Shown here: positions 1 to 64,000 of the stretch, piece by piece
How positions within the stretch are numbered: position 1 is the first letter of the stretch
How the letters are laid out: every line of letters begins with the position of its first letter
NCBI GenBank assembly: GCA_035543335.1
Contig: DASZZH010000025.1
Location: 184,185-248,184 of the forward strand
Direction of reading: 5' to 3'
Length of the DNA stretch: 64,000 nt
Origin: Burkholderiales bacterium
GTDB lineage: Bacteria > Pseudomonadota > Gammaproteobacteria > Burkholderiales > JAHFRG01
Notes under the pieces: model-generated
Told to the model about the DNA's origin: nothing
Databases searched by the model: none
What the model saw: the letters and a program-made list of their open reading frames with translations, nothing else
Made by a program: the position numbers and the translations under genes

Positions 1-456
1 TTGGAGCAGGTCGAATTCATGGTCAGCACGCATAAAAGCCTGCCGTTGCGGCCGCTTTCCAAGGTTGCATCCGGCGGTGAATTGTCGCGCATCAGCTTGG
101 GTGTACAGGTCGTGACCAGCAAAGTCGGCGCGTTGCCCACGCTGATTTTCGACGAAGTGGACGCCGGCATCGGCGGCCGCGTCGCCGAAATCGTCGGGCG
201 CTTGCTTAAAAAACTCGGTAAGGAACGCCAGGTGCTGTGCATCACGCACTTGCCGCAAGTTGCGGCGGCGGGCGATCAGCAGTGGCAAGTAAGCAAAACC
301 TCGGTCAACAGTTCGGTCCTGAGCCGCATCGAAGTCATGGACGAAAAAGCGCGCATCGAGGAAATCGCGCGTATGCTGGGCGGCGTCAAAATCACCGAAA
401 CCACGCGCAAGCACGCGGCGGAGATGCTAAGCGGCATTACAACCGGGAAGCGCTAG
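1..456 (+). CDS. recN: DNA repair protein RecN, C-terminal part (5' end lies outside the window)
   Basis: The ORF is open from the window edge. It carries the ABC/SMC signature GGELSRISL, the Walker B motif LIFDEVDAGIGG, and CITHLPQVAA. Confidence 0.9.
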   Translation: MEQVEFMVSTHKSLPLRPLSKVASGGELSRISLGVQVVTSKVGALPTLIFDEVDAGIGGRVAEIVGRLLKKLGKERQVLCITHLPQVAAAGDQQWQVSKTSVNSSVLSRIEVMDEKARIEEIARMLGGVKITETTRKHAAEMLSGITTGKR

Positions 457-540
457 CTTGTTATCTCAATGCCGGATGAATGATCATGGCTGTGGACAAA
501 TGGCCATGAGTGGAATAATCCGAAAGACGAAGAATGCCTG

Positions 541-1194
541 ATGCGAAAAGTCGTCAAGATTTCGTTTTTTTCGCTGCTGGTGCTTTTGCTTCTGGCCGGC
601 TCGTTGTTTTCCGCGTGGATTTACACGTACAACAGACTGACTGCGGAGACATTAATAGCCGAAATAAGCTTTGACCGGATTGGAAAGCAGGTATACAAAG
701 CCAATTTGGCCAGAGGTGATTTGTGTGCTGTGGAAGCGTATACGATTTACGGAGATCAATGGCGAATCGACGCCGAATTCCTGAAGTGGAAGTACTGGGC
801 AAATTTGCTGGGTTTGGATTCGCTGTACCGCCTGAATCGAATCGAAGGCAGATATCAGAATGTTGAGGATCAAAATAACAAACCGAAACATGCCTATGAG
901 CTGGGCTCAAAAACCGCATTGGATATTGTCGGAATCGCAAAAGCTCTTGGCCGGTTTAACTTCTTATTGGATGCCGCCTACGGAAGCTCCACTTACAAGG
1001 ACATCGAGACTGATAATATATTCAAGGTATACAAGACGCAGATCGGGATCATTACTCGAACAGCGCCGAGGAAAAAGGATGTGCTTGGCCGAGACCTGCC
1101 GAACATCGAAATAACCAATGCATGCAATCTCGAGCCGGGTATCTGGGGGGCCTTCTCCAAGTGGATAAACAAACAAGCAATCAAGTTCCTTTAG
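541..1194 (+). CDS. Hypothetical membrane-anchored protein
   Basis: 217-aa ORF with an N-terminal hydrophobic helix (FFSLLVLLLLAGSLFSAWIY). No family recognised. GC looks lower than in the neighbouring genes. Confidence 0.5.
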   Translation: MRKVVKISFFSLLVLLLLAGSLFSAWIYTYNRLTAETLIAEISFDRIGKQVYKANLARGDLCAVEAYTIYGDQWRIDAEFLKWKYWANLLGLDSLYRLNRIEGRYQNVEDQNNKPKHAYELGSKTALDIVGIAKALGRFNFLLDAAYGSSTYKDIETDNIFKVYKTQIGIITRTAPRKKDVLGRDLPNIEITNACNLEPGIWGAFSKWINKQAIKFL

Positions 1195-1255
1195 CCGGGT
1201 TGTCGAGCGCGGCACAAATGGGGGCGAAGCGAGGCCTTGCGGCGTCGCCTGAACC

Positions 1256-2002
1256 ATGAATAAAGTGATGGTCATCACCGGCGGCAGTCGCGGCATAGGC
1301 GCGGCTACCGCGCAGCTTGCCGCGGAGCGCGGCTACGCGGTGTGCGTTAACTATATTCACAACCGGGAATCCGCCGATGCCGTGGTCGGCGCAATCGAAC
1401 GCGCCGGGGGGCGGGCCATCGCCGTGGCCGCCGACGTGGCTTCGGAATCCGAGGTAATCCTGCTGTTTGAAAGCGTAGACAAGAAACTGGGCCCAATCAC
1501 CGCGCTGGTCAACAACGCCGGGATTCTGGAACAGCAAACGAGACTCGAGAACATGAGTGCCGCCCGTCTGAACCGTATCTTTTCTACAAACATCACCGGC
1601 TGTTTCTTGTGCGCGCGCGAAGCCGTGCGGCGCATGTCCACCAAACGCGGCGGCGCAGGCGGAGCGATTGTCAACGTGTCATCGTTCGCATCGCGCCTGG
1701 GCTCTCCCGGGGAATACGTGGACTACGCCGCTTCCAAAGGCGCCATTGATACGATGACCATAGGGCTGGCCAAGGAAGTCGCCGAAGAAGGCATTCGCGT
1801 GAATGCGGTGCGACCCGGCTTTATCTACACCGACATTCACGCCAGCGGCGGCGAACCGAACCGCGTGGATCGCGTCAAGGAATTGGTGCCGATGAAGCGT
1901 GGCGGCACACCTGTCGAGGTGGCCAGGGCGATTCTGTGGCTGCTATCGGATGAGGCTTCGTACACCACCGGGGTATTTATCGATGTGACCGGAGGCAAAT
2001 AG
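1256..2002 (+). CDS. Short-chain dehydrogenase/reductase (SDR) family oxidoreductase
   Basis: Cofactor motif TGGSRGIG, NNAG, and catalytic YAASKGA (YxxxK). Confidence 0.85.
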   Translation: MNKVMVITGGSRGIGAATAQLAAERGYAVCVNYIHNRESADAVVGAIERAGGRAIAVAADVASESEVILLFESVDKKLGPITALVNNAGILEQQTRLENMSAARLNRIFSTNITGCFLCAREAVRRMSTKRGGAGGAIVNVSSFASRLGSPGEYVDYAASKGAIDTMTIGLAKEVAEEGIRVNAVRPGFIYTDIHASGGEPNRVDRVKELVPMKRGGTPVEVARAILWLLSDEASYTTGVFIDVTGGK

Positions 2003-2192
2003 CCGCCTGACACCACCGGCCAAGTTGTTTTGACAAGCGGGTATAAAGCGCGTATAACGTGCCGGGTGTTTAGTTTCAGGTGTTTGGGGTCTGAATTATT
2101 CTGGTTGTTGAATTTTCGTCCTTATTAAGCCTTGAGATTTAGACATCAGGCTTGTCCTGTTTTTTCAATTCAATTTAATTAAGGAACGTGAA

Positions 2193-2399
2193 ATGACGAC
2201 CGGAACTGTAAAGTGGTTTAACGACTCGAAAGGCTTTGGTTTCATCACCCCGGATGGTGGCGGAGAAGATTTATTCGCCCACTTCTCGGCAATCAACATG
2301 CAAGGCTTCAAAACCCTCAAAGAAGGGCAGAAAGTGTCCTTTGAGATCACCGAGGGGAATAAAGGCAAGAAGCAAGCGTCCAATATTCAGGCCGCGTAA
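2193..2399 (+). CDS. cspA: Cold-shock protein, CspA family
   Basis: 68 aa with [17 protein letters not shown] and DLFAHFSAI (RNP1/RNP2 motifs). Preceded by a long 5' leader and a GGAAC-type SD. Confidence 0.95.
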
Positions 2400-2424
2400 A
2401 CCGCTCAAGCATTTCAGCAATAAA

Positions 2425-2453
2425 GAAGCCGGGCTTATGCCCGGCTTTTTTTC
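2425..2453 (+). terminator. Rho-independent terminator of cspA
   Basis: Hairpin AAGCCGGGC-TTAT-GCCCGGCTT followed by a T-run. Confidence 0.8.
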
Positions 2454-2626
2454 TGGCGGAACAGGGCAGGCTTACGCACGCGGCGGAGATGCTGGAAATT
2501 AAAAGCTGAACCGCAAAGGACGCGAAGAAAAATCAAGTTTGGATGGCGCAATTCGAGCCCTGATCGGCTCCCCCAACAGAGCAAATCTGGCTGCTAAGGG
2601 TGGCGCTAAGCTAACGTTTAAGGTTA

Positions 2627-2903
2627 GCAGGGTGTTGAAAAACTCTCCGGGAGCCGCGTTTGACACGAAAAATGCTCAGATGCAAGGCGCGCGACGAAGG
2701 TCGTAGCCAGGACTACGATGCCGAGGAGCGCAACGCAGCATATGGGCATTTTTCGTGCAAACCCGGCTGGGGCGTGGCTTTCCGGGCGGTCTGCTTTGTC
2801 GCTCGCCTTGCGAATAGGCAACGGCTATTCGACGCGGCTCGCTTCGCGCATCCCATCCCGGAAAGCCGACGCCGTGGCCCCGTGGAGTTCTTCAACACCC
2901 TGC
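2627..2903. repeat. Repeat element E1 (277 bp), MITE-like or structured, with its own terminal inverted repeats
   Basis: Perfect 13-bp TIR GCAGGGTGTTGAA / TTCAACACCCTGC, about 22 bp with mismatches. Three internal blocks are shared with the element at 4350-4720. The right end abuts the gloA stop codon. Confidence 0.75.
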
Positions 2904-3292
2904 TAGCCGGGCTTCTTCTGGATGAACTCAATTTTGTAGCCGTCCGGGTCTTCGATGAAAGCGATCACCGTCGTGCCGTGCTTCATGGGTCCCGCTTCGC
3001 GCGTGACTTTGCCGCCGCGCTTTTTCACTTCCTCGCACGCCCGGTAGGCGTCCGGCACTTCGATGGCGACATGGCCGTAGGCGTTGCCGAGATCATATTG
3101 AGCGGTATCCCAGTTGTGAGTAAGTTCTAGCACCGCGGTGCGGTCCTCGTTGCCATAGCCGACAAACGCCAGCGTGAAACGGCCGTCGGGATAATCGTGC
3201 CGGCGCAGCACTTTCATATCCAATACCTGAGTGTAAAAATCAATCGACCGCTGCAGATTGCCCACACGCAGCATGGTGTGCATTATCCTCAT
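2903..3292 (-). CDS. gloA: Lactoylglutathione lyase (glyoxalase I)
   Basis: [20 protein letters not shown]...HVAIEV...IEFIQ is the typical GloA pattern. The start is placed at the conserved MR(I/L)(M/L)HTMLRV rather than at the longer track ORF. Confidence 0.9.
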
Positions 3293-3302
3293 TCTGGTCC
3301 CT

Positions 3303-3467
3303 TCAGATTTCCACCATCTCAAAATCTTCCTTGCGCGCGCCGCATTCGGGACAGGTCCAGTTTGGCGGAAGGTCTTCCCATTTTGTCCCCGGCGCAATGC
3401 CTTCTTCAGGCAAGCCCGCGGCCTCATCATAGATGAAACCGCAGATCAGGCACATATAAGTTTTCAT
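3303..3467 (-). CDS. Rubredoxin (54 aa)
   Basis: My manual translation gives [54 protein letters not shown], with two CxxCG knuckles. It is below the length cut-off of the ORF track. Confidence 0.85.
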
Positions 3468-3515
3468 GGGGCTCGCGGTTTAAGTTAAAATGCCATTTTA
3501 AACGAAATCCCCTGC

Positions 3516-4349
3516 ATGTCTCAGCCCCCGCCCATCGTGTTGTGCTTCGGCGCCACCGATCCTTCCGGCGGCGCGGGATTACAGGCTGACATCATGACGC
3601 TCTCCAGCATGGGCTGCCATCCCTTGTCCATTGTCACCGCCGTCACGATTCAAGACAGCGCGGGCGTGGAGGATTTGCTTGCGCTCGATCCGGAGTGGGT
3701 CGCCGACCAGGCGCGCTGTGTGCTGGAAGACATGGCGGTGTCCACGTTCAAGATTGGTTTGCTTGGAAGCGTGGAAATCACCGCGGCAATCGCCGAGGTC
3801 GTCTCGGACTATCCAGACATTCCGCTGGTGCTCGATCCGGTGCTGGCTTCGGGGCGCGGCGAGGAGCTTGCCAGCGAGGAAATGATTGCGGCGATGAAGG
3901 AACTTTTGATTCCGCAGACTACCCTGATTACACCGAACAGCATGGAAGCGCGGCGCCTGGCTCTGAAAGATAACAACGACAGCGACGACCCGGGCCTTTC
4001 CGAATGCGCGCAGCGGCTCTTGGACCTGGGCTGTGAATACGTGCTGATCACCGGCACGCATGAAAACACGCCGCAGGTGATCAACACGCTTTACGCGCAG
4101 GAGGGCGTTCTGCGCAACGATTCCTGGGAGCGGCTGCCGGGCAGTTATCACGGTTCCGGCTGCACTCTGGCCGCAGCGGTCGCGGCGACGCTTGCCAACG
4201 GCTTGAGCATTTCCGAGGCGGTGCGCGACGCGCAGGAATACACCTGGCATGCGCTGAAAGCGGCGTTCCGCCCGGGCATGGGGCAATACATTCCCGACCG
4301 CCTGTTCTGGGCGCGCGAAGAAGAAAATGGTGAAACCGGGCAGGATTAG
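3516..4349 (+). CDS. thiD: Hydroxymethylpyrimidine/phosphomethylpyrimidine kinase
   Basis: Ribokinase-like ThiD pattern: DPSGGAGLQADI, VLDPVLASGRG, and the C-terminal GSGCTLAAAVAA. Confidence 0.9.
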   Translation: MSQPPPIVLCFGATDPSGGAGLQADIMTLSSMGCHPLSIVTAVTIQDSAGVEDLLALDPEWVADQARCVLEDMAVSTFKIGLLGSVEITAAIAEVVSDYPDIPLVLDPVLASGRGEELASEEMIAAMKELLIPQTTLITPNSMEARRLALKDNNDSDDPGLSECAQRLLDLGCEYVLITGTHENTPQVINTLYAQEGVLRNDSWERLPGSYHGSGCTLAAAVAATLANGLSISEAVRDAQEYTWHALKAAFRPGMGQYIPDRLFWAREEENGETGQD

Positions 4350-4720
4350 GGAGCCTCTGATTAAGTCCTTCGTGAGCCGCGTTGCAGACAAAATGCGGAT
4401 GGATGTAAGGCGCGCGACGAAGGTCGTAGCTAGGACTACGACACCGAGGAGGGCCCGCGTAGCGTCGCACCTGCAAAGCTGTGCAGCGAAACGGGTCATA
4501 GCTCGCCGTATTACAGTTTCATGCACGGGCCAGCGCTCGCCTACGCGGTCGCACGTGCCGAGGCTCCACGCTTCGCGAGTCCAAGTCCGGGGCGCCTTTC
4601 CGGGCGGTCTGCTTTGTCGCTCGGCTTGCCAAGGGGAGTGACCCTTGGCTGCGCCTCGCTTCGCGCATCCCCTCCCGGAAAGCCGCCGTCGCAACCACGC
4701 GGGACCTAATCAGAGGCTCC
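4350..4720. repeat. Repeat element E2 (371 bp), same family as E1 but with different terminal inverted repeats
   Basis: 19-bp TIR GGAGCCTCTGATTAAGTCC / GGACCTAATCAGAGGCTCC with 1 mismatch. Shared blocks lie at 4407-4451, 4596-4629 and 4655-4688. It starts one base after the thiD TAG stop. Confidence 0.8.
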
Positions 4721-5334
4721 GTGGTCTTTACGCGATTACGCCCAACGAGGCCGACACTCCAAAGCTGATTCACCAGGTGAAACTCGCGCTCGAAGGCGGG
4801 ACGCGCTGGGTGCAGTATCGAAATAAAAGCGCAAACAACAAGCTCAGGCGGCGACAGGCGGAAGCGCTCGCCGCGTTGTGCAGCCAGTTCGGCGCCGCGC
4901 TCATCATCAATGATGATATCGAACTCACCCGGGCGTGCAATGCGCATGGCGCGCACCTGGGCCGGGAAGACGCATCGCTGGCGACCGCAAGAAGCTTGCT
5001 TGGGAAAAACAAAATCATCGGCGCATCGTGCTATGACCAGATCGAGCGTGCCATTGAAGCCGAAGCGCAAGGCGCGGATTATGTCGCCTTCGGCAGTTTC
5101 CATCCGTCTTCGGTCAAGTCCCACACTGTGCGGCCGCAAGTGCAATTGCTGGCCCAGGCCAGGACAAAACTTTCGGCGCCGATTGTGGCGGTTGGCGGAA
5201 TTACATTGGAAAATGCGGGCGTGTTGATAGAAGCGGGAGCGGACGCCGTGGCGGTCATCAGCGCCTTGTTCAACGCGCCCGACATCAAGACGGCGGCCAA
5301 AAAATTTAACTGCTTGTTTGCCAGCCGGCAATGA
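4645..5334 (+). CDS. thiE: Thiamine-phosphate synthase
   Basis: LRGLYAITP..., VQYRNK, INDD, and GGI..EN are ThiE patterns. The only in-frame start upstream of LRGLY is the TTG at 4645, with an AAGGGGAG SD, and it lies inside repeat E2. The start is therefore uncertain. Confidence 0.85.
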
Positions 5335-6611
5335 CCAACGAGGAATTATTTCAGCGGTCGCAGCAATTCATCCCGGGCGGCGTGAATTCGCCGGTGCGCG
5401 CATACCAATCGGTGGGCGGCGTTCCGCGCTTTATCGCACGCGGCCAGGGCGCGACGGTTTTGGACGCGGAAGGGAAAAGCTATATCGACTACGTCGGCTC
5501 GTGGGGGCCGCTGATAGTCGGCCATGCCCATCCTGAAGTGGTCGCCGCCGTGCAACAAGCGGCGGAACGCGGCTTGAGCTTTGGCGCCCCCACCGCAACC
5601 GAACTGGAAATGGCCGAGTTGCTGTGCAGGTTGGTACCCTCCATGGAGCAGGTGCGGCTCACCAGTTCCGGCACCGAAGCGACGATGAGCGCCATCCGCC
5701 TCGCGCGCGGCTTCACCCAAAGAAGCCGCATTATCAAGTTCGCCGGCTGTTATCACGGCCACGCCGATGCGCTTCTGGTCAAGGCCGGCTCGGGGGCGCT
5801 CACTTTCGGCCAGCCCGATTCCGCCGGCGTGCCCGTCGAGACTGCCGCGCACACTTTGGTACTTGAATATAACGACAGCGCAGCGGTGGAAAAAACCATG
5901 AGCGAATTCGGCAATCAAATCGCCGCGGTGATAGTCGAGCCGGTGGCCGGCAACATGAATCTGGTCAAGCCCAGGCCCGAATTCCTGCAAACGCTCCGGC
6001 GCCTCTGCACCCGACACGGCGTGCTGCTGATTTTCGACGAAGTGATGACCGGATTTCGCGTGGGCCTCGGTGGCGCGCAAGGGCTTTATGCAATCAAACC
6101 CGAACTCACCACGCTCGGGAAAATCATCGGCGGCGGCATGCCGTTGGGCGCATTTGGCGGCAGACGCGACATCATGCAATGGCTGGCGCCCCTGGGTCCG
6201 GTATACCATGCGGGAACACTCTCAGGCAACCCGGTGGCGGTGGCCGCGGGGCTCGCCACGCTTAAACTTGTTCAAGCGCCCGGTTTTTACCAAAAACTTT
6301 CCGGGGTGGCCGAACGTCTCACCGCCGGCTTGAGCGCCGCCGCCCACAAGCACGGACTGGCTTTTTCAGCGCAAGCCGCAGGCGGAATGTTCGGCATTTA
6401 TTTCCGCCCAAACCCGCCGCAAAGCTTTGCCGAAGTCATACAGTGTAACCAAGTCCTGTTTAACCGCTTCTTTCACGCCATGCTCGACCGGAGTGTTTAT
6501 TTTGCTCCTTCGGCGTTTGAAGCCGGCTTCGTTTCCAGCGCGCACGGCGACGAGGAAATCGCCGCCACGCTCGCCGCGGCGGAACAGGTTTTCGCCGGCC
6601 TTAAATCATGA
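5331..6611 (+). CDS. hemL: Glutamate-1-semialdehyde 2,1-aminomutase
   Basis: 426 aa with [19 protein letters not shown] and TLGKIIGGG (PLP lysine region). It overlaps the thiE stop by 4 nt. Confidence 0.95.
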
Positions 6612-7198
6612 CCGTGTTGACCAAGCAGTTGTCGACGTTGAGCCGGGAGGCGTTGCGCCAGCATTTTTTTGCGCTCCCCGCCGACGATATCCGCCTGCGC
6701 TTTGGCAGCAGCATGAGCAGGGAGGGTATCGACACTTATGTTGACAAGATCGATTTCGACCGCGACGCGGTGTTCGGGGTGTTCGATGAAAACCTGCGGT
6801 TGGTCGGGGTCGCGCACCTGGCCCTCGACCCGGAACACGATGTGGCGGAATTCGGGGTGAGCGTTTTGCTCGGCCGTCGCCGGCAGGGCATCGGCTCGGC
6901 GCTGTTTCAGCGCGCCGAGGCACACGCAAGGAACCACTACATCAAGACGCTGTTCATACACTGCCTTACCGAAAACCAGCCGATAATGCACATCGCGCAA
7001 AAATCAGGAATGCGAGTGGTGACGGGCGCCGGCGAATCCGACGCGCATCTGGAATTGTCGCCGCCTGCGCCAGCGAACGTCGTAAGCGAATTGATGGAGG
7101 AACGGGTTGCACTGTGGGACATCGCCATGAAAGCGCAATTTCTCTCGGCGAAAAAGATCGCCCGGGCGATGGCGGGGAAAAGCGAAAGATCAGTCTGA
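6608..7198 (+). CDS. GNAT-family N-acetyltransferase
   Basis: Acetyl-CoA motif [16 protein letters not shown] overlap with the hemL stop. Confidence 0.6.
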
Positions 7199-7199
7199 A

Positions 7200-8345
7200 C
7201 TACAGCGTGCCGTAGGAATGCAGGCCGCTCAGAAACATGTTGACGCCGAGAAAAGCAAACAGGGTGACGAATAGCCCCGCCACCGCCCACCAAGCCAGCA
7301 GCGCTCCGCGCAACCCCTTGACCAAACGGATGTGCAGCCACGCGGCGTAATTGAGCCAAACGATCAAAGCCCAGGTTTCCTTCGGGTCCCACGACCAGTA
7401 GCCGCCCCAGGCTTCCGCCGCCCACATCGCGCCGAGAATGGTGGCGATGGTGAAAAAAGCAAAGCCGATGGCGATGGCCTTGTACATCAAGTCATCCAGC
7501 ACCTCCGCTGGCGGCAGATAAGCGGCCAGTCTGCCTGCCGCCACCAGCAGATAAGCCACGCCTACCATTGCCGCGAGCGAGAACGAGCCGTAGCCGATGA
7601 AATTCGCCGGCACGTGGATTTTCATCCAGTACGATTGCAGCGCCGGCACCAGCGGCTGGATGTGCTGCGCTTCGCGGTCAAACGTGTACCACAAAAGAAA
7701 CCCCACCGCCGCGGTAATCACCGGCAGCACGAAAGCGCCGAGTTGCTTGGTCGCGTAACGCCGCTCGTAGTATAGGTACAACAGCGCAGTGATGATGCAA
7801 AACAGGATGAACACTTCGTACAGATTGCTGATGGGGATGTGCCCCACATCGGCTCCGATGAGATATGACTCATACCAGCGGGTGAGCATGCCGCTCAAAC
7901 CCATCGCCAGCGCGCTCCAGGTCAGGCCGCTGGCCACGCTGCCCGCAAAAGCGGAACGGGCGATAAGCGCAAGCCAGTAGGCAAAGGTCGCCATTACGAA
8001 CAACGCGCTCATCCACATGATGGCGGACTGGCTGGAGAACAGGTATTTCAGCCAAAACACCTGGCCGGCGCGGGCGAGACTGCCCTGGTACTCAAAAATC
8101 GAGAACAGGCTCGCTGCGGCGATGACCATGAGCAGGGTGCGCAGCGGCTTCCAGTACCAGCCCAGGACGCTGAATATCACTACGGCGCCCAAAAGGAAGC
8201 CTTTCTCGTAGGCATCCATGTAGTCGCCGTAGAGGCGCAACGCAGTCACCCCGCCCGTGATGAGCAGCAGCGCGTAGGCCCAGTCGAACCAGGCGAGGTT
8301 CTTGAAGAAAGACCTGCGCGCGGGATAGTCCTGGGTTAACTCCAT
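7200..8345 (-). CDS. ccsA: Cytochrome c biogenesis protein CcsA/ResC (System II)
   Basis: Polytopic membrane protein with the Trp-rich WGGYWSWDPKETWALIVW motif. The start is chosen at the ATG at 8345, just after the ccsB stop. Confidence 0.85.
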   Translation of the reverse strand: MELTQDYPARRSFFKNLAWFDWAYALLLITGGVTALRLYGDYMDAYEKGFLLGAVVIFSVLGWYWKPLRTLLMVIAAASLFSIFEYQGSLARAGQVFWLKYLFSSQSAIMWMSALFVMATFAYWLALIARSAFAGSVASGLTWSALAMGLSGMLTRWYESYLIGADVGHIPISNLYEVFILFCIITALLYLYYERRYATKQLGAFVLPVITAAVGFLLWYTFDREAQHIQPLVPALQSYWMKIHVPANFIGYGSFSLAAMVGVAYLLVAAGRLAAYLPPAEVLDDLMYKAIAIGFAFFTIATILGAMWAAEAWGGYWSWDPKETWALIVWLNYAAWLHIRLVKGLRGALLAWWAVAGLFVTLFAFLGVNMFLSGLHSYGTL

Positions 8346-8346
8346 T

Positions 8347-10374
8347 TTATTCCTTGATGAGTGCGGCGATTGCTTGCCGATGGCGCTCAAATTCGTGCTC
8401 GAAGTCCAGCGTCTTGCGGTTGCTGGACATGGCGAATAACAGATTACCGTGTTTGACCAACAACCAGATGCGGCGTTCCCGCAGGTAGAGCATGGCGAAC
8501 ACGCCCAGTACCAGCAGCACCGATCCGGTATATACGATATTCTTACCCGGCGAGCGGGTCAATTGCAGTCCGCTCGCCTTGACTTCCTGGTAGTCCGCGA
8601 GCTGCAGATAAACCGGTGCGCCGTAGATGAAGCTGTCGTTGATGGCATTCAAGGCGTCGCCCACAAACAGCACAGTCTGGTCGTTGATTGCCGCCGGCTT
8701 CAAGCCCGCGTCGCGGCGCACCATTTGCAGCGCCTCGACTGCCGCGCTTTGCAGAATCTTGACATAAATCGTTGCGACTTTCTCCTGCTCCAGCTGCGGC
8801 ACCGATTCCTTGAGAAACGCATCGAGCGCGGCATAGCCGTCGCGGACGAACATCTCCAGGACTTTTTCGGTGCTGGCAGTGAGCTTGCTACGCATGGTTT
8901 CACTCACCGCATCCCCCTGCATGGCGGTGGCCGCGAACCGGCGCGCGATTTCGTCCCCCGCCTTGGGGTCAAACAACAGCGCCCGCAGTTGCATGTAAGT
9001 GTCCAGCGTGCCCTGTTCATCCAGCGGCAGGCGCAAATAGCGGAACGGTTCGTTGGGATCGGAACGCACACCACTTAACATAAAGCCGCGATTATCGATT
9101 TGCACCGGCAGCATGTAGTTGTTGAATTCCATAGCCTGGCCTTGCGCGTCGCGAAGTTTATACTGGAAGCTCGGCCCGACATTGCGCAACTGTTTGTTGC
9201 CCTCAATATTCGCCGCGGGACCCAGCAATTTTCGCGAGAGTCCCGCTTCCTGGGGCATGTCGCGTCCGCCTATGTTCTCGACGTTGAACGGACGGAAGTC
9301 GGTGAATTCCACGTCGTATGCGTTGTTTTCCGTGACCAGGGGCGCCACCTCATGCACCTTGCCCTGCAATCGGGAAGGCTTGCTGGTTTTGGATAACAGC
9401 GGCCACACCTGGAGATTCAGGCGGGTGCCGCCGTCGGAAAAACTCGCCTGGTAAATGGCGACGCCCCGGTAAATCAGCGGGTGGTTGACGGTGATGGTGT
9501 GTTCAAAGGATTTCCCCGTTTCCCTGTCGGTCACGACCAAATCGCTGGCGAAGGTTTTGGGCTGGCCGGTGCTGTAATGCTCGATGTAAAACTTTTTCAC
9601 CCCGATGCCGAAGGGCAGCTCCTGCACCATGTAGCCGTCGCGCACGTTGAGGAACGCCACGTCGGCGCTTGCGCCTTCCGGGATGGTGACATTGCCGCGG
9701 AACGAAAGATTGGAAGAGGACAAGCGGCTTTGTGGCGGCACCTGGCTTTGCGGGACGTCGCGTGTTTCGATGGTTTTGTTCCCGAGCCATTCCTGCAGTT
9801 TCAACGGTACATTGCCGTCCATCAGCCCGCCGATGCAGATAATCACGACTGCCGCATGCGCGAAAATATAGCCCAGGCGCTGCAGGCTCTCGGTCTTTGC
9901 TGCAACCAGCAATCCATCCTGACCCGATGCATTGGTCTTGCAGCGATAGCCCCGGGCGCCGAGGTAAGCAGCGGCGCGCAGGGCTACCGCGTCCGGCTTC
10001 AATGCATGGGAGAACTCCGCGCGATGGGCGAACAGCCGTAAGGATTTTTCCGTTGCGTGCTCGCGGAAACTTCTCATCTCGCGCAGCATCAGCGGCCCGT
10101 TGCGGTAAACGCACAGGCTGGTGGAAGCGACCAGAAAACACAGTATCGCCAGAAACCAGCCGACATGATACACGTCATAAAGCCCGAGCTTCTCGAACAA
10201 GGCAAACCAGAACTGGCCGAATTGCGTGATGTAGTTGGGATACGGCTCGTTTTGCCGCAGCACCGTCCCTATCACCGAAGCGATGCCGAGCACGGTGAGC
10301 AGGCTGATGGCAAAGCGCATCGAGCTTAACAGCTCATACCAGGCTTGACTTAAATTAGAGGCAGGCTTGACCAT
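8347..10374 (-). CDS. ccsB: Cytochrome c biogenesis protein CcsB/ResB (System II)
   Basis: About 675 aa with N-terminal TM helices and a large periplasmic domain, located upstream of ccsA. The ATG at 10374 is preferred over the GTG at 10398. Confidence 0.8.
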   Translation of the reverse strand: MVKPASNLSQAWYELLSSMRFAISLLTVLGIASVIGTVLRQNEPYPNYITQFGQFWFALFEKLGLYDVYHVGWFLAILCFLVASTSLCVYRNGPLMLREMRSFREHATEKSLRLFAHRAEFSHALKPDAVALRAAAYLGARGYRCKTNASGQDGLLVAAKTESLQRLGYIFAHAAVVIICIGGLMDGNVPLKLQEWLGNKTIETRDVPQSQVPPQSRLSSSNLSFRGNVTIPEGASADVAFLNVRDGYMVQELPFGIGVKKFYIEHYSTGQPKTFASDLVVTDRETGKSFEHTITVNHPLIYRGVAIYQASFSDGGTRLNLQVWPLLSKTSKPSRLQGKVHEVAPLVTENNAYDVEFTDFRPFNVENIGGRDMPQEAGLSRKLLGPAANIEGNKQLRNVGPSFQYKLRDAQGQAMEFNNYMLPVQIDNRGFMLSGVRSDPNEPFRYLRLPLDEQGTLDTYMQLRALLFDPKAGDEIARRFAATAMQGDAVSETMRSKLTASTEKVLEMFVRDGYAALDAFLKESVPQLEQEKVATIYVKILQSAAVEALQMVRRDAGLKPAAINDQTVLFVGDALNAINDSFIYGAPVYLQLADYQEVKASGLQLTRSPGKNIVYTGSVLLVLGVFAMLYLRERRIWLLVKHGNLLFAMSSNRKTLDFEHEFERHRQAIAALIKE

Positions 10375-10440
10375 GATGCGGACAAAAGAGGGTGACACGA
10401 GTCACCCTTTTTTAGTTTCGTCGGGCGTTGAAAAAGAATT

Positions 10441-11064
10441 TTAGCGCAGTCCGGAAATGTATTCCGCCACCGCGCGCATTTCCTGGTCGGTGAGCTTGAC
10501 GGCGATGGCGCGCATCATCTTGCTGTTGTCGTCCGCCCGCTCGCCACTCTTGAACGCTCTCAACTGAGCAATCACATATTCCGCGTGTTGTCCGGAAAGG
10601 CGCGGAAACTGCGAGGGAATGCCGGCGCCGTTCGGCGTGTGGCAGCCGGCACAGGCGGGAACGGCCGAGGCCGCATTGCCGCCACGGTAAATTTTCTGTC
10701 CGAGCGCCACCAGCTCCTTGTCCCTGGCCATGCCCGGCTTGGGTTTCTTCCCGCCGAAATAGGCGCCCAGGTTTTTCATGTCTTCTGGTGTAAGATTGGC
10801 GACCATGCCGCCCATCACCGCGCTTTTGCGTTCACCGGATTTGAAACTCAAAAGCTGCTTGGTAAGATACTCGGGATATTGCCCGGCCAGGTTGGGGTTC
10901 GCCGAAATCGTACTGTTGCCGTCCGTGCCATGACAAGCAGCGCAAACTTGGTTCACGATGGGTTGCGCTTTCGCCGGGTCCGCCTCGCGTAACGCAGGTT
11001 CGGCAAAAACGGGAAATACCGCCATCATTCCCGCAGCCGCCACCAGCGCAATGGATGCGTTCAT
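10441..11064 (-). CDS. Dihaem cytochrome c4
   Basis: Signal peptide plus two CxxCH motifs (CAACH, CAGCH), each followed by a distal Met region. Confidence 0.9.
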   Translation of the reverse strand: MNASIALVAAAGMMAVFPVFAEPALREADPAKAQPIVNQVCAACHGTDGNSTISANPNLAGQYPEYLTKQLLSFKSGERKSAVMGGMVANLTPEDMKNLGAYFGGKKPKPGMARDKELVALGQKIYRGGNAASAVPACAGCHTPNGAGIPSQFPRLSGQHAEYVIAQLRAFKSGERADDNSKMMRAIAVKLTDQEMRAVAEYISGLR

Positions 11065-11148
11065 CCGCGCGAACTCCTTAAATGTATTAGCCGCACATTT
11101 TATATCAGCTTGGCATACACGCGCTATCCGCCAGGCGCTTAGGAATTA

Positions 11149-11185
11149 CCGTCGCAACCGCGCGGGATTTAATCAGAGGTTCTCC
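11149..11185. repeat. Solo copy of the E2-type right terminus
   Basis: CCGTCGCAACCGCGCGGGATTTAATCAGAGGTTCTCC compared with E2 4684-4720 CCGTCGCAACCACGCGGGACCTAATCAGAGGCTCC. It ends 4 nt before the engB TTG start. Confidence 0.7.
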
Positions 11186-11189
11186 AGCT

Positions 11190-11795
11190 TTGAGTAAATT
11201 CACGTCCCTATCCCAGCAAGCTTCATTTTTTGTTTCCGTCACGGATTGGCGCGACTTGCCGCCGGAGGATGGCGCGGAGATCGCTTTCGCCGGCCGCTCC
11301 AATGTCGGCAAATCCAGCGCCATTAACGCGCTAACCCGGCGTCGCAGTCTTGCTTATGTTGCAAAAACACCGGGGCGCACCCGGCAAATCAATTTTTTCA
11401 GATTGGACGATAACGGTTATCTGGTCGATCTACCGGGTTATGGCTACGCCAAGGTGCCGGAAGCCATCAGCAGGCGCTGGGAATTGCTTTTAAGTAAGTA
11501 CTTGCAAACCAGAATCAGTTTGATCGGCCTAGTGCTCGTTCTGGACGCGCGACATCCCTTAACGCCGCTGGACCAACAGATGCTGGACTGGTTTGCCCCC
11601 ACCGGCAAGCCGGTGCTTATCCTTTTGAGCAAGGCAGACAAACTGACTAGACAGCAAGCAAATCGCACTTTGCGTAAAGTAAACGACTTGCTGGCGCAAT
11701 TCTATCCCTGCTCTACCGCGCAGCTTTTTTCCAGCGCCACGCACACCGGGCTGGTCAAAGCCGAAGAAGTTTTGGCTCAATGGCTGAAGCGCTGA
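11190..11795 (+). CDS. engB: Ribosome-biogenesis GTPase EngB/YihA
   Basis: G1 GRSNVGKSS, G3 DLPGYG and G4 SKADK. TTG start. Confidence 0.9.
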   Translation: MSKFTSLSQQASFFVSVTDWRDLPPEDGAEIAFAGRSNVGKSSAINALTRRRSLAYVAKTPGRTRQINFFRLDDNGYLVDLPGYGYAKVPEAISRRWELLLSKYLQTRISLIGLVLVLDARHPLTPLDQQMLDWFAPTGKPVLILLSKADKLTRQQANRTLRKVNDLLAQFYPCSTAQLFSSATHTGLVKAEEVLAQWLKR

Positions 11796-11820
11796 CGGAG
11801 ACTTAATTCCAAGCCTTTAA

Positions 11821-11859
11821 AATAAAAAACCCCCGGCTAAAGGGGAGTAAAACCGGGGG
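11821..11859 (-). terminator. Hairpin plus U-run that reads as a terminator only on the minus strand
   Basis: CCCCCGG...CCGGGGG stem. The A-run at 11824-11829 on the plus strand gives a U-run for a minus-strand transcript. There is no U-run on the plus side. Confidence 0.4.
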
Positions 11860-12039
11860 CGAAACGCCTTAATAGGATTAAGGCACCCGCTCAGGGAGGA
11901 GAAGCGGGAGACGAAAAAAATCGTCTGCAATTGAGATTACTTCCCCAGCCCACAAGTTCCCCTCCCGATTAAAAAAAAACTATTTTACTATCAATTACTT
12001 ATTTCCACAAACGAAAGGGCATATGCATGGTGTAAGTAA

Positions 12040-13176
<1,137 letters not shown>

Positions 13177-13183
13177 AAGCCAG

Positions 13184-13789
13184 TCAAAGCCGAAGCAAGT
13201 TTTCCACCACCACGGCTCGGGCGCGCTCCAGGGGTTTGCCGTCGGGTGAAGTTTTCAAAGCGTGGCGCTGGTCATTGGTGGCAAAAACCGCAATTTTCAC
13301 TTCGACGTCCTCTCCCTCCACCGTAAACAAAGGTATCGTCTGCAGTTCTTCGCCCACATACAGCCGCCTCTCGCCTCTTTTATAGGGAATCTGCCGGTTC
13401 AATAGAAACAGTTCGACATCTTTCACGCTGTCCACAAAGAGTTGCAGATTGACATCTGAATGCCGGCCCGCGGTGCCGGAAAGCACCGAGCCGGTCAAAT
13501 GCGGATTGAAATCCTTAAGCAAACGCATCATCGACAGCGCCTGCTTGCGCAGGTGCTTAAGCACCGTCCGCTGCTCCTCGCCCTGGTAGAGCGACTGATA
13601 AGCGCGCAGCGCTTCCTCCACTTCCTCATTGGTGGGAAGCTCGCGCAAATTGGCTACGCCCGCCTGGTACGCCGCCTTGCGCTTGGCCAAGCCAAAATCG
13701 GCGATACCGTCCTGCGCCATCAGCCGCGCAGCCTGGTGCGCGATGCGGCTGCGCAAGTGTTGTCGCTTAAGTCCTGAGTCTCTAGGCAT
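13184..13789 (-). CDS. Conserved hypothetical protein, possible nucleotidyltransferase fold
   Basis: 201-aa ORF. TGSVLSGTAGRHSDVNLQLF resembles the hG[GS]x9-13Dh[DE]h NTase signature, with the second acidic residue replaced by N. Confidence 0.5.
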   Translation of the reverse strand: MPRDSGLKRQHLRSRIAHQAARLMAQDGIADFGLAKRKAAYQAGVANLRELPTNEEVEEALRAYQSLYQGEEQRTVLKHLRKQALSMMRLLKDFNPHLTGSVLSGTAGRHSDVNLQLFVDSVKDVELFLLNRQIPYKRGERRLYVGEELQTIPLFTVEGEDVEVKIAVFATNDQRHALKTSPDGKPLERARAVVVENLLRL

Positions 13790-13800
13790 CGCCCCCTCGT

Positions 13801-16134
13801 CTAGAACAACTGATTCTTGATTTCTTCCGGCGGCTTGCCCGGATTGAGCGGGTTGCCGCCCAGACCAAATTCCTGTTCCGACGGCAGATTCTCTTGGTAA
13901 AAATATTCGATGATACCGTTATTGTTTTCCGGGTCACGCAAGCCGGTGTCCGGATTGATGCGCGCGGTCATGACGCCGTCCGGTATAGGATAAGTTGCTT
14001 CCGGCACGCCTTTCAGCACTTTCCCCATATACTCCATCCAGATGGGCAGCGCCGCCATCGAGCCGGTTTCTTTTTCTCCCAGCGGGTGCGGCTGATCAAA
14101 GCCGATCCACGACACCGCCACCAGAGTTGTGTAGTAGCCCGCAAACCAGGCGTCCACGTTTTCGTTGGTGGTGCCGGTCTTCCCGGCCAGATCTTTGCGT
14201 CCGAGTTGCATCGCACGCACCCCGGTGCCCTGACGGATCACGTCCTGCATCATCGTGGTCACGATAAAGGCGTTGCGTGCGTCGATCACCCTCTGCGCGC
14301 CTTCACCGGGACGCTCCGGCTTCGCCTGCGCAATCACATTGCCGCGCTCATCCTGGATGCGGTCGATGTAATACGGCGTTATACGATAGCCGCCGTTGGC
14401 AAACACCGCATAGCCTGCGATCATCTGCCAAAGCGTGGCCGAACCCGCGCCCAGCGCCATGGTGAGATAAGGCGGATGTTGCTTGGGGTCGAAACCGAAG
14501 CGCGTGACGTAATCCTGGGCATATTGCGGCGTGATGGCCTGCAAGATGCGTATGGACACCAGGTTTTTGGAGCGGGCCAGCGCCATGCGCAGTCGTATCG
14601 GCCCATCGTAGCCGCCTTCGTAGTTTCGCGGCTCCCAGTCCTGGTTGCCGGTCTGTGCGGGATCCACCACCAGAGGCGCATCGTTAATCACGGTGGCCGG
14701 CGTAAAGCCTTTTTCCAGCGCGGCCGAGTAAATGAAGGGCTTGAAGCTCGACCCCGGCTGGCGCCAAGCCTGGGTCACATGGTTGAATTTACTGCGGTTG
14801 AAATCAAAACCGCCCACCAAAGCGCGGATCGCGCCATCTTGCGGGTTCAAGGACACCAGTGCCGCTTCCACTGCTGGCAGCTGGCTGATTTGCCACTGGT
14901 CGCGCTCGTCTTTCTGTACGCGTATCAGGGTGCCCCTGCGGATGCGCTGGTTGGGTTTGGCCCTTGCACCGATGTTCTTCGCCACAAATTTCAGGCGGTC
15001 GCCGGTGATTTCTACGATATCACCCCCCTTGCGGTAAGCTTTGACCGATTTTTGACTCGCTTCCAGCGCCACTGCGGGAATCAAATCATCGCTTTCGCTC
15101 ACCTCGGACAACGCATCTTCCATGATGTCCTCGGCTTCATCCTGATTTTGCGGCAATTCAATATAGCCTTCCGGGCCGCGGTAGCCGTGGCGGCGGTCGT
15201 AATCCATCACCCCCTTGCGCAGCGCGCTATACGCCGCGTCCTGATGGGATTTCAGCACCGTGGTATAAACATTGAAGCCCTTGGTGTAGGCCTCGTCCTG
15301 GTAGCGCTCGACCATCGCCTGCCGTACCATCTCGGCCACGTAGTCCGCGTGCAGGACGAAATCCTGCTGTTCGCGCCTCACTACAATCGGGTCCTGGTCG
15401 GCTGGTCTGAATTGCTCGTCGCCAATCAGCTTGAGTTCGAGCATGCGCCGCAGAACATATTGTTGCCGTTGCTTGGCGCGCTTCGGGTTGGAGATGGGAT
15501 TGTCGCGCGAGGGCGCCTTGGGCAGACCGGCCAGCATCGCCATTTCTCCCAAGCTCAGCTTGTCCAGTGGCTTGCCGAAATAGGCCTGGGCGGCGGCGGC
15601 GAAACCGTAGGCGCGCTGACCAAGATAAATCTGGTTAATGTAGATCTCGAGAATCTGGTCTTTGGTCAAATTGCCCTCGATCTTGAACGCAAGCAGCGCC
15701 TCGTTGAATTTGCGCGCCAGGGTCTTTTCCTTGGTCAGGAAGAAATTGCGTGCCACCTGCATGGTGATGGTGCTCGCCCCCTGGCGCGTGGCGCCGGAGG
15801 CAAAATTCGAATAAGCCGCGCGCAGCACCCCCAGATAATCCACTCCGCCATGCTGGTAAAAGCGTTCGTCCTCGGCAGCGAGGATCGCCTGTTGCATCTG
15901 CTTGGGGACGCGGTCTATTTTCACCAGGTTGCGCCGCTCTTCGCCGAATTCCCCGATCAGGTAGCCGTCCGCGCTATACACCCGCAGGGGTATTTTCGGC
16001 TGGTATTGGGTCAGTGCCTCTAGCGAGGGCAGACTGGGGTAGGCCAGGATGGCGGCAAAACCGAGAAGAAGGGCACCAGCCAGCCCGAATCCCAAACCAG
16101 CCAATATGAGGTAGCTCAGCCACCGAGCAAACAT
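13801..16134 (-). CDS. mrcA: Penicillin-binding protein 1A (bifunctional glycosyltransferase/transpeptidase)
   Basis: GT51 motifs (EDERFYQHGGVD, RQGASTITMQ) and transpeptidase motifs SSFKP, SKN and KTGT. The start is probably the ATG at 16134; the track ORF extends to 16215. Confidence 0.9.
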   Translation of the reverse strand: MFARWLSYLILAGLGFGLAGALLLGFAAILAYPSLPSLEALTQYQPKIPLRVYSADGYLIGEFGEERRNLVKIDRVPKQMQQAILAAEDERFYQHGGVDYLGVLRAAYSNFASGATRQGASTITMQVARNFFLTKEKTLARKFNEALLAFKIEGNLTKDQILEIYINQIYLGQRAYGFAAAAQAYFGKPLDKLSLGEMAMLAGLPKAPSRDNPISNPKRAKQRQQYVLRRMLELKLIGDEQFRPADQDPIVVRREQQDFVLHADYVAEMVRQAMVERYQDEAYTKGFNVYTTVLKSHQDAAYSALRKGVMDYDRRHGYRGPEGYIELPQNQDEAEDIMEDALSEVSESDDLIPAVALEASQKSVKAYRKGGDIVEITGDRLKFVAKNIGARAKPNQRIRRGTLIRVQKDERDQWQISQLPAVEAALVSLNPQDGAIRALVGGFDFNRSKFNHVTQAWRQPGSSFKPFIYSAALEKGFTPATVINDAPLVVDPAQTGNQDWEPRNYEGGYDGPIRLRMALARSKNLVSIRILQAITPQYAQDYVTRFGFDPKQHPPYLTMALGAGSATLWQMIAGYAVFANGGYRITPYYIDRIQDERGNVIAQAKPERPGEGAQRVIDARNAFIVTTMMQDVIRQGTGVRAMQLGRKDLAGKTGTTNENVDAWFAGYYTTLVAVSWIGFDQPHPLGEKETGSMAALPIWMEYMGKVLKGVPEATYPIPDGVMTARINPDTGLRDPENNNGIIEYFYQENLPSEQEFGLGGNPLNPGKPPEEIKNQLF

Positions 16135-16288
16135 GAAAGGGTTTATTCTTAAAAAGAGGGCAGTTTTAAAAATTTTCGGAATTATAGGCACTATAGGCCG
16201 CAAAAGATATTGCAAAAAAATACTTTACATGCTTTAGGCTTGTTGCTAACATTTAATGTAAATTATACATATCGGGTCTCACTCACCT

Positions 16289-17371
16289 ATGCCCAAAGGA
16301 AAATTCAATTTCTTTGAAGCGCGGACTCCGCCTTTGCTTGGGGTGGATATCAGCTCGTCTGCAGTAAAGATGGTGGAAATCTCCGAAGCCGGTAAAGGCG
16401 GCTATAAAGTCGAACGCTACACCATCGAGCCGCTGCCCAAGGATTCGGTGGTCGACGGCAATATCTCCAACCTGGAAGCGGTTAGCGAGTCCGTCAAGCG
16501 CGGCTGGAAAAACATGGGCACGCGCATTAAAAACGTGGCACTGGCACTGCCGGCGGCGGCGGTGATTACCAAGAAAATCGTACTCGCCGGCGGGCAGAGC
16601 GAAGAAGATCTGGAGCTTCAGGTCGAAACCGAAGCCAACCAATACATCCCTTTCTCTCTTGATGAAGTCAACCTGGATTTCCAGGTCTTGGGGCCGGCAC
16701 CCAGCAATCCAGATGAAATCGAGGTGCTGATTGCAGCCTCCCGCAAGGAAAAAGTGGAAGATCGCGTGGCCGCCGCGGAAGCCGCCGGCCTCAAAGCGTT
16801 GGTCATGGACGTGGAGTCTTTCGCCACCCAGTCGGCATTCGAATTGATCGAGTCGCAATTACCGAACAATGGCAAGGAGCAGGTGGTGGCTATAGTCGAC
16901 ATCGGCACCGCGATCATGAACGTCAACGTGCTGCACAATGGGCAATCGGTCTACACCCGCGAACAGCCGTTTGGCGGCAATCAGCTCACCCAGGAAATAC
17001 AGCGCCAATTCAATCTTTCGGCGGAAGAGGCGGAAAAAGCCAAGCGCAGCGGCAACCTGCCCGAAAATTACCAGACCGACGTATTGCAGCCATTCATGGA
17101 CACGCTGGCACTGGAAGTGGCGCGGGCACTGCAGTTTTTCTTCACTTCGACCCCGTTCAGCCAGGTGCATCACATCCTGCTTGCCGGCGGCTGCGCCATC
17201 ATACCGGGACTCGACGACGTGGTGGCGAGCCGCACCCAGGTCAATATCATGATCGCCAACCCATTCGCCAACATGGCGCTTTCCAGCAAAATAAAGCCGC
17301 GGCAACTCAGCGCCGATGCTCCGGCCTTGCTGATCGCCTGTGGATTGGCCATGCGGAGGTTTGACGCATGA
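16289..17371 (+). CDS. pilM: Type IV pilus assembly protein PilM
   Basis: Actin-like ATPase fold, LLGVDISSSAVKMVE, first gene of the pilMNOPQ block, divergent from mrcA. Confidence 0.9.
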   Translation: MPKGKFNFFEARTPPLLGVDISSSAVKMVEISEAGKGGYKVERYTIEPLPKDSVVDGNISNLEAVSESVKRGWKNMGTRIKNVALALPAAAVITKKIVLAGGQSEEDLELQVETEANQYIPFSLDEVNLDFQVLGPAPSNPDEIEVLIAASRKEKVEDRVAAAEAAGLKALVMDVESFATQSAFELIESQLPNNGKEQVVAIVDIGTAIMNVNVLHNGQSVYTREQPFGGNQLTQEIQRQFNLSAEEAEKAKRSGNLPENYQTDVLQPFMDTLALEVARALQFFFTSTPFSQVHHILLAGGCAIIPGLDDVVASRTQVNIMIANPFANMALSSKIKPRQLSADAPALLIACGLAMRRFDA

Positions 17372-17958
17372 TTCGCATCAACCTTCTGCCGCACCGCGTA
17401 CACAAGCGCAAGGCGAGGGAACGCCAGTTCTATTTCATGACCGGCCTGTTTGCCGGTTTGGGCATGCTCATCGTGTTTTTTGTACACGGCGTCATCAGCG
17501 CCCGCATTTCTTACCAGCAGGAACGCAACCAATACCTGGAAAAAGAAATCACGCTGCTGGACAAGCAAATCGACGAAATCAAGAAACTCAAGGAACAAAT
17601 CCAGGTGCTGCTTGCACGCAAGAAAGTGGTGGAATCGCTGCAGACCAACCGCTCGGAAACCGTGCACCTGCTGGATCAGCTGGTGCGGCAACTGCCTGAC
17701 GGGGTGTACCTCAAAAGCGTCAAGCAGAAAGGGTCCAAGGTGGATCTTACCGGTTTGGCCCAGACCAACGCACGGGTATCAACCTTGCTGCGCAATCTTG
17801 AATCCTCGCCCTGGTTCGAGTTTCCCAATCTGGTGGAAATCAAGGCTGTGACCCAAGGCAGCACCAGGTTAAACGAGTTCAATTTGAACTTCACCCTCTC
17901 TCGGGGCAAACAGGAAGCGCAGGTTGCCAAACCCGGCGCCAAGGTTAACCGGCCATGA
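17368..17958 (+). CDS. pilN: Type IV pilus assembly protein PilN
   Basis: N-terminal INLLP motif, a single TM helix and a coiled coil. 4-nt overlap with pilM. Confidence 0.85.
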   Translation: MIRINLLPHRVHKRKARERQFYFMTGLFAGLGMLIVFFVHGVISARISYQQERNQYLEKEITLLDKQIDEIKKLKEQIQVLLARKKVVESLQTNRSETVHLLDQLVRQLPDGVYLKSVKQKGSKVDLTGLAQTNARVSTLLRNLESSPWFEFPNLVEIKAVTQGSTRLNEFNLNFTLSRGKQEAQVAKPGAKVNRP

Positions 17959-18578
17959 CACTCGATGACTTAAAAAAGCTTGATCCCAAAAACATGGGCA
18001 ACTGGCCATTCCTGCCCAAGCTGGCCGCGCTCGTCATCGGCTTTCTCGCCATCGTTTTTGCGGGTTATTGGTTTGACTGGAAGGGGCAGTTTGAAGAGCT
18101 GGAGGGTTTCCAAAACAAGGAAGAAGGCCTGCGCCAGGTGTTTATCGACAAGAAGAAGCAGGCGATCAATCTTGAAACCTACAGGAAGCAGCTGGCGGAA
18201 ATTGAGCAATCCTTCGGCGCCCTGCTGAAGCAACTGCCGAACAAGTCTGAAATGGACGCGCTACTGACCGACATCAACCAGGCCGGACTGGGCCGCGGCC
18301 TGCAGTTCGAATTGTTCAAACCGGCGGCCAACGAATCGGACTCCGACTTTTACGCCGAGCTGCCGATCACCATACGCATTACCGGCAACTATCACGAGAT
18401 CGGGGCTTTTGCCAGCGATATCGCCAAGCTGCCGCGCATCGTGACTTTGAACGATGTCAGCATTAACCCGGGTCAGGCCGGCGTGCTGACGATGGATGCG
18501 GTGGCGAAAACTTTCCGCTACCTCGATGAGGAAGAAATTGCCAAGCGGAAACAGGTGGCGAGAGGCATGAAAAAATGA
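17955..18578 (+). CDS. pilO: Type IV pilus assembly protein PilO
   Basis: Position in the operon, one TM helix plus a coiled coil. Overlapping start and stop codons. Confidence 0.85.
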   Translation: MTLDDLKKLDPKNMGNWPFLPKLAALVIGFLAIVFAGYWFDWKGQFEELEGFQNKEEGLRQVFIDKKKQAINLETYRKQLAEIEQSFGALLKQLPNKSEMDALLTDINQAGLGRGLQFELFKPAANESDSDFYAELPITIRITGNYHEIGAFASDIAKLPRIVTLNDVSINPGQAGVLTMDAVAKTFRYLDEEEIAKRKQVARGMKK

Positions 18579-19099
18579 AGCGCAAAGCCTGTACTCTGCT
18601 TCTGGGTTTGCTCCTGACCGGCTGCGGCGGCGAGGAGTTCCAGGACATCAAGGATTTCATCAAGGAATCGGAGCAGGGCCTCAAGGGCCGGGTCGAACCG
18701 CTGCCCGAAGTCAAACCGTATGAGCCCTTCAACTACAACGCGTTTGATCTTCCCGATCCGTTCAAACCACGCAAGATCGAACCCGTCAAGGGCGGTGGCG
18801 GAAAGCTGCAACCCGATGTTAACCGCCGCAAGGAAGCGCTTGAAGTTTATCCGTTGGAAAATCTCAGAATGGTCGGGACCTTGCAGCAAAAAAATGTCAT
18901 TTATGCCCTGATCAAAACACCCGACAACAATCTTTACCGGGTCAAAACCGGCAATTACATGGGGCAAAATTTTGGCCTCATCACCGATGTCTCTGAAGCC
19001 AGCTTGAAACTCAAGGAATTGATTCAAGACAGCGCGGGCGACTGGTCAGAGCGTGAAAGCAGCCTGCAGCTGTTGGATGAACAGGAGCGCAAAAAATGA
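18575..19099 (+). CDS. pilP: Type IV pilus assembly lipoprotein PilP
   Basis: Lipobox LLLTGCGG, and position between pilO and pilQ. Confidence 0.8.
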   Translation: MKRKACTLLLGLLLTGCGGEEFQDIKDFIKESEQGLKGRVEPLPEVKPYEPFNYNAFDLPDPFKPRKIEPVKGGGGKLQPDVNRRKEALEVYPLENLRMVGTLQQKNVIYALIKTPDNNLYRVKTGNYMGQNFGLITDVSEASLKLKELIQDSAGDWSERESSLQLLDEQERKK

Positions 19100-21219
19100 C
19101 CACCTCAACTAAGCTATTACATGGAATGCTGTGCCTGATGGCGGGCGTATTTTTGTCTGGTGTGACCTATGCCGCCGAACCGGCCGCAGGCGAAGACAAC
19201 CCCCAAAATAGCATTCAAGCAATTGATGTAACCCCGCTGCAAGGTGGAAAGCTTGCGGTAAAAATCACGTTAAGCCAGGCCCTCGCCAATCCTCCTGCCG
19301 GCTTTACCGTAAACAACCCGCCGCGCATTGCTTTCGATTTTCCCAATACCGCAAACGCACTGGGCAAAAACTCCCAGGACGTCAACAACCCTACCCTGCG
19401 CAGCATCAATATCGTTCAGGTAGGCAGCCGCACGCGGCTAGTCATGAACCTGACCAAGGCCGCAGGCTATGATGCCAAAATTGACGGGAACAGCCTGGTG
19501 GTCACGCTGCAAGCGGCGGAAAAGGGCGCGGTCACTTCACCCGTTACTTCTCGTTTCGCCGAGGCCCGGCCTTCTACACAAAAACACAGCGTGCGGGATA
19601 TCGATTTCCGCCGCGGCCCCAACGGCGAAGGCCGCGTGATCATCGATCTTTCGGATACCAACACCGGTATTGATCTGCGTCAGCAGGGGAAAAATGTCAC
19701 TATCGACTTAATTCAGACCTCGTTGCCACCGAATCTGGAACGGCGCATTGACGTTGTCGACTTTGCCACGCCGGTCCAGTTCATCGATACATTTGCCGAC
19801 GGTAACAACGTCCGCATTGTGGTGGAGCCGAAAGGGCTGTGGGAACAATCTGCATACCAGGCCGACAACCGCTTTACGCTGGAAGTGAAGCAAGTCGTCG
19901 AAGATCCCAACAAGCTGGTAAAGGGTGGCAGGCCTGGCTACAGCGGCGAAAAGCTTTCGCTCAACTTCCAGAATGTCGAGGTGCGTGCGGTGTTGCAGGT
20001 CATTGCTGATTTTACCGGGCTTAACATCATCACCAGCGATACAGTGACCGGCAATCTGACGCTGCGCCTGAAAGACGTGCCGTGGGATCAGGCACTCGAC
20101 ATCATTCTGCAGAGCAAGGGACTGGACCTGCGCAAGAACGGCAATGTCGTGCTGATTGCGCCGGCCGATGAGCTGGCCACCAAGGAAAAGCTCAACCTCG
20201 AATCAAGACAGCAAATTTCCGATCTTGAGCCCACGCGCACCGAAAGCTTTCAACTCAATTACCAGAAAGCGGACTCGGTGCAAAAACTGCTGACTGACGT
20301 CAATCAAAGAATTTTATCCAAGCGTGGCAGCGCCGTAGTGGATCCGCGCACCAATATGCTTTTTGTCCAGGATACACCGACCAAGCTCGATGAAGCGCGC
20401 AGTCTGATCAAGAAAATAGACGTGCCGGTACGGCAAGTCATCATTGAGGCGCGCATCGTCGAAGCCAACGACACCTTCAGCAAAAATCTGGGGGTGAAGT
20501 TCGGCGGCACCAGCGGGTTTGGCAGCATCGGCAACGTGCGGACCACAGCAGGCGGCAACCTAGCCGACACCGCCAGCCGCATAGGGGAGCCCGGAGCCAC
20601 CCTCGGCACGATTCCCGATGCCCTGAACGTCAACCTACCCGCCGGCGGCATAGGCGGGGCAGCCGCGGGGGCGCTCTCCCTGGTTCTTTTTAATAACGGC
20701 GTCACCCGGTTTCTTAACCTCGAGTTGAGCGCGCTTGAAGCCGACGGCAAAGGAAAAATCATTTCCAGCCCCCGGGTGGTGACCGCGGACCAGGTGGAAG
20801 CCACGATCGAACAGGGGACGGACATCCCCTTCCAGCAGGCGACCAGCAGTGGCGCGACCAGTGTTACGTTCAAAAAAGCCACGCTGAGTCTTAAGGTCAA
20901 GCCTCAGATCACGCCGGATGACAACGTGATTATGAATCTGCAAGTCAATAACGACTCACGCGGGGCGGATACTACGGCGGGCCCGGCGATCAACACCAGA
21001 GCCATTCAAACTCAAGTACTGGTGGAAAACGGCGGCACGGTGGTGATTGGCGGGATTTTCATCCAAGACCAGCAAACGACGATAAACAAAGTGCCTTTGT
21101 TGGGGGATATTCCCTATTTGGGGGTACTCTTCAGAAATACTTTAGTCCGGGATAATAAATCCGAACTGCTGATATTTATCACGCCCAAAATACTTAAGGA
21201 CGCGCTGACCATACGCTAG
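19096..21219 (+). CDS. pilQ: Type IV pilus secretin PilQ
   Basis: 707 aa. C-terminal secretin domain (VPLLGDIPYLGVLFR...LLIFITPKIL) and N-terminal AMIN-like repeats. Confidence 0.9.
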   Translation: MTTSTKLLHGMLCLMAGVFLSGVTYAAEPAAGEDNPQNSIQAIDVTPLQGGKLAVKITLSQALANPPAGFTVNNPPRIAFDFPNTANALGKNSQDVNNPTLRSINIVQVGSRTRLVMNLTKAAGYDAKIDGNSLVVTLQAAEKGAVTSPVTSRFAEARPSTQKHSVRDIDFRRGPNGEGRVIIDLSDTNTGIDLRQQGKNVTIDLIQTSLPPNLERRIDVVDFATPVQFIDTFADGNNVRIVVEPKGLWEQSAYQADNRFTLEVKQVVEDPNKLVKGGRPGYSGEKLSLNFQNVEVRAVLQVIADFTGLNIITSDTVTGNLTLRLKDVPWDQALDIILQSKGLDLRKNGNVVLIAPADELATKEKLNLESRQQISDLEPTRTESFQLNYQKADSVQKLLTDVNQRILSKRGSAVVDPRTNMLFVQDTPTKLDEARSLIKKIDVPVRQVIIEARIVEANDTFSKNLGVKFGGTSGFGSIGNVRTTAGGNLADTASRIGEPGATLGTIPDALNVNLPAGGIGGAAAGALSLVLFNNGVTRFLNLELSALEADGKGKIISSPRVVTADQVEATIEQGTDIPFQQATSSGATSVTFKKATLSLKVKPQITPDDNVIMNLQVNNDSRGADTTAGPAINTRAIQTQVLVENGGTVVIGGIFIQDQQTTINKVPLLGDIPYLGVLFRNTLVRDNKSELLIFITPKILKDALTIR

Positions 21220-21240
21220 GCCTGACCGTACCTGCACCAG

Positions 21241-21269
21241 GCGGGCTGGACACAGCCCGCTTTTGTTTT
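21241..21269 (+). terminator. Possible (partial) terminator after pilQ
   Basis: GCGGGCT-GGACAC-AGCCCGC hairpin followed by TTTTGTTTT. Confidence 0.5.
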
Positions 21270-21317
21270 ATAGCGCCATGCGCCCTCACCCTTAAGAATT
21301 CCGCTAAAATCCCGCTC

Positions 21318-21878
21318 ATGAAAAGCGGGGGCCCCGATAATTCGAAGCGCTGTGCGCCCGGCGTCATCCCCGACAACATTTTTCTGGTCGGGCTGATGGG
21401 CGCAGGCAAGACCACTGTAGGCAAACTGCTCGCCAAGCGCTTCAATAAGGCTTTCTTTGACACCGACCACGAAATCGAGCGTCGCACCGGCGTCAAGATC
21501 CCGGTAATATTCGAAATCGAAGGTGAAGCGGGTTTCCGCAACCGCGAGCTTGCGGTTTTACAGGAGCTGGCCGGGCAGCGGAATATCGTGCTGGCTACGG
21601 GGGGTGGCGTCGTGTTAAGCCGGGCCAACCGCGAGATCCTCAGGCAAAACGGCAAGGTGATATACCTGCGTGCGATGGCGGGCGAGCTTTGGCAGCGCAC
21701 ACGCCACAACAAGAACCGCCCACTGTTGCAGACCCTCGATCCCCTGGCGAAGCTCAAGGAATTATTCGCGGAGCGCGATCCGCTTTACCGCGAAGTGGCG
21801 GACCTGATTGTCGACACCAGCAGGCAAAACGCGCGAACCCTGGCCATGCAGCTTGAAGAGAAGCTGCGGCAACTTTGA
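21318..21878 (+). CDS. aroK: Shikimate kinase
   Basis: P-loop GLMGAGKTTVG, the DTD motif and GGG(V)V. Confidence 0.9.
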   Translation: MKSGGPDNSKRCAPGVIPDNIFLVGLMGAGKTTVGKLLAKRFNKAFFDTDHEIERRTGVKIPVIFEIEGEAGFRNRELAVLQELAGQRNIVLATGGGVVLSRANREILRQNGKVIYLRAMAGELWQRTRHNKNRPLLQTLDPLAKLKELFAERDPLYREVADLIVDTSRQNARTLAMQLEEKLRQL

Positions 21879-21905
21879 TTTTTGAACCCGGACTCAAGCC
21901 GGAAT

Positions 21906-22994
21906 ATGGAAACTTTAAATGTAGCCTTGGGCGAACGCAGCTACCCGATTTACATCGGCGAGCGTCTTTTGACGCGCGCCGAGCTGCTGCTGCCCGCTTT
22001 GGTTCAGAAAAAGATCGCGGTTGTCACCAACACCGTGGTGGCAAAGCTTTATCTTGAGCCGCTGACCTCTGCGCTGCACCGCCTTGGCGTCGAAGCGGTC
22101 ACTATCGTTTTGCCGGATGGCGAGGAATACAAAAACTCGGAAACGCTCAACCGCGTTTTCGATGCTCTCCTCGAAAACCGCTGTGAACGCAAGACCACGG
22201 TTATTGCGCTGGGCGGCGGCGTAATTGGCGATCTCGCCGGTTTCGCCGCGGCGGTTTATCGGCGCGGGGTGCCTTACCTCCAGATTCCGACCACGCTGCT
22301 CGCGCAGGTGGATTCTTCGATAGGCGGCAAAACAGCGATCAATCACCCGCTCGGCAAAAACATGATCGGGGCGTTTCACCAGCCGAAATTGGTATTGGCC
22401 GACACCATGACGTTGAATTCGCTGCCGGAACGCCAATTTTCCGCGGGGCTCGCTGAAGTCATCAAATACGGACTGATCCGCGATCCGGAGTTTTTCGTTT
22501 GGTTGGAAAACAACCTGGAAAAACTGGTGCGCCGGGAAAGTGCAGCGCTCGCTTACGCCATTCGCCGTTCCTGCGAAAACAAGGCGGCGGTGGTCGCCGC
22601 GGACGAGCGGGAGAGCGGAATGCGCGCGCTGCTTAATCTCGGTCATACTTTCGGCCACGCCATTGAAACCGGCGAGGGTTACGGAAAATGGCTGCACGGC
22701 GAGGCGGTGGCGGCGGGGACCCTGCTCGCCGCGCGTCTGTCCCAACGCCTGGGCCTGATCGCGAATAGCGACATTGAACGCATCGCCGACCTGTATCAAC
22801 GCGCCGGGTTGCCGGTGGCGGCGCCCGATTTCTGCGCCGCGCGTTACCGGCAATTGATGAGCGTGGACAAAAAAGTCGAGGGCGGGAAAATCCGCTTTGT
22901 TCTTCTCAGGAAAATCGGCGAGGCCTTCATCACCGGCGACGTGCCCGAGGCGCAGCTCGTGGCATTGCTGGACGGGATTGCCGCCCATGCCTGA
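21906..22994 (+). CDS. aroB: 3-dehydroquinate synthase
   Basis: [14 protein letters not shown], HxxGHAIE ([11 protein letters not shown]) and WLHGEAV. An alternative start lies at 21882. Confidence 0.9.
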
Positions 22995-24114
22995 ACTCGC
23001 GGAATACGCTGCCTGGCCCGAGCGTTCCCGGGGCCGGCGGCATCCAGAGCCGCCGGCAAAAGGGCGCAGCGAATTCCAGCGCGACCGCGACCGCATCATC
23101 CATTCCACCGCCTTCCGCCGCTTGGAATACAAAACCCAAGTGTTCGTCAATCACGAAGGCGACCTGTTCCGAACCCGGCTCACCCACAGCCTGGAAGTAG
23201 CGCAGATTGCGCGCTCGATTGCCCGGAACCTTGAGCTCAACGAAGACCTGGTGGAAGCGATTGCGCTGGCGCACGATCTCGGCCACACGCCCTTCGGCCA
23301 TGCCGGGCAGGATGCCTTGAACGCCTGCATGAAGGATAACGGCGGCTTCGAGCACAACCTGCAGTCGCTGCGCGTGGTTGATGTGCTGGAACAGCGCTAT
23401 GCCGCATTCGACGGCCTCAATCTCTGTTTCGAGACGCGCGAAGGCATACTCAAGCATTGCTCGCGCAGCAACGCCAGGGCTTTGGGCGATGTCGGCGAAC
23501 GCTTCCTGCGCAGGCAGCAGCCTTCGCTCGAGGCTCAACTGTGCAATCTCGCCGATGAGATCGCCTACAACAACCACGATGTCGACGACGGCCTGCGTTC
23601 GGGGCTGATTACTCTGGAACAGCTCTCCGCAGTCGACATTTTTCGCCGTAATCTGCAGGCGGTGAAAAAACAGCATCCCAAAATTCCAGAGCGGCGTCTG
23701 GTTCACGAAACGGTGCGGCGCATGATCAATACCCTGGTGTCCGACCTCACCGCCCAGAGCTTGAAAGACATCCGCAGCGAAGCGCCGGCCAATTTCGATG
23801 AAGTGCGCGCCGCCGGGCCGCTGATTGCCTTCAGCCTCGAAATCCGCGACGAGCAGCAGCAATTGAAGCAGTTTCTGCGCCGCCATCTCTACCAGCATTA
23901 CCGCGTTGCGCGCATGAGCGGTAAAGCCCGGCGCATCATCGCCGACCTGTTTCACGCTTTCATGGAGGACGCCCGCTTGCTGCCGCCGCAATTCCAGGAC
24001 AAGGCCGATGGCGGCAAACCGAGAGCGATTGCCGACTACATCGCCGGCATGACCGACCGCTACGCCATCCGCGAGCACCGGCGCCTGTTCTCCGTGGAAG
24101 AGCTGTGGTCATAA
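22987..24114 (+). CDS. dgt: HD-domain deoxyguanosinetriphosphate triphosphohydrolase-like protein
   Basis: [28 protein letters not shown] and [14 protein letters not shown]. The start at 22987 overlaps the aroB stop. Confidence 0.85.
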
Positions 24115-24317
24115 GCCGTTTCTCTTCAGGCCTTTCCGGACCGGCGGCCCTTCCTGTCACGCGGCCGCTAACCCTGCAGCGTCCAAGTTGAAGCAACCCA
24201 TTGGAAGATGTAAACTTAAACGCTTCCGCTTTAAATTCCGGGTCTGGCAAAATCCCGAGTTGCCCGCTGTTTAAAGTCCGGCTTTGTCGTCCTGACCGCA
24301 GATTCACGAGGTAAAAG

Positions 24318-30417
<6,100 letters not shown>

Positions 30418-30448
30418 TCCGCAGCCCTTACTAAAAAATCAAAAGCAT

Positions 30449-30604
30449 TCACCGCGGAGGACGCTGAGGACGCAGAGTAAATTTTTCGTAGACACGGGTC
30501 TTGTTCTAAATTGATGACGCAATCTCGGCAAAACTGGGCCCAAAATCATTAATTCAGAATTTTTAATTTGGTTTTCCTCCGCGCTCTCCGCGTCCTCTGC
30601 GGTT
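30449..30604. repeat. MITE-like element (156 bp) with about 30-bp GAGGACGC-rich terminal inverted repeats
   Basis: Left arm TCACCGCGGAGGACGCTGAGGACGCAGAG. The reverse complement of the right arm is AACCGCAGAGGACGCGGAGAGCGCGGAGG. The core is AT-rich and non-coding. Confidence 0.6.
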
Positions 30605-30612
30605 AAATCACT

Positions 30613-31674
30613 ATGTCAAAACTTAAAAACGACACCCTGCTGCGCGCGCTGCTGCGCCTGCCCACTCCTTATACGCCGGTGTGGCTGATGCGCCAAGCCG
30701 GGCGTTATCTTCCTGAATACAATGAAACCCGAAAACGCGCCGGGGATTTTCTGGCGTTGTGCAAAAATCCCGATCTCGCCTGCGAAGTCACGCTGCAACC
30801 TTTGGCAAGATTTAATTTGGACGCTGCGATTCTGTTTTCCGACATTCTCACCATTCCCGACGCCATGGGCCTCGGCCTTTATTTCGTCGAGAACGAAGGG
30901 CCGAAGCTTGCCAAACCCTTGCGCGACGAGCGGGAAATCGAGAAACTCAAGGCGCCCGACCCTGACTCGCACTTACGTTATGTAATGGATGCGGTAAGCC
31001 AAATCCGCAAAGCGCTGGGCGGCAGTGTGCCGCTTATCGGCTTCTCAGGAAGCCCTTTTACGCTCGCCTGCTACATGATCGAAGGCGGCGGGAGCCCCGA
31101 TTTTCCTCAGGTCAAAGAGGTGCTTTATCGCCGTCCCGACCTGCTGCATCACATTCTGGCGGTGAATACTCGCGCAGTGACCGCTTACCTGAACGCACAA
31201 ATTGAGTCCGGCACCCAGGCGGTGATGATCTTCGACACCTGGGGCGGGATACTCTCAAGCCACGCCTACCACGAATTTTCGCTGCGCTACATCGAAGAAG
31301 TGCTGCACGGCCTGATCCGCGAGCGTGATGGTATGCGAGTGCCCAGCATTGTTTTTACCAAAGGCGGCGGCGAGTGGCTGGAGAGCATCGCCGCTACCGG
31401 TTGCAATTGCGTGAGCCTCGATAGTCTTACCGACATCGGTCTTGCTCGCAGACGCGTGGGCCATAAAGTCGCGCTACAAGGTAATCTCGATCCTGCCGCG
31501 CTGCTTTCTTCTCCGGAAATCATCGCCAAGGAAGTGGAAAAAATTCTGGGGAGCTTCGGCGAAAGTCCCGGCCATGTTTTCAATCTCGGTCACGGCGTGA
31601 TGCCAACCACGCCACCGGAAAATGTCGCGGCAATGGTGGAAGCAGTCCACCACTTAAGCAGAAACCGTCACTGA
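30613..31674 (+). CDS. hemE: Uroporphyrinogen decarboxylase
   Basis: [15 protein letters not shown] and ILFSDIL are signature HemE motifs. Confidence 0.95.
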
Positions 31675-31760
31675 AACAAGGGTTAAAAAGTGTTTCACAA
31701 AAAATCGAGTGTGGTTTCACGCACTTTACTTATGCACATCGGCATTTGCTCTCCCCAACC

Positions 31761-31797
31761 AAAGCCCTTGCCCAATAAGGCTTTTTCTCTTTGTTTT
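31761..31797 (+). terminator. Possible hemE terminator
   Basis: AAAGCC...GGCTTT stem followed by the T-rich run TTCTCTTTGTTTTT. Confidence 0.35.
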
Positions 31798-32010
31798 TAA
31801 CATGATGATTTATAAGTATTATTTTAAAGCCTAAATTTTAAGCAAAACAACAAAGCCCTTGCCGGAAGAGCAGTTATCAGCTGATTCAAATTTTTATTCA
31901 CAAAGTTGTCCACCGAATTTGTGCATAAAAAAATAATTTTTTGCGTAAAGAAGTTAGTCGAACTAGGTAGAATTCACTGTAAAAAATTTCCTTAACCTCG
32001 TTCTTCCCGC

Positions 32011-34185
32011 ATGAGCATCGCGCGCGTTGCACTCGACGTTCCGCTCGACAAGTTTTTTGATTACCTCGCGCCGGATTTAACGCGCGAACACATCGGCTTG
32101 CGCGTGCTGGTGCCGTTTGGCAAAAAACAAATGGTGGGTGTGGTGGTGGACATTGCGGAAAAATCCAACATCGTGCCGCAGCGCTTAAAGCGCATTGTGT
32201 CGGTTTTCCACGACATCTCCCCACTCGGTGCGCAAATCCTGGACGTATTCAAATTCTGCAGCGATTACTATCACCATCCACTGGGTCAGGTCATGATCAA
32301 TGCGCTGCCGGCCCGGCTGCGCCGCAACCGGCCGATTACGCGCAAAACCTCCGGTGTCTTTTGCTTAACCGAGGCGGGGCGGAAGCTCGACCCTTCTGCT
32401 TTGCCGGCAAAAGCGGCGGTGAAACGCAAATTATTCGAGCGGCTTGAAAGCGGGGCATTAAAGAAAGAAGAGCTGCGCCAAATTTCGCCAGGCGCGGCCA
32501 AGGTGCTCAATGAATTCATCACCCTGGGCTGGGCGTACGAAGTCGCGGCAGCCTCCTCCCGCCCTCCCGGCCAACCCGCCAACCCGCCCCAACTCACGGC
32601 GGAACAAGCCGGCGTGGTTGAATCAATTCAACTCGCCGGATTCAGCTGCTCACTGCTGTTTGGCGTCACCGGCAGCGGCAAGACCGAAATCTATTTCAAT
32701 CGGATCGCACGGGCGCTGGCGGAAAAAAAGCAGGCGCTGCTGCTGGTGCCTGAAATCAATCTTTCGCCACAGCTCGAAGCCTGGCTCAAGCAGCGTTTTC
32801 CGCAATCCCGGGTCGTTTCGCTGCACAGCGGCTTGAACGACGGCGAGCGGCTGGAGAACTGGCTCGCTGCCCAATCCGGCGAGGCGCAGGTGATTTTAGG
32901 TACGCGCCTGGCGGTGTTCACGCCCATTCCCAAGCTCGGGCTCATCATCGTTGACGAAGAGCACGACGCTTCGTTTAAGCAGCAGGACGGTTTGCGCTAT
33001 TCCGCGCGCGATGTCGCCATCTTCCGCGCCAAGCAGGCGGATGTACCGGTCATCCTCGGCTCGGCGACGCCGGCGCTGGAAAGCTACCAGCACGCGCTTT
33101 CCGGCCGCTACCGCTTGGCGAAACTCGCGCAGCGCGCCGTGGATAATGCGCTGCTGCCTCAATTGCGCTGCATAGACATACGCCGTCTGAAGCTCAACGA
33201 AGGCCTGTCCGAGCCCCTGATTGGCGCCATCAGGCAGCGGCTGGAACGCGGCGAGCAATGCCTGATTTTCCTCAACCGCCGCGGCTACGCGCCGGTGCTG
33301 ATGTGCACCGCATGCAACTGGATTTCCGGCTGCACGCGCTGCGCCGCCGGGCTGGTTTTGCATTTGCGGGAAAAAAAGCTGCGTTGCCATCACTGCGGCC
33401 ATGAAGAACGCGTGCCCGCCGCCTGCCCGAACTGCGGCAACGCCGACCTTCTGCCGCTGGGGCAGGGCACGCAACGGGTGGAAAGCGCTTTGTCCGCCTT
33501 GTTTCCCGGCGCGCGCGTTCTGCGCATTGACCGCGACAGCACGCGCCGCAAGCTCGCCTGGCCGGAAATGCTCAAGCGCATACGCGACCATGAAGTGGAC
33601 ATTCTGGTCGGCACCCAAATCCTGGCCAAGGGCCACGATTTTCCCCAGCTCTCCCTGGTCGGCATCCTCAATCCGGACAGCTCCTTGTACAGCACCGATT
33701 TCCGCGCGTCAGAGCGGCTGTTCGCCCAGCTCATGCAAGTCGCCGGGCGCGCCGGGCGCGCGCAAATCCCCGGCGAAGTGCTGATTCAGACGCAGTTTCC
33801 CGACCACCCCTTGTATGAAGCTCTGCAGCGGCATGATTACTCCGCCTTCGCCAAAACCCTGCTGGCCGAACGCAGACATGCGGGATTCCCGCCCTTCGTG
33901 CACCAAGCACTGCTGCGCGCCGAGGCGACCTGCCTGACCACGGTCATGTCTTATCTTGAAGATGCGGCAAAAATCGCCTCGCGGCTGCGCCACGACGTCA
34001 CTGTTTACGATCCGGTGCCGGCGGCGATGCAACGCCTTGCCGGCCGCGAGCGCGGGCAATTGCTGGTGCAGAGCGCTTCGCGCAAAAAACTCCAGGCGTT
34101 TTTGAAAGAATGGTACGCCAGGCTTGCGGAAACGGCAGGCAAAAAAGTGCGCTGGGCATTGGATGTGGACCCGCTGGAGTTTTAA
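32011..34185 (+). CDS. priA: Primosomal replication-restart helicase PriA
   Basis: Walker A GVTGSGKT, DEEHD and the Zn-binding CxxC x4 region (CTACNW...CTRCAA...CHHCGH...CPNCG). Confidence 0.95.
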   Translation: MSIARVALDVPLDKFFDYLAPDLTREHIGLRVLVPFGKKQMVGVVVDIAEKSNIVPQRLKRIVSVFHDISPLGAQILDVFKFCSDYYHHPLGQVMINALPARLRRNRPITRKTSGVFCLTEAGRKLDPSALPAKAAVKRKLFERLESGALKKEELRQISPGAAKVLNEFITLGWAYEVAAASSRPPGQPANPPQLTAEQAGVVESIQLAGFSCSLLFGVTGSGKTEIYFNRIARALAEKKQALLLVPEINLSPQLEAWLKQRFPQSRVVSLHSGLNDGERLENWLAAQSGEAQVILGTRLAVFTPIPKLGLIIVDEEHDASFKQQDGLRYSARDVAIFRAKQADVPVILGSATPALESYQHALSGRYRLAKLAQRAVDNALLPQLRCIDIRRLKLNEGLSEPLIGAIRQRLERGEQCLIFLNRRGYAPVLMCTACNWISGCTRCAAGLVLHLREKKLRCHHCGHEERVPAACPNCGNADLLPLGQGTQRVESALSALFPGARVLRIDRDSTRRKLAWPEMLKRIRDHEVDILVGTQILAKGHDFPQLSLVGILNPDSSLYSTDFRASERLFAQLMQVAGRAGRAQIPGEVLIQTQFPDHPLYEALQRHDYSAFAKTLLAERRHAGFPPFVHQALLRAEATCLTTVMSYLEDAAKIASRLRHDVTVYDPVPAAMQRLAGRERGQLLVQSASRKKLQAFLKEWYARLAETAGKKVRWALDVDPLEF

Positions 34186-34212
34186 CTGGGTACGCCAGCC
34201 AGCTTGACCATG

Positions 34213-34303
34213 GCGCTAACGCCGGCGCTCACCGGCAACCGATGAGCGATGAGGGTACCGGCAAGCGCAGCGTGCCGGCGTCCGGTGGAGTGAAAGGTTA
34301 GGC
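34213..34303 (-). other. attC of the last cassette (SRPBCC)
   Basis: Read on the minus strand: R'' GCCTAAC (34303-34297) ... R' GTTAGCGCC (34220-34212). It lies 11 nt after the ORF stop and 28 nt from the priA stop. Confidence 0.7.
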
Positions 34304-34313
34304 ATCATCAACG

Positions 34314-34760
34314 CTAGCCGGGAATCTCGGCTTCGACGAGTTGTGCGAGAAGGGTGAGCGATTCTTGCCAGCCGAGATAGCAGGCCTCGGGCGGAATGGC
34401 ATCAGGTATCCCTTCTTGCACTACGCTCACCTCAGTACCGCAAGAAACCTTCTTCAAGGATACAGTCGTCTGCATTTCTCCGGGCAAGTTCGGGTCGTCG
34501 AATTTGTCCGTGTGACGAATGCGTTCGTATGGCACCAGTTCAAGATACTTTCCGCCGAACGAGTGGCTATGGCCGGTGGTGAAGTTTGTGAACGACATCT
34601 TGTAGGTACCGCCGACTTTCGCATCTATACGGTGAACCTTGCCGGTAAAACCATTCGGTGGAAGCCATTTGGCCATTGCGTCGGCATCGAGAAACGCCCG
34701 ATAGATTCTCTCAGGCGTAGCTCGGAGTACGCGGTGAAGCCGGATGGTGTTTGTGGACAT
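34314..34760 (-). CDS. SRPBCC / AHSA1-family (START-like) small-molecule-binding protein, cassette-borne
   Basis: 148 aa. The pattern RLHRVLRATPERIYRAFLDADAMAKW...FGGKYLELVPYERI is typical of the Aha1/BPI-like SRPBCC family. AGGA SD. The ATG at 34760 is chosen inside the longer track ORF. Confidence 0.8.
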   Translation of the reverse strand: MSTNTIRLHRVLRATPERIYRAFLDADAMAKWLPPNGFTGKVHRIDAKVGGTYKMSFTNFTTGHSHSFGGKYLELVPYERIRHTDKFDDPNLPGEMQTTVSLKKVSCGTEVSVVQEGIPDAIPPEACYLGWQESLTLLAQLVEAEIPG

Positions 34761-34824
34761 GATTTCGTTTCCTTTCGATGCGCGGTGTTGTGATGCAATA
34801 ATAAATGCTCTGCGATGTCCGATC

Positions 34825-34911
34825 GCCGCCCAACGTTCGCGTTTTGCCGCGCCGGACAAAGCGCGCAGCGCTGTTAGGCAGGCGTCGGTCAACAACGCGC
34901 TGTTAGGCGGC
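34825..34911 (-). other. attC of the SDR cassette
   Basis: Minus strand R'' GCCGCCTAAC (34911-34902) and R' GTTGGGCGGC (34834-34825), complementary at 9 of 10 positions. An internal duplicate GCCTAACAGCGC is present. Confidence 0.7.
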
Positions 34912-34969
34912 ATTGCTAGCCAAACGGTTGACCGAAACGTACTCTGGGAGCTTGTCCCATACCGCCTGC

Positions 34970-35755
34970 TCATGCGTTCATGATGCGAGAGAAAATGGCT
35001 TGGTGTAGCCAGCGTGGCGTGGCCCACATGAAAATCACGGAGGCCTTGTTGGCCCAGCCTGGGACGACGCTGATGCGTCCGGCCTGCAACGCGCGGATAC
35101 CGGCGCGCACCACGGGGGCCGGCTGCATCATCACTAGCTTCAACCCGGGCGTGATCTTCTGTTGCGCCGCGGTGGCGAATCCGGTGTCCGACATGCCCGG
35201 GCAAAGCGCCGTAACCGTGACGCCATCCCGCTTGAGTTCGCGATGAAGGGCTTCACCCAGGCGCAACACGTAGGCCTTGGCCGCTGAGTAGACGGCGAAG
35301 TTCTGCACACCTTGGTAGGCCAGCAGACTGGCGACCAGCAGGATCTTTCCACGTCCTCGCTTCCTCATGTCTTGCGCAAAGATGTGGGTGACGGCGGTCA
35401 GGCTCGCCACATCCAGCTCCACCATCGCTAGGGTCGCGTCCAACTGGCCATCCAGGAACGGACCCTGCAGTCCGTGGCCAGCGTTGTTGATCAGGATGTC
35501 GATCGAAATACCTCGCTCGCGGAGCCGCTGATGCAGTTGGATGACTGCCGCAACATCTGAAAGATCCACCTGCTCCACGATGACCTCAATGCGGTGCTCC
35601 TGGAGCAATGCCTTGGCGAGTGCTTGAAGCCGGTCCAGCCGGCGCGCCACCAGAACCAGAGAATGGCCTTGCCCGGCATATTGGCGGGCAAACTCCTCGC
35701 CGAAGCCACTCGATGCGCCCGTGATGAGAACCCATGAATTGCCTATTGCCGTCAT
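34970..35755 (-). CDS. SDR-family oxidoreductase, cassette-borne
   Basis: ITGASSGFG, NNAG and YSAAKAY. ATG at 35755 with an AGGTG SD; the track start is a GTG at 35764. Confidence 0.85.
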   Translation of the reverse strand: MTAIGNSWVLITGASSGFGEEFARQYAGQGHSLVLVARRLDRLQALAKALLQEHRIEVIVEQVDLSDVAAVIQLHQRLRERGISIDILINNAGHGLQGPFLDGQLDATLAMVELDVASLTAVTHIFAQDMRKRGRGKILLVASLLAYQGVQNFAVYSAAKAYVLRLGEALHRELKRDGVTVTALCPGMSDTGFATAAQQKITPGLKLVMMQPAPVVRAGIRALQAGRISVVPGWANKASVIFMWATPRWLHQAIFSRIMNA

Positions 35756-35774
35756 TTCGTTCACCTGTAGCGAC

Positions 35775-35815
35775 GCCTAACGACCCAAGCTCAGCGACCC
35801 GGCCCGGAGTAGGAC
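35775..35815 (-). other. Truncated or degenerate attC between the MDR and SDR ORFs
   Basis: A good R' GTTAGGCG (35781-35774 on the minus strand), but only a poor R''-like GTCCTAC partner about 35 bp away. It is too short for a normal attC. Confidence 0.35.
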
Positions 35816-35823
35816 TGACCGAT

Positions 35824-36825
35824 TCACTTCATCTGGACAACGACCTTCCCTTTGGCCCGGCCCATCTCGAGATACGCAAGCGCCTCCTTCGCTTGATCGA
35901 ACGGAAATACCTTGTCGATCACCGGCCGAATGTTCCGCACCTTGAGAAGCTCGCCGATCTCTGCGAGTTGGCTACCGTCTGGATTCACGAGCAGGAATGA
36001 ATACTCGACGCCTCGTTTCTTGGCGAGGCGATGCATCTTATAGCTCAGCAACCACAGCGCGAACACCATGAGAAAGTTCATGCCCCGCGTCCGACCGAAC
36101 GCGGCGTCAGGTGGCCCGACGATCGAGACGACGATGCTCCCCTGCCTCAGAATCTGGAAGGATTTCTCAAGCGATTCGCCCCCGAGGGTGTCCAGGACGG
36201 CATCGTAATCCCGCAGGACATCCTCAAATTTTTGCTTCTGGTAATCGATCACCTCATCGGCTCCCAGGCTCCGCACCAGATCCACGTTGCCGGCGCTGGT
36301 CGTCGTCGCCACCTTGGCTCCGAGGTATTTCGCGAGCTGGATCGCGAACGTGCCAATGCCTCCAGCGCCTGCGGGGATGAATACCTTGTGGCCGGGCTTG
36401 ATGTGTGCACGCTCCTTAAGCGTTTGCCATGCCGTCAGTGCGACCATCGGCATGGAGGCCGCTTGCACGAAGTCCAGGTGTGCTGGTTTCAGCGCGGCGG
36501 CGTTCTCGGCTACAACCGCAAACTCAGCGAGAGCGCCCATGCGTAGCCCATGGATGCTGGCGAAGACAGCATCGCCCGGCTTGAAGCGGGTGACACTACC
36601 GCCCACCTCCACCACTACACCTGCCAAATCGCTGCCCAGCGTGGCCGGTAACTGAAACCGGAGGATGGCCTTCATTTTTCCACTCCGGATCTTGTTTTCG
36701 ACCGGGTTTAAGCCAGCAGCGTGGACCTGAATGAGAATTTCGTTCGGCTTGGGCACTGGTCGAGGAATGTCAGCAAACGCGACCTGATCCAGTCCGCCAT
36801 AACGTTTGAAGACAAGTGCTCTCAT
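35824..36825 (-). CDS. Medium-chain dehydrogenase/reductase, NADPH:quinone-oxidoreductase-like, cassette-borne
   Basis: 333 aa. GLNPVE, cofactor motif AGAGGIGTFAIQLAK, and no structural-Zn Cys cluster. Confidence 0.85.
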   Translation of the reverse strand: MRALVFKRYGGLDQVAFADIPRPVPKPNEILIQVHAAGLNPVENKIRSGKMKAILRFQLPATLGSDLAGVVVEVGGSVTRFKPGDAVFASIHGLRMGALAEFAVVAENAAALKPAHLDFVQAASMPMVALTAWQTLKERAHIKPGHKVFIPAGAGGIGTFAIQLAKYLGAKVATTTSAGNVDLVRSLGADEVIDYQKQKFEDVLRDYDAVLDTLGGESLEKSFQILRQGSIVVSIVGPPDAAFGRTRGMNFLMVFALWLLSYKMHRLAKKRGVEYSFLLVNPDGSQLAEIGELLKVRNIRPVIDKVFPFDQAKEALAYLEMGRAKGKVVVQMK

Positions 36826-36886
36826 GTTTCCCTGTGTTCGAGGTATTCGGACCTAATGGCTGCGTTCACAGCATGCGCGTAGCAGC

Positions 36887-36967
36887 GCCTAACGTCCCGC
36901 ATGAGCGGCCAAGCGAGCGGGCGAAGCCCGCTTGCGAAGGTCCGCCTCGATGCGGCGGTTAGTTGGC
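36887..36967 (-). other. attC of cassette 3
   Basis: Minus strand R'' GCCAACTAAC (36967-36958) ... R' GTTAGGC (36893-36887). R'' is exactly complementary to the cassette's own 5' end GTTAGTTGGC (37329-37320). Confidence 0.75.
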
Positions 36968-37291
36968 AGCATGCTTCTGCGGCAAGTTGCGATACCCCCA
37001 ATGACCCTCGGTCCGAGGTGCCGGAGTGCCGCGCCCACGCTGGCGGTAAACCAACACGTAGCCGACCTGAGGTTCCAAGCATAGCGCCCAAACGACTGTG
37101 TAGCCACGACGCGTGAAGTTTATCTTCAAATGACCTCGCGCCTCGAGTTCGATGAGCTTTCGTTCTGGGTCCTTGGGTTTCCGTGGAATTGGCACCATGC
37201 GAAGTCCGAGTGTTTGGACGGACTGCCGAATCCCGTCGTAGTCTGCCACTACGCGCGCGAGTTCGGTCGGTGGAAGGGCCTTCATTGGCAT
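36959..37291 (-). CDS. Hypothetical cassette protein (110 aa)
   Basis: ATG at 37291 preceded by GGAG at 8 nt. The TAA stop lies inside the attC R'' core. No family recognised. Confidence 0.5.
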   Translation of the reverse strand: MPMKALPPTELARVVADYDGIRQSVQTLGLRMVPIPRKPKDPERKLIELEARGHLKINFTRRGYTVVWALCLEPQVGYVLVYRQRGRGTPAPRTEGHWGYRNLPQKHAAN

Positions 37292-37320
37292 GTTCGTCAC
37301 TCCTAGTGGTTTTCCCAATG

Positions 37321-37418
37321 CCAACTAACGTTCCCAGCAACCGGCGCGCGCCCACCGCCCCTGGCGAAGCACGACGCTCGCGCGCGCGTCCGGGTTGGCT
37401 GGGGGGTTAGTTGTCACC
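37321..37418 (-). other. attC of cassette 2
   Basis: Minus strand R'' GGTGACAACTAAC (37418-37406) ... R' GTTAGTTGG (37329-37321). R'' is exactly complementary over 13 nt to the cassette 5' end GTTAGTTGTCACC (38116-38104). Confidence 0.8.
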
Positions 37419-37419
37419 G

Positions 37420-38100
37420 TCATTGCCCCTTGATAACCAGCATTGGTCGATGTCTTTCCTCGTCGTAGCTCACGGTGACAAGTTCCAGTGGCTCAGTGAT
37501 ATTGCGATCTGACCCAGTATCTCTCATGCGGAGGGTATGGGCGTCACAGCTCTGAACGACACAATCGCTACGCGTCCGGTAGCGCTGGTCGGCTATGTGC
37601 TCTGTGCTCCCGAGCTTGTGCTGCACACAGATGACTGTGATAGGCCCGCCACGCATGCGAAGGATTGCAGCGACTTTGTCGTTGCGACTTGCAATTAGCT
37701 CTTCAAAGAGCTCGAGAGACGCTGCTACGGACTCTGAACCGCGGCGCACAAAGGCCGGTCCCGAGAAATGCGGGCGGTTCTTGCTGTGAGCAACTACAAC
37801 CGCGAGCACGGGCTTGCCATCTACGTTCAACACCTCTGAAGCAAATGCGATGGGCGGATAACACACGCGTTCGCACTGCTCTCGGACCGTTTTTTGGAGC
37901 TTGTCCGGGTTCTCAACGCCCTGAATCTTTCCGTCGTTGTGTACACCGATAAAGAGAACCCCCGAACTGTCGGGAGGCACACTATTCGCAAATGCTGTGA
38001 TCGTCTGCCTGATCTCGGAGGCATTGACGCCGTCCGGCTTGCGCTCGACGAAGTTGTCCTCGTGATTCTTGAGCCGTCCCGTCAGAGCGTCTTGGGCCAT
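37420..38100 (-). CDS. AlbA_2 (Schlafen-like) domain protein with an unrecognised C-terminal domain, cassette-borne
   Basis: 226 aa. HEDNFVERK...ITAFANS...GVLFIGVHNDGKIQGV...FVRRGSES matches the remembered AlbA_2/PF04326 pattern (ExxxEFK, AFaN, GGxlxiGVxDdGxixG, R.gs.t). The last 90 or so residues are unassigned. Confidence 0.7.
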   Translation of the reverse strand: MAQDALTGRLKNHEDNFVERKPDGVNASEIRQTITAFANSVPPDSSGVLFIGVHNDGKIQGVENPDKLQKTVREQCERVCYPPIAFASEVLNVDGKPVLAVVVAHSKNRPHFSGPAFVRRGSESVAASLELFEELIASRNDKVAAILRMRGGPITVICVQHKLGSTEHIADQRYRTRSDCVVQSCDAHTLRMRDTGSDRNITEPLELVTVSYDEERHRPMLVIKGQ

Positions 38101-38108
38101 CTTGGTGA

Positions 38109-38169
38109 CAACTAACGTGTCCGCGTGAGACGCGCGATAGCGTCGTTCTCGACGCGGGGGTTAGCTGGC
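38109..38169 (-). other. attC of cassette 1
   Basis: Minus strand R'' GCCAGCTAAC (38169-38160, containing the ORF's TAA stop) ... R' GTTAGTTG (38116-38109). R'' is complementary to the cassette 5' end GTTAGCTGGC (38635-38626). Confidence 0.8.
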
Positions 38170-38625
38170 ACGCCAGACTTCATAGAGTGATTTCTCCCCC
38201 AAGAGCCAAACGCGACGATACGGACCGTCCTGTGCATCAAGTTGCTGCCGAAGCGACGCGAGAATCATGTCGTCCGTTGCCACAACGCGCGCGTTGGTAT
38301 AGCACAGCAATTCAAGCGGTCGGTCTGTGCGATAGGTTTTGGCCAGTTTCTTGCGTGCGATCGAGGCAGAAGGGTCTGAGATAGATAGCACGATCTCTCC
38401 GCGTCCCTTTAGAAGAGCGGATATGTTGGCAGCGAGCGTGCTTTCGCAAATCTCCGTGAGTTCGAATGCAACGGTGCCTTCACCTTCAATCATGCACGTT
38501 ATATCTGGTTCGGATTCACCCGAATGCTTGGTAACGGAGTCCGGCACAATCGACAACGCTGCCTTCCTCCGAAACTCTTCGAATACGGATAGCTCGACGG
38601 TGGATTGGCGCTCTGCTGAGTTCAT
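38161..38625 (-). CDS. Hypothetical cassette protein (154 aa), attI-proximal
   Basis: The ORF fills the first cassette exactly. The ATG starts 10 nt after the crossover G and no SD is visible. No family recognised. A weak PD...E.T nuclease-like pattern (EPDITC...AFELTE) is speculative. Confidence 0.6.
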   Translation of the reverse strand: MNSAERQSTVELSVFEEFRRKAALSIVPDSVTKHSGESEPDITCMIEGEGTVAFELTEICESTLAANISALLKGRGEIVLSISDPSASIARKKLAKTYRTDRPLELLCYTNARVVATDDMILASLRQQLDAQDGPYRRVWLLGEKSLYEVWRAS

Positions 38626-38796
38626 GCCAGCTAACTAAAAATGGGCACCAAAAGTGGTGCCTAATCTGGCGAATTCTGCCTTTTGCGGTGTCATCCTGCA
38701 AGTAATTCAATCCGTTATAGAGATTCAAGCGATAAAAAATATCGCAAAACACACCAGATGATGAGACAAGTGATTGACAATAAACACCATTCATTA
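38626..38796. other. attI region with the attI x cassette junction and the divergent promoter region
   Basis: The junction core GTTAGCTGGC (minus strand) at 38635-38626 sits between intI and the first cassette. Promoters were not confidently located. Confidence 0.5.
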
Positions 38797-39770
38797 ATGC
38801 AACCGGCAAAACCCAAGCTGCTTGATCAGGTCCGTGCCGCAATCCGCTGCCGGCATTACAGCCGCCGCACCGAAGACACTTATATCCACTGGATTAAGCG
38901 CTTCATTTTCTTCAATAACAAGCGCCACCCGGAACAGATGGGGGAGACGGAAATTACGGAGTTTTTGAACCACTTGGCCGTCGAGCGTAATGTCGCGGCC
39001 GCTACCCAGAATCAGGCGCTCTCTGCTTTGCTGTTTCTGTACCGCGATGTGCTGGAAAAAAACTCGCGTGGCTTGATCAAATACAGCATGCGAAGAAACC
39101 GGTTCGGCTTCCCACCGTGCTTTCCCCCAGCGAAGTTCAACGGCTACTCTCCGGGCTGGATGGATCAAAATGGTTGATGGCCAGCCTGCTTTATGGCTGC
39201 GGTCTGCGGCTGATGGAATGTTTGCAGTTGCGCGTCAAGGATGTGGATTTTGCCTATCGCCAGATAATCGTTCGCGATGGCAAAGGCGGGAAAGACCGCG
39301 TAACCGTGCTGCCCGAGCGTTTGCTCGAACCGCTGCGCGACCATCTCGGCAAAGTCCGGCTGCTGCATCAGCTGGATCTTGCTTCAGGGCACGGCGATGT
39401 GTATTTGCCGCATGCGCTCTCTGTAAAATACCCGCGCGCCGGCTACCAATGGGGCTGGCAGAATGTGTTTCCGTCGAAAAATCTTTCCGCCGACCCCGAA
39501 TCAGGCGTCATCCGCAGGCATCACCTTGACGAGAAATCCTTGCAACGCGCGGTAAAGCAGGCGGCTACGCGAGCAGGCATTCTCAAGCCGGTAAGCAGCC
39601 ACGTGCTGCGTCATTCATTCGCCACGCACCTGCTGCAAAATGGCTACGACATCCGAACGATACAAGAACTGCTCGGTCACTCTGATGTGAGCACTACCAT
39701 GATTTACACTCATGTGATGAATCGCGGCGGAAAGGGCGTGCAAAGTCCGATTGATGCCCTCCCGCTTTAG
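38797..39770 (+). pseudogene. intI: Integron integrase IntI, disrupted by a frameshift in an A7 run (39056-39062)
   Basis: The N-part KPKLLDQVRAAIRCRHYSRRTEDTYIHWIKRFIFF ends out of frame. The C-part is in another frame with [27 protein letters not shown] and [12 protein letters not shown]...[14 protein letters not shown]. It also carries the IntI-specific insertion [17 protein letters not shown]...[11 protein letters not shown]. Removing one A restores ...[29 protein letters not shown]. Confidence 0.85.
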
Positions 39771-39826
39771 GGCCGAGAAGGGCTTCGCGGTATAATAACA
39801 CCCCTTTGTTCCCTAACTATTAAACC

Positions 39827-41548
39827 TTGGATTTGAAATCCCATCTGGCTCAACTTTTTGCTGCGGCACTGGGCAAAATCGCGCCGTCTCAGCCAGCGTC
39901 CCTGATTCAGCTTGATCGCCCCAAGCAGGAAAGCCACGGCGATTACGCTTGCAATCTCGCATTGCTGCTGGCCAAGCCATTGCGCCGCGGCCCGCGCGAT
40001 ATCGCCGCGGCTTTACTCGCCGCGCTACCTTCATCGCCCCACGTGGAAAAAGCGGAAATCGCCGGCGCCGGCTTCATCAATTTGTTTCTCAAACCCGCCG
40101 CCAAACAGCGGGTCATACCGCATATTTTGAATAACGGGGAAGCTTACGGCAGCAGCCGTCTTGGCGCGGGTAAAAAAATCCAGGTTGAATTCGTCTCCGC
40201 CAATCCCACCGGGCCGCTGCACGTCGGCCATGGGCGCGGCGCGGCTTTTGGCGCAAGCCTGGCCAACGTGCTCAGCGCCGCCGGCTACAAAGTCTGGCGC
40301 GAGTTTTATGTCAACGACGCCGGCCGGCAGATGGATATTCTCGTCTTATCCACCTGGCTGCGTTATCTCGAGCTTGCCGGCGTCCACGTTCCTTTTCCGC
40401 AAAATGCCTATCAAGGCAACTATGTGCGCGCCATGGCCAAACAAATCTTTGACAGCCAGGGTAAGCGTTATGTGCGCGAAGCGAAAGCCTTGTTGCAAAG
40501 CGCAGTGTCAGCGGATGCCGAAGCACATCTGGACGCCTTGATCGCCCGCGCCAAAAAACTTCTGGGTGACGACTATTCTTCCATCCACCGCTTCGCCCTC
40601 ACCGAGCAATTGAACGATTGCCGCAAAGACCTGGTCGAATTCGGCGTGACCTTCGATGAATGGTTTTCCGAAAAATCGCTGTTTGACAACAACGCTGTCG
40701 CTCGCGCCGTGGCGCAGCTGGAAAAAAACGGCCATCTTTATTTAAAGGATGGCGCCCAATGGTTCAAGTCCACTCAATTCGGCGACGAAAAAGACCGCGT
40801 GATGCAGCGGGAAAACGGCGAATACACTTATTTCGCCTCCGACATCGCCTACCATTTGAATAAATTCGAGCGCGGCTTCGAGCGCGTGATCGACATCTGG
40901 GGGGCGGATCACCACGGCTATATGCCGCGCGTCAAGGGCGCGCTGCAGGCGCTGGGGCTGGATGCGGATAAACTTGTCGTCGCGCTGGTGCAGTTCGCGG
41001 TGCTCTACCGCCAGGGCAAAAAAGTCTCGATGTCCACACGCGCTGGCGAATTCGTTACCCTGCGCGAATTAAGAAACGAAGTCGGCAACGACGCCGCGCG
41101 CTTTTTTTACGTGCTGCGCAAAAGCGATCAGCACCTCGATTTCGACCTCGATCTCGCCAAATCACAAAGCAATGACAACCCGGTGTACTACGTGCAGTAC
41201 GCGCACGCCCGGATTTGCAGCGTGCTTGCGGAATGGGGCGGGGATCCGGAACCGCTGGTGCAGGCCGACACTTCGCTCCTCAGCAGCACCCACGAGCTGG
41301 CGCTGATGCAGCGGCTGATGGAATACCCCGAAACGGTGGAGGCCGCGGCAAGGGAGCTGTCGCCGCATCTCATCGCGTTTTACCTCAAGGAACTGGCGGG
41401 AGAGTTTCACAGCTATTACAATGCCACGCGGTTCCTGGTGGGCGACGCAAAACTCAAGAACGCGCGCCTGGCTCTGGTCACCGCAATCCGGCAGGTTTTG
41501 CGCAACGGGCTGACTTTGCTAGGTGTCAGCTGTCCGGAAAAAATGTAG
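39827..41548 (+). CDS. argS: Arginine--tRNA ligase
   Basis: Class I HIGH variant (SANPTGPLHVGHGRGA), MSTR (KMSKS-like) and the C-terminal DALR anticodon-binding domain. TTG start. Confidence 0.95.
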   Translation: MDLKSHLAQLFAAALGKIAPSQPASLIQLDRPKQESHGDYACNLALLLAKPLRRGPRDIAAALLAALPSSPHVEKAEIAGAGFINLFLKPAAKQRVIPHILNNGEAYGSSRLGAGKKIQVEFVSANPTGPLHVGHGRGAAFGASLANVLSAAGYKVWREFYVNDAGRQMDILVLSTWLRYLELAGVHVPFPQNAYQGNYVRAMAKQIFDSQGKRYVREAKALLQSAVSADAEAHLDALIARAKKLLGDDYSSIHRFALTEQLNDCRKDLVEFGVTFDEWFSEKSLFDNNAVARAVAQLEKNGHLYLKDGAQWFKSTQFGDEKDRVMQRENGEYTYFASDIAYHLNKFERGFERVIDIWGADHHGYMPRVKGALQALGLDADKLVVALVQFAVLYRQGKKVSMSTRAGEFVTLRELRNEVGNDAARFFYVLRKSDQHLDFDLDLAKSQSNDNPVYYVQYAHARICSVLAEWGGDPEPLVQADTSLLSSTHELALMQRLMEYPETVEAAARELSPHLIAFYLKELAGEFHSYYNATRFLVGDAKLKNARLALVTAIRQVLRNGLTLLGVSCPEKM

Positions 41549-41568
41549 GATATACGCAGGATATATAA

Positions 41569-42177
41569 ATGACTCGCGATTACAAAAAGACTTCCAGCAA
41601 ATCGAATTCGGGCAAGAGCGCGGGGCCGTTTCTCCTCGGCCTTTTCATCGGTTTGCTGCTGGGCCTGGGTATCGCGCTGGGTGTCGCCTGGTACATCAAC
41701 AAAATGCCCAGCCCGTTTGTGAGCAAGGAAAAGCCAACGGTGCTGCTCGGCGCCGAAATTAAACTCGAGCCGCCCGCTCCACTGCCCAAGCAGGAGGAAA
41801 AATCGGTCAAAGCCCCCTCAGCCAAGGACAAGCCGCGCTTTGATTTCTACAAAATCCTGCCCGGCGCCGAAGAGCCGGTGACCGACCAGGAGCTGCGGCA
41901 GGCGGCCAAACAAAAGGAACCCTCCAAAGACCTATATTTCGTCCAAGCCGGCGCGTTCCAGAATCTCACCGATGCTGACAACCTGAAAGCCAAACTCGCG
42001 TTATTGGGGGTGGAGACCGGCATCCAGAGCGCGACACTCGCCGACAAGAGCGTGTGGCACCGGGTACGCGCCGGCCCCTACAGCAAGGTCGACGAGATCA
42101 ACCGGGTGCGCACCGCTCTGAAACAAAACGGGATCGACACCAGTCTCATCAAGGTGCACGACGCTCAAGCTCGCTAG
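41569..42177 (+). CDS. SPOR-domain cell-division/peptidoglycan-binding protein
   Basis: N-terminal TM helix, a low-complexity linker, and a C-terminal SPOR domain (YFVQAGAFQNLTDADNLKAKL...WHRVRAGPY). Confidence 0.8.
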   Translation: MTRDYKKTSSKSNSGKSAGPFLLGLFIGLLLGLGIALGVAWYINKMPSPFVSKEKPTVLLGAEIKLEPPAPLPKQEEKSVKAPSAKDKPRFDFYKILPGAEEPVTDQELRQAAKQKEPSKDLYFVQAGAFQNLTDADNLKAKLALLGVETGIQSATLADKSVWHRVRAGPYSKVDEINRVRTALKQNGIDTSLIKVHDAQAR

Positions 42178-42201
42178 CCGCAAAAACCAACGGGGATGTG
42201 A

Positions 42202-42846
42202 ATGAAATTGCTTAAATACCTGCTGCTCTCATGCCTGTTGGCATTCACCGGGATGACCACCGGCGCATCCGCAGAGCCCAGGCTCGACAAGGATTACCGC
42301 CTTATCACTCCGGCGCAGCCCACCGAGACCGGCGACAAAATCGAGGTCATCGAGTTTTTTTACTACGGCTGCCCGCACTGTTTTGATCTCGAGCCCTATC
42401 TCAAAAGGTGGAAGAGCAGCATGCCCAAAGACGTCGCTTTCCGTCTCGTTCCAGTCGTGTTCCGCGATTCCTGGGTGCCGCTCACCAGGACTTTTTACAC
42501 CCTGGAAGCGCTGGGTGAGCTCGCCCGGCTGCACAATGAGGTATTCGAGGCGATTCACCTGAAAAACATCAATCTCAACAACGAGCAAACCTTGTTCGAC
42601 TGGGCGGAAAAATACGGCGTGGACCGCAAGAAATTCGCAGACGCCTACGAATCATTCGCCGTCAGGAACCGCGTGGTAAACGCGAGAACGCTCACCCTGG
42701 CTTACGGCATGGAAAACACACCTTCGCTGGTGGTGGACGGCAAATACCTCACCGGCCCCGGACTCACCGGCTCGCATGAAAGCGCCATCAAGGTGCTCGA
42801 TGAGCTGATTGCCAAGGCGCGGGAGGCGCGGGCCTCCAAGCGTTGA
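42202..42846 (+). CDS. dsbA: Thiol:disulfide interchange protein DsbA
   Basis: Signal peptide and the CPHC active site (FFYYGCPHCFDLEP). Confidence 0.9.
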   Translation: MKLLKYLLLSCLLAFTGMTTGASAEPRLDKDYRLITPAQPTETGDKIEVIEFFYYGCPHCFDLEPYLKRWKSSMPKDVAFRLVPVVFRDSWVPLTRTFYTLEALGELARLHNEVFEAIHLKNINLNNEQTLFDWAEKYGVDRKKFADAYESFAVRNRVVNARTLTLAYGMENTPSLVVDGKYLTGPGLTGSHESAIKVLDELIAKAREARASKR

Positions 42847-43601
42847 TTAAAGTTGTCATCACCGGCGCGTCGAGCGGCATCGGCGAGACGCTGGCGCGCG
42901 AATATGCCAGACGGGGCGCGATACTTGCCTTGATCGCGCGTCGCGCCGACCTCCTCGCCGGACTCAAGAACACGCTCCCCGCGACCGTCGCCACTTACGC
43001 CGCTGATGTGCGTGATGCTCAGGCGATGCAGCAAGCGGCCGGTGATTTCGTTTCGCGCTTTGGCTGTCCCGATGTGGTGATTGCCAACGCCGGAATCAGC
43101 CGCGGCACGCTCACTGAAAAAGCCGAAGATCTCGAAGCGTTTCAGAGAATCCTGGACATCAACGTGATGGGAATGGTCAAAACCTTTCAGCCCTTTCTTC
43201 CCGCCATGCGCGAAGCAGGACGGGGAACGTTGGTGGGCATTGCCAGCGTGGCCGGCTTTCGCGGCTTCCCCGGCGTGGGGGCATACTGCGCCTCCAAGTC
43301 TGCCGCGATCACCTATCTCGAAAGCCTGCGCGCGGAACTTCACGGCAGCGGTCTCTCGGTGCTCACGGTTTGTCCGGGTTACATCGCCACTGCGATGACC
43401 GCGAACAACCCTTACCCCATGCCCTTCATCATCAGCGCGGAAGCGGCGGCGAAAAAAATCATCCGCGCCATTGAGAGCCAACGCCGGTTCCTGGTCATTC
43501 CCTGGCAGATGGCGGTACTCGGGCGCCTTCTGAAAATCCTGCCGGGCGGGCTCTATGATCGGCTGTTTGCCAAAGCGCTGCGCAAGCCGCGCGATGTCTG
43601 A
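42843..43601 (+). CDS. SDR-family oxidoreductase
   Basis: ITGASSGIG, NAG and YCASKSA. Confidence 0.85.
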   Translation: MIKVVITGASSGIGETLAREYARRGAILALIARRADLLAGLKNTLPATVATYAADVRDAQAMQQAAGDFVSRFGCPDVVIANAGISRGTLTEKAEDLEAFQRILDINVMGMVKTFQPFLPAMREAGRGTLVGIASVAGFRGFPGVGAYCASKSAAITYLESLRAELHGSGLSVLTVCPGYIATAMTANNPYPMPFIISAEAAAKKIIRAIESQRRFLVIPWQMAVLGRLLKILPGGLYDRLFAKALRKPRDV

Positions 43602-43603
43602 TT

Positions 43604-43864
43604 TTACCCGGCAGCCAGCCGCTGCCTGACTTCCGCTTCCGAGATTCCCGCAATTTCCACGACCTTCCTCGGCGAAGCGTGACCGGAGGCGATAAGCACT
43701 TGGTCCTTGGGCAAATCAAGCGCCTCGGCCAAAACTTCCCGCACCGCGAAGTTCGCCTTGCCTTGTTCCGGCGCGGCGCTGACGCAGATTTTCAGCGTAT
43801 CGCCCATCCAGCCCGCAACCGCGTTTCGCGAAGACTTGGGCACCACCTTGATTTTGAGTTTCAT
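43604..43864 (-). CDS. DUF167 (YggU-like) protein
   Basis: 86 aa. KVVPKSSRN...[14 protein letters not shown] is the typical DUF167 pattern. ATGA overlap with the upstream macro gene. Confidence 0.8.
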
Positions 43865-44385
43865 GCACGGCGGCCTAAAGCATACAAGCAGGCCCGATAC
43901 ACCGGCTCATCAAAGCACGCGAAATACACCTGCTTTAACGAGCGTTGTTTTTCCAGCGCTTTCAGCGTTTCTCCAGCGGCTATGGCGCAGGCCTGCTCGA
44001 TTGGATAGCCATAGACGCCGCAACTGATGGCGGGGAAAGCCATGGTTTGAATTCCATGCTGAACTGCGAGCTTGAAGCTTTCGCGATAACAGGAAGCCAG
44101 CAGTTCCGGTTCATTGCTCTTGCCGCCTTTCCATACCGGCCCGACCGTGTGAATAACATGCCTGGTTTTCAGGCGATAACCCTTGGTGATTTTCGCCTTG
44201 CCGGTTTCGCAGCCACCCAATGTTCGGCATTCGGCAAGGAGTTCCGGTCCCGCTATGCGGTGGATCGCTCCATCCACGCCGCCGCCGCCGAGCAGCGTAG
44301 TGTTTGCGGCATTGACAATCGCATCCACCTCGAGCTCGGTAATATCGCCTTTTACCACCTTGATTCGATCAGTTGCCGCAAGCAT
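43861..44385 (-). CDS. ymdB: Macro-domain protein (O-acetyl-ADP-ribose deacetylase, YmdB-like)
   Basis: [28 protein letters not shown] and [12 protein letters not shown]. Confidence 0.9.
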
Positions 44386-44389
44386 TGCT

Positions 44390-45454
44390 TCACCCTTCGT
44401 CTTGCACCACCGTGTAGGGATCGGCAGGCTTGTCTGGATTGGTCCGCGTAAGTTTCAGGCTCTGCGGATTGTAGGGCGGGATGCATGATGCCAGGCGCGT
44501 TTCCACGCTCCAATGAACCTTCGGGAATTTGTCGAGGCTGTTTACATCGCGCACTTTTCTTTTGGTGAGCGCCATGATGCCTTGGCGCGAATTGCGCAGC
44601 TCGCCCCAAGGATTGGGTTTCAGCCGCAAATCTGCAAGCGTATTCCCGTCAAACCCGAGTCCGTTTATTTTGGCCTTGGCGATTATCCAATTCAGCGCCA
44701 GATCCGAAAGACCGGTGTCCGCATAACCGCCGCCGACATTCGAATGCACGCCGCAAAACCAGACCTGCTCAATCCCATCGCGGTCATCCCATAAAGTAGG
44801 CATGAATTCCGCGCGCTCCTCGTCCAGCGCCACCGCGTGGTAGCCGTGCCTCACCTGCGGATGAAGAGCGGTGTCATGAAAGCGCTCGATCCAGCGGTTA
44901 ATACCCCTGAAGAAAATCAGCGGGATACCCAGCGCGCCCACGGTATCCCACACGCCTATCATCTCGATGTCAGTATCGTAGGAATGCGCCTGTTTGAACG
45001 CTTTCTTCTCCTCGGCATCGCCGTGGCGGTACACAAGATACGCCTCCTGAATGTTTTGCCTGCGCTCCTGGTCCGGCCAGTTCAGGTCATCGCGCAAAAC
45101 CCCGCACGCCACGATGAATCCGCCCAGACTGCGGGCAGTATAAGCGCCGCGGCTGAAGCCAAACAGGAACAGCCGGTCGCCTGCCTGGTAATTTTTGACG
45201 ATGAACTCATAGCAGTCCTTGATGTTTTCGGATAAGCCAATGCCAAGCAGGCCGCCCAGAATGCGCGTGCCGAAATTGGTGCCCACGCCCGAATCGTAAA
45301 AAAGCGCCTTTCCTTCGCTTTTTGACTCGCGCCCGCTGGTTCCGCCCAGCGCTTTAAAAATCTTGAAAACATTGGTCGGTGCGGGCTTGCCGCGGTCTTT
45401 TTCTGACGGCTTGTTCCAGGTACCGTCGGCGCAAACGATGATATCTTTAGGCAT
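44390..45454 (-). CDS. DUF2235 (Tle1-like alpha/beta hydrolase) protein
   Basis: IVCADGTWN at the N-terminus, nucleophile elbow GFSRGA, and [10 protein letters not shown]. Confidence 0.8.
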
Positions 45455-45521
45455 GGCTCTATCCGAGAATCTGAGGTATCGTTTTCCTTATCATTCTAGC
45501 GCCAAGCAGCGGAGGGACAAA

Positions 45522-45941
45522 ATGAAAACTCATCGCCAGGAATTGCTATTTAAAACCCCCACCAAGGAAGCGTTCATCAACATCACCCCGCAAGTCGAGG
45601 AAGCGCTGAAGGCAAGCGGCGTCAAGGAAGGACTGGTGCTGGTCAACGCGATGCATATTACCGCTTCGGTGTTCGTCAATGACGACGAGCGGGGCTTGCA
45701 CAGCGACTTTACCCGCTTTCTGGAGGGGCTTGCTCCCCACCAACCCATCAAGCAATACCGCCACAACGACACTGGCGAGGACAACGCCGATGCCCACATC
45801 AAGCGCCAGCTATTTGGGCGCGAAGTCGTGGTTGCAGTGACTTCGGGAAAACTGGATTTCGGCCCTTGGGAGCAGATTTTCTACGGTGAATTCGACGGCC
45901 GGCGTCCGAAGCGGGTGCTGGTAAAAATCATCGGGGAATAG
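45522..45941 (+). CDS. yjbQ: YjbQ/UPF0047 family protein (secondary thiamine-phosphate synthase)
   Basis: 139 aa. [18 protein letters not shown] and [24 protein letters not shown]. Confidence 0.85.
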
Positions 45942-46038
45942 ACCGCCCTGCTCCTAAAGGGTATAAGGGCTTACCGCAAATTGCTTCACGGGATAAACTG
46001 TCTTTAAATGAAGGTAGAAAGGCGATTCCGGAGGGAAC

Positions 46039-46788
46039 ATGAGACTGCATATTCTCAGTAACCTGCACCTGGAGTTAGGCGATTTCGTCCCGCCTGACAC
46101 CAGCGCGGACGCGGTCATTCTTGCCGGGGATATTCATGTGCAGGAACATGGCATTGACTGGGCAGTTAAACACTTTTCGGTGCCTGTCTATTATGTCCTT
46201 GGGAACTACGAGTTCTACGGCGGGCATCTTGAGCGCACGGTGAAGCGGCTCAAGCAAAAAACCGCCGGCACAAACGTACGCGTGCTCGAGTGCGATGAAG
46301 CTATTCAGGAGAACGTTCGCTTTTTGGGCGGCACCTGTTGGACGGACTTCTCGGCAACCGGCAATCTCCAGCTGGCCATGTCGGATGCGCGCCAGACGAT
46401 GAGCGATTACCGCGAAATCCGGGCCGGCATGGGCTTTCGCAAGCTTCGTCCCGAAGACACCCAGAAGAAGCACACCGAATTCAAGGCATGGCTGCGGAAA
46501 AAACTCAATGAGCCCTTTGACGGCAAGACGGTTGTGATTACCCATCACGCGCCATCCATTCTGTCAATTGCGCCCGAATACCTGGACGAGTTCACTCACG
46601 GTAGCGCGGCTTATGTCAACCGCATGGAGCACCTGATGGGCAAGCCGGTTGCGCTCTGGGTGCACGGCCAGACACACAGCAAGTTTGACTATGAGATTTC
46701 GAGTACCCATGTGGTGTGCAACCCGCGCGGCCACCATGGCCTCAGGCTCAACAAGCAATTTGACCCTCGGCTGGTGATAGAGCTTTAA
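46039..46788 (+). CDS. Calcineurin-like metallophosphoesterase
   Basis: Metal-ligand motifs LSNLHLE, AGDIH, GNYEF, THHAP and GQTH. Confidence 0.75.
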   Translation: MRLHILSNLHLELGDFVPPDTSADAVILAGDIHVQEHGIDWAVKHFSVPVYYVLGNYEFYGGHLERTVKRLKQKTAGTNVRVLECDEAIQENVRFLGGTCWTDFSATGNLQLAMSDARQTMSDYREIRAGMGFRKLRPEDTQKKHTEFKAWLRKKLNEPFDGKTVVITHHAPSILSIAPEYLDEFTHGSAAYVNRMEHLMGKPVALWVHGQTHSKFDYEISSTHVVCNPRGHHGLRLNKQFDPRLVIEL

Positions 46789-46809
46789 AGTTCGCGCCTT
46801 ATGAGAGAA

Positions 46810-46865
46810 GCGAATTTGACGGCCGCCGCTGCAAAAGGGTACTGGTGAAAATCATCGGGGAGTAA
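46810..46865 (+). pseudogene. Detached copy A of the yjbQ 3' end (56 bp, with its own TAA)
   Basis: It encodes ...[16 protein letters not shown]. It aligns to 45886-45941. Confidence 0.75.
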
Positions 46866-46883
46866 TGGTTGCGACACCCGGGC

Positions 46884-47888
46884 TTACGCCAGGAGATACC
46901 GGCCGGACTTTCGCGTACCCTCGCGCTTGACCAAATCCGCTTCCATGAGCGGCCGTAGCAAGTCAATCGCGCCTTGCTTGGAGACACCTAACCCATCCCA
47001 GATTTCCTTGGGACTCATGCTGCCCCGCTCACGAAGCAGTTGCAGCAATTGCTCCTGTTTGGGTCGCAGCACCAGTTTTTTTCCTTTCGACTGAGCCGAC
47101 AGACCTTGCACACGCTTCCAGACCTGCTGGAGTGTCAGCAATAATCCTTCCGCAGCGTATTCCAGCCAAGAGGTCAGATCATCGCCTTGCTGCGGCACGG
47201 CCCGCAGGGCCGCGTAATAACGAGGCCGGTTCTCCCAGTAGTACTCGTCCACCGAGAAAATGTGGTGCGTATCGAACCCGCGCCGGTACAACTCCCATAG
47301 AGCCAGCGCGCGGCCCGTCCGTCCATTGCCGTCAGCGAAAGGATGAATGGCTTCGAACCGATAATGGACGATCGCGGAACTGATAACTGGCGACAATATC
47401 CCCGATGTCTTGTTCCACCATTGCAGAAACTCAAACATGAGACCGGATACCTGCTCCGGCGGCGGTGGCACGTATGAGCCCACTCGAACCTGCGTTGTGC
47501 GGTAGCGTCCTGCCTCTCCCTGGTTCATCACGTTCCCCGCGATGATTTTGTGAAGCTTGAGGACATCCTCGTGGGTGATGAGACTCTTCTTGGCGTGCTT
47601 CTCGAGATGCCGCAGCGCCGCAAAATAATTCAGCACCTCCCGCTTGTCCCGGGTGCTGACCGTCGCCAGTTCGCGGCCCTCCTCAACGGCCCGCACTTGT
47701 TCAAGAGTCAGCGGATTGCCTTCAATCGCCGTCGAGGAGTGCGCGAGGCGTGCCCGCGTGTCCTTCTGCAACGTCGGAATCCAAGGCACTTCGACTGCGG
47801 CGTTCACAATCCAACCCCGCAGCGCCGCTATTTCTTCGACGCGGGTAAGCAACTGCGGGGTGATGGTGAACTTCGGCTGATAGCTCAT
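46884..47888 (-). CDS. Fic-family protein (AMPylase-type) with a C-terminal winged-helix domain
   Basis: Fic motif HPFADGNGRTGRA, an N-terminal inhibitory-helix motif STAIEGN ([ST]xxxE[GN]), and a C-terminal wHTH-like tail. Confidence 0.9.
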   Translation of the reverse strand: MSYQPKFTITPQLLTRVEEIAALRGWIVNAAVEVPWIPTLQKDTRARLAHSSTAIEGNPLTLEQVRAVEEGRELATVSTRDKREVLNYFAALRHLEKHAKKSLITHEDVLKLHKIIAGNVMNQGEAGRYRTTQVRVGSYVPPPPEQVSGLMFEFLQWWNKTSGILSPVISSAIVHYRFEAIHPFADGNGRTGRALALWELYRRGFDTHHIFSVDEYYWENRPRYYAALRAVPQQGDDLTSWLEYAAEGLLLTLQQVWKRVQGLSAQSKGKKLVLRPKQEQLLQLLRERGSMSPKEIWDGLGVSKQGAIDLLRPLMEADLVKREGTRKSGRYLLA

Positions 47889-47908
47889 GGCGCTGAGCTT
47901 ACGCCGTA

Positions 47909-47937
47909 AGTCAAGTATAAGTCAAGTTATCAGTCAA
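47909..47937 (-). promoter_or_regulatory. Three direct TTGACT repeats upstream of fic (candidate promoter or operator)
   Basis: On the minus strand: TTGACTgataacTTGACTtatacTTGACT. The 11-12 bp spacing ends about 20 nt before the fic ATG. Confidence 0.35.
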
Positions 47938-47967
47938 CCTGTGGCTCAAGCAGCGGCAAGACTTGCC

Positions 47968-48117
47968 CTATAGTTCGCCTTTGAACGCATGGTCGAGGAT
48001 GGGAGGAAGCAGAGCGTCGAGTTCGGCGGCGGTTTCGGCTTGCGGACGTTTAAGCTCGTCGGAAAGTCTCAACCGATTCGTTCCCAGAAAGGGAGCGATA
48101 ACCCCCAATTTAGGTAA
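47968..48117 (-). pseudogene. hsdS: Remnant of a type I restriction-modification specificity subunit (HsdS) C-terminus
   Basis: My manual translation gives ...[35 protein letters not shown]. The AF(K/R)GEL ending is characteristic of HsdS. There is no start codon or N-terminal domains. Confidence 0.5.
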
Positions 48118-48130
48118 TTACGACCTAGCT

Positions 48131-48248
48131 GCCGAAGTCGTGGTCGCCGTCACCGGCGGCAAGCTCGACTTCTGGCCCTGGGACCAGATTTTCTACGGCG
48201 AGTTCGACGGCCGCCGCCGCAAAAGGGTGCTGGTAAAGATTATCGGGG
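48131..48248 (+). pseudogene. Detached copy B of the yjbQ 3' part (118 bp, no proper stop)
   Basis: It encodes [38 protein letters not shown]. It aligns to 45819-45936. Confidence 0.75.
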
Positions 48249-48313
48249 CAAGGCTCGAACTAGGGGCCCGGATTAAATAAAGCCCGCAGACCAAACCTGA
48301 CGTGTTGCAACGA

Positions 48314-50143
48314 TTATTCCACCGTCACCGACTTGGCGAGATTGCGTGGCTTGTCCACATCGGTACCCCGTTGCAGTGCGGCGTGATAGGCGAGGAGCTG
48401 CAGCGGCACAACGTGGAGTATCGGGCTCAAATAACCCGCGTGCTCCTGCATGCGAATGACGTGTATCGCCTCGCCTTCCTGAACGCGGGAGTCGGCGTCA
48501 GCGAAAACGTAAAGCTCGCCGCCGCGGGCGCGGACCTCCTGCAAGTTTGACTTGAGCTTTTCGAGCAGCGCGTCATTAGGCGCGACCGCTACCACCGGCA
48601 TGTCCTGGTCCACCAGCGCGAGCGGGCCGTGCTTCAATTCTCCCGCCGGATAGGCCTCGGCGTGGATGTAGGAAATTTCCTTGAGCTTCAACGCGCCTTC
48701 CATGGCGATCGGATAATGAATGCCGCGCCCCAAGAACAGCGCGTGCTGCTTCACCGCGAATTTCTCCGCCCAGGCCATCACCTGCTTTTCCAGCCCCAGC
48801 ACGTTTTGCACCGCAGTCGGCAGATGGCGCAGCGCTAAGACCCATTCGGCTTCGCGCTCCTTGCTTAAGCGCTTGCGCTGCTTGGCAAGGACGAGCGCGA
48901 GCAGAAACAGCGCGACCAACTGGGTGGTGAAGGCTTTGGTCGAGGCGACGCCGATTTCCGGCCCCGCCCGGGTCATGAACCTTAAGCCCGATTCGCGAAC
49001 CAGCGCCGATTCGGGAACGTTGCAAACGCACAGCGTGTGCACGTGGCCGAGCGATTTGGCGTGCTTCAACGCCGCCACGGTGTCCGCCGTCTCGCCCGAT
49101 TGCGAAATCGTAATCACCAGCGCATCGGGATTAGGCACGCTGTCGCGGTAGCGGTATTCGCTCGCCACTTCGACGTTGCAGGGCAGGCCGGCCAGTCCCT
49201 CCATCCAGTAGCGCGCCACCAGGCCGGCGTGAAAGCTTGTGCCGCAGGCGACCATCAGCACGCTTTTCACGCGCGCGAGAGTTTTCGCCGCGCCAGGGCC
49301 AAAGATTGCCGGCGTGAGCGCCGCGCCGTACATCACGCCTTCCAGGGTGTCGGCAATCGCGCGCGGCTGCTCGTGGATTTCCTTTTCCATGAAATGGCGG
49401 TAGGTTCCGAGCTCCGCCGTCTCCGGGCTGAGATTGCTCACGTGCACCGGCCGCTCGACCTTTTTCCCCCTGGCGTCGTAAATCGTATAACCGGAAAGCT
49501 CGATGTCGGCGACGTCGCCTTCTTCGAGGTAAACCATTTTCTGCGTCACCGGCAGCAGCGCAGACGCGTCGGAGGCGAGGAAATTTTCGCCGACGCCGAG
49601 CCCCAGCAGCAGGGGACTGCCTTTGCGGGCGCACACCAGATGGTCCGTCGCATCGCCCGCAATCACGCCTATCGCATAGGCGCCGGTGAGTTCCGCCACC
49701 GCTTTCTGCGTCGCGGTCAGCAGATTTTTTTCGCGCTCATAGTAATGATGGATGAGGTGGGCAATCACCTCGGTGTCGGTGTCGGAAGTAAACTCGTAGC
49801 CGAGTTTCTTCAGCCGCGCGCGCAGCACCTCGTGGTTTTCGATGATGCCGTTGTGAACCACCGCCAGCGTGCCGCCGCTCACGTGCGGGTGGGCGTTCTT
49901 CTCGGTGGGCGCACCATGCGTCGCCCAGCGGGTGTGAGCGATGCCCAGCTGTCCCTGCACGTTTTGTTTTTGCGCCTGGTTGCTCAGTTCGGCGATACGG
50001 CCCACGCTGCGGATGCGTTTCAAGCCGCCGTTAATCACCGCGAGGCCGGCCGAGTCGTAGCCGCGATATTCGAGGCGGCGCAGGCCTTCGAGCAAAATCG
50101 GCACGACGTTATGGCGGGCAATCGCCCCGACTATTCCACACAC
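48314..50143 (-). CDS. glmS: Glutamine--fructose-6-phosphate aminotransferase
   Basis: N-terminal MCGIVG (Ntn Cys), SIS domains and the C-terminal LAKSVTVE. Confidence 0.95.
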
Positions 50144-50153
50144 GGTTTACTCC

Positions 50154-51521
50154 TCACTCCTTACTCCTCACGGTTTTCCTCACCGGGCGCTTCCAGCCGC
50201 TCACTGATACCTGCTTCACCCGCGAAATCGTGAGCTCTCCCGCCGGCGCGTCCCGGGTCACGGTGGTGCCGGCGCCGATGGTCGCGCCCTTGTGCACGGT
50301 CACCGGCGCGACGAGTTGGGTGTCGGAGCCGATGAACACGTCGTCTTCAATTACCGTGCGGTGCTTGTTTGCTCCGTCATAATTGCAGGTAATCGTGCCC
50401 GCGCCGATGTTGACGTTTTTGCCGACCGTGGTATCGCCGACGTAGCTTAAGTGATTGGCCTTGCTTTTAAGGCCGACGCGGCTGTTCTTCACTTCGACAA
50501 AATTGCCGATATGCGCCCCAGCATCCAGCAGGGTTCCGGGGCGGATGCGTGAATAAGGTCCGACACGGCAATCCCTGCCGATTTCCGCGCCTTCAATCAC
50601 GCAATAAGGCAGAAGCTCGGTTCCCGCTGCAATTTTCACGTCTTTCAGCACGCAATACGCGCCCACTTTAACATTATTGCCCAAGGCCACGGCGCCTTCG
50701 AAGATACAGCCGATGTCGATTTCCACGTCCCGCCCGCAGGCGAGCTCGCCGCGAATATCAATCCGTTCGGGATCGGCAATAGTCACGCCCTGCTCGAGCA
50801 GTTGATGAGCGCGCTCCGTTTGATACAGGCGCTCAAGTTGCGCAAGCTGCGCTTTGCTGTTGACGCCCAGCGTTTCCCAAACATGTTGCGGTTGAACGGC
50901 GGAAACTTTAACTCCGTCCTTGATCGCCAGCGCCACCACGTCGGTAAGATAGTATTCCTTCTGCGCGTTTTTGTTTCCGAGCTTGCTTAACCAGCCCGGG
51001 AGCTGCGACGTGGGAAGCGCCATGATGCCAGTGTTGACTTCGCGGATTTTTTTCTCCGCCGCACTCGCGTCTTTCTGCTCGACAATGCGCACCACATTAC
51101 CGTCTTTGCCGCGCACGATACGGCCGTAACCGGCCGGGTCATCCAGCTCCACCGTCATCAGCGTGAGTTGGTTGGGCTTGAGCATGCGCTTGAGCGTGTC
51201 TGCCGCGATCAACGGCACATCGCCGCACAACACGAGAGTGATTCCGTCCTTGACCAGCTGCGGCAGCGCCTGCTTCAACGCATGGCCGGTGCCCAGCTGC
51301 GGTTCCTGCTTCACCATCACCGCTCCATCGCCACCGAAGCGTTCAGGCACGGCGTTGCCGCCGAGGCCGTACACCACGCAGAGTTTCGCGGGCTTCAACG
51401 CGCGCGCGCTTTCCAGCACATATTGCAGAAGCGGCTTTCCGGCAAGCGGGTGCAGCACCTTGGGCAAATCCGAGTGCATGCGCTTGCCCAGGCCGGCGGC
51501 GAGGATAACGATATTCAACAT
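50154..51521 (-). CDS. glmU: Bifunctional UDP-GlcNAc pyrophosphorylase / GlcN-1-P acetyltransferase
   Basis: LAAGLGKRM and C-terminal left-handed beta-helix hexapeptide repeats. Confidence 0.95.
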
Positions 51522-51560
51522 AGTTTTATCGCGGGATTATCGCACAAGGGCCGGCGGATT

Positions 51561-53066
51561 TCAGCGCTGTCCTACGCTGCCGCGGTTGAAAGCATAACGC
51601 TCGAGCGCCTCTTTGCCCGCGCGGTTGAAGTGCAGACCAGCTTTAGTACGCCGCCACAAAATGTCTTCCGCGTTTTTTGCCCATTCGCGTTCGATGAAAT
51701 AATCCACTTCCCGCTGGTACAATCCGGCGCCGAAGTGCAGGCCCAAATCCGATTCTTCCCGCGCTTCGCTTAATACTTCACGCGCCAGGCTGCCGTGACG
51801 GCGGGCCAAGGCGCGCAACAAGGATTGAGGAAGCTGGGGATAAGTGTCCGTTAAATCGGCGAGGAAGCGCTCGAAATCCGCGATATCGCCGCCAGGCAAA
51901 AACGTGCCGGAAGTCCAGGCGGGTTTCATCTGCAAAAACCAGGGAAAAAGCTTGTCCAGCGCCTGCTCCGAAAGCCTGCGGAAAGTTGTGATTTTTCCGC
52001 CAAACACCGAAAGCAGCGGCAGTCTTCCCTGATTATCCGTGTCCACGATGAGCTGGTAGTCACGGGTGACCCGGGAAGGGTTGGCGTGACCGTCGTCGTA
52101 AAGCGCGCGCACCCCGCTGTAGCGCCAGACCACAGCAGCAGGTGTGATCCTATATGTCAGATAACGGTTTACCGCGTCACAAAGATAGCCGGCTTCAGAA
52201 TCCGAAATAACGACCGAGGCGGGGTCGCCTTGATATGGAATGTCCGTCGTGCCGATCAGAGTGAATTGTTCCTGGAAGGGAATCATCAGCACGATGCGGC
52301 GGTCACGGTTTTGCAGCAAATAAGCATGATCTCCTTTATACTGCCGCGGCACTACGATGTGGCTGCCTTTCACCAAGCGGACCTTGTGCCTGGATGGCTG
52401 CTGAATCACGTCGGTAAACAACGCCCGCGCCCAGGGACCGGCGGCGTTGACCAAAGCCCTCGCCTTGACTGCTATATTCTCGGGGCCACGCTCAAGTACT
52501 GCATCCCACCACCCGCCGCTGCGTTTTGCCAAAACACAACGGGTGCGGGTCAAAATCTGCGCGCCGAGTTCTTGCGCGCTGCGCGCGTTGGCAACCACCA
52601 GCCTGGCATCATCCACCCGGCAATCGGTATAAACGAAGCCTCTTTCGAACTCGGCTTTCAGTGCCGCCCCATATACTGTGCTGCGCAAATCCACGGCGCG
52701 CGAGCCGGAAAGCCGGTGCCTGCTGCCGAGATGGTCATACAGCATGAGCCCCAAACGCAGCATCCACCGCGGCCGCAATTCTTTCACATGGGGCAGAACG
52801 AATTGAATGGGAGAAATCAGATGAGGCGCGGCGTCGAGCAGGACCTCGCGTTCCGTCAGCGCCTCCGATACCAATCGAAACGCGCAATGCTCGAGGTAGC
52901 GCAAGCCGCCGTGAATCAGCTTGCTGCTCGCTGATGAAGTCGCCGAGCCAAGGTCGTTCTGTTCACAAAGCACGACCGAAAGCCCGCGCCCTGCGGCATC
53001 GCGCGCAATGCCGGCGCCGTTAATACCGCCGCCGATGATCAGAAGGTCAACCGTGTCCTGCGCCAT
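51561..53066 (-). CDS. glpD: FAD-dependent glycerol-3-phosphate dehydrogenase
   Basis: DLLIIGGGINGAGIARDAAGRG and SSKLIHGGLRYLE. Confidence 0.9.
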   Translation of the reverse strand: MAQDTVDLLIIGGGINGAGIARDAAGRGLSVVLCEQNDLGSATSSASSKLIHGGLRYLEHCAFRLVSEALTEREVLLDAAPHLISPIQFVLPHVKELRPRWMLRLGLMLYDHLGSRHRLSGSRAVDLRSTVYGAALKAEFERGFVYTDCRVDDARLVVANARSAQELGAQILTRTRCVLAKRSGGWWDAVLERGPENIAVKARALVNAAGPWARALFTDVIQQPSRHKVRLVKGSHIVVPRQYKGDHAYLLQNRDRRIVLMIPFQEQFTLIGTTDIPYQGDPASVVISDSEAGYLCDAVNRYLTYRITPAAVVWRYSGVRALYDDGHANPSRVTRDYQLIVDTDNQGRLPLLSVFGGKITTFRRLSEQALDKLFPWFLQMKPAWTSGTFLPGGDIADFERFLADLTDTYPQLPQSLLRALARRHGSLAREVLSEAREESDLGLHFGAGLYQREVDYFIEREWAKNAEDILWRRTKAGLHFNRAGKEALERYAFNRGSVGQR

Positions 53067-53079
53067 GGTCGCTAAGCCC

Positions 53080-53110
53080 GCAAAAAAACAAAAGGCAGCC
53101 GAAGCTGCCT
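53080..53110 (-). terminator. Rho-independent terminator of the atp operon
   Basis: On the minus strand: GGCAGC-TTCG-GCTGCC followed by TTTTGTTTTTTT, 35 nt after the atpC stop. Confidence 0.7.
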
Positions 53111-53144
53111 CTGCAATTTTAACCGGGGGGCGCTTGCCACCAAG

Positions 53145-53564
53145 TTACTTCTTGCGCAGCTTGCGGATCGCAGCGAGTTGAGCCGCAAGGGAGGCGAGCT
53201 CGGCCTCGACCACCGCCACTTCCTGCTTGTCCTTGGCGTTGCGCCTGGCTTCCTCCGCTTGCTTCATCGCTTCCAGCGCTTTCGCTTCGTCCAAATCCTT
53301 GCCGCGGATCGCGGTGTCGGCGAGTACGGTAATCAGGTTCGGCTGCACTTCCAGGATGCCGCCCGCCACAAAAACTAGGATTTCTTCTTCCTGGTTCGGG
53401 ATTTTCATCCGTACCGCTCCGGGCTTGATGTGGGTCATCAACGGCGCGTGGTGCGGATAAATGCCGAGTTCGCCCATTTCGCCGGGAAGCACCACGAATT
53501 CCGCCTCGCCTGAGAAAATGGATTCTTCAGCGCTGACGATATCTACGTGTATGGTATTGGCCAT
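53145..53564 (-). CDS. atpC: F1 ATP synthase epsilon subunit
   Basis: 139 aa. Typical N-terminal beta-sandwich (VDIVSAE..IFSGE) and position in the operon. Confidence 0.9.
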
Positions 53565-53572
53565 TTTGCTCT

Positions 53573-53665
53573 GTGAACGGGTGAACGGGTGAATGGTGAA
53601 CGGGTAAAAAGAGGACGTTATGCCTCGATTTCCTCGTTCACTTGTTCACTTATTCACTGGTTCAC
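53573..53665. repeat. Inverted arrays of an 8-bp GTGAAC-containing unit in the atpD-atpC spacer
   Basis: Four GTGAA(C/T) units at 53573, 53581, 53589 and 53596. They face four (G/A)TTCAC units at 53636, 53644, 53652 and 53660. Confidence 0.7.
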
Positions 53666-53676
53666 GCTCCTCTTCA

Positions 53677-55296
<1,620 letters not shown>

Positions 55297-55336
55297 TCAC
55301 GCACATAAGTCTCACCCGATCGTCCAGAGTATCGCG

Positions 55337-56200
55337 TCATACTGCCGCCGCGCCACCCACGATCTCGGACAACTCCTTGGTAATCGCCGCCTGGCGCGAT
55401 TTGTTGTAGACCAGGGTGAGTTCGTCAATCACGTTGCCGGCGTTGTCGGAAGCCGCTTTCATCGCCACCATGCGCGCCGACTGCTCGGACGCCATGTTTT
55501 CGCACACCGCCTGATAGACCAGCATCTCAATGTAGCGCTTCAATACCTCATCCAGCACATCCTTCGCATCGGGCTCGTAGATGTAGTCCCACCTGCCCCC
55601 CGGCGCGCCCAGTCTCTCGCCCGAGAATGGCAGCAATTGCTCCATCACGGGCTCCTGCTTCATGGTGTTGATGAAGCGGGTGAAGAAAATCATCAAGCGG
55701 CCGAAACGGTCCTGAGTGTAGCCGTCGAGCATAACCTTCACCGCGCCGATGAGTTTTTCCATGTGCGGCTTGTCGCCGAGGCCCACGACCTGCGACACGA
55801 TATTCGCACCTAGGCGCTGCATGAAGCCAAGGCCTTTGTTGCCGATGCAGCAGACCTCGAACTGCTCGCCTTGGGATTCCCACTCTTTCATTCTGCTGAG
55901 GGTGAGCCTGACCACGTTGGTGTTAAGGCCCCCGCACAGGCCCTTGTCGGTGGTAATCAGAATGAGGCCCACTTTCTTCACCGTGTCGCGCTCAACCAAA
56001 AAGGGGTGACGGTATTCGGGATTGGCGTGGGAGAGATGCGCGGCGATGTTGCGGATTTTTTCGCCATAAGGACGGGCGTGTCGCATGCGCTCCTGCGCCC
56101 TGCGCATTTTTGAGGCCGCGACCATTTCCATGGCTTTGGTTATTTTGCGCGTGTTTTGGACGCTTTTTATTTTGTTACGGATTTCCTTTGAGCCGGGCAT
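55337..56200 (-). CDS. atpG: F1 ATP synthase gamma subunit
   Basis: [25 protein letters not shown] and the C-terminal [14 protein letters not shown]. Confidence 0.95.
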
Positions 56201-56211
56201 GGCAGGTCCTT

Positions 56212-57753
56212 TTAATATGCCGCGTTCTTCTTAAAATCCTTCATTGCTTCATGCAACTTGCCTTCGTCGTCTTTGGACAAATCCTTGGTGTCCTCGATGC
56301 GCTTCACCACGTCTCCATACTTGCCCTTGATGTAATCGCGCATCCCGCGCTCGGCGGAAAGCGCCTTCTTCACATCAATGTCGTCGAAATAACCGTTGTT
56401 CACCGCAAACAGCGTCAACGCCATTTCCCACACCTGCAGCGGTTCGTATTGCGGCTGTTTCATGAGTTCGGTCACCATGCGGCCGCGCTCCAGCTGCTTG
56501 CGGGTCGCTTCATCCAGATCTGAAGCAAACTGCGCAAAAGCCGCCAGCTCGCGGTATTGCGCGAGCGCCAGGCGCACGCCGCCACCCAGCTTTTTAATCA
56601 CCTTGGTCTGCGCCGCTCCGCCCACCCGCGAAACCGAGATGCCGGCGTTGATGGCGGGACGGATGCCTGCGTTGAACAGGTCGGTTTCCAAAAAAATCTG
56701 GCCGTCGGTAATAGAAATCACGTTGGTCGGCACGAACGCAGTCACGTCGCCGGCCTGGGTTTCAATTATCGGCAGCGCTGTCAAACTTCCGGTCCTGCCT
56801 TTGACTTTGCCATTGGTGTAGTGCTCGACATATTCCTCGTTCACCCGCGCTGCGCGCTCCAACAGACGCGAGTGCAGATAAAACACGTCGCCGGGATAGG
56901 CTTCGCGCCCCGGAGGGCGGCGCAGCAGCAGCGAAATCTGCCGATAGGCCCAGGCCTGCTTGGTGAGGTCGTCGTAAATAATCAGCGCGTCCCGGCCGCG
57001 GTCGCGGAAGTACTCGCCCATGCTGCAGCCGGAATAGGGCGCGATGTACTGCATCGCGGCGGATTCGGAGGCGGAAGCCGCCACCACGATGGTATAGGCC
57101 ATGGCGCCGTGCTCTTCGAGCTTCCTCACCACGTTGACGACGCTGGATGCTTTTTGTCCTATCGCGACATAAATACAAATCAGGTCCTTGCCCTGCTGGT
57201 TGATGATGGTGTCCATCGCCACCGCGGTTTTACCCGTCTGGCGGTCGCCGATGATGAGCTCGCGCTGGCCACGGCCAATTGGCACCATGGAGTCAATGGA
57301 CTTCAAGCCGGTTTGCACCGGCTGCGATACCGACTTGCGCCAGATCACCCCCGGCGCGATTTTTTCGATGGGCGAGGTCTCCTTGGCCTGAATCGGGCCT
57401 TTGCCGTCTATAGGCTTGCCAAGCGAGTCCACCACGCGCCCGATCAGCGCTTCGCCCACCGGGACTTCTAGGATGCGGCCGGTGCACTTCACGATATCGC
57501 CTTCGGTGATATGCTCGTATTCGCCCAGCACCACCGAGCCCACCGAGTCGCGCTCCAGATTAAGCGCGAGGCCAAAAGTGTTCTTGGGATATTCCAGCAT
57601 CTCACCCTGCATTACGTCGGAGAGGCCGTGTATGCGGCAGATGCCATCGGTTACGGAAATCACCGTGCCCTGCGTGCGCGATTCCGCCGAAACCGCGAGG
57701 TTCTCGATCTTGTTTTTTATCAGTTCACTGATTTCCGAGGGGTTAACTTGCAT
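56212..57753 (-). CDS. atpA: F1 ATP synthase alpha subunit
   Basis: GDRQTGKT P-loop, 513 aa. Confidence 0.95.
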
Positions 57754-57786
57754 TTCTGCTCCTGAACAAAACTGGGGGTTGTGGAT

Positions 57787-58323
57787 TTATCTTGTCAATG
57801 CGGTACGCATCGCTTCCAATTTGCCGCGCACCGTGGCATCGAGAACATGGTCGCCGACCGCGATTTTCACGCCGCCAATTAATTCGGGTTCCACACTTAC
57901 CTGAGTGACGATTTTGCGCTGGTACCTGCCTTCGAGACGGCGCTCCAGTTCGCCCGTCTGTTTTTTGCTCAGTGGAAACGCTGAATCAATCTTCACTTCG
58001 AGCACGCCTTCCTGTTCCGCCTTGAGCGCTTCAAACAACTCCCGGATTTCCGGCAGCAAGGGAAGGCGGTCGTTGCGCTCGAGCACTTGCACGAAATTCC
58101 TGCCCGTGCCATCGAGTTTCTCTCCACAAATACCCAGCAGCAGGTTTTCGGTTTGCTCCGCGCTGAAATTCGGGTTGCCGATGATGGCTTGTACCCGCGG
58201 TTCTGTCACAACCACTTCCAGGTACGCGAGCATGTCCGACCATTTGGCCAAGGTGTTTTTTTCCCTGGCCAGCTTGAATACGGCTTCGGCGTAAGGCCGC
58301 GCAATCGTGACGTTTTCCGCCAT
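57787..58323 (-). CDS. atpH: F1 ATP synthase delta subunit
   Basis: 178 aa. IARPYAEAVF N-terminus (OSCP family) and position in the operon. Confidence 0.9.
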   Translation of the reverse strand: MAENVTIARPYAEAVFKLAREKNTLAKWSDMLAYLEVVVTEPRVQAIIGNPNFSAEQTENLLLGICGEKLDGTGRNFVQVLERNDRLPLLPEIRELFEALKAEQEGVLEVKIDSAFPLSKKQTGELERRLEGRYQRKIVTQVSVEPELIGGVKIAVGDHVLDATVRGKLEAMRTALTR

Positions 58324-58329
58324 GGCGTT

Positions 58330-58800
58330 TTACAGTTCGGTTTGGATGACTTTCAGCAGATCGGCGTGCGCCTTGGCGTCCACTTCACGGCGCAGAATTT
58401 TCTCGGCGCCCGCCACCGCCAAAGCCGCCACCTGGCTGCGCAGCGCTTCCTTGGCGCGGCTCACTTCCTGCGCGATTTCCGCCTTGGCGCCGGCGATCAT
58501 GCGGTTGCCCTCGGCCTTGGCCGCATGCTTGGCTTCCTCGATGATTTGCAGGGCGCGTTTCTCCGCCTGGGCGATGATGTCGGCAGCCCGATGCTTGCCG
58601 TCCTGCAGCACTTCCGCAGAGCGCTTGCCGGCCATTTCCAGCTCCTGCTTGCCGCGTTCCGCAGCGGCAAGGCCGTCGGCGATGCGCTTGTTGCGCTCCG
58701 CCAGCATGCGGGTCAAAGGCCCCCAAAGAAAGCGTTGAATAAACCAAACCAACACCGCAAAGGTGATCATCTGACCAAAAAGCGTTGCCGTTACGTTCAC
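58330..58800 (-). CDS. atpF: Fo ATP synthase subunit b
   Basis: N-terminal TM helix followed by a long charged helix, 156 aa. Confidence 0.9.
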
Positions 58801-58818
58801 GTCTCAACTCCTCGAGAA

Positions 58819-59121
58819 TTAACCGCCCGCTGCCTTGATGGCGTTCAGCGCCGCTCCGAGAAACGGATTGGCGAATGTGAAGTACATCGCGAAGGCCAGC
58901 ACGATGAAGGGGAAGGATTCCATCAAGCCGGCAGTGATAAACATCTGTATGCGCAACACCGGCAGCATCTCCGGCTGCCGTGCAATGCCTTCCATATATT
59001 TTGCGCAGATGAGGCCCCAGCCCAACGCGGAACCCAATCCTGCGGCGGCGAGAATAATGCCCACACCCACTGCGGTGTAGGCGTAAATCATGCCGACCAG
59101 ATTAATCATGCCTGATTCCAT
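58819..59121 (-). CDS. atpE: Fo ATP synthase subunit c
   Basis: Two-helix hairpin with the ARQPE loop and a carboxylate in helix 2 (LMESFPF). AGGGAGAG SD before the ATG at 59121. Confidence 0.85.
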   Translation of the reverse strand: MESGMINLVGMIYAYTAVGVGIILAAAGLGSALGWGLICAKYMEGIARQPEMLPVLRIQMFITAGLMESFPFIVLAFAMYFTFANPFLGAALNAIKAAGG

Positions 59122-59171
59122 GCTTTCTCTCCCTAAAAATTACGGCAAAAAATGATTGAAATCTTCTCTAC

Positions 59172-60360
<1,189 letters not shown>

Positions 60361-60619
60361 TTGATTTTTACGGCCGACTCGAAGGATTATGCAGACAGCT
60401 GCTGCATCGCGCAAATTTACAAGTTTAACTGCCGCGGCATTCAGCGGTCAAGCAACGAGCCCACTTGGTTTAGTGCGCTTTTACACCGCCAAAGCCGCGA
60501 TTTCATCCAAACTCCGGACATGGTCTGAAATACCCGGTTCCATCAAATTGACCCCCTACCCAGCTCAGCCTGAGGTGGCCGCTTGATATTCGAAGCCAGC
60601 GGAAGCGGGCCACAACTGG

Positions 60620-60871
60620 CTATTCGCTTTCCTGCTCGATTTTGCGCTCGGTTTCTTCCGCTTTTTTCGCGAGTTCCTTTTCCACATCGGCGGCTTTGTT
60701 CATGGCCTGCCCAGCTTGCTGCAGGCGCTGCCCGGGAAGTTTTTCCGAATCTTTAACCTTTTGCCGGGAAGGATTTTCTGTTTTTGCGGCCGTATCTTTT
60801 TGCTCCCCTTGGCCACAACCGAAGATCAGGATGGCGCCAACAATTGCGGAAAAAAACTTAAAGGCTTTCAC
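60620..60871 (-). CDS. Small putative lipoprotein
   Basis: Signal peptide with a lipobox (ILIFGCG) followed by a charged, low-complexity tail. Confidence 0.5.
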   Translation of the reverse strand: MKAFKFFSAIVGAILIFGCGQGEQKDTAAKTENPSRQKVKDSEKLPGQRLQQAGQAMNKAADVEKELAKKAEETERKIEQESE

Positions 60872-60908
60872 GGCGCGCTTCCTGTTATTGGCGCATCACG
60901 CGCAAATA

Positions 60909-61754
60909 TCAATGCTTGCACAATTTGCTAATGAGGTTGTCCAGCTCGTCGAGGCTGGCGTAATGGACGATGAGTCTTCCCGTGCCGCGCTTACCCGGTT
61001 TGATGTTTACCGTGGCGCCTAATTTCTCCGACAACTCTTCTTGCAGCCTGATAAGGTCGCGGTCGGGTTTTTCGGTTTTCTGGTGAGTGGATTTTTCCCG
61101 CTGCCTGACGAGTCGCTCGATTTGCCGCACCGACAGCCCTTTGTGCGCGACCAGATTGGCCAGTTCAATTTGCTTCGCCGCGCTCAAACCCAGGAGCGCC
61201 CGCGCGTGACCCATGTCAATCCTGCCTTCCAACAGCAATTCCTGCACGGGGGCGGCGAGATTGATGAGTCTGAGCAAATTGGTGACGCCGCTTCTTGAGC
61301 GGCCAATCGCTTCGGCGGCGCTTTGATGGGTCATCTTGAATTCGCTAATCAGCCGCTGGATGCCGCCGGCTTCTTCCAGAGGATTCAAGTCTTCGCGCTG
61401 AATGTTTTCAATCAGCGACATCGCCAGCGCCGCCTCATCAGGCACCTGTCTTACCAGCGCGGGAACTTGGCTCAAACCCGCCATCTGCGCGGCGCGCCAG
61501 CGGCGCTCGCCGGCGATCATTTCATAACGCCCCTTCGGGAGCGGCCGCACCAAAATGGGCTGCATCACGCCCTGGGACTTGATGGATTCGGCCAGTTCCG
61601 CCAGCGATTCTGCGTCCATGCGCGTGCGCGGCTGGTATCTGCCGGGCTGAATCTGGTCTATCGGGAGCGTGGCGAGCTGCTCGCCTTGGTGCGGCGCCTC
61701 GTCGTTTCCCGCGAGGAGCGCATCCAAACCCCGCCCCAAACCTTTAATCTTCAT
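60909..61754 (-). CDS. parB: Chromosome partitioning protein ParB
   Basis: GLGRGLDALL, the ParB box IAGERRWRAA, and an HTH region. Confidence 0.95.
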   Translation of the reverse strand: MKIKGLGRGLDALLAGNDEAPHQGEQLATLPIDQIQPGRYQPRTRMDAESLAELAESIKSQGVMQPILVRPLPKGRYEMIAGERRWRAAQMAGLSQVPALVRQVPDEAALAMSLIENIQREDLNPLEEAGGIQRLISEFKMTHQSAAEAIGRSRSGVTNLLRLINLAAPVQELLLEGRIDMGHARALLGLSAAKQIELANLVAHKGLSVRQIERLVRQREKSTHQKTEKPDRDLIRLQEELSEKLGATVNIKPGKRGTGRLIVHYASLDELDNLISKLCKH

Positions 61755-61787
61755 TCCTTCTTCCCTGTCACGATTCTTTCTTCCCGG

Positions 61788-62570
61788 TCACGCCGCGGTC
61801 GGCAGCTGGCCGTTGCGGCTTAATAGTTCTCCCGCCAGCGCCAGATAAGCCTGCGCGCCCTTAGAGGTTCTATCGTAACGGATTGCGGGCATGCCGTGGC
61901 TCGGCGCCTCAGCCAGACGGATGTTGCGCGGAATAATGGTATCGTAAACCTTGTCTCCGAAGTGCTGCTTTAATTCGTCGGAAACCTGTTGCGCCAGAAG
62001 ATTGCGCGGATCGAACATGGTGCGCAGCAAACCCTCGATTTGCAGCGCGGGGTTGAGGTTGGCGCGTATTTTTTTAACCGTCGAGACCAGATCACTCAAA
62101 CCCTCCAGCGCGTAGTATTCGCACTGCATCGGTATCATCACCGCGTGCGCGGCGCACAAGCCGTTCACCGTAAGCAGGTTGAGCGCCGGCGGACAATCTA
62201 TAAGGATGAAATCGTAGTTGCTTTGAATTTCCTCAAGCGCTGCTTTTAAGCGGTTTTCCCTATCGGGCACTTCCACCAATTCCACTTCCGCGCCGGCCAG
62301 CTCGCGATTGGCGGGAATCAAATCAAACCCACCGCTTGGTGATGCAATCTTGACCTCGCCCAGGGTCGCGCTTCCGAGGAGCACTTGATAAACCGTGCGC
62401 TGCAGGCTGTGCTTGTCGATGCCGCTGCCCATGGTGGCGTTGCCCTGGGGATCGATGTCGATCAGCAGCACCCGGCAGTTTTCCGTAACCAGGCTCGCCG
62501 CAAGATTCACACTGGTGGTGGTTTTCCCCACTCCGCCTTTCTGATTGGTGACTGCAAGAATTTTCGGCAT
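61788..62570 (-). CDS. parA: Chromosome partitioning ATPase ParA/Soj
   Basis: Deviant Walker A NQKGGVGKTTT. Confidence 0.95.
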   Translation of the reverse strand: MPKILAVTNQKGGVGKTTTSVNLAASLVTENCRVLLIDIDPQGNATMGSGIDKHSLQRTVYQVLLGSATLGEVKIASPSGGFDLIPANRELAGAEVELVEVPDRENRLKAALEEIQSNYDFILIDCPPALNLLTVNGLCAAHAVMIPMQCEYYALEGLSDLVSTVKKIRANLNPALQIEGLLRTMFDPRNLLAQQVSDELKQHFGDKVYDTIIPRNIRLAEAPSHGMPAIRYDRTSKGAQAYLALAGELLSRNGQLPTAA

Positions 62571-63194
62571 TCAAGCCGCCTTCACGATGACCAAATGCCG
62601 CTCGGCCTTAAGCCCCGGCACTTTGAGCGGTATCACTTGCTGCATTTTGAATTTCCGCGGCAACCGGGCGAGCTCTTTGTAAGGATAAACGCCTTTCATC
62701 GCGACCACGGTTCCGGTGATCTTGCACAAATGTCCGGCAAGCTCTACATACTCTGGAAGATCGGAAAGCGCGCGCGAAATCACGCAATCGAATTTTTCCT
62801 GCGGCTGAAAGTCTTCCGCGCGCTCGCAGCGCACCGCGACATTGGCAAGCTTCAATTCAATCGCCGCCTGCCTGAGAAATGCGGCTTTCTTGTGGTTGCC
62901 GTCAAGCAGCGTTACCTGCCATTCCTCGCGCGCAATCGCCAGGGGAATCCCCGGCAATCCCGCACCGCTCCCCACATCCACGATGTTTTGCGCTTCAATA
63001 TGCGGTACCACGGCAAGACTATCGAGTAAGTGGTGGCTCACCATTTTCTGCGGCTCGCGCACCGCGGTGAGGTTGTACACCCTGTTCCATTTGTTGATCA
63101 GCGCGAGGTAATTCAACAACCGCTGCTGTGCTTCTGACGACAGCTTAAGCCCCAAGGCGGTAACGCCTTGTTTGAGCTCGTCCGCCAGGCTCAT
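62571..63194 (-). CDS. rsmG: 16S rRNA (guanine527-N7)-methyltransferase RsmG (GidB)
   Basis: SAM motif [15 protein letters not shown]. Located between parA and mnmG. Confidence 0.9.
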
Positions 63195-64000
63195 GCAGTT
63201 TTTTTATGCTTGGCGTTACAACCGCGCTTCAAATACACGAGCAACAGCGAGATTGCCGCGGGCGTCACTCCGGAAATTCGCGCCGCCTGGCCCAAAGTTT
63301 CCGGCTTGTGCTGGTTGAGCTTTTGCTGCGCTTCGATCGAAAGGCCGCGCACGGAGCGGTAATCCAGGTCTTGCGACAGGCGCGTGTTCTCGTAATTTTG
63401 GCGGCGCGCGACTTCGTCGCGCTGGCGCTCGATATAGCCGCGGTATTTGGTCTGGATTTCCACCTGCTCCGCGACTTTTTCGTCCTGCACGGCCGGCCCC
63501 GCCCCAGGCAACGTTACGAGCGAGTCATAGGTCACATTGGGCCGGCGCAGCAATTCTTCGAGCGTATATTCGCGCTCTATCGCTGCGCCCAGCACGCGCT
63601 CCGCTTCGCTTTGCGGCAAAAGTTTCGGATTAACCCAGGTGCTTTTCAGCCGCTCATGCTCGCGAGCAACCGCTTCGCGTTTATTCTCGAATTGCTCCCA
63701 GCGCGCATTATCCACTACGCCGAGACGCCGTCCGATTTCGGTAAGCCGCAGGTCGGCATTGTCCTCGCGCAGCTGCAGGCGGTATTCGGCGCGGCTGGTA
63801 AACATGCGGTAGGGCTCGGAAAGGCCGCGTGTAATCAAGTCATCCACCAGCACGCCGAGATAGGCCTCGTCGCGGCGCGGACACCAGGGTTCCTTGCCTT
63901 GCACCAAAAGTCCCGCGTTGATTCCGGCGAGCAGGCCCTGCGCCGCCGCTTCCTCGTAGCCAGTGGTGCCGTTGATTTGTCCGGCGAAGAACAAATTTTT
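63191..64000 (-). CDS. mnmG: tRNA uridine 5-carboxymethylaminomethyl modification enzyme MnmG (GidA), C-terminal part (5' end outside the window)
   Basis: [27 protein letters not shown] and the C-terminal [15 protein letters not shown]. The frame stays open to the window edge. Confidence 0.95.

Follow-up and report, generated by a model that had tools for sequence, protein, structure and literature searches.

Two copies of one repeat, E1 and E2, lie in a 64,000-nt stretch of DNA from a Burkholderiales bacterium (hereafter the window), and the question raised by this locus is how one interior could come to be closed by two different pairs of ends. Our analysis indicated that E1 and E2 are very probably MITEs of the IS5 family, representing two subfamilies which carry one modular and strongly self-pairing core.

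Much of what the first-pass annotation of this DNA had described was confirmed. E1 and E2 do form one repeat family, each with different self-complementary ends, and the three near-identical blocks reported for both copies are present (block 1 at 2684-2728 and 4407-4451, block 2 at 2778-2811 and 4596-4629, block 3 at 2838-2871 and 4655-4688). The sequences CTTTCCGGG and CCCGGAAAG, which had been noted to pair within each copy, constitute the base of a conserved hairpin, and the 22-nt internal stem noted in E1 corresponds to that of a second conserved hairpin. Both copies also abut a TAG stop codon, of gloA and thiD respectively (Table 1). The homology between E1 and E2 is nearly as long as the element and does not form three islands: 2645-2731 corresponds to 4368-4454, 2771-2814 to 4589-4632 and 2834-2885 to 4651-4702, with differences confined to the outermost ~18 nt, where register is kept. 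A repeat finder closed E1 with inverted arms at 2622-2651 and 2879-2908 (30 nt, 87% complementary) and E2 with arms at 4350-4374 and 4696-4720 (25 nt, 88% complementary), and the terminus pattern of E2 has three occurrences in the window, the expectation from shuffled sequence being 0.00. The greater length of E2 results from 140 nt of foreign DNA standing in place of part of the family model, the last ~30 nt of which match another short repeat found beside or inside elements in four further loci (L047, L060, L132 and L142; L-numbers, e.g. L070, denote loci of relatives).

Table 1. Positions in the window of E1, E2, their component parts and a truncated third copy.
Feature	Position	Strand	Remark
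E1	2628-2902	+	275 nt
E1 left flank TTAG, putative left copy of a 4-bp YTAR target duplication	2624-2627	+	By comparison with class D flanks
E1 left TIR CAGGGTGTTGAAAAACTC (class D)	2628-2645	+	16/18 identical to the ISPst12-like end CAGGCCGTTGAAAAACTC
E1 left hairpin, stem TTTGACACGAAAAATGC / GCATTTTTCGTGCAAA	2659-2762	+	Tip holds block 1 (2684-2728)
E1 mini hairpin CCC-GGCT-GGG	2762-2771	+	At the junction
E1 right hairpin (blocks 2 and 3)	2777-2867	+	Imperfect motif GGGCGGTCTGC (2784-2794) / GCATCCCATCCC (2848-2859)
E1 right TIR GAGTTCTTCAACACCCTG	2885-2902	+	
E1 right flank CTAG, putative right copy of the target duplication	2903-2906	+	2903-2905 is the reverse complement of the gloA stop codon TAG (minus strand)
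E2	4350-4720	+	371 nt
E2 insertion site TTAG	4346-4349	+	Includes the thiD stop codon TAG (4347-4349)
E2 left TIR GGAGCCTCTGATTAAGTCC (class A)	4350-4368	+	16/19 identical to the Klebsiella IS5-group end GGAACCAGTGATTAAGTCC
E2 block 1, tip of the left hairpin	4407-4451	+	Descending half of the hairpin absent
Foreign 140 nt inside E2	4452-4591	+	Replaces family-model positions 104-147
E2 right hairpin (blocks 2 and 3)	4593-4686	+	GGGCGGTCTGC (4602-4612), GCATCCCCTCCC (4666-4677)
E2 right TIR GGACCTAATCAGAGGCTCC	4702-4720	+	
Truncated third copy, solo class A right end CCGTCGCAACCGCGCGGGATTTAATCAGAGGTTCT	11149-11183	+	Between a cytochrome c gene and engB; 88% to 4686-4719

The family to which these copies belong is large and widely distributed. 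When the plasmid collection was searched with the whole of E1 and E2, the result was one weak match, a truncated class B copy (classes are given below) located after ruvA on a Comamonas odontotermitis chromid, whose hairpin showed compensatory changes in its stems. A search pattern taken from this hairpin, namely GGGCGGTCTGC, a gap of 40-70 nt and then GCATCCCNTCCC, was found at at least 120 loci in genomes, and an independent metagenome scan seeded on block 1 (CGCGACGAAGGTCGTAGC) yielded at least 120 loci as well, so that the family comprises at least 240 loci in genomes and metagenomes of Betaproteobacteria. Hosts among the genome matches listed included Comamonas, Acidovorax, Polaromonas, Rhodoferax and Variovorax (Comamonadaceae among them), together with Rhodocyclaceae, Methyloversatilis, Nitrotoga, Nitrosovibrio, Thiobacillus, Methylophilaceae, Casimicrobiaceae and many MAGs. 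With each match extended to its outermost inverted repeat, two size classes were recognized, of ~275 nt and ~165 nt, and 39 full-length copies, E1 included, could be aligned end to end on one plan (alignment A1). A tblastn search with three IS5-family transposases revealed no IS5-family transposase in the 64-kb window or in the ~120 genome loci, and no locus contained an additional TIR pair flanking a transposase, as an autonomous copy bearing the core would.

The termini were the most informative part of the elements. Class A, with the TIR GGAACCTCTGATTAAGTCC and its variants and a length of ~275 nt, comprises E2 and most elements with block 1, and its E2-type termini occur at dozens of loci. 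Class B (TIR GA(A/G)C(C/G)TGTT(C/T)A..., mostly ~270-275 nt) belongs to Comamonadaceae, class C contains the short elements of ~165 nt (TIRs such as GGGATGCTCTGCATAAC and GGCAACGCTGAACAAGTCC), class D (TIR CAGG(G/C)TGTTGAAAAACTC, ~280 nt) includes E1, L076, L087, L144, L164 and L177, and class E (TIR GGC(C/G)TGTTCAC, 175-275 nt) is represented by few loci. Terminal queries of 40 nt from three of these classes were compared with annotated plasmids, and all three matched the ends of IS5-family elements, which were found on plasmids of Gammaproteobacteria. Class A ends matched a 1.16-kb IS5-family (IS5-group) element of Klebsiella plasmids, to whose end GGAACCAGTGATTAAGTCC the family consensus is identical at 17 of 19 positions. 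Class B ends matched an 849-bp two-ORF IS5-family element on Xanthomonas pXcc1, which begins with GAACCTGTTCACGATC and ends with GATCGTGAACAGGTTC between two copies of TTA, and GAACCTGTTCACG is common to this IS end and the class B copies L070, L071 and L112. Class D ends matched an element annotated as "IS5-like element ISPst12 family" on a Pseudomonas aeruginosa plasmid, with the end CAGGCCGTTGAAAAACTC and CTAA on both sides. The transposases of the ISPst12-like and Klebsiella elements have the Pfam architecture DUF772+DDE_Tnp_1, whereas that of the Xanthomonas element has DUF4096 with DDE_Tnp_1/DDE_Tnp_1_2. On the reading favored here, the difference between E1 and E2 is one of subfamily, with ISPst12-like ends on the former, Klebsiella IS5-group-like ends on the latter and the same core in both. 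The census therefore bore out a family with recurrent termini, and the idea that the termini are specific to each copy had to be given up, since each type recurs in unrelated genomes and matches an IS5-family TIR; to a large extent, the seemingly unique ends are repeats that also occur separately.

The flanking sequences pointed in the same direction. Target duplications are 4 bp in IS5 and 3 bp in the short IS5-family groups, which is also what the two IS copies read here show. For class B, 21 of 33 copies were flanked by a perfect 3-bp TNA direct repeat (TAA, TTA, TGA or TCA). Classes A, D and E were flanked by YTAR 4-mers, for example CTAA on both sides of L115 and L173, and, within class D, TTAA/TTAA at L076, CTAG/CTAG at L087 and TTAG/CTAG at E1. 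In the unbiased, block-1-seeded set of class A, identical flanking 4-mers were observed in 9 of 51 copies compared with 3.4 by permutation (p = 0.003). The duplications of the two window copies are imperfect, with one changed base at E1 and, at E2, TTAG on the left and GTGG on the right where TTAG would be expected. A 2-bp TA duplication of the IS630-like kind was weighed as an alternative in classes A and D; the 4-bp form is preferred, the matching IS belonging to the IS5 family and carrying CTAA, though the flanks do not fully separate the two. In TIRs and in 4-bp YTAR or 3-bp TNA duplications, the elements resemble the IS5 family (IS5, ISPst12 and the short two-ORF IS427/IS1031-type) and the MITEs derived from it. 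They are short, contain no transposase gene, have TIRs that match IS elements, show target duplications at the level of the family, and are dispersed and insertion-polymorphic, all of which characterizes IS5-family MITEs.

According to this explanation, E1 and E2 would be small, non-coding and non-autonomous "hitch-hiker" MITEs derived from elements with IS5-family DDE transposases, and they would presumably have been moved in trans by resident transposases of that family. The transposase may bind the TIRs of ~18-20 bp, followed by cut-and-paste insertion into YTAR (classes A, D and E; 4 bp) or TNA (class B; 3 bp), the duplications being observed and the catalysis presumed. At 57-68% G+C, most TNA and YTAR sites belong to stop codons, and therefore elements come to abut gene ends, as E1 and E2 do by touching TAG; approximately one third of the listed elements lie within a few bases of a gene 3' end. 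The elements thus pile up exactly at gene ends, where the duplication regenerates the stop codon, and this target preference offers a simple mechanistic reason for repeats "knowing" gene ends in G+C-rich genomes.

Insertion was also indicated by empty sites in close relatives, located exactly at both insertions of the window. Syntenic contigs were reached through ThiD homologues of 89-94% identity, and in four of them (L128-L131) the E2 site is empty: ...CAGGATTAG is joined directly to TGGTCTTTAC..., and the thiD/thiE overlap is intact, with thiE reading MNGRISGLYAITP. In the window, 372 nt have been inserted exactly after the TTAG of this overlap. The closest relative, L127, shares E2, inside which its contig ends, and it is without E1 beside gloA, where TTAA is followed directly by CCGGG...; E1 and E2 are therefore insertions of different age. 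An independent polymorphism was found in Polaromonas, in which L070 is filled and L112 empty at the same site. A recombination breakpoint at E2 was also considered, as suggested by ThiD being 92% and ThiE 59% identical to L128, and was not supported: the drop in DNA identity is no more than 80% to 73%, and synteny is maintained.

The first-pass annotation had offered, as one of two readings, that a single element is nested within two different MITEs. A separate core would then have been inserted independently into two existing MITEs, or into shells consisting of TIRs only, and the different ends would be those of unrelated outer elements. Several observations would agree with such nesting: L029 contains a 28-nt mini element running from TIR to TIR (5441-5470), other repeats are often nested inside elements (as at 4452-4591 in E2, and in L134, L138, L142 and L144), and E1 itself appears composite, its TIRs and left hairpin being closest to class D copies (0.86-0.96) and its right hairpin to class A copies (0.85-0.86). 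Against this, homology between classes runs in register to ~20 nt from both ends, no inner TIR, duplicated target or other inner boundary is present at the junction of TIR and core, and the closing stem crosses this junction uninterrupted, its covariation being specific to each class (helices 1 and 2). Moreover, architecture and length are the same in every class, including B with its different target duplication, which would need many identical events, and the outer "MITE" would consist of a TIR alone. We thus judge nesting to be very improbable.

The evidence on the arrangement of the modules favors exchange among IS5-family MITEs instead. Each variant of the left tip is found with class A as well as with class D TIRs: the block 1 tip accompanies class D ends in E1, L076 and L164 and class A ends in most copies, and the alternative tip accompanies class D ends in L087 and class A ends in L085 and L108. 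Class A copies are co-resident in the genome of E1. Modules have probably been reshuffled between subfamilies by recombination or gene conversion among such co-resident copies, and recombination between co-resident elements would place one core between different ends. A MITE normally derives from one IS by internal deletion. In the present family, similarity to the matching IS elements ends after ~20 nt, so that the core differs from the interior of those elements, and one structured core of ~235 nt is common to subfamilies with TIRs of two transposase architectures. The occurrence of the same core across two transposase architectures is not expected of deletion-derived MITEs and is unexplained by transposition alone. 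That one paired core is found between the ends of three or more IS5 lineages points to an exchange of ends as modules, and also to a constraint on the interior beyond transposition alone.

What this interior is can be described from its pairing. From left to right, the plan consists of the left TIR, a conserved run, the left hairpin, a CCC-N4-GGG mini hairpin, the right hairpin and the right TIR. The conserved run C.CG.G.GCCGCGTTG pairs with GCGCGGCC.CG.GG ahead of the right TIR, and the core folds into a three-way junction with an extended closing stem. The stem of the left hairpin varies in sequence by subfamily with pairing always kept, and its tip is exchangeable, block 1 being one tip variant. 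The mini hairpin is near-invariant; among its CCC and GGG bases in A1, only the third G varies. Blocks 2 and 3, together with the conserved imperfect motif GGGCGGTCTGC / GCATCCCATCCC, make up the right hairpin. The two halves of the element are themselves related, the left one being an inverted and diverged version of the right: the family profile matches many elements on their own reverse strand, and L087, L085 and L108 plainly carry, as their left tip, the right-hairpin tip copied in reverse complement.

The core has a strong secondary structure whose stems show pronounced covariation among relatives. Compared with dinucleotide shuffles, folding energy gave z = -9.3 for E1 and z = -5.0 for E2. 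RNAalifold predicted 71 pairs from the 39 sequences of A1, of which 56 had changed on both sides, including 17 of the 19 pairs of helix 3 in the left hairpin. Altogether 94.2% of the cells were paired, compared with 38-46% when partners were slid by 1-3 columns, the covariation score was 0.51 compared with ~0.1, and none of 500 shuffles attained any of five observed pairing measures. In the genome set the right-hairpin motif was bound to be invariant, since the search pattern contained it; copies not selected for the motif carry it with at most one mismatch, and in the block-1-seeded metagenome set its two halves were exact in 42 and 40 of 97 regions, the remaining regions mostly showing one or two changes or an interrupted element.

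Such a signal might be attributed to a structured non-coding or cis-regulatory RNA, or to a single-stranded DNA signal, with a covarying closing stem, functional for the host and not mobile. The folding energy of E1 and the 56 compensatory pairs would fit this, as would the conservation of unpaired bases in the right hairpin even in unselected copies, two columns of A1 that keep U·G (in 33 and 16 of the 39 sequences) and the position of many copies directly after stop codons. Compensatory change is indeed present, yet TIRs and DNA palindromes yield the same signal; the covarying closing stem that had been proposed as part of an RNA or DNA module is formed by transposon TIRs, which are complementary by definition, and these are IS5-family TIRs with target duplications. 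Orthologous sites are empty in relatives, the positions of elements are not conserved between genomes, and E2 breaks the thiD/thiE overlap. Between co-directional genes, 18 elements had the same orientation and 18 the opposite one (crude GC3-based ORF gene calls). Outside the two columns, G·U (59 cells) was no commoner than A·C (67 cells; other mismatches, 85 cells), which indicates a Watson-Crick constraint acting on both strands. With cmscan, Rfam 15 gave no match on E1 or E2 (at the gathering score on the window, and at E <= 10 on 2550-4800), and no promoter- or terminator-like signal particular to the elements was found. A hammerhead or other ribozyme, suggested by the three-way junction, was discarded as well, no model matching. 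Taken as a whole, a host-functional RNA is quite improbable, and a strand-specific RNA function of the core is unlikely, although the conserved U·G columns hint at some strand-specific constraint. The data argue for a pairing constraint that acts on DNA, or equally on both strands, and not on a one-strand RNA gene. The likeliest cause of the compensatory changes is selection for a snap-back or cruciform structure uniting the ends, or template-switch correction of quasi-palindromes.

Pairing that is strictly Watson-Crick and strand-symmetric would also suit REP-like or attC-like single-stranded DNA hairpins, handled by a RAYT/Y1 tyrosine transposase or an integrase and not by a DDE enzyme, and the imperfect hairpin does have conserved bulges, with GTAG within block 1. 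REP units are 20-40 nt long and go with RAYT transposases. A length of 275 nt is far above that of a REP unit, the R and L boxes of attC, which the bulged hairpin had called to mind, are absent, and the ends match DDE IS5-family TIRs with flanks that bear the corresponding 3- or 4-bp duplications; this reading is hardly credible. REP/BIME and ERIC sequences are intergenic, strongly self-pairing and situated after stops, and can protect RNA 3' ends when transcribed (in part PMC3184786). Those of the E1/E2 family differ from them in having the ends and duplications of DDE IS5-family elements.

For IS5-family MITEs that share one interior, a further and more speculative possibility arises. The core may be a functional self-folding module, whose unpaired bases are recognized by a host or element factor, and which has repeatedly swapped its TIRs and so can parasitize several unrelated IS5-family transposases; we put this forward tentatively, as something that could be so but probably is not. 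If true, the elements would represent a "TIR-switching" hyper-parasite and not the decayed copy of one IS, and selection on the core, not recent descent, would explain the persistence of the same junction in groups ranging from Comamonadaceae to Nitrosomonadaceae and Methylophilaceae.

Other repeats of Betaproteobacteria can be compared with this family. Correia elements, the best-known MITEs of this class of bacteria, are ~104-157 bp long and are known only from Neisseria. These elements (Correia/NEMIS) are MITEs with TIRs and a TA-containing target, are abundant between genes and can form long hairpins (in part PMC3184786). Their TIRs differ from those of the E1/E2 family, and a kinship suggested by shared words such as GTCTGCGGC was set aside when the family profile gave no nhmmer match to an approximate Correia sequence, which is a weak test. 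BRE, with the sequence TTTTGGCCGCGGGCCGCCCAAGGCAAAAAAGCCCCC..., are 75-91 bp long, often in tandem and mostly intergenic, and their hosts Bordetella, Polaromonas, Acidovorax, Delftia, Rhodoferax and Azoarcus overlap those of the present family (Hot et al., 2011; PMC3110155). BRE was therefore tried as a name for the right hairpin, which is ~90 bp long and found in the same hosts, and was dismissed: the motifs of the family are absent from the published BRE list and the sequence differs (PMC3110155). In the searchable literature we found no published description of the E1/E2 family, and we call it undescribed provisionally, the IS and repeat catalogues being outside the scope of that search.

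The insertion of E2 also had a consequence for the neighboring gene. E2 has split thiE from its native ATG (4327), and the only in-frame ATG, GTG or TTG upstream of the thiE motif GLYAITP is a TTG at 4645, inside E2, preceded by AAGGGGAG; since thiE is cut off from its native start, E2 is unlike a host regulatory RNA. In many Betaproteobacteria of environmental origin, elements of this family occupy stop codons and the junctions of operons; a family profile would improve annotation there and account for unusual gene starts like that of thiE. In addition, assemblies stop at these elements: a 1.6-kb Logan contig and L127 both end there.

The insertion of E2, the window copy of the IS5-type MITE family that carries class A terminal inverted repeats (TIRs), has separated thiE from its native ATG, which overlaps the end of thiD in the same arrangement as in the relatives. 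The sole opening left for the thiE frame is a TTG within E2 itself, preceded by a Shine-Dalgarno-like run, AAGGGGAG. Translation from this codon would endow thiE with approximately 21 extra residues encoded by E2.

E2 is itself interrupted by 140 nt, and the 3' end of the interrupting sequence, CTCCACGCTTCGCGAGTCCAAGTCCGGGGCGC, is part of a separate ∼130-nt repeat that adjoins or is nested in these MITEs in other genomes, in one of them (L142) at the same internal position as in E2. The ∼130-nt repeat seems to form a second family of repeats, one that targets or accompanies the MITE family. In addition, an ∼18-nt palindromic micro-insertion, CCTCAGTTGGC(A/C)AATGAGG, recurs at varying positions within different MITE copies. 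A copy with class D TIRs on the metagenome contig Ga0180104_1004783 (L144) carries a long insertion that breaks it immediately past the mini hairpin; judged from its first ∼200 nt, this insertion displays no kinship to the MITE family.

Reduced forms of the family were observed as well. Between a cytochrome c gene and engB lies a 35-nt solo piece of a right end of class A. It shares 88% identity with window positions 4686-4719 and provides evidence of an older insertion that is now mostly deleted. The L029 locus holds a 28-nt "element" that consists of nothing but a pair of class A TIRs joined back to back (GGAACCTCTGAC/TTAATCAGAGGTTCC), with TTAG and TCA as its flanks; it represents either a footprint or an extreme internal deletion.

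The gene order in the syntenic relatives of the thiD region (L127-L131) is rsmA-GGDEF-gloA. In the window, the stretch to the left of E1, the class D copy, carries genes unrelated to rsmA-GGDEF of these relatives right to the edge of the element, which places E1 at a synteny breakpoint. Further downstream, ∼2.8 kb of the window is missing from relative L128, whose corresponding site lies between acetyltransferase and cytochrome c genes.

Downstream of engB and adjoining an A/T-rich run, the window matches the Rfam model RF02837, anti-hemB (Burkholderia RNA 7), over its full length with a score of 76.5 bits (gathering score 49.5). The window repeat search also returned a segment of 51-116 nt in three copies (families D1/D2) with 78-86% identity, which probably reflects tandem paralogous genes.

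Coordinates of the features described, in the window or in the locus named
Feature	Sequence	Position	Remark
Native thiE ATG	window	4327	overlap region 4327-4349
TTG of thiE frame	window	4645	region 4645-4730
Interruption of E2	window	4452-4591	
∼130-nt repeat	L047	388-417	
∼130-nt repeat	L060	5580-5608	
∼130-nt repeat	L132, L142		
Micro-insertion	L050		left tip
Micro-insertion	L136, L140		right hairpin
Class A remnant	window	11149-11183	
TIR-only element	L029	5441-5470	
Region left of E1	window	1-2620	RecN-like C-terminus; two further ORFs; terminator ∼2426-2447
Window-specific segment	window	7448-10298	ORFs 7200-8558 (-), 8347-10401 (-)
Corresponding site	L128	6546-6553	
anti-hemB match	window	11822-11911 (-)	
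Three-copy segment	window	45821-45936; 46810-46860; 48133-48248	spacing 924 and 1388 nt

Follow-up and report, generated by a model that had tools for sequence, protein, structure and literature searches.

A lineage-restricted, operon-like macro-DUF167 locus with a putatively exchangeable lipase-like hydrolase slot in uncultured Burkholderiales

The question raised by this locus is whether three tightly packed minus-strand genes, encoding a Tle1-like DUF2235 hydrolase, a YmdB-type macro-domain protein and a DUF167 protein, form a conserved functional module. They lie in a 64,000-nucleotide stretch of an uncultured Burkholderiales chromosome (hereafter the window), and an earlier note on this DNA had proposed that the macro domain and the hydrolase could be a regulatory pair comparable to YmdB and ClsC. 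That precedent is sound: in E. coli and Salmonella records the ymdB annotation overlaps clsC or PLD annotations, and ClsC levels are raised by clones carrying ymdB (PMC8027125). If such coupling held here, the locus would be a second, independent link between a macro domain and a membrane-lipid enzyme, and a tractable further case in which to approach the YmdB-ClsC effect, an unexplained action of a macro domain on such an enzyme. It would also suggest that lipid turnover is under ADP-ribose- or O-acyl-ADP-ribose-linked control, provide the first functional partner for the uncharacterised DUF167 family, and give the large set of short, stand-alone Tle1-like hydrolases a function in the physiology of the cell rather than in secretion. 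If it did not hold, which is the likelier case, the locus would be an ordinary lineage-specific operon with a methodological lesson: tight spacing in one genome is no proof of a conserved module.

Layout and identities of the three genes

Read on the minus strand, the DUF2235 ORF comes first (354 aa, 44390-45454, with its stop TGA at 44392-44390) and is separated by a 4-nt spacer, AGCA (44386-44389, minus strand), from the start of the macro ORF (174 aa, 43861-44385, minus strand), whose ribosome-binding region (GAAGGGTGAAGCA) lies within the 3' end of the DUF2235 ORF. The DUF167 ORF (86 aa, 43604-43864, minus strand) follows directly, its ATG and the macro stop overlapping in the ATGA at 43861-43864. 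We confirmed from the sequence all of the coordinates, the gap and the overlap that the earlier note had described. A sequence scan found no terminator-like or promoter-like site between the three genes, and the two junctions are too tight to accommodate promoters or terminators for the individual genes. A relative (L082) with 92% protein identity carries these three ORFs joined in the same two ways, and all three genes are under purifying selection (dN/dS 0.08-0.22; 0.08-0.18 for the DUF2235 gene). The genes are genuine, and so is their operon-like arrangement, which is restricted to a single lineage. Adjacency by chance only, with the three genes transcribed independently, would fit the absence of conservation outside the clade described below, but we consider it very improbable given junctions without room for promoters or terminators, a layout kept at 92% identity and a macro-DUF167 pair present across the whole clade.

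Transcription would probably start in the short divergent spacer (64 nt, 45455-45518) that the DUF2235 gene shares with yjbQ (UPF0047; PF01894 / TIGR00149; 45519-45941, plus strand), and we infer that the three genes are co-transcribed. Upstream of the DUF2235 gene, a sigma-70-like promoter candidate, TTGTCC-16 nt-TAGAAT (45493-45520, minus strand), straddles this spacer and the start of yjbQ; with 9 of 12 positions matching it is a consensus match only, two such sites being found against 1.6 expected from shuffles. A -10-like TAGAAT or TAAAAT was found again 5' of the first operon gene in two relatives (L081 and L166). The divergent yjbQ gene encodes 139 aa from its ATG at 45519, the same length as the gene call in the relative L083. 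The listed yjbQ ORF carries a spurious N-terminal extension that overlaps the DUF2235 start.

On the far side lies a convergent short-chain dehydrogenase (SDR) gene (42843-43601, plus strand), with 2 nt between its stop codon and that of DUF167. This gene is the right-hand anchor of a syntenic block, SDR-dsbA-SPOR-argS, and yjbQ anchors the exchangeable slot described below on the left. The composition of the locus is native (GC about 0.55-0.59), with no sign of foreign origin in it. The surroundings are recombination-prone: the 3' end of yjbQ is present in three diverged direct copies, a metallophosphoesterase gene is inverted and a Fic gene has been inserted. A SoFic-like gene (PADLOC match 5.7e-61) lies 1.4 kb from the trio.

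The gene identities proposed in the earlier note hold at the family level. The macro protein matches PF01661 (E 1.3e-46) and scores 228 bits against the NCBIfam O-acetyl-ADP-ribose deacetylase equivalog NF001664 (cut-off 200), and its PDB sequence matches, at E-values of about 1e-46 to 1e-49, include MacroD1/2 and E. coli YmdB (5cb3, E 5.5e-46). Its homologues number thousands at 65-78% identity, and across 20 of them the NAAN...GGGVDGAIH motif and a second motif are invariant or nearly so. From these matches the protein is predicted to be a MacroD/YmdB-type O-acetyl-ADP-ribose deacetylase or mono-ADP-ribosylhydrolase. The third protein had been called a YggU-like DUF167 protein. It belongs to DUF167 by PF02594 (E 6.2e-21; 74.8 bits, cut-off 30.9) and TIGR00251 (83 bits, cut-off 35), and it matches E. 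coli YggU (1n91) at E 7.3e-08, but it reaches only 50 bits against the YggU-specific NF003466 (cut-off 138) and is not an orthologue of YggU proper by that measure. Context differs as well: E. coli yggU sits in a yggS-yggT-yggU cluster, whereas the window DUF167 gene is coupled to a macro gene, without yggS or yggT.

The Tle1-like hydrolase and the search for secretion and immunity genes

The first protein matches PF09994 at E 6.8e-73. Its predicted triad, S101 (in GFSRGA, residues 99-104), D170 (in IGVWDT) and H237, is invariant in 31 homologues. Tle1 proteins are characterized by the catalytic motifs GXSXG, FXGXXD and EXXXPGXHXDIG (PMC10395195), and the corresponding segments here read G99-F-S101-R-G, I-G-V-W-D170 and E229...G-V-H237-S-N-V-G, so that both family and Ser-Asp-His motifs identify a Tle1 catalytic domain. 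An AF2 model (pLDDT 83, pTM 0.87) searched against the PDB with Foldseek returned Tle1 structures as its top matches (P. aeruginosa 4o5p at E 2.8e-10, EAEC 6sjl and TleB 9j3f) at 16-19% identity. Measured on the query the TM-scores are only 0.38-0.47, and on the targets 0.22-0.29, because the Tle1 targets are about twice as long; the fold agrees with that of the solved Tle1 structures. At 354 aa against 520-780 aa for the matched structures, the window protein corresponds to the catalytic module only. It has no hydrophobic leader at its N-terminus (maximum 19-residue Kyte-Doolittle mean 1.53), nor do the macro and DUF167 proteins (maxima 1.04 and 0.85). By family, we would expect the DUF2235 protein to be a compact, cytoplasmic, non-secreted Ser-Asp-His hydrolase, an esterase or phospholipase.

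The kinship with Tle1 raises the prospect that the gene is an orphan type VI secretion system (T6SS) cargo effector that merely adjoins unrelated genes, as the PF09994 match, the catalytic motifs and the best fold match would allow. The annotated genes up to about 10 kb away include no vgrG, hcp, PAAR or adaptor gene, and no T6SS family appeared either among the 25 NCBIfam families most matched across 49 window ORFs or in a Pfam scan of ten large window ORFs, both of which returned housekeeping genes only. No periplasmic immunity (Tli) gene, with its signal peptide, adjoins the DUF2235 gene, which has macro and DUF167 genes downstream and the divergent yjbQ upstream. The earlier note had reported this lack of T6SS genes, immunity gene and signal peptide, and our scans agree. 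The protein is also half the size of known Tle1 effectors or less and is without the VgrG-binding extension. Short stand-alone DUF2235 homologues occur in the thousands across many phyla, including Actinomycetota and Chloroflexota, of which T6SSs are, to our knowledge, not typical. Taken with the small size, these observations make the orphan-effector explanation extremely improbable.

Gene neighbourhoods outside and inside the clade

The earlier note had set co-localisation of the DUF2235, macro and DUF167 genes in other genomes as a test, whose failure would refute its idea. This co-localisation fails outside one clade. The sample comprised 80 loci of each of the DUF2235 and macro families and a few individual contexts. 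None of the 80 genomic loci of DUF2235 homologues had a macro or DUF167 gene nearby (tblastn, +/-6 kb); the only YjbQ hits there were produced by the spurious N-terminal extension of the listed yjbQ ORF. Likewise, none of the 80 metagenomic loci of macro homologues (55-69% identity) had a nearby DUF167, DUF2235, Lipase_3 or TauE gene (tblastn). The same-strand ORFs flanking macro in these 80 loci are heterogeneous by Pfam (DSBA, PNPOx, FtsH and carboxyltransferase, for example); neither a recurrent neighbour of the expected kind nor a PLD family stood among the 25 commonest neighbour families, a summary in which single occurrences could be hidden. Neither of two loci of DUF167 relatives at 63% identity has a macro gene beside it, and their contexts differ. 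In PLSDB, concatenated tblastn queries (macro+DUF167, Lipase_3+macro and DUF2235+macro) gave no plasmid record covering both halves. The homologues listed include no macro-DUF167 or DUF2235-macro fusion, each consisting of a single Pfam domain. A literature search yielded no paper treating DUF167 and macro domains together, and for DUF2235 with macro it returned T6SS and macrophage papers only. A conserved functional trio is, on these searches, weakly supported. The closest DUF2235 homologue outside the clade (P0004, 51% identity) resides in a different, mobile-element-like operon or island, beside a Fic gene.

Inside the clade, a small group of uncultured Burkholderiales and the only place where we found the arrangement, the genes occupy one syntenic site, argS-SPOR-dsbA-SDR, then DUF167-macro-X, then yjbQ. 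Synteny holds in L083, L166-L168 and L170-L173; in L169 and L174 it continues to the end of the contig. Every clade locus reaching beyond macro (L082 and L166-L174) carries the overlapping macro-DUF167 pair, including L171 and L174, where the gene caller missed the GTG start of an intact DUF167 frame. What varies is the first position, X, which holds DUF2235 in the window and its close relatives and a class-3 lipase (Lipase_3) in six contigs (L169-L174). In L166-168 it holds the remnant of a deleted DUF2235 gene, about 34 nt from the TauE-DUF2235 spacer plus the opening 13 nt of the DUF2235 reading frame (GCCATGCCTAAAGATA), with the retained macro and DUF167 genes following directly. This remnant was placed in L166 by exact-word search and direct reading; a global MAFFT alignment had missed it. 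Because the gene is deleted in these three loci while macro-DUF167 stays, the hydrolase is dispensable inside the clade.

The two hydrolases share no sequence similarity, and Lipase_3 has a hydrophobic C-terminal segment that DUF2235 lacks. DNA homology between the window and its relatives is broken across the first gene (44368-45500) and returns at 45501-45941, in yjbQ. At the macro ATG, the window and the Lipase_3-bearing L169 and L170 have GTGAAGCRATG in common, so that the exchanged segment has its right-hand boundary about 10 nt before the macro start codon. Both types of hydrolase gene are joined tightly to macro, across 4-17 nt or by overlapping stop and start codons, both are under purifying selection, and the arrangement has been kept across lineages with dS above 1. 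We considered multiple independent swaps and rejected them, since flanking-gene identities fit one replacement and one deletion; the phylogeny needs only one swap, leaving a sample of one.

Relation of the hydrolase to the macro-DUF167 pair

The reading that we favour, with moderate confidence, is that the three genes form a lineage-specific operon within a housekeeping region of the chromosome. Its stable core would be the translationally coupled macro and DUF167 pair, and its first position would be an exchangeable accessory slot, occupied by the Tle1-like hydrolase or the class-3 lipase or emptied by deletion. The hydrolase is most likely expressed together with macro-DUF167 from a common promoter, and we infer that it is not an obligatory biochemical partner of either protein. 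Two observations count against this reading. E. coli ymdB, too, is joined to the gene of a lipid enzyme, clsC. Moreover, two unrelated hydrolases in an identical slot, each with tight junctions and under purifying selection, look like the in-place replacement of one enzyme by an analogous one, and such replacement usually means a role shared with the neighbouring genes. This exchange of lipase-like hydrolases gives the only real indication in our data that the genes are functionally coupled, and it may rest on a single event.

A true functional module, in which a lipase-like hydrolase, Tle1-like or class-3, works with or is controlled by the macro and DUF167 proteins, is accordingly a possibility to be weighed, albeit a doubtful one. 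By analogy with YmdB boosting ClsC, it might take the form of ADP-ribose- or O-acyl-ADP-ribose-linked control of a membrane-lipid hydrolase; another possible form is a pair of consecutive steps on an acylated ADP-ribose-type substrate. The alternation of unrelated lipase-like hydrolases directly upstream of macro, selection on all partners, persistence across lineages with dS above 1 and the ymdB-clsC precedent all speak for it. The pairing is absent, however, from the 80 DUF2235 and 80 macro loci sampled and from plasmid records; the hydrolase was lost cleanly in L166-168 with macro-DUF167 kept; nothing sets the macro protein apart from other highly conserved YmdB-type orthologues; a single swap suffices to explain the distribution; and only one of the two hydrolases has the hydrophobic C-terminal segment. 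A macro-DUF167 module that needs or controls an interchangeable hydrolase of either the DUF2235 or the class-3 kind is on balance unlikely.

The parallel with E. coli is itself partial. At both loci a YmdB-type macro gene adjoins a co-oriented gene for a lipid enzyme, where the lipid activity of the window hydrolase, like that of Lipase_3, is assigned by family only. The window partner is an alpha/beta serine hydrolase (Lipase_3 in sister lineages) and lies upstream of macro, whereas the E. coli partner is a PLD-family cardiolipin synthase encoded downstream of ymdB, and the window operon has the DUF167 gene in addition.

The variable slot also invites the proposal that the hydrolase is a toxin or abortive-infection effector for which macro-DUF167 serves as antidote or regulator, and this would explain an antidote persisting after loss of its toxin and toxins being swapped. 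The slot does behave like a swappable cassette in which loss strikes only the first gene, DUF2235 is the family of Tle1 antibacterial lipases, and domains of the class-3 lipase type are also known from T6SS effectors, TseL among them. The island setting of P0004 by a Fic gene and the nearby SoFic-like gene point the same way. PADLOC, however, matched no family for the three proteins, for Lipase_3 or for P0004 and its operon partners. The macro protein is of a housekeeping type that stands alone in very varied contexts elsewhere, a single antidote for two unrelated toxins would be unusual, and the composition of the locus is native. We regard a toxin-antidote pair as highly unlikely and retain the lineage-specific operon with an exchangeable first position as the better account.

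A comparable alternation is known from a secretion locus, the V. cholerae Aux1 cluster, in which Tle1 (DUF2235) and TseL/Tle2 lipase effectors alternate among strains (PMC10395195). In both cases one chromosomal slot holds a DUF2235 hydrolase or a different lipase according to strain or lineage. The Aux1 slot belongs to a T6SS auxiliary cluster that also contains vgrG and genes for the matching periplasmic immunity proteins, whereas the window slot is flanked by yjbQ or TauE on one side and by the macro-DUF167 pair on the other.

Organization of the operon and its protein families

The operon consists of three minus-strand genes encoding a DUF2235/Tle1-like hydrolase (gene 1, 44390-45454, 354 aa), a macro-domain protein (gene 2, 43861-44385, 174 aa) and a DUF167 protein (gene 3, 43604-43864, 86 aa), and the positions and junctions given for them in an earlier note agree exactly with the sequence. 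After the hydrolase stop codon TGA (44392-44390) come the four nucleotides AGCA and the macro ATG; the macro gene in turn ends in an ATGA that also contains the start codon of DUF167. A sequence scan of the junctions revealed no terminator-like or promoter-like element between the three genes; the sole putative promoter, a consensus match, lies 5' of gene 1, across the 64-nt divergent spacer and the yjbQ start. Pure chance adjacency of the three genes is quite improbable, as the junctions are too tight for independent transcription signals. Downstream, DUF167 and the convergent SDR gene have stop codons 2 nt apart (43599-43606) with no terminator-like structure seen between them, and the two transcripts could overlap in antisense. 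Upstream, the listed yjbQ ORF (TTG at 45363, 192 aa) overlaps the hydrolase start (45363-45518); we rejected this start for the real one, the ATG at 45519, which gives the 139-aa protein that is also called in contig L083. The spurious N-terminal extension accounts for false 'YjbQ' tblastn matches opposite DUF2235 genes in other loci.

Gene 1 matches PF09994 (T6SS_Tle1-like_cat / DUF2235) with E 6.8e-73 and carries the anticipated GFSRGA elbow at residues 99-104. S101, D170 and H237, invariant across 31 homologues, fall within the three motifs known from Tle1 enzymes (PMC10395195). The AlphaFold2 model is confident (pLDDT 83, pTM 0.87), and its closest solved structures, the T6SS Tle1 entries 4o5p, 6sjl and 9j3f and Legionella lpg2422, comprise 520-780 residues each at 12-19% identity; in a sequence-only search among solved structures, 9j3f alone was detectable (E 4.6e-05). 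These larger, distantly related matches therefore identify the hydrolase as just the catalytic module, from a distant branch of stand-alone proteins. This branch is very large: over 7,900 database clusters match the hydrolase at E < 1e-10, mostly single-domain proteins of 340-400 aa from many phyla.

The hydrolase shares PF09994 with T6SS Tle1 effectors but is without their delivery genes, immunity gene and extension domains. The earlier note had reported no signal peptide and no T6SS or immunity genes nearby. Consistent with this, hydropathy profiles of the three proteins contained no hydrophobic leader or transmembrane-like segment, and scans of the window (annotations over ~10 kb, the 25 top NCBIfam families over 49 ORFs, and Pfam on ten large ORFs) found no T6SS or immunity genes, which makes an orphan T6SS effector very unlikely. 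The window otherwise holds housekeeping genes, including PBP1a, pilM, a pilus-type secretin, ResB, a cytochrome c assembly protein, PriA, HemE, argS, a GlmS-like gene and ATP synthase.

By sequence, the macro protein (PF01661, E 1.3e-46) is an ordinary MacroD/YmdB-type enzyme, as proposed: it scores above the cut-off of the NCBIfam O-acetyl-ADP-ribose deacetylase equivalog (228 bits, cut-off 200), aligns with MacroD1/2 and E. coli YmdB with E values of about 1e-46 to 1e-49, and belongs with thousands of relatives, 65-78% identical to it, whose catalytic motifs are intact. The third protein was described as YggU-like, which holds for the family (PF02594, E 6.2e-21; TIGR00251 passed; E 7e-08 to E. 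coli YggU, 1n91) but not for orthology, as it scores well short of the YggU-specific NCBIfam model (50 bits, cut-off 138).

Exchange of the hydrolase among close relatives

The window sequence was found again in three assemblies, and contig L082 (92% protein identity) has all three genes, joined in equivalent ways, with a TauE-family permease in front. Remoter syntenic relatives, with macro proteins 74-78% identical to the window's and those named all uncultured Burkholderiales, share the block argS-SPOR-dsbA-SDR / DUF167-macro-X / yjbQ, where X is the place of gene 1. The macro and DUF167 genes share an overlap of 4 nt, or close to it, in every relative extending past macro; in L171 and L174 DUF167 was missed or shortened by the gene caller, with the frame intact from a GTG start. 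Position X holds DUF2235 in the window, L081 and L082, and in six contigs a class-3 lipase (Lipase_3) of 320-322 aa (PF01764, E 2.1e-18) that has the elbow GHSLG(G/A) and ends in a hydrophobic segment at the C-terminus. Direct comparison revealed no sequence similarity between the two hydrolases. DNA homology between the window and lipase-bearing relatives ends at 44367, 18 nt inside the macro 5' end, and restarts at 45501 in yjbQ, and GTGAAGCRATG ahead of the macro start is common to both; the exchanged segment is therefore essentially gene 1 plus its upstream spacer.

In L166-168, only a DUF2235 remnant lies between TauE and macro (L166:4937-5000). About 34 nt match the L082 TauE-DUF2235 spacer before macro begins and contain the initial 13 nt of the DUF2235 reading frame (GCCATGCCTAAAGATA, an exact 16-mer); besides the spacer, the remnant has ATGCCTAAAGATA, which now reads MPKDR-stop, also in L167 and L168. 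The hydrolase was therefore lost while macro-DUF167 was kept. By the identities of SDR, DsbA, SPOR, macro and DUF167, L166 and all lipase-bearing contigs belong to one group, with the window and L082 outside it. The simplest history would start from a TauE-DUF2235-macro-DUF167 operon, with one deletion of DUF2235 in the L166 lineage, one replacement of DUF2235 by Lipase_3, and several losses of TauE. In contig L169, three metabolic genes, for a carboxyltransferase, an AMP-dependent ligase and DUF1178, are inserted between TauE and Lipase_3 (L169:640-4030), flanked by duplicated pieces of the Lipase_3 5' end (704-811) and the TauE 3' end (3873-3977), a further rearrangement at this position.

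Together, macro-DUF167 is the stable unit, and gene 1 is an accessory open to loss or exchange. We consider it probable that the operon is restricted to this lineage and that it co-expresses a cytoplasmic Tle1-like hydrolase with an ADP-ribose hydrolase of housekeeping type and the DUF167 partner of the latter, the Tle1-like enzyme having no obligatory tie to that pair. The main alternative, a hydrolase truly coupled in function to macro-DUF167, is possible and clearly less likely. Two unrelated lipase-like alpha/beta hydrolases were exchanged in place, both reach macro within a few nucleotides or by overlap, and both are, like all the genes, under purifying selection (dN/dS 0.08-0.22); however, one evolutionary event may be the whole basis of this pattern, and it has no echo outside the clade. 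A possible parallel is the E. coli precedent raised in the earlier note, which sequence records and the literature bear out: ymdB adjoins clsC, and it raises ClsC levels (PMC8027125). The window operon may at most work like that pair and is not of its type, as partner family, gene order and third gene differ. In the V. cholerae Aux1 cluster, a DUF2235 hydrolase alternates with another lipase at one locus (PMC10395195), a formal parallel to position X, yet in a T6SS effector-immunity context.

Distribution outside the clade

Conserved co-localization of DUF2235, macro and DUF167, the earlier note's own test, fails broadly. No macro or DUF167 gene occurred near DUF2235 homologues (37-47% identity, many phyla) at any of 80 genomic loci with up to 6 kb of flank on each side, and 0 of 80 metagenomic loci of macro homologues (55-69% identity) had DUF167, DUF2235, a class-3 lipase or TauE nearby. 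Same-strand ORFs directly flanking these macro homologues belonged to mixed Pfam families (25 commonest listed), and two DUF167 relatives at 63% identity lay in contexts unrelated to the window operon. In tblastn searches with concatenated proteins, none of 72,556 plasmid and chromid records had macro+DUF167, DUF2235+macro or Lipase_3+macro side by side, and no fusion joining trio members appeared among the homologues listed. Each gene belongs to a known family, and the arrangement is narrow and lineage-specific.

The nearest DUF2235 homologue beyond the close cluster, P0004 (51% identity), carries a Cys-rich C-terminal extension and is the first gene of a four-gene operon (L175:3779-8461) adjoining AlpA, HTH_17 and Fic genes. 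Its three partners (466, 487 and 190 aa) had no convincing Pfam assignment, with weak PASTA similarity in the 487-aa protein, and no PADLOC match; this operon may be an uncharacterized mobile-element or defense-type system. For the window, a toxin-antidote or defense pairing of the hydrolase with macro-DUF167 is improbable, as PADLOC models matched neither DUF2235, macro, DUF167 nor Lipase_3, and none matched the P0004 operon.

Rearrangement in the surrounding region

From glmS to SDR, the region is visibly prone to recombination, and its gene sets differ between relatives. The yjbQ 3' end is present in three diverged direct copies (45821-45941, 46810-46864 and 48133-48248; 51-116 nt, 78-86% identical), the third within a 105-aa ORF (47963-48280) that repeats the YjbQ C-terminus. 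The intervals between copies contain a metallophosphoesterase gene (46039-46788), which has the opposite orientation in all syntenic relatives, and a minus-strand SoFic-like gene (46884-47888; Fic domain plus C-terminal winged helix; PADLOC SoFic, E 5.7e-61). The Fic gene is missing from syntenic relatives L166 and L170-L174 and is thus an insertion in the window. The pattern resembles repeated insertion, either site-specific or driven by homology, at the 3' end of yjbQ.

Adjoining argS is an integron-type integrase (TIGR02249, best E 5.1e-102; 38683-39767, plus strand) split into two overlapping ORFs, as it also is in two independent assemblies (139 + 197 aa, L083 and L084). Small same-strand ORFs lie 5' of it (about 35800-38625, minus strand), encoding proteins of 110 aa, 226 aa (AlbA_2) and 110 aa and a zinc alcohol dehydrogenase, and this run could be a candidate chromosomal integron cassette array.

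Follow-up and report, generated by a model that had tools for sequence, protein, structure and literature searches.

Detached yjbQ gene ends between yjbQ and glmS of a Burkholderiales bacterium, most likely scars of mobile DNA

The window, i.e., the whole stretch of DNA analysed, comprises 64,000 nt of a Burkholderiales bacterium (assembly GCA_035543335.1, contig DASZZH010000025.1, positions 184,185–248,184, forward strand). Two detached copies of the yjbQ 3' end (B and C) lie in it between yjbQ and glmS; the end of the resident gene is designated copy A. The following features were found (positions are those of the window):

45522–45941, plus strand: resident yjbQ, 139 amino acids, UPF0047/TIGR00149 family (PF01894, 1e-36)
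45821–45941, plus strand: copy A, the native yjbQ 3' end, with family signature FDG-RRPKR and TAG stop
45961–46805, plus strand: metallophosphoesterase (MPE) cassette, consisting of a conserved upstream region of about 80 nt, the MPE ORF and 17 nt downstream
46039–46788, plus strand: MPE ORF, 249 amino acids (Pfam Metallophos/Metallophos_2)
46810–46865, plus strand: copy B, 56 nt, the final 17 codons of a yjbQ allele foreign to the family, with its own TAA (46863–46865)
46884–47939, minus strand: Fic unit, with the ORF (46884–47888) of a Fic/DOC protein with C-terminal winged helix (PF02661, 2.2e-22)
47968 to about 48085, minus strand: hsdS 3' remnant, about 30–40 codons of a type I restriction specificity gene, recognised by alignment to C-termini of structure chains
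48131–48248, plus strand: copy C, 118 nt, 38 intact codons of a yjbQ allele foreign to the family, without a stop at the normal place
48249–48313, no strand: spacer of 65 nt between copy C and the glmS stop
48314–50143, minus strand: glmS, the right-hand conserved flank (stop codon 48314–48316)

The yjbQ reading frame runs from an ATG at 45522 to the TAG at 45939–45941; its product scored 115 bits against TIGR00149 (cut-off 67.75) and showed 94–96% amino acid identity to YjbQ of family relatives. The same arrangement of the locus was present in three independent Logan assemblies and is therefore not an assembly artefact. Exact-protein look-ups of YjbQ, of a Tle1-like neighbour and of GlmS returned matches from the same strain only, and Rfam and promoter/terminator scans across the yjbQ–glmS interval yielded nothing.

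An earlier sequence-only reading had placed the end of intact yjbQ at 45941 and detached ends at 46810–46865 (with stop) and 48131–48248 (without stop). All were recovered by a repeat search, as family D1 (45821–45936 and 48133–48248, 116 nt, 78% identity) and family D2 (45886–45936, 46810–46860 and 48198–48248). Identities within D2 were 78% for A and B (11 of 51 positions differing) and 86% for C and B (7 of 51), in agreement with the earlier hand counts of about 10–11 differences from the resident end and about 7 between the detached copies. When the yjbQ tail was compared with the 64-kb window by tblastn, C was obtained with E = 5e-20 and B with E = 7e-8, which places both far beyond chance; no further copy was found in the window. 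All three copies have the same orientation, and B and C flank the Fic gene and the hsdS remnant, i.e., inserted DNA is flanked by direct repeats of the yjbQ 3' end, as is typical of attachment site (att) relics. The stop of B is 18 nt from that of Fic, the two being convergent. The frame of C reads on for 10 codons past the normal stop position, and C ends 65 nt from the glmS stop codon. A search with the C tail plus this extension found no yjbQ bearing the 10 additional residues; it returned many short "partial YjbQ" ORFs, most resembling frameshifts or contig ends. A leftward extension of B to 46785 in tblastn (LKFAPYER) was rejected as chance; positions 46789–46805 correspond by homology to the sequence that follows MPE in relatives.

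The differences between the copies are mostly synonymous. C differs from A at 25 nucleotides, of which 20 occupy third codon positions, but at only 4 amino acids, whereas about 14 amino acid changes would be expected under a model of decay in situ, and four or fewer occurred in 0 of 2588 simulations. For A and B, 8 of the 11 nucleotide differences are at third codon positions, with one amino acid difference in 17 codons, against about 6 expected (p ~3e-4). The signature RRPKR was present in all 12 of 12 relatives, in copy A and in an older tail relic of the family (see below); C carries RRRKR, and B carries RRCKR, which is one C>T change from RRRKR. Among yjbQ loci elsewhere, RRRKR was the consensus (40 of 84) and RRPKR was rare (3 of 84). 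B and C are 76–78% identical to A and thus as distant as tails from other phyla, since nucleotide identities of yjbQ tails across phyla are 75–86%. The GC3 value of C was 87%; GC3 differences were too small to place donors. Copy A and the tail of the relative L089 share 85% nucleotide identity, and the whole genes 87%; because of these values and the RRPKR signature, the resident tail is regarded as native and not replaced. B and C, on the other hand, read as intact ends of other, non-family yjbQ alleles, and would correspond to the mostly synonymously diverged substitute gene end that is carried by an integrative element.

Direct repeats in the same orientation near the gene could also stem from a yjbQ paralogue in tandem, or from a local duplication of the segment, that is decaying in place. 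This is highly improbable: nearly all of the divergence is synonymous, so that neutral decay from a local copy is excluded, the signature of B and C is not that of the family, the copy edges are sharp against unrelated DNA, and a second full-length yjbQ occurs in none of the yjbQ-bearing loci of relatives, which have a single yjbQ. Neither full-length extra copies nor neutral divergence, the marks of a decaying paralogue, were thus found. The earlier statement that the detached tails are not simple local duplications was borne out by the synonymous-change pattern and the family signature. The assumption that each incoming element brings a replacement gene end and displaces the old one does not fit the resident tail, which carries the native RRPKR; the foreign-type tails are the two detached ones.

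Comparison with relatives changed the view of the MPE gene. MPE proteins of relatives have 83–91% amino acid identity, and their genes are convergent with yjbQ in 13 relative contigs, with 16–22 nt between the stops; contigs with this convergent pair include L089, L091–093, L099 and L106–L115. When compared with every relative, the 845-bp MPE cassette is inverted with respect to yjbQ and glmS in this window only: in blastn it matched L089 (11967–12806, 89%) plus/plus, whereas the yjbQ and glmS matches were plus/minus. MPE is a long-resident neighbour which was flipped in this genome. The decayed "islet" of 0.9 kb in the sequence-only reading is thus not a recent acquisition, given the 13 contigs with MPE next to yjbQ. 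A gene between two repeats is thus not necessarily recent cargo. Weaker similarity to the upstream flank in L089 and L099 may run left to about 45943. A short inverted repeat was noted at both inversion breakpoints, CTCCTAAAGG (45951–45960) and CCTTATGAG (46797–46805), which is too short for proof.

In the relatives L089, L090 and L099 an older, native yjbQ tail relic lies 6–7 nt from the glmS stop, and a decayed form of it was found in L095–098; DNA has therefore entered inside the yjbQ end before. Between the old relic and yjbQ, the relatives contain from one gene (MPE) up to ten called genes. MPE adjoins yjbQ and the variable DNA sits between MPE and glmS, an order that would not be expected from serial integration into the functional tail. 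Every relative covering the interval is without B, Fic-hsdS' and C. The empty site for which a search had been proposed earlier was not seen as such: none of the relatives has a wholly empty yjbQ/glmS junction, as MPE, sometimes more genes, and the older relic are present. Copy C itself was considered as the family's old relic, and this was ruled out by its different spacer, intact coding and foreign signature; the 65-nt spacer was unrelated to glmS-downstream sequence of relatives, with a local alignment score equal to that of shuffled sequence. These comparisons show that yjbQ and glmS were convergent and a few bases apart in the family ancestor. DNA then entered the last ~100–120 nt of yjbQ, bringing or preceding a new gene end, and the old end was stranded beside glmS; MPE came to lie between yjbQ and the stranded end, where it was fixed.

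Fic together with its operator, and the terminal codons of hsdS, are the only DNA here that is lacking in the sampled relatives, in all of which Fic-hsdS' is missing at this locus, and they are bracketed by B and C. Upstream of Fic is a conserved, operator-like region of 50 nt (47889–47939) with three TTGACT repeats. Homologues of Fic (~80% identity) were solitary in other contexts (ffh-Fic, FAD-monooxygenase-Fic), the homology spanning exactly from 47939 to the stop codon; a yjbQ-Fic donor locus was not among the contexts checked. The last 29 residues of the hsdS remnant aligned to the extreme C-terminus of the HsdS chains 5ybb_D and 3okg_A (E = 0.011), and there was no match to Pfam and NCBIfam. 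Its truncation point is near the left edge of copy C and resembles the product of illegitimate joining, or the limit of a deletion, more than the clean end of an element. The proposal of two decayed islets without integrase can thus be retained for one of them: Fic-hsdS', bracketed by B and C, is foreign and without an integrase; MPE is long resident.

Other lineages contain comparable structures. In L118–120, a tail (-111 to -1, stop lost), vapBC and a second tail (-63 to the stop) follow one another, an architecture which has arisen independently; another independent case is L013 (Chloroflexia), with yjbQ, an ORF of 86 amino acids and a decayed tail of 225 nt. In the viral contig L136, a yjbQ tail of 66 nt stands free, 415 nt from the gene of a XerC/D-like tyrosine recombinase (Phage_integrase, 9.6e-40); a hairpin accompanies the tail, phage replication genes are present on its other side, and the contig contains nothing else of yjbQ. 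This tail looks like an attP. Together with the old relics in relatives, these cases substantiate the view that the yjbQ 3' end is a repeated point of DNA insertion. A genome scan with YjbQ gave 80 loci from many phyla, none with glmS synteny, the conservation of the protein being too high for it to pick out relatives; a second yjbQ tail was found in one of them (L013) and an integrase adjoining yjbQ in none. In four viral scans, one integrase-linked tail was obtained; the scan with whole YjbQ gave only a full-length phage-borne yjbQ (L084), and two of the three later DNA-pattern scans gave full-length phage copies only. Phage and plasmid collections contained only distant full-length homologues of yjbQ.

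Neither an integrase nor a fragment of one was found between 45942 and 48313 by ORF and family searches. An integrase next to an att site, as would be expected inside an intact element, was present only in the unrelated viral contig L136. Among the ORFs examined, the only recombinase gene was a frameshifted integron integrase (intI pseudogene, 38758–39770), 6 kb away beyond argS. This pseudogene, and the position of the interval in the glmS-downstream region, might suggest a Tn7-like or other glmS-targeted element or a capture of cassettes by the nearby integron integrase. Such an origin has very little probability, however: only MPE and Fic have family matches, there is no transposase or Tns-like gene, as had been noticed earlier from the sequence, and a repeat search between yjbQ and glmS detected no repeated end motifs. 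The features of Tn7-like elements, i.e., tnsABC(D), end repeats, insertion about 25 bp past the glmS stop and a 5-bp duplication, were absent. The relatives have the old relic intact directly beside the glmS stop, and nothing has therefore been inserted at the Tn7 position there. Housekeeping and other genes (argS, a SPOR-domain gene, dsbA, an SDR gene and more) lie between the intI pseudogene and yjbQ, and attC-like repeats were not evident on inspection of the interval.

The right-hand flank showed a different kind of exchange. Sliding identity to L099 was 91–97% in 49880–49580 (glmS) and in 50770–50170 (adjacent glmU), and 70–80% elsewhere, while the last 150 nt of glmS were closest to L100 and L091 (87–90%); the glmU-glmS region is thus a clear recombination mosaic. 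Foreign DNA from another yjbQ locus could have entered without a site-specific recombinase, by homologous or homology-facilitated illegitimate recombination, with the yjbQ tail or old relic and glmS as anchors. The tails of the donor would have arrived together with Fic-hsdS', and the truncated hsdS would be a broken or illegitimately joined end. This possibility, which is less probable than integration but has to be taken seriously, is consistent with the mosaic, whose 3' end is closest to other lineages, with yjbQ tails sufficiently alike even between phyla (75–86%) to be used as anchors, with the truncation of hsdS at the C junction and with the variable left boundaries of the tails. The stops of B and Fic, 18 nt apart, resemble a native convergent pair, and since B and C are both of foreign type, one imported block is simpler than a single integration. 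It leaves unexplained the tail beside a tyrosine recombinase in the phage-like contig L136, it still requires a prior event in the donor for the fragment C, and a donor arranged in this way was not found; the nearest homologues of Fic are in other contexts.

The left boundaries of the tails are at -56 (B), -63 (right copy of L118), -66 (L136), about -99 (L089 relic), about -111 to -120 (C, left copy of L118, L095 relic) and -226 (L013). They could represent two classes (~-60 and ~-115, with very few cases) or scatter. With left boundaries that vary and an hsdS that breaks off beside C, the yjbQ–glmS locus does not demonstrate a history of site-specific events alone. The serial site-specific integration proposed originally thus keeps the support of the relics, L013, L118–120 and L136; the lack of an integrase, the variable boundaries and the native copy A speak against it.

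For the interval as a whole we consider that there is about an even chance that it is a small insertion hot spot on the yjbQ 3' end, with B and C as att relics. B and C would be the attachment-site relics of one or two integrative elements, for which the yjbQ 3' end would serve as attB. The attP of such elements would carry a copy of the gene end, keeping the target whole after integration, a layout which is seen in L136. Entry may have occurred at or beside the old relic; when the inversion is reversed in a reconstruction, B falls at the place which the old relic occupies in L089 and L099. A later deletion could have taken away the integrase with most of the element; what is left would be an islet without integrase, enclosed by two att-like repeats and comparable to a cis-mobilisable element. 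The locus may have been reshaped, and the old relic lost, through one inversion and through homologous exchange between the conserved flanks, of which the glmU-glmS mosaic is the visible trace. Against integration are the missing stop of C and its right flank, which matches nothing in relatives. One- and two-step integration models, with the crossover to the left, in the middle or to the right of the tail, were tried and did not reproduce the combination of native A, foreign B and foreign C.

The detached yjbQ ends are most likely scars of mobile DNA inserting into a gene end, an event of a known type at a site that has been little described. The element e14 and phage 21 integrate at the icd 3' end of Escherichia coli, with an attP that contains a substitute 3' end of this protein-coding target gene; after integration, the order is intact gene, element and a detached fragment of the gene end, whose differences are mainly synonymous. 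The substitute gene end and the mostly synonymously diverged fragment are common to both systems. In e14 and phage 21, however, an integrase is present and the boundaries are fixed, whereas the yjbQ locus has no integrase and two detached ends of different length, its resident end is native, and a single simple integration does not account for the boundaries. ICESt1/ICESt3 and the CIMEs at the fda 3' end of Streptococcus thermophilus form arrays of the type attL-element-internal att-element-attR by accretion and decay. The integrase-less islet flanked by att-like sites from the 3' end of a gene is similar to CIMEs. Mobilisation in trans has been demonstrated for CIMEs; for the yjbQ islet it is putative, and the family yielded no related ICE or phage in intact form at yjbQ.

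In genomic islands at tRNA/tmRNA 3' ends, a subject of Williams (2002, 2003), the target 3' end is duplicated with each integration, boundary classes depend on the integrase, and tandem or decayed islands occur. A highly conserved target with a duplicated 3' end is shared with yjbQ; the difference is that the yjbQ target is the end of a protein-coding gene, with 75–86% nucleotide identity across phyla. In a survey of Vibrio cholerae, "yjbQ" was named among the insertion sites of MGEs and defence islands (bioRxiv 10.1101/2024.07.25.605194). The gene name is the same, the site often holds defence islands, and Fic, hsdS and the vapBC of L118 have a similar flavour; the sites in that survey are named by the neighbouring gene, and no att anatomy is given. 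Enterobacterial YjbQ is only ~28% identical to the protein here; for this reason the survey is a lead only, and the two sites may not be equivalent.

A wider notion, which we regard as unlikely, is that the yjbQ tail is a landing pad across phyla, that tail-framed, integrase-less islets (with Fic, vapBC or MPE) travel between distant genomes, and that relic tails act as decoy attachment sites. If this were true, the islets would move in one of two ways: through trans mobilisation by recombinases specific for yjbQ, or simply through homologous exchange from tail to tail. New DNA would enter decoy relics without touching the working gene, which would explain the place of B at the old relic, and the flipped MPE cassette would be a by-product of the same recombination or a switch driven by it.

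The locus also illustrates that site-specific integration can be imitated or overwritten when conserved flanks recombine homologously, and it provides a worked example of how a pattern of synonymous changes, together with a family signature of one codon, can separate native from imported gene ends. With the YjbQ/UPF0047 3' end, a protein-coding target would be added to the conserved sites which gather small defence and addiction genes, such as those for Fic, restriction specificity and vapBC.

The genes of the yjbQ-glmS interval are as follows, the last two having been identified by domain search:

45522-45941, + strand: yjbQ, ATG to TAG, 139 aa (PF01894, TIGR00149)
46039-46788, + strand: metallophosphoesterase (MPE)
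46884-47888, - strand: Fic protein with C-terminal winged helix

Three yjbQ ends, A (the 3' end of the resident gene), B and C (detached copies toward glmS), had been described in the sequence-only reading and were recovered at the same coordinates by sequence reading and by a repeat search of the window, which gave a 116-nt pair (45821-45936 and 48133-48248, identity 78%) and a three-member family (45886-45936, 46810-46860 and 48198-48248). B has an in-frame yjbQ reading of 17 residues, followed by TAA; C has 38 yjbQ codons, then 10 run-on codons. Searching with the tail by tblastn yielded C (E = 5e-20) and B (E = 7e-8), and no fourth copy within the 64-kb window. With tail positions counted back from the yjbQ stop, the order is: yjbQ with its native tail A; 1-19 nt; inverted MPE cassette; 4 nt; B (-56 to stop); 18 nt; Fic, convergent with B; putative Fic operator; hsdS remnant; C (-118 to -1); 65 nt to the glmS stop. 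The same arrangement was present in three independent assemblies. In its last 29 residues the hsdS remnant matches the C-terminal end of HsdS subunits of solved structure, and it ends abruptly within ~45 nt of C; the 65-nt spacer from C to the glmS stop shows no resemblance to the sequence of relatives.

Over 51 shared positions, B has 11 differences from A and 7 from C. A and C are set apart by 25 nucleotides, 20 of them in third codon positions, with only 4 amino acids changed, whereas a simulation of neutral decay in a local duplicate, with the gene itself under constraint, predicts ~14 amino acid changes (4 or fewer in 0 of 2588 matched simulations; for A versus B under the same model, p ~3e-4). 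The signature FDG-RRPKR was found in 12 of 12 family relatives, in A and in an older yjbQ relic of the family; C has RRRKR, and B has RRCKR, a single C>T change from RRRKR. Among 84 diverse loci RRRKR is the consensus (40/84) and RRPKR is rare (3/84); this one codon settles which ends are native. B and C are the ends of different functional yjbQ alleles, and the earlier view that they are not simple local duplications is borne out by the synonymous bias and the non-family signature. A tandem paralogue decaying in situ is rejected on the same two features, together with the survey of relatives and tblastn of the window. Tail A is 85% identical to that of the relative L089, similar to the whole gene (87%), and B and C are 76-78% identical to A, the same distance as tails from other phyla; thus, the working gene retains its own end and both detached ends came from elsewhere. 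This does not fit the proposal that an incoming element brings a replacement end which displaces the resident one.

Relatives (GlmS identity 82-86%) came from look-up and from scanning metagenomes with MPE. Their MPE (83-91% amino acid identity) is convergent with yjbQ, with stops 16-22 nt apart, in L089, L091-093, L099 and L106-L115. The 845-bp MPE cassette (45961-46805) is inverted in the window alone; in blastn it is plus/plus to relatives, and yjbQ and glmS are plus/minus. Judged from these alignments, MPE is an old resident neighbour since flipped, not recent cargo, and the notion of an acquired 0.9-kb MPE islet had to be given up. A ~35-nt motif (GGGGCTTACGGCAAATCGCGTCCCGGGATAAACTGT, 45966-46001), ~40-75 nt upstream of the MPE start and without an Rfam match, occurs at the same position in L089, L091, L095, L099 and L106-L116; it was kept in every relative, unlike the surrounding non-coding DNA, and is probably a regulator-binding site. 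In L095 (21231-21600; also L096, L098) the gene 360 nt downstream of MPE has a beta-lactamase fold and stands in place of yjbQ, which does not come into view before the locus ends; the first 15 nt past the MPE stop agree in this lineage with the window, not with L089.

L089, L090 and L099 carry the older relic, a decayed native-type yjbQ tail with its stop 6-7 nt from the glmS stop; it is more decayed in L095-098, perhaps a trace in L091, and absent from the window. Its position implies an ancestor in which yjbQ and glmS were convergent and almost touching. Later, DNA entered within the last ~100-120 nt of this ancestral yjbQ, stranding the old end beside glmS. A variable stretch between MPE and the relic is empty in L089 and L099; in L091 it holds six called genes, including a protein kinase, cupredoxin, FTR1 permease and DoxX protein, and in L095 a comparable block is joined by DctPQM, MPE and yjbQ being no longer neighbours. 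Reversing the inversion puts B after the MPE upstream flank (...GCAGGGCGG); at that place L089 and L099 read ...GACGGGCGG, and the relic comes 22 nt later. B therefore takes the place of the relic. The 5' neighbour of yjbQ also varies: a Tle1-like DUF2235 phospholipase in the window (44390-45454, -), TauE in L089 (13435-14124) and Lipase_3 in L091 (18841-19803). Since a Macro-YggU-SDR block beyond it is conserved, variable DNA lies on both sides of yjbQ.

None of the relatives compared has Fic and the hsdS remnant at this locus, and this piece, framed by B and C in the window, is the foreign DNA. Nor does any of them show a bare yjbQ-glmS junction, since MPE, sometimes further genes, and the older relic lie there. 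The 50 nt upstream of Fic (47889-47939, TTGACTGATAACTTGACTTATACTTGACTTACGG), with three TTGACT repeats, are nearly identical in L101 (6593-6642), L103 (7953-8000) and L117 (4609-4658), unlike the Fic coding regions (only 77-78%); homology between loci begins exactly there and stops at the stop codon. These 50 nt are probably an operator for the winged-helix domain of Fic itself. L101 brackets this Fic gene in another way: a perfect 33-nt palindrome-containing repeat (CAGGAATGCGCTGACGAGCGTCATCGCATTCCT), one copy (6346-6378) overlapping the ffh stop and the other (8745-8777) 2.4 kb downstream, with Fic and a 271-aa ORF between.

Upstream of argS is a frameshifted integron integrase (38758-39770, +), its N-terminal part in one frame and its C-terminal 217 aa in another (342.8 bits on TIGR02249, cut-off 265), beside small leftward ORFs (36822-38625, -), one AlbA_2/Schlafen. 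No attC-like repeats were seen nearby on a quick look; in L089 a series of small ORFs without annotation occupies the same side of argS. The region is probably a degenerate chromosomal integron.

Gene-end repeats flank the Fic-hsdS piece and the substitute ends are synonymous; no integrase was found within it. The preferred reading, with about an even chance, is that one or more integrative elements targeting the yjbQ 3' end left B and C as attachment-site relics framing this integrase-less remnant. Entry would have been at or beside the older relic; later, deletion, a flip of the resident MPE cassette and flank-mediated homologous recombination would have reshaped the region. No single or double integration tried, with crossover left, middle or right of the tail, yielded a native A, foreign B and C, and C without a stop; the history must include deletion and inversion, probably also homologous exchange. 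A Tn7-like or integron origin of the inserts is unsupported. The main rival, somewhat less likely, is that recombination alone, homologous or homology-facilitated and illegitimate, brought the block in from a different yjbQ locus; this would fit the truncated hsdS, the native-looking convergence of B and Fic, and the mosaic flanks. In glmU-glmS (48314-51521), identity to L099 is 91-97% in 50770-50170 and 49880-49580 but falls to 70-80% in the rest; over its last 150 nt glmS is nearest to L100 and L091 (87-90%). This sharp mosaic indicates recent homologous recombination between diverged lineages. Left boundaries of tail copies, spread from -56 to -226, fit such import as well.

The recombinase-linked tail of a viral contig, L136, does not fit such import. 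A DNA-pattern scan of viral contigs gave this one free-standing yjbQ tail, 66 nt (22 residues) followed by a hairpin; a XerC/D-like tyrosine recombinase gene is 415 nt away, AAA_24, Gam-like and helicase genes occupy the opposite side, and L136 has no other yjbQ pieces. This is the layout of an attP carrying a replacement gene end. The left boundary of this tail agrees with the right-hand copy in L118; in L118-120, found with the C peptide, a vapB/PIN pair separates a first tail (-111 to -1, stop TAG changed to CAG) from a second one (-63 to stop). Of 80 yjbQ loci spanning many phyla, L013 (Chloroflexia) alone had a second tail, ~225 nt, decayed, 870 bp downstream and separated from the gene by an 86-codon ORF. 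The suggestion of yjbQ as an integration hot spot gains from these cases and the older relic; against a strong hot spot count the wide range of boundaries, the single recombinase-linked tail in four viral scans, and the lack of an integrase beside yjbQ in any of the 80 loci.

In the viral L084 (3881-6597) full-length yjbQ sits tightly between small and large serine recombinase genes, the large one beginning 3 nt past the yjbQ stop, an adjacency that is no more than suggestive. Full-length yjbQ also occurs among phage genes in the viral contigs L144, L145 and L146. Hundreds of 42-84-aa yjbQ-tail ORFs in the protein collection (P0242-P0360) mostly have an internal Met start or frameshifted upstream sequence, and so look like contig-end or frameshift products; a few, such as P0290, P0310 and P0250, start near VVVA(V/I)T behind unrelated sequence, resembling C. 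In a pangenome study of V. cholerae, "yjbQ" is one of the listed insertion sites in which defence islands abound (bioRxiv 10.1101/2024.07.25.605194); with enterobacterial YjbQ only ~28% identical to the protein of the window, this is taken as a lead.

Detached gene 3' ends link the window locus to several known systems, although its membership in the class of integrative elements at gene ends is only partly shown. With e14 and phage 21 at icd, and with ICESt1 and CIMEs at fda, integration duplicates the 3' end of the target gene, and ends are left detached where elements have decayed or stand in tandem. Islands at tRNA and tmRNA genes (Williams 2002, 2003) likewise duplicate the 3' end of their target and leave ends detached, and the yjbQ-glmS locus would work in the same manner. 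For this locus the first reading is corrected in four respects: MPE is an old resident, now inverted; the resident yjbQ has kept its native end; the Fic-hsdS remnant between B and C is the foreign piece; and in the family an older relic lies beside the glmS stop.

Follow-up and report, generated by a model that had tools for sequence, protein, structure and literature searches.

An intact Fic-winged-helix gene with an HsdS scar and conserved upstream repeats: a probable SoFic-type single-gene module

Results

The fic gene found within the window, the whole 64,000-nucleotide stretch of Burkholderiales DNA that was analysed, is an intact, self-contained single-gene module and not a broken locus. 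The reading that we favour, with reasonable though not high confidence, is that of an autonomous, self-repressed and probably leaderless Fic AMPylase module, with an ancestry of embedding in a type I restriction-modification (R-M) operon. In terms of known families, it is probably a SoFic-type single-gene defence or toxin module, carrying a scar of the R-M operon.

A Fic protein of class II ending in a winged helix

The gene and the protein features discussed in this section are the following:

46884..47888 (-), fic gene, intact ORF for a 334-aa class II Fic protein (AMPylase-type) with a C-terminal winged helix
47310..47345 (-), Fic active-site motif H182-PFADGNGRTG-R193 (HPFADGNGRTGR), read directly from the sequence
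47715..47735 (-), inhibitory-helix motif S52-T-A-I-E56-G-N58, which fits the pattern (S/T)xxxE(G/N), read directly from the sequence
46887..47063 (-), C-terminal winged helix-turn-helix (wHTH) domain, residues 276-334, predicted from weak MarR_2, HTH_24 and MarR matches and from an AlphaFold model

The 334-aa protein is matched by the Pfam Fic model PF02661 with an E value of 2.2e-22 (80 bits, against a cut-off of 24), and every significant Foldseek match of its structural model is a Fic protein. The catalytic loop has the HxFx(D/E)GNGRxxR form that defines the Fic/Fido superfamily, within a Fic fold. In an alignment of 32 homologues (A1) all of its 12 residues are invariant save R190, which is nearly so; within the inhibitory motif, S52 to G57 are invariant and N58 nearly invariant. 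The latter motif is located about 125 residues N-terminal to the catalytic His on the same chain, and such an intrachain (S/T)xxxE(G/N) helix, N-terminal to the core, places the protein in class II. In alignment it pairs with the TVAIEGN motif of FICD and with the corresponding motif of PDB entry 4rgl. The intact protein, with canonical active site and intramolecular inhibitory motif, which the original prediction had described, was thereby confirmed.

The same prediction had proposed a winged-helix-like tail. Pfam matches to MarR_2, HTH_24 and MarR over residues 276-330 are weak and fall under their cut-offs; residues 276-334 are modelled by AlphaFold with confidence (pLDDT about 80) as an H-H-H-beta-beta winged helix, with helices at 276-288, 293-300 and 304-316, plus two strands. 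Many of the fic homologues have precomputed PF13412 or PF12802 matches. The model of the whole protein is modest (pLDDT 65, from a shallow alignment) and served only to assess the winged helix and to find coarse fold matches. Its full-length Foldseek matches are the Fic-wHTH proteins 4rgl, 8cil, 3zcn and 7xux, with 4rgl at the top; from its release date, 7xux is presumably the CccR entry. The modelled tail bears out the earlier proposal, and the protein shares the C-terminal winged helix of the Fic-wHTH autoregulators CccR and SoFic.

The gene is under purifying selection: dN/dS is about 0.1 in comparison with homologues, with synonymous sites near saturation. Its GC3 equals that of the neighbouring genes.

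Conserved TTGACT repeats upstream of fic

Two elements were located between the fic start codon and the upstream sequences:

47909..47937 (-), three direct TTGACT repeats, proposed operator on the grounds of spacing, rarity and conservation
47896..47901 (-), putative -10 hexamer TAAGCT, tentatively assigned, 18 nt past the middle repeat and 7 nt before the ATG

The three copies, already pointed out in the original prediction, lie at 47932-47937, 47920-47925 and 47909-47914, with start-to-start spacings of 12 and 11 nt. In the 64-kb window the three-copy arrangement is found a single time, where chance would give 0.02 occurrences. TTGAC repeats are found 5' of the fic homologue in all of the 30 loci examined, which span many phyla, and their geometry is fixed, a TTGAC starting at -35 to -37 in 30 out of 30; the family form is CTTGAC(T/C), and one locus contains four direct repeats instead of three. 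Between the window, L001 and L009, no difference is seen over the 34 nt that run from the first TTGACT to ...TTACGG, whereas the coding DNA is just 74-75% identical. On these sequence comparisons, the repeats are a conserved cis element of the fic family.

The middle repeat (47920-47925) occupies the expected position of a -35 box, and in each of the 30 loci the conserved repeats overlap the predicted fic promoter. In 17 of them a TAnnnT hexamer precedes the start codon by 6-7 nt, and 29 lack a Shine-Dalgarno-like motif; this combination, in which a promoter hexamer nearly abuts the start codon and no ribosome-binding site is seen, suggests that the fic mRNA would be leaderless. The fic promoter was not called by a generic promoter and terminator scan, because TAAGCT agrees at only 3 of 6 positions. 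In 10 of the 30 loci, mostly from Verrucomicrobia, the repeats lie about 12 nt nearer to the start, so that TTGACT fills the -10 position; three further loci have a degenerate repeat at that position, or a hexamer that is not TAnnnT. The simple promoter model thus leaves 13 of 30 loci unexplained. Both binding of the repeats as an operator and the leaderless start are to be read as predictions.

Type I R-M operons as a recurrent home of the fic family

The family comprises more than 7,700 database clusters, many of them about 80% identical and exactly 334 aa long, from at least nine phyla. In relatives with 60-70% identity, fic lies inside an intact type I R-M operon, with hsdS on one side and hsdR on the other. 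The intact hsdMSR-fic loci with a homologous fic, for which a search had been advised, do exist: the order hsdM-hsdS-fic-hsdR is complete in L024 and L030, and partial in L018, L025, L026, L019 and L031. The fic gene occupies the hsdS-hsdR slot in L024, L018, L025, L026 and L030, and its stop codon overlaps or abuts the hsdR start in L024, L018, L025, L026 and L019. Judged by gene order, this slot appears to be a recurrent home of the family.

The same slot is occupied by PrrC in the EcoprrI locus. The likeness concerns the position of fic in the five relatives just listed; PrrC belongs, in contrast, to another enzyme class, and the window itself has no R-M system. More generally, genes embedded in type I R-M systems are often defence genes, as for TgvAB and in the argument of 'guilt by embedding' (PMC11411939; bioRxiv 10.1101/2024.01.29.577857). 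A defence role for the window Fic is plausible.

A different role may be imagined for copies in the native slot, where a Fic-wHTH protein would be both controller and guardian of the type I R-M system. From the TTGAC-repeat promoter a leaderless transcript of fic and hsdR would arise, and the winged helix would set the timing and level of the restriction subunit, as C proteins do in type II systems; Fic would modify an Hsd subunit, or would be a toxin in reserve, released once a phage has disabled restriction, like PrrC. We regard this as distinctly unlikely; if true, the stand-alone window copy would be a controller-toxin persisting after its R-M system was lost.

Of the family loci sampled, about three quarters are stand-alone and show no trace of hsd genes. 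Carriage of this fic subfamily by phages was considered and dropped, as a scan of viral contigs gave distant Fic proteins only, at most 37% identical; the absence of a close relative from phage contigs is neutral with respect to defence.

The size of the family, its unusually clear proposed operator, its apparent leaderless promoter and the occurrence of both R-M-embedded and solo copies are the part of these results of use to the field. These properties make the family a convenient system for studying the coupling of DNA binding and AMPylation in Fic-wHTH proteins, and the reason for which toxins are embedded beside hsdR.

Comparison with known Fic systems and proposed mechanism

SoFic was reportedly described as an anti-phage family by Millman et al. 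in 2022, the tested proteins being EcSofic from E. coli H397 and SoFic from S. oneidensis (SO_4266). The window protein is matched by the PADLOC SoFic HMM PDLC03963 with E 5.7e-61 and 204.9 bits, over model positions 54-346 of 361 (81%), as scored without applying PADLOC's own score and coverage cut-offs. It failed the NCBIfam SoFic equivalog NF046030, with 77.3 bits against a cut-off of 550, and the PDB entries of SoFic and EcSofic are matched over the Fic core only (E 1.5e-11 and 5e-14). The SoFic-like label of the original prediction therefore stands as a family resemblance, not as orthology: by sequence, the window Fic is not an orthologue of the tested SoFic proteins.

The resemblance consists of a single-gene class II Fic, with an N-terminal (S/T)xxxE(G/N) helix, a canonical catalytic loop, a C-terminal winged helix, and full-length fold matches to 3zcn and 3eqx. 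The differences are an identity of about 20% in structural alignment, a length of 334 aa against 358-372 aa, the lack of a downstream AS1-like small gene, a proposed operator made of direct repeats, and the tie of the window family to type I R-M. For SoFic, binding to its own promoter and AMPylation of EF-Tu are reported (bioRxiv 10.64898/2026.07.09.737422); toxicity and a need for the C-terminal domain are described for EcSofic, which is countered by the small downstream protein AS1 (PMC12249575).

The closest solved relative is the Dde_2494 Fic protein of Desulfovibrio G20 (PDB 4rgl), a structural-genomics entry without known function. It is about 28% identical and aligned over residues 2-321 (E 9e-31), a span that takes in the YQPxxTITP segment at the N terminus, the inhibitory motif and the C-terminal domain. 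Taken together, full-length matches in sequence and fold to the Fic-wHTH architecture were obtained for 4rgl, C. burnetii Fic2, SoFic and 7xux.

CccR of Yersinia pseudotuberculosis has the same two-domain layout, Fic plus a DNA-binding domain at the C terminus. The latter represses the protein's own promoter, from sites near the -35 and -10 boxes, and CccR is toxic through AMPylation and secreted by a type VI secretion system (T6SS) (PMC9755527). Its operator is formed by two inverted 10-bp boxes, 26 bp apart, unlike the three direct repeats of the window, which are 11-12 bp apart, and its Fic motif has N in place of D/E. That the window Fic, too, is a secreted interbacterial effector, delivered by a T6SS in the manner of CccR, would agree with the Fic-wHTH architecture common to 7xux (PMC9755527) and with a Tle1-like (DUF2235) gene 1.4 kb away. 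This gene, however, lies beyond yjbQ and is unlinked to fic in other loci, and the surroundings of fic, in the window and in 29 related loci, showed no T6SS, VgrG or PAAR genes; such a role is extremely unlikely.

The catalytic core is most similar to that of FICD/HYPE, which aligns, as does C. elegans Fic-1, over residues 44-231, including the T/S-x-A-I-E-G-N motif (E about 1e-30). These are, on the other hand, eukaryotic ER proteins with TPR domains, no winged helix and another biology. FICD is a bifunctional AMPylase/deAMPylase using the same TxAIEGN glutamate, and SoFic, which constitutively deAMPylates EF-Tu, has been put forward as a growth regulator (bioRxiv 10.64898/2026.07.09.737422). 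The window Fic might accordingly have no anti-phage role at all, and be a physiological regulator, namely a self-repressing transcription factor and reversible AMPylase/deAMPylase that tunes translation or growth, for instance through EF-Tu. Most stand-alone copies lie among ordinary metabolic and housekeeping genes, not in defence islands, as such a regulator would; moreover, saturated synonymous divergence together with host-like GC3 indicates a long residence of fic. Yet the distribution of the family is patchy, crossing phyla at 60-80% protein identity and in differing genomic contexts, as is typical of accessory genes. Furthermore, type I R-M families are the sole recurrent neighbours among the 29 loci, with Shedu adjoining in L024, and the PADLOC SoFic model is matched. 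A purely regulatory role is therefore possible but unlikely.

Under the favoured reading of a self-repressed module, the winged helix would bind the direct CTTGAC(T/C) repeats overlapping the promoter of its own gene, keeping fic expression low, and translation would proceed from a leaderless mRNA. The catalytic output would be restrained by E56 until some trigger relieves the inhibition; the released enzyme might then AMPylate an essential host protein and halt growth, as for SoFic and CccR. AMPylation, toxicity and phage defence are thus attributed to the window Fic by analogy.

The HsdS remnant and the origin of the locus

The sequences surrounding fic include four further features:

47968..48117 (-), hsdS 3' remnant, 49 codons plus stop, identified by comparison with PDB, plasmid and protein databases
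45522..45941 (+), intact yjbQ (UPF0047; Pfam E 1e-36), whose 3' end is copy 1 of a triplicated segment
46810..46865 (+), partial copy 2 of the yjbQ 3' end, from direct-repeat family D2 and a three-copy alignment
48133..48248 (+), partial copy 3 of the yjbQ 3' end, 116 nt, from direct-repeat families D1 and D2, Pfam UPF0047 and alignment

The remnant is made of the codons between stops at 47971-48117, followed by the stop codon at 47968-47970. It had been predicted to be HsdS along its 49 codons; the claim holds for the last 30 or so (47971-48060), corresponding to the HsdS C-terminal helix, and not for the first 19 or so, which match nothing. The profile searches that had been proposed as a check gave no HsdS match: the remnant alone has none in Pfam, PADLOC or NCBIfam, and the Methylase_S target-recognition domains are absent. 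Its identity comes from direct comparisons. In the PDB (E<=10) only two HsdS subunits were retrieved, over their very last 29 residues (E 0.01). A tblastn search of plasmids gave three significant matches (E about 1e-3), two of them annotated HsdS genes and one an unannotated, near-identical record. In the protein database the 49-aa query found six short proteins and no full-length HsdS. Among the proteins compared, P0122, 74 aa from a 791-nt contig, is identical at 25 of the last 30 residues (83%) and itself weakly matches the end of Pfam Methylase_S (E 0.005, below cut-off). One of the matching contigs (L047) is a scrambled locus with fic, an HsdR-like gene and an hsdS tail. By these sequence matches the remnant is a genuine HsdS C-terminus, of the ...AF.GEL type, that is, a fragment and not a gene. 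Under the favoured reading its approximately 30-codon HsdS-like part would be the scar of R-M operon ancestry.

Searched by tblastn with HsdM, HsdS and HsdR queries, the window contains nothing beyond this tail. The statement that hsdM, hsdR and most of hsdS are gone is thus correct, and the window copy of fic, having neither hsdM nor hsdR at its side, is not embedded in a type I R-M system.

The tail and fic form a 1.27-kb piece, flanked on both sides by duplicated 3' ends of yjbQ. Copy 3, covering positions 79-117 of 117 of Pfam UPF0047, bounds it on the glmS side; copy 2 separates it from a phosphoesterase gene and bounds both, so that the fic piece is one of two small yjbQ-bracketed pieces between yjbQ and glmS. 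Two other assemblies of the organism also carry the intact yjbQ, annotated there with a product of 139 aa, and an exact YjbQ look-up revealed the same yjbQ-fic-glmS layout in both. The nearest Fic homologues (82% identical) are located after ffh, and not by yjbQ.

This arrangement bears on the proposal, made in the original prediction, that the locus was degraded in place with selective retention of fic. A whole type I R-M island with fic would have decayed where it stood, hsdM, hsdR and most of hsdS being deleted and fic kept by selection. The hsdS tail directly upstream on the same strand speaks for it, as do relatives graded from an intact operon (L024), through a truncated hsdR (L019) and tail plus fic only (window, L023), to fic only. 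Purifying selection on fic though its neighbours are gone would also fit, and duplicated ends of a target gene are the expected leftovers of an integrated island. However, there is no hsdM or hsdR fragment in the window and no integrase was found between yjbQ and glmS. The piece ends about 20 nt or less from the yjbQ copies on both sides; in-place decay would therefore need deletions precise at both borders. Copies of the yjbQ end likewise enclose the adjoining phosphoesterase gene, which shows no trace of R-M. Elsewhere, in unrelated contexts, short HsdS tails are found that share 81-90% identity with the remnant, so that such tails seem to travel with, or to survive, rearrangements generally. 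Since both other assemblies share the layout, no intermediate is at hand. With, in addition, most sampled family loci standing alone, decay in place is not the preferred account, and is rather unlikely.

The persistence of fic where its neighbours were lost could also be that of a selfish addiction element, an autoinhibited toxin, harmful to the cell if lost or diluted, that would stabilise either the R-M operon or its small carrier piece. Class I Fic toxins and Doc, which are toxins of toxin-antitoxin systems, offer a precedent. So does the toxicity of EcSofic, countered by AS1 (PMC12249575). But no partner gene is apparent: yjbQ copy 2 has its stop codon only 18 nt from that of fic, and a small adjacent ORF conserved across loci is lacking; moreover, an intramolecular inhibitor offers no obvious unstable antidote. 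An addiction role is, on balance, very improbable.

No tRNA, tmRNA or Rfam family that might serve as an attachment site was found near the locus. A Tn7 insertion at glmS was likewise discarded as an explanation, since the yjbQ-glmS interval showed no transposase genes and glmS is just 33 nt from the copy 3 ORF.

A comparable arrangement was observed at L009, where duplicated ends of RidA and deaminase genes bracket a small piece, as yjbQ does here. The bracketing duplicated ends at the two loci hint at a route by which small accessory genes gather beside housekeeping genes.

Structure and conservation of the Fic protein

The product of fic carries the catalytic loop H182-PFADGNGRTG-R193 and the inhibitory motif S52-T-A-I-E56-G-N, both read directly from the sequence, and every residue of the two is invariant or nearly so in an alignment of 32 homologues. 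The intact Fic protein of the original prediction, with a canonical active site and an inhibitory motif, is thereby borne out. The features of the locus are as follows.

46884-47888, minus strand: fic, ORF of 334 aa (ORF listing; Pfam Fic, E 2.2e-22)
47896-47901, minus strand: TAAGCT, putative -10, after an 18-nt spacer from the middle repeat
47909-47937, minus strand: three TTGACT repeats, start-to-start spacing 12 and 11 nt
47920-47925, minus strand: middle repeat, putative -35, followed by the 18-nt spacer
47971-48060, minus strand: HsdS-like part of the remnant, its last ~30 codons (sequence comparison)

The C-terminal winged-helix-like tail, also predicted, was recovered in an AlphaFold model, in which residues 276-334 form a three-helix, two-strand winged helix (pLDDT about 80); the model as a whole, built from a shallow 32-homologue alignment, is of moderate confidence (pLDDT 65). 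Residues 276-330 gave weak Pfam matches to MarR_2, MarR and HTH_24. When the model was compared with the PDB by using Foldseek, all significant matches were Fic proteins, and the full-length ones were with proteins that combine Fic with a winged helix, namely 4rgl, C. burnetii Fic2 (8cil), SoFic (3zcn, 3eqx) and 7xux. By sequence, the closest solved protein was 4rgl (E 9e-31, residues 2-321), followed by the FICD core (about 1e-30).

Against seven homologues, dN/dS was about 0.06-0.11, with dS >1, and the GC3 of fic equals that of neighbouring genes. Judged from these values, fic is functional and no recent arrival. Its product answers to the definition of a Fic protein and, within it, of class II; it is intact, constrained and equipped with a winged helix.

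The predicted likeness to SoFic holds for the PADLOC SoFic profile, which the product matches, but not for the NCBIfam SoFic equivalog (77 bits vs a cut-off of 550). Sequence matches with S. oneidensis SoFic (1.5e-11) and E. coli Sofic (9vjc; 5e-14) are confined to the Fic core, and an AS1-like partner is reported for E. coli Sofic, whereas the fic of the window is without one. The product is best called a SoFic-like Fic-wHTH (winged helix-turn-helix) protein of a distinct subfamily, with 4rgl as nearest solved member.

Repeats upstream of fic

The three TTGACT repeats had been noticed in the original prediction. The window contains their triple pattern a single time, vs 0.02 occurrences expected. 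In each of the 30 loci examined, the fic homologue is immediately preceded by this element; the loci span Betaproteobacteria, Verrucomicrobia, Planctomycetes, Kiritimatiellales, Lentisphaerae, Aminicenantes, Acidobacteria, Omnitrophota and Poribacteria. A 34-nt stretch that begins with the first TTGACT and ends in ...TTACGG is identical among the window and two homologous loci (L001 and L009), despite fic coding DNA being only 74-75% identical, with synonymous sites near saturation; this comparison indicates that the element is under strong constraint.

The geometry is fixed, as a TTGAC starts at -35 to -37 from the start codon in 30/30 loci. In 17 of them, a TAnnnT hexamer precedes the start codon by 6-7 nt, and 29 are devoid of a Shine-Dalgarno-like motif. 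On sequence grounds, the middle repeat, the 18-nt spacer and TAAGCT would constitute a sigma-70-type promoter in the window, whose predicted start point coincides with the ATG and would give a leaderless mRNA; the remaining two repeats would fall at about -47 and within the spacer. The conserved array overlaps this predicted promoter. The predicted promoter was not picked up by a generic scan, its -10 matching at just 3/6 positions.

The promoter model cannot explain 13 of the 30 loci. In ten, mostly from Verrucomicrobia (L018, L019, L020, L022, L023, L032-L035 and L037), the array upstream of fic is one repeat (about 12 nt) nearer the start codon, and TTGACT occupies the -10 position in place of the TAnnnT hexamer; the other three have either a degenerate repeat at the -10 position or a hexamer other than TAnnnT. 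Four repeats are present upstream of fic in L023. L038 contains hsdR, hsdM and hsdS together with an incomplete match to fic that covers just residues 184-334; some 400 nt downstream of this match is a TTGAC triple repeat (6828-6856), which may belong to another fic unit or to a rearranged one.

The HsdS remnant and the type I R-M context

The 49 codons between stops upstream of fic, with the end ...LDHAFKGEL*, had been read as an HsdS remnant. Alone, they matched nothing in the profile libraries (Pfam, PADLOC, NCBIfam). At E<=10, the PDB yielded two sequences and no others, both HsdS subunits (E 0.01), and the alignment runs end to end with the last 29 residues of each. A tblastn search of a plasmid collection gave three significant matches (E 6e-4 to 1e-3): two annotated HsdS genes and one near-identical unannotated record. 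In a large protein database, six short proteins (P0121-P0126, including the ORF at 4105-4305 of L047) share the tail at 81-90% identity. One of them, P0122, comes from a 791-nt contig and in its upstream part reads ...PVPPLVEQRRIVAELD...; 25 of its last 30 residues are identical to the remnant, and its match to Pfam Methylase_S (positions 124-164 of 168) is weak, below cut-off (E 0.005). The PDB, plasmid and P0122 matches identify the remnant, by sequence, as a true HsdS C-terminus, but only over the last ~30 codons, the first ~19 matching nothing compared. The large database search retrieved no full-length HsdS bearing this tail. HsdM, HsdS and HsdR queries found nothing else in the 64-kb window, in agreement with the predicted loss of hsdM, hsdR and most of hsdS. 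Two other contexts of hsdS-tail ORFs were examined: one ORF comes after a PQQ protein and before a polysaccharide deacetylase, and the other comes after an HsdR-like gene.

The fic product matches >7,700 database clusters; the best 120 are 76-83% identical (the window's own cluster aside) and almost all exactly 334 aa long. No close relative was found in 2.9 million viral contigs. On long contigs, close homologues are stand-alone genes, with neighbours that differ each time, including efflux pump and Usp, toxin-antitoxin genes, sulfatases, RidA/AAA_14 arrays and ffh. When the pair of ORFs closest to fic on either side was compared across 29 loci, only type I R-M families recurred.

An intact locus was found on an Aminicenantes chromosome (L024) from the species-representative genome set, in the order hsdM, small ORF, hsdS, fic, hsdR, with the repeats between hsdS and fic, the hsdR start overlapped by the fic stop, and a Shedu gene after the operon. 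Its fic-hsdR layout is common to L018, L025 and L026; L019 has fic plus a truncated hsdR, and L030 and L031 have the order hsdM-hsdS-fic, the HsdR downstream in L030 being of EcoR124, not EcoEI, type. L047 is scrambled (fic, HsdR-like gene, hsdS tail). In L023, as in the window, fic lies outside an R-M context and is preceded by a short hsdS tail. With relatives embedded in hsd operons and an HsdS tail upstream, the proposed type I R-M ancestry stands. For specialists, the interest is at family level: the putative direct-repeat operator, the apparent leaderless start and the coupling to hsdR.

In L018, the segment at 2940-3261, between a Schlafen/HATPase_c_4 gene and fic, contains a 67-aa N-terminal fragment of HsdR and a further copy of the hsdS tail (33 aa), which shares 88% identity with that of the intact upstream hsdS. 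This suggests that genes embedded between hsdS and hsdR get swapped; the downstream hsdR has a GIY-YIG domain. AlbA_2 genes adjoin the fic/R-M loci L018 and L047. In the window, a 226-aa Schlafen/AlbA_2 ORF (37420-38100, minus strand) and a 217-aa, probably truncated, phage-integrase-family ORF (39117-39770, plus strand) are located just before argS. In L044, a 33-nt palindromic sequence at the ffh end (5704-5736) is repeated at 8102-8134 (88%), and the 2.4-kb insert between the two contains the closest fic homologue (82% identical) and an uncharacterised 271-aa gene.

Proposed mechanism

By analogy with characterised relatives, the winged helix would bind the repeats and repress fic, and AMP transfer would be held off by E56; upon a trigger, the enzyme would AMPylate an essential protein and cause growth arrest. 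CccR represses itself at its own promoter (PMC9755527), and SoFic binds the 100 bp preceding its own start codon (bioRxiv 10.64898/2026.07.09.737422); the AMPylation targets are EF-Tu for SoFic and FtsZ for CccR. E. coli Sofic is toxic, its C-terminal domain being required (PMC12249575). Defence is a frequent function of genes embedded in type I R-M (PMC11411939; bioRxiv 10.1101/2024.01.29.577857), and this precedent, with the PADLOC SoFic match, the R-M embedding and the Shedu neighbour, makes fic a candidate defence gene.

Duplicated gene ends around fic

Repeat alignment showed three direct copies of the yjbQ (UPF0047) 3' end:

45821-45941, plus strand: copy 1, in the intact gene
46039-46788, plus strand: calcineurin-like metallophosphoesterase, 249 aa (Pfam Metallophos_2, E 2e-6)
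46810-46865, plus strand: copy 2, with its own stop codon
48133-48248, plus strand: copy 3

The partial copies 2 and 3 are 86% alike, and either is 78% alike to the end of the intact gene. The phosphoesterase gene, without a PADLOC match, is the only one between copies 1 and 2; fic, its repeats and the hsdS tail occupy the interval from copy 2 to copy 3, about 20 nt or less from either, and are followed by glmS. The same layout is found in two other assemblies of the same organism. No recombinase gene is present among the bracketed pieces, nor any tRNA or known RNA near the fic locus.

The original prediction had the R-M operon eroding in place, with fic selectively retained. This is one of two possibilities, and the bracketing by yjbQ ends does not fit simple erosion. 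The layout fits insertion, either repeated at the yjbQ end and then trimmed, or by single crossover of circles carrying a homologous anchor.

L009 is comparable in having three copies each (81-94% identical) of the 3' end of RidA and the 5' end of a deaminase, and there a RidA tail directly precedes the fic repeats:

3404-3457, 6355-6408, 10661-10714: first set of copies
4644-4722, 6777-6855, 7838-7916: second set of copies

L009 is an array of small pieces between duplicated gene ends, resembling the yjbQ case. Its duplicated ends alternate with genes of the following kinds: AAA_14/DUF4143, DUF433/DUF5615, zeta-like kinase, fic, Mrr and 2'-5' ligase.

Immediately upstream of yjbQ in the window, and divergent from it, three genes (43861-45454, minus strand) encode a 354-aa Tle1-like/DUF2235 hydrolase, a 174-aa Macro-domain protein and an 86-aa PF1765-like protein, the last of which is predicted as a gene product in other assemblies of this organism. 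The block may be another accessory insert.
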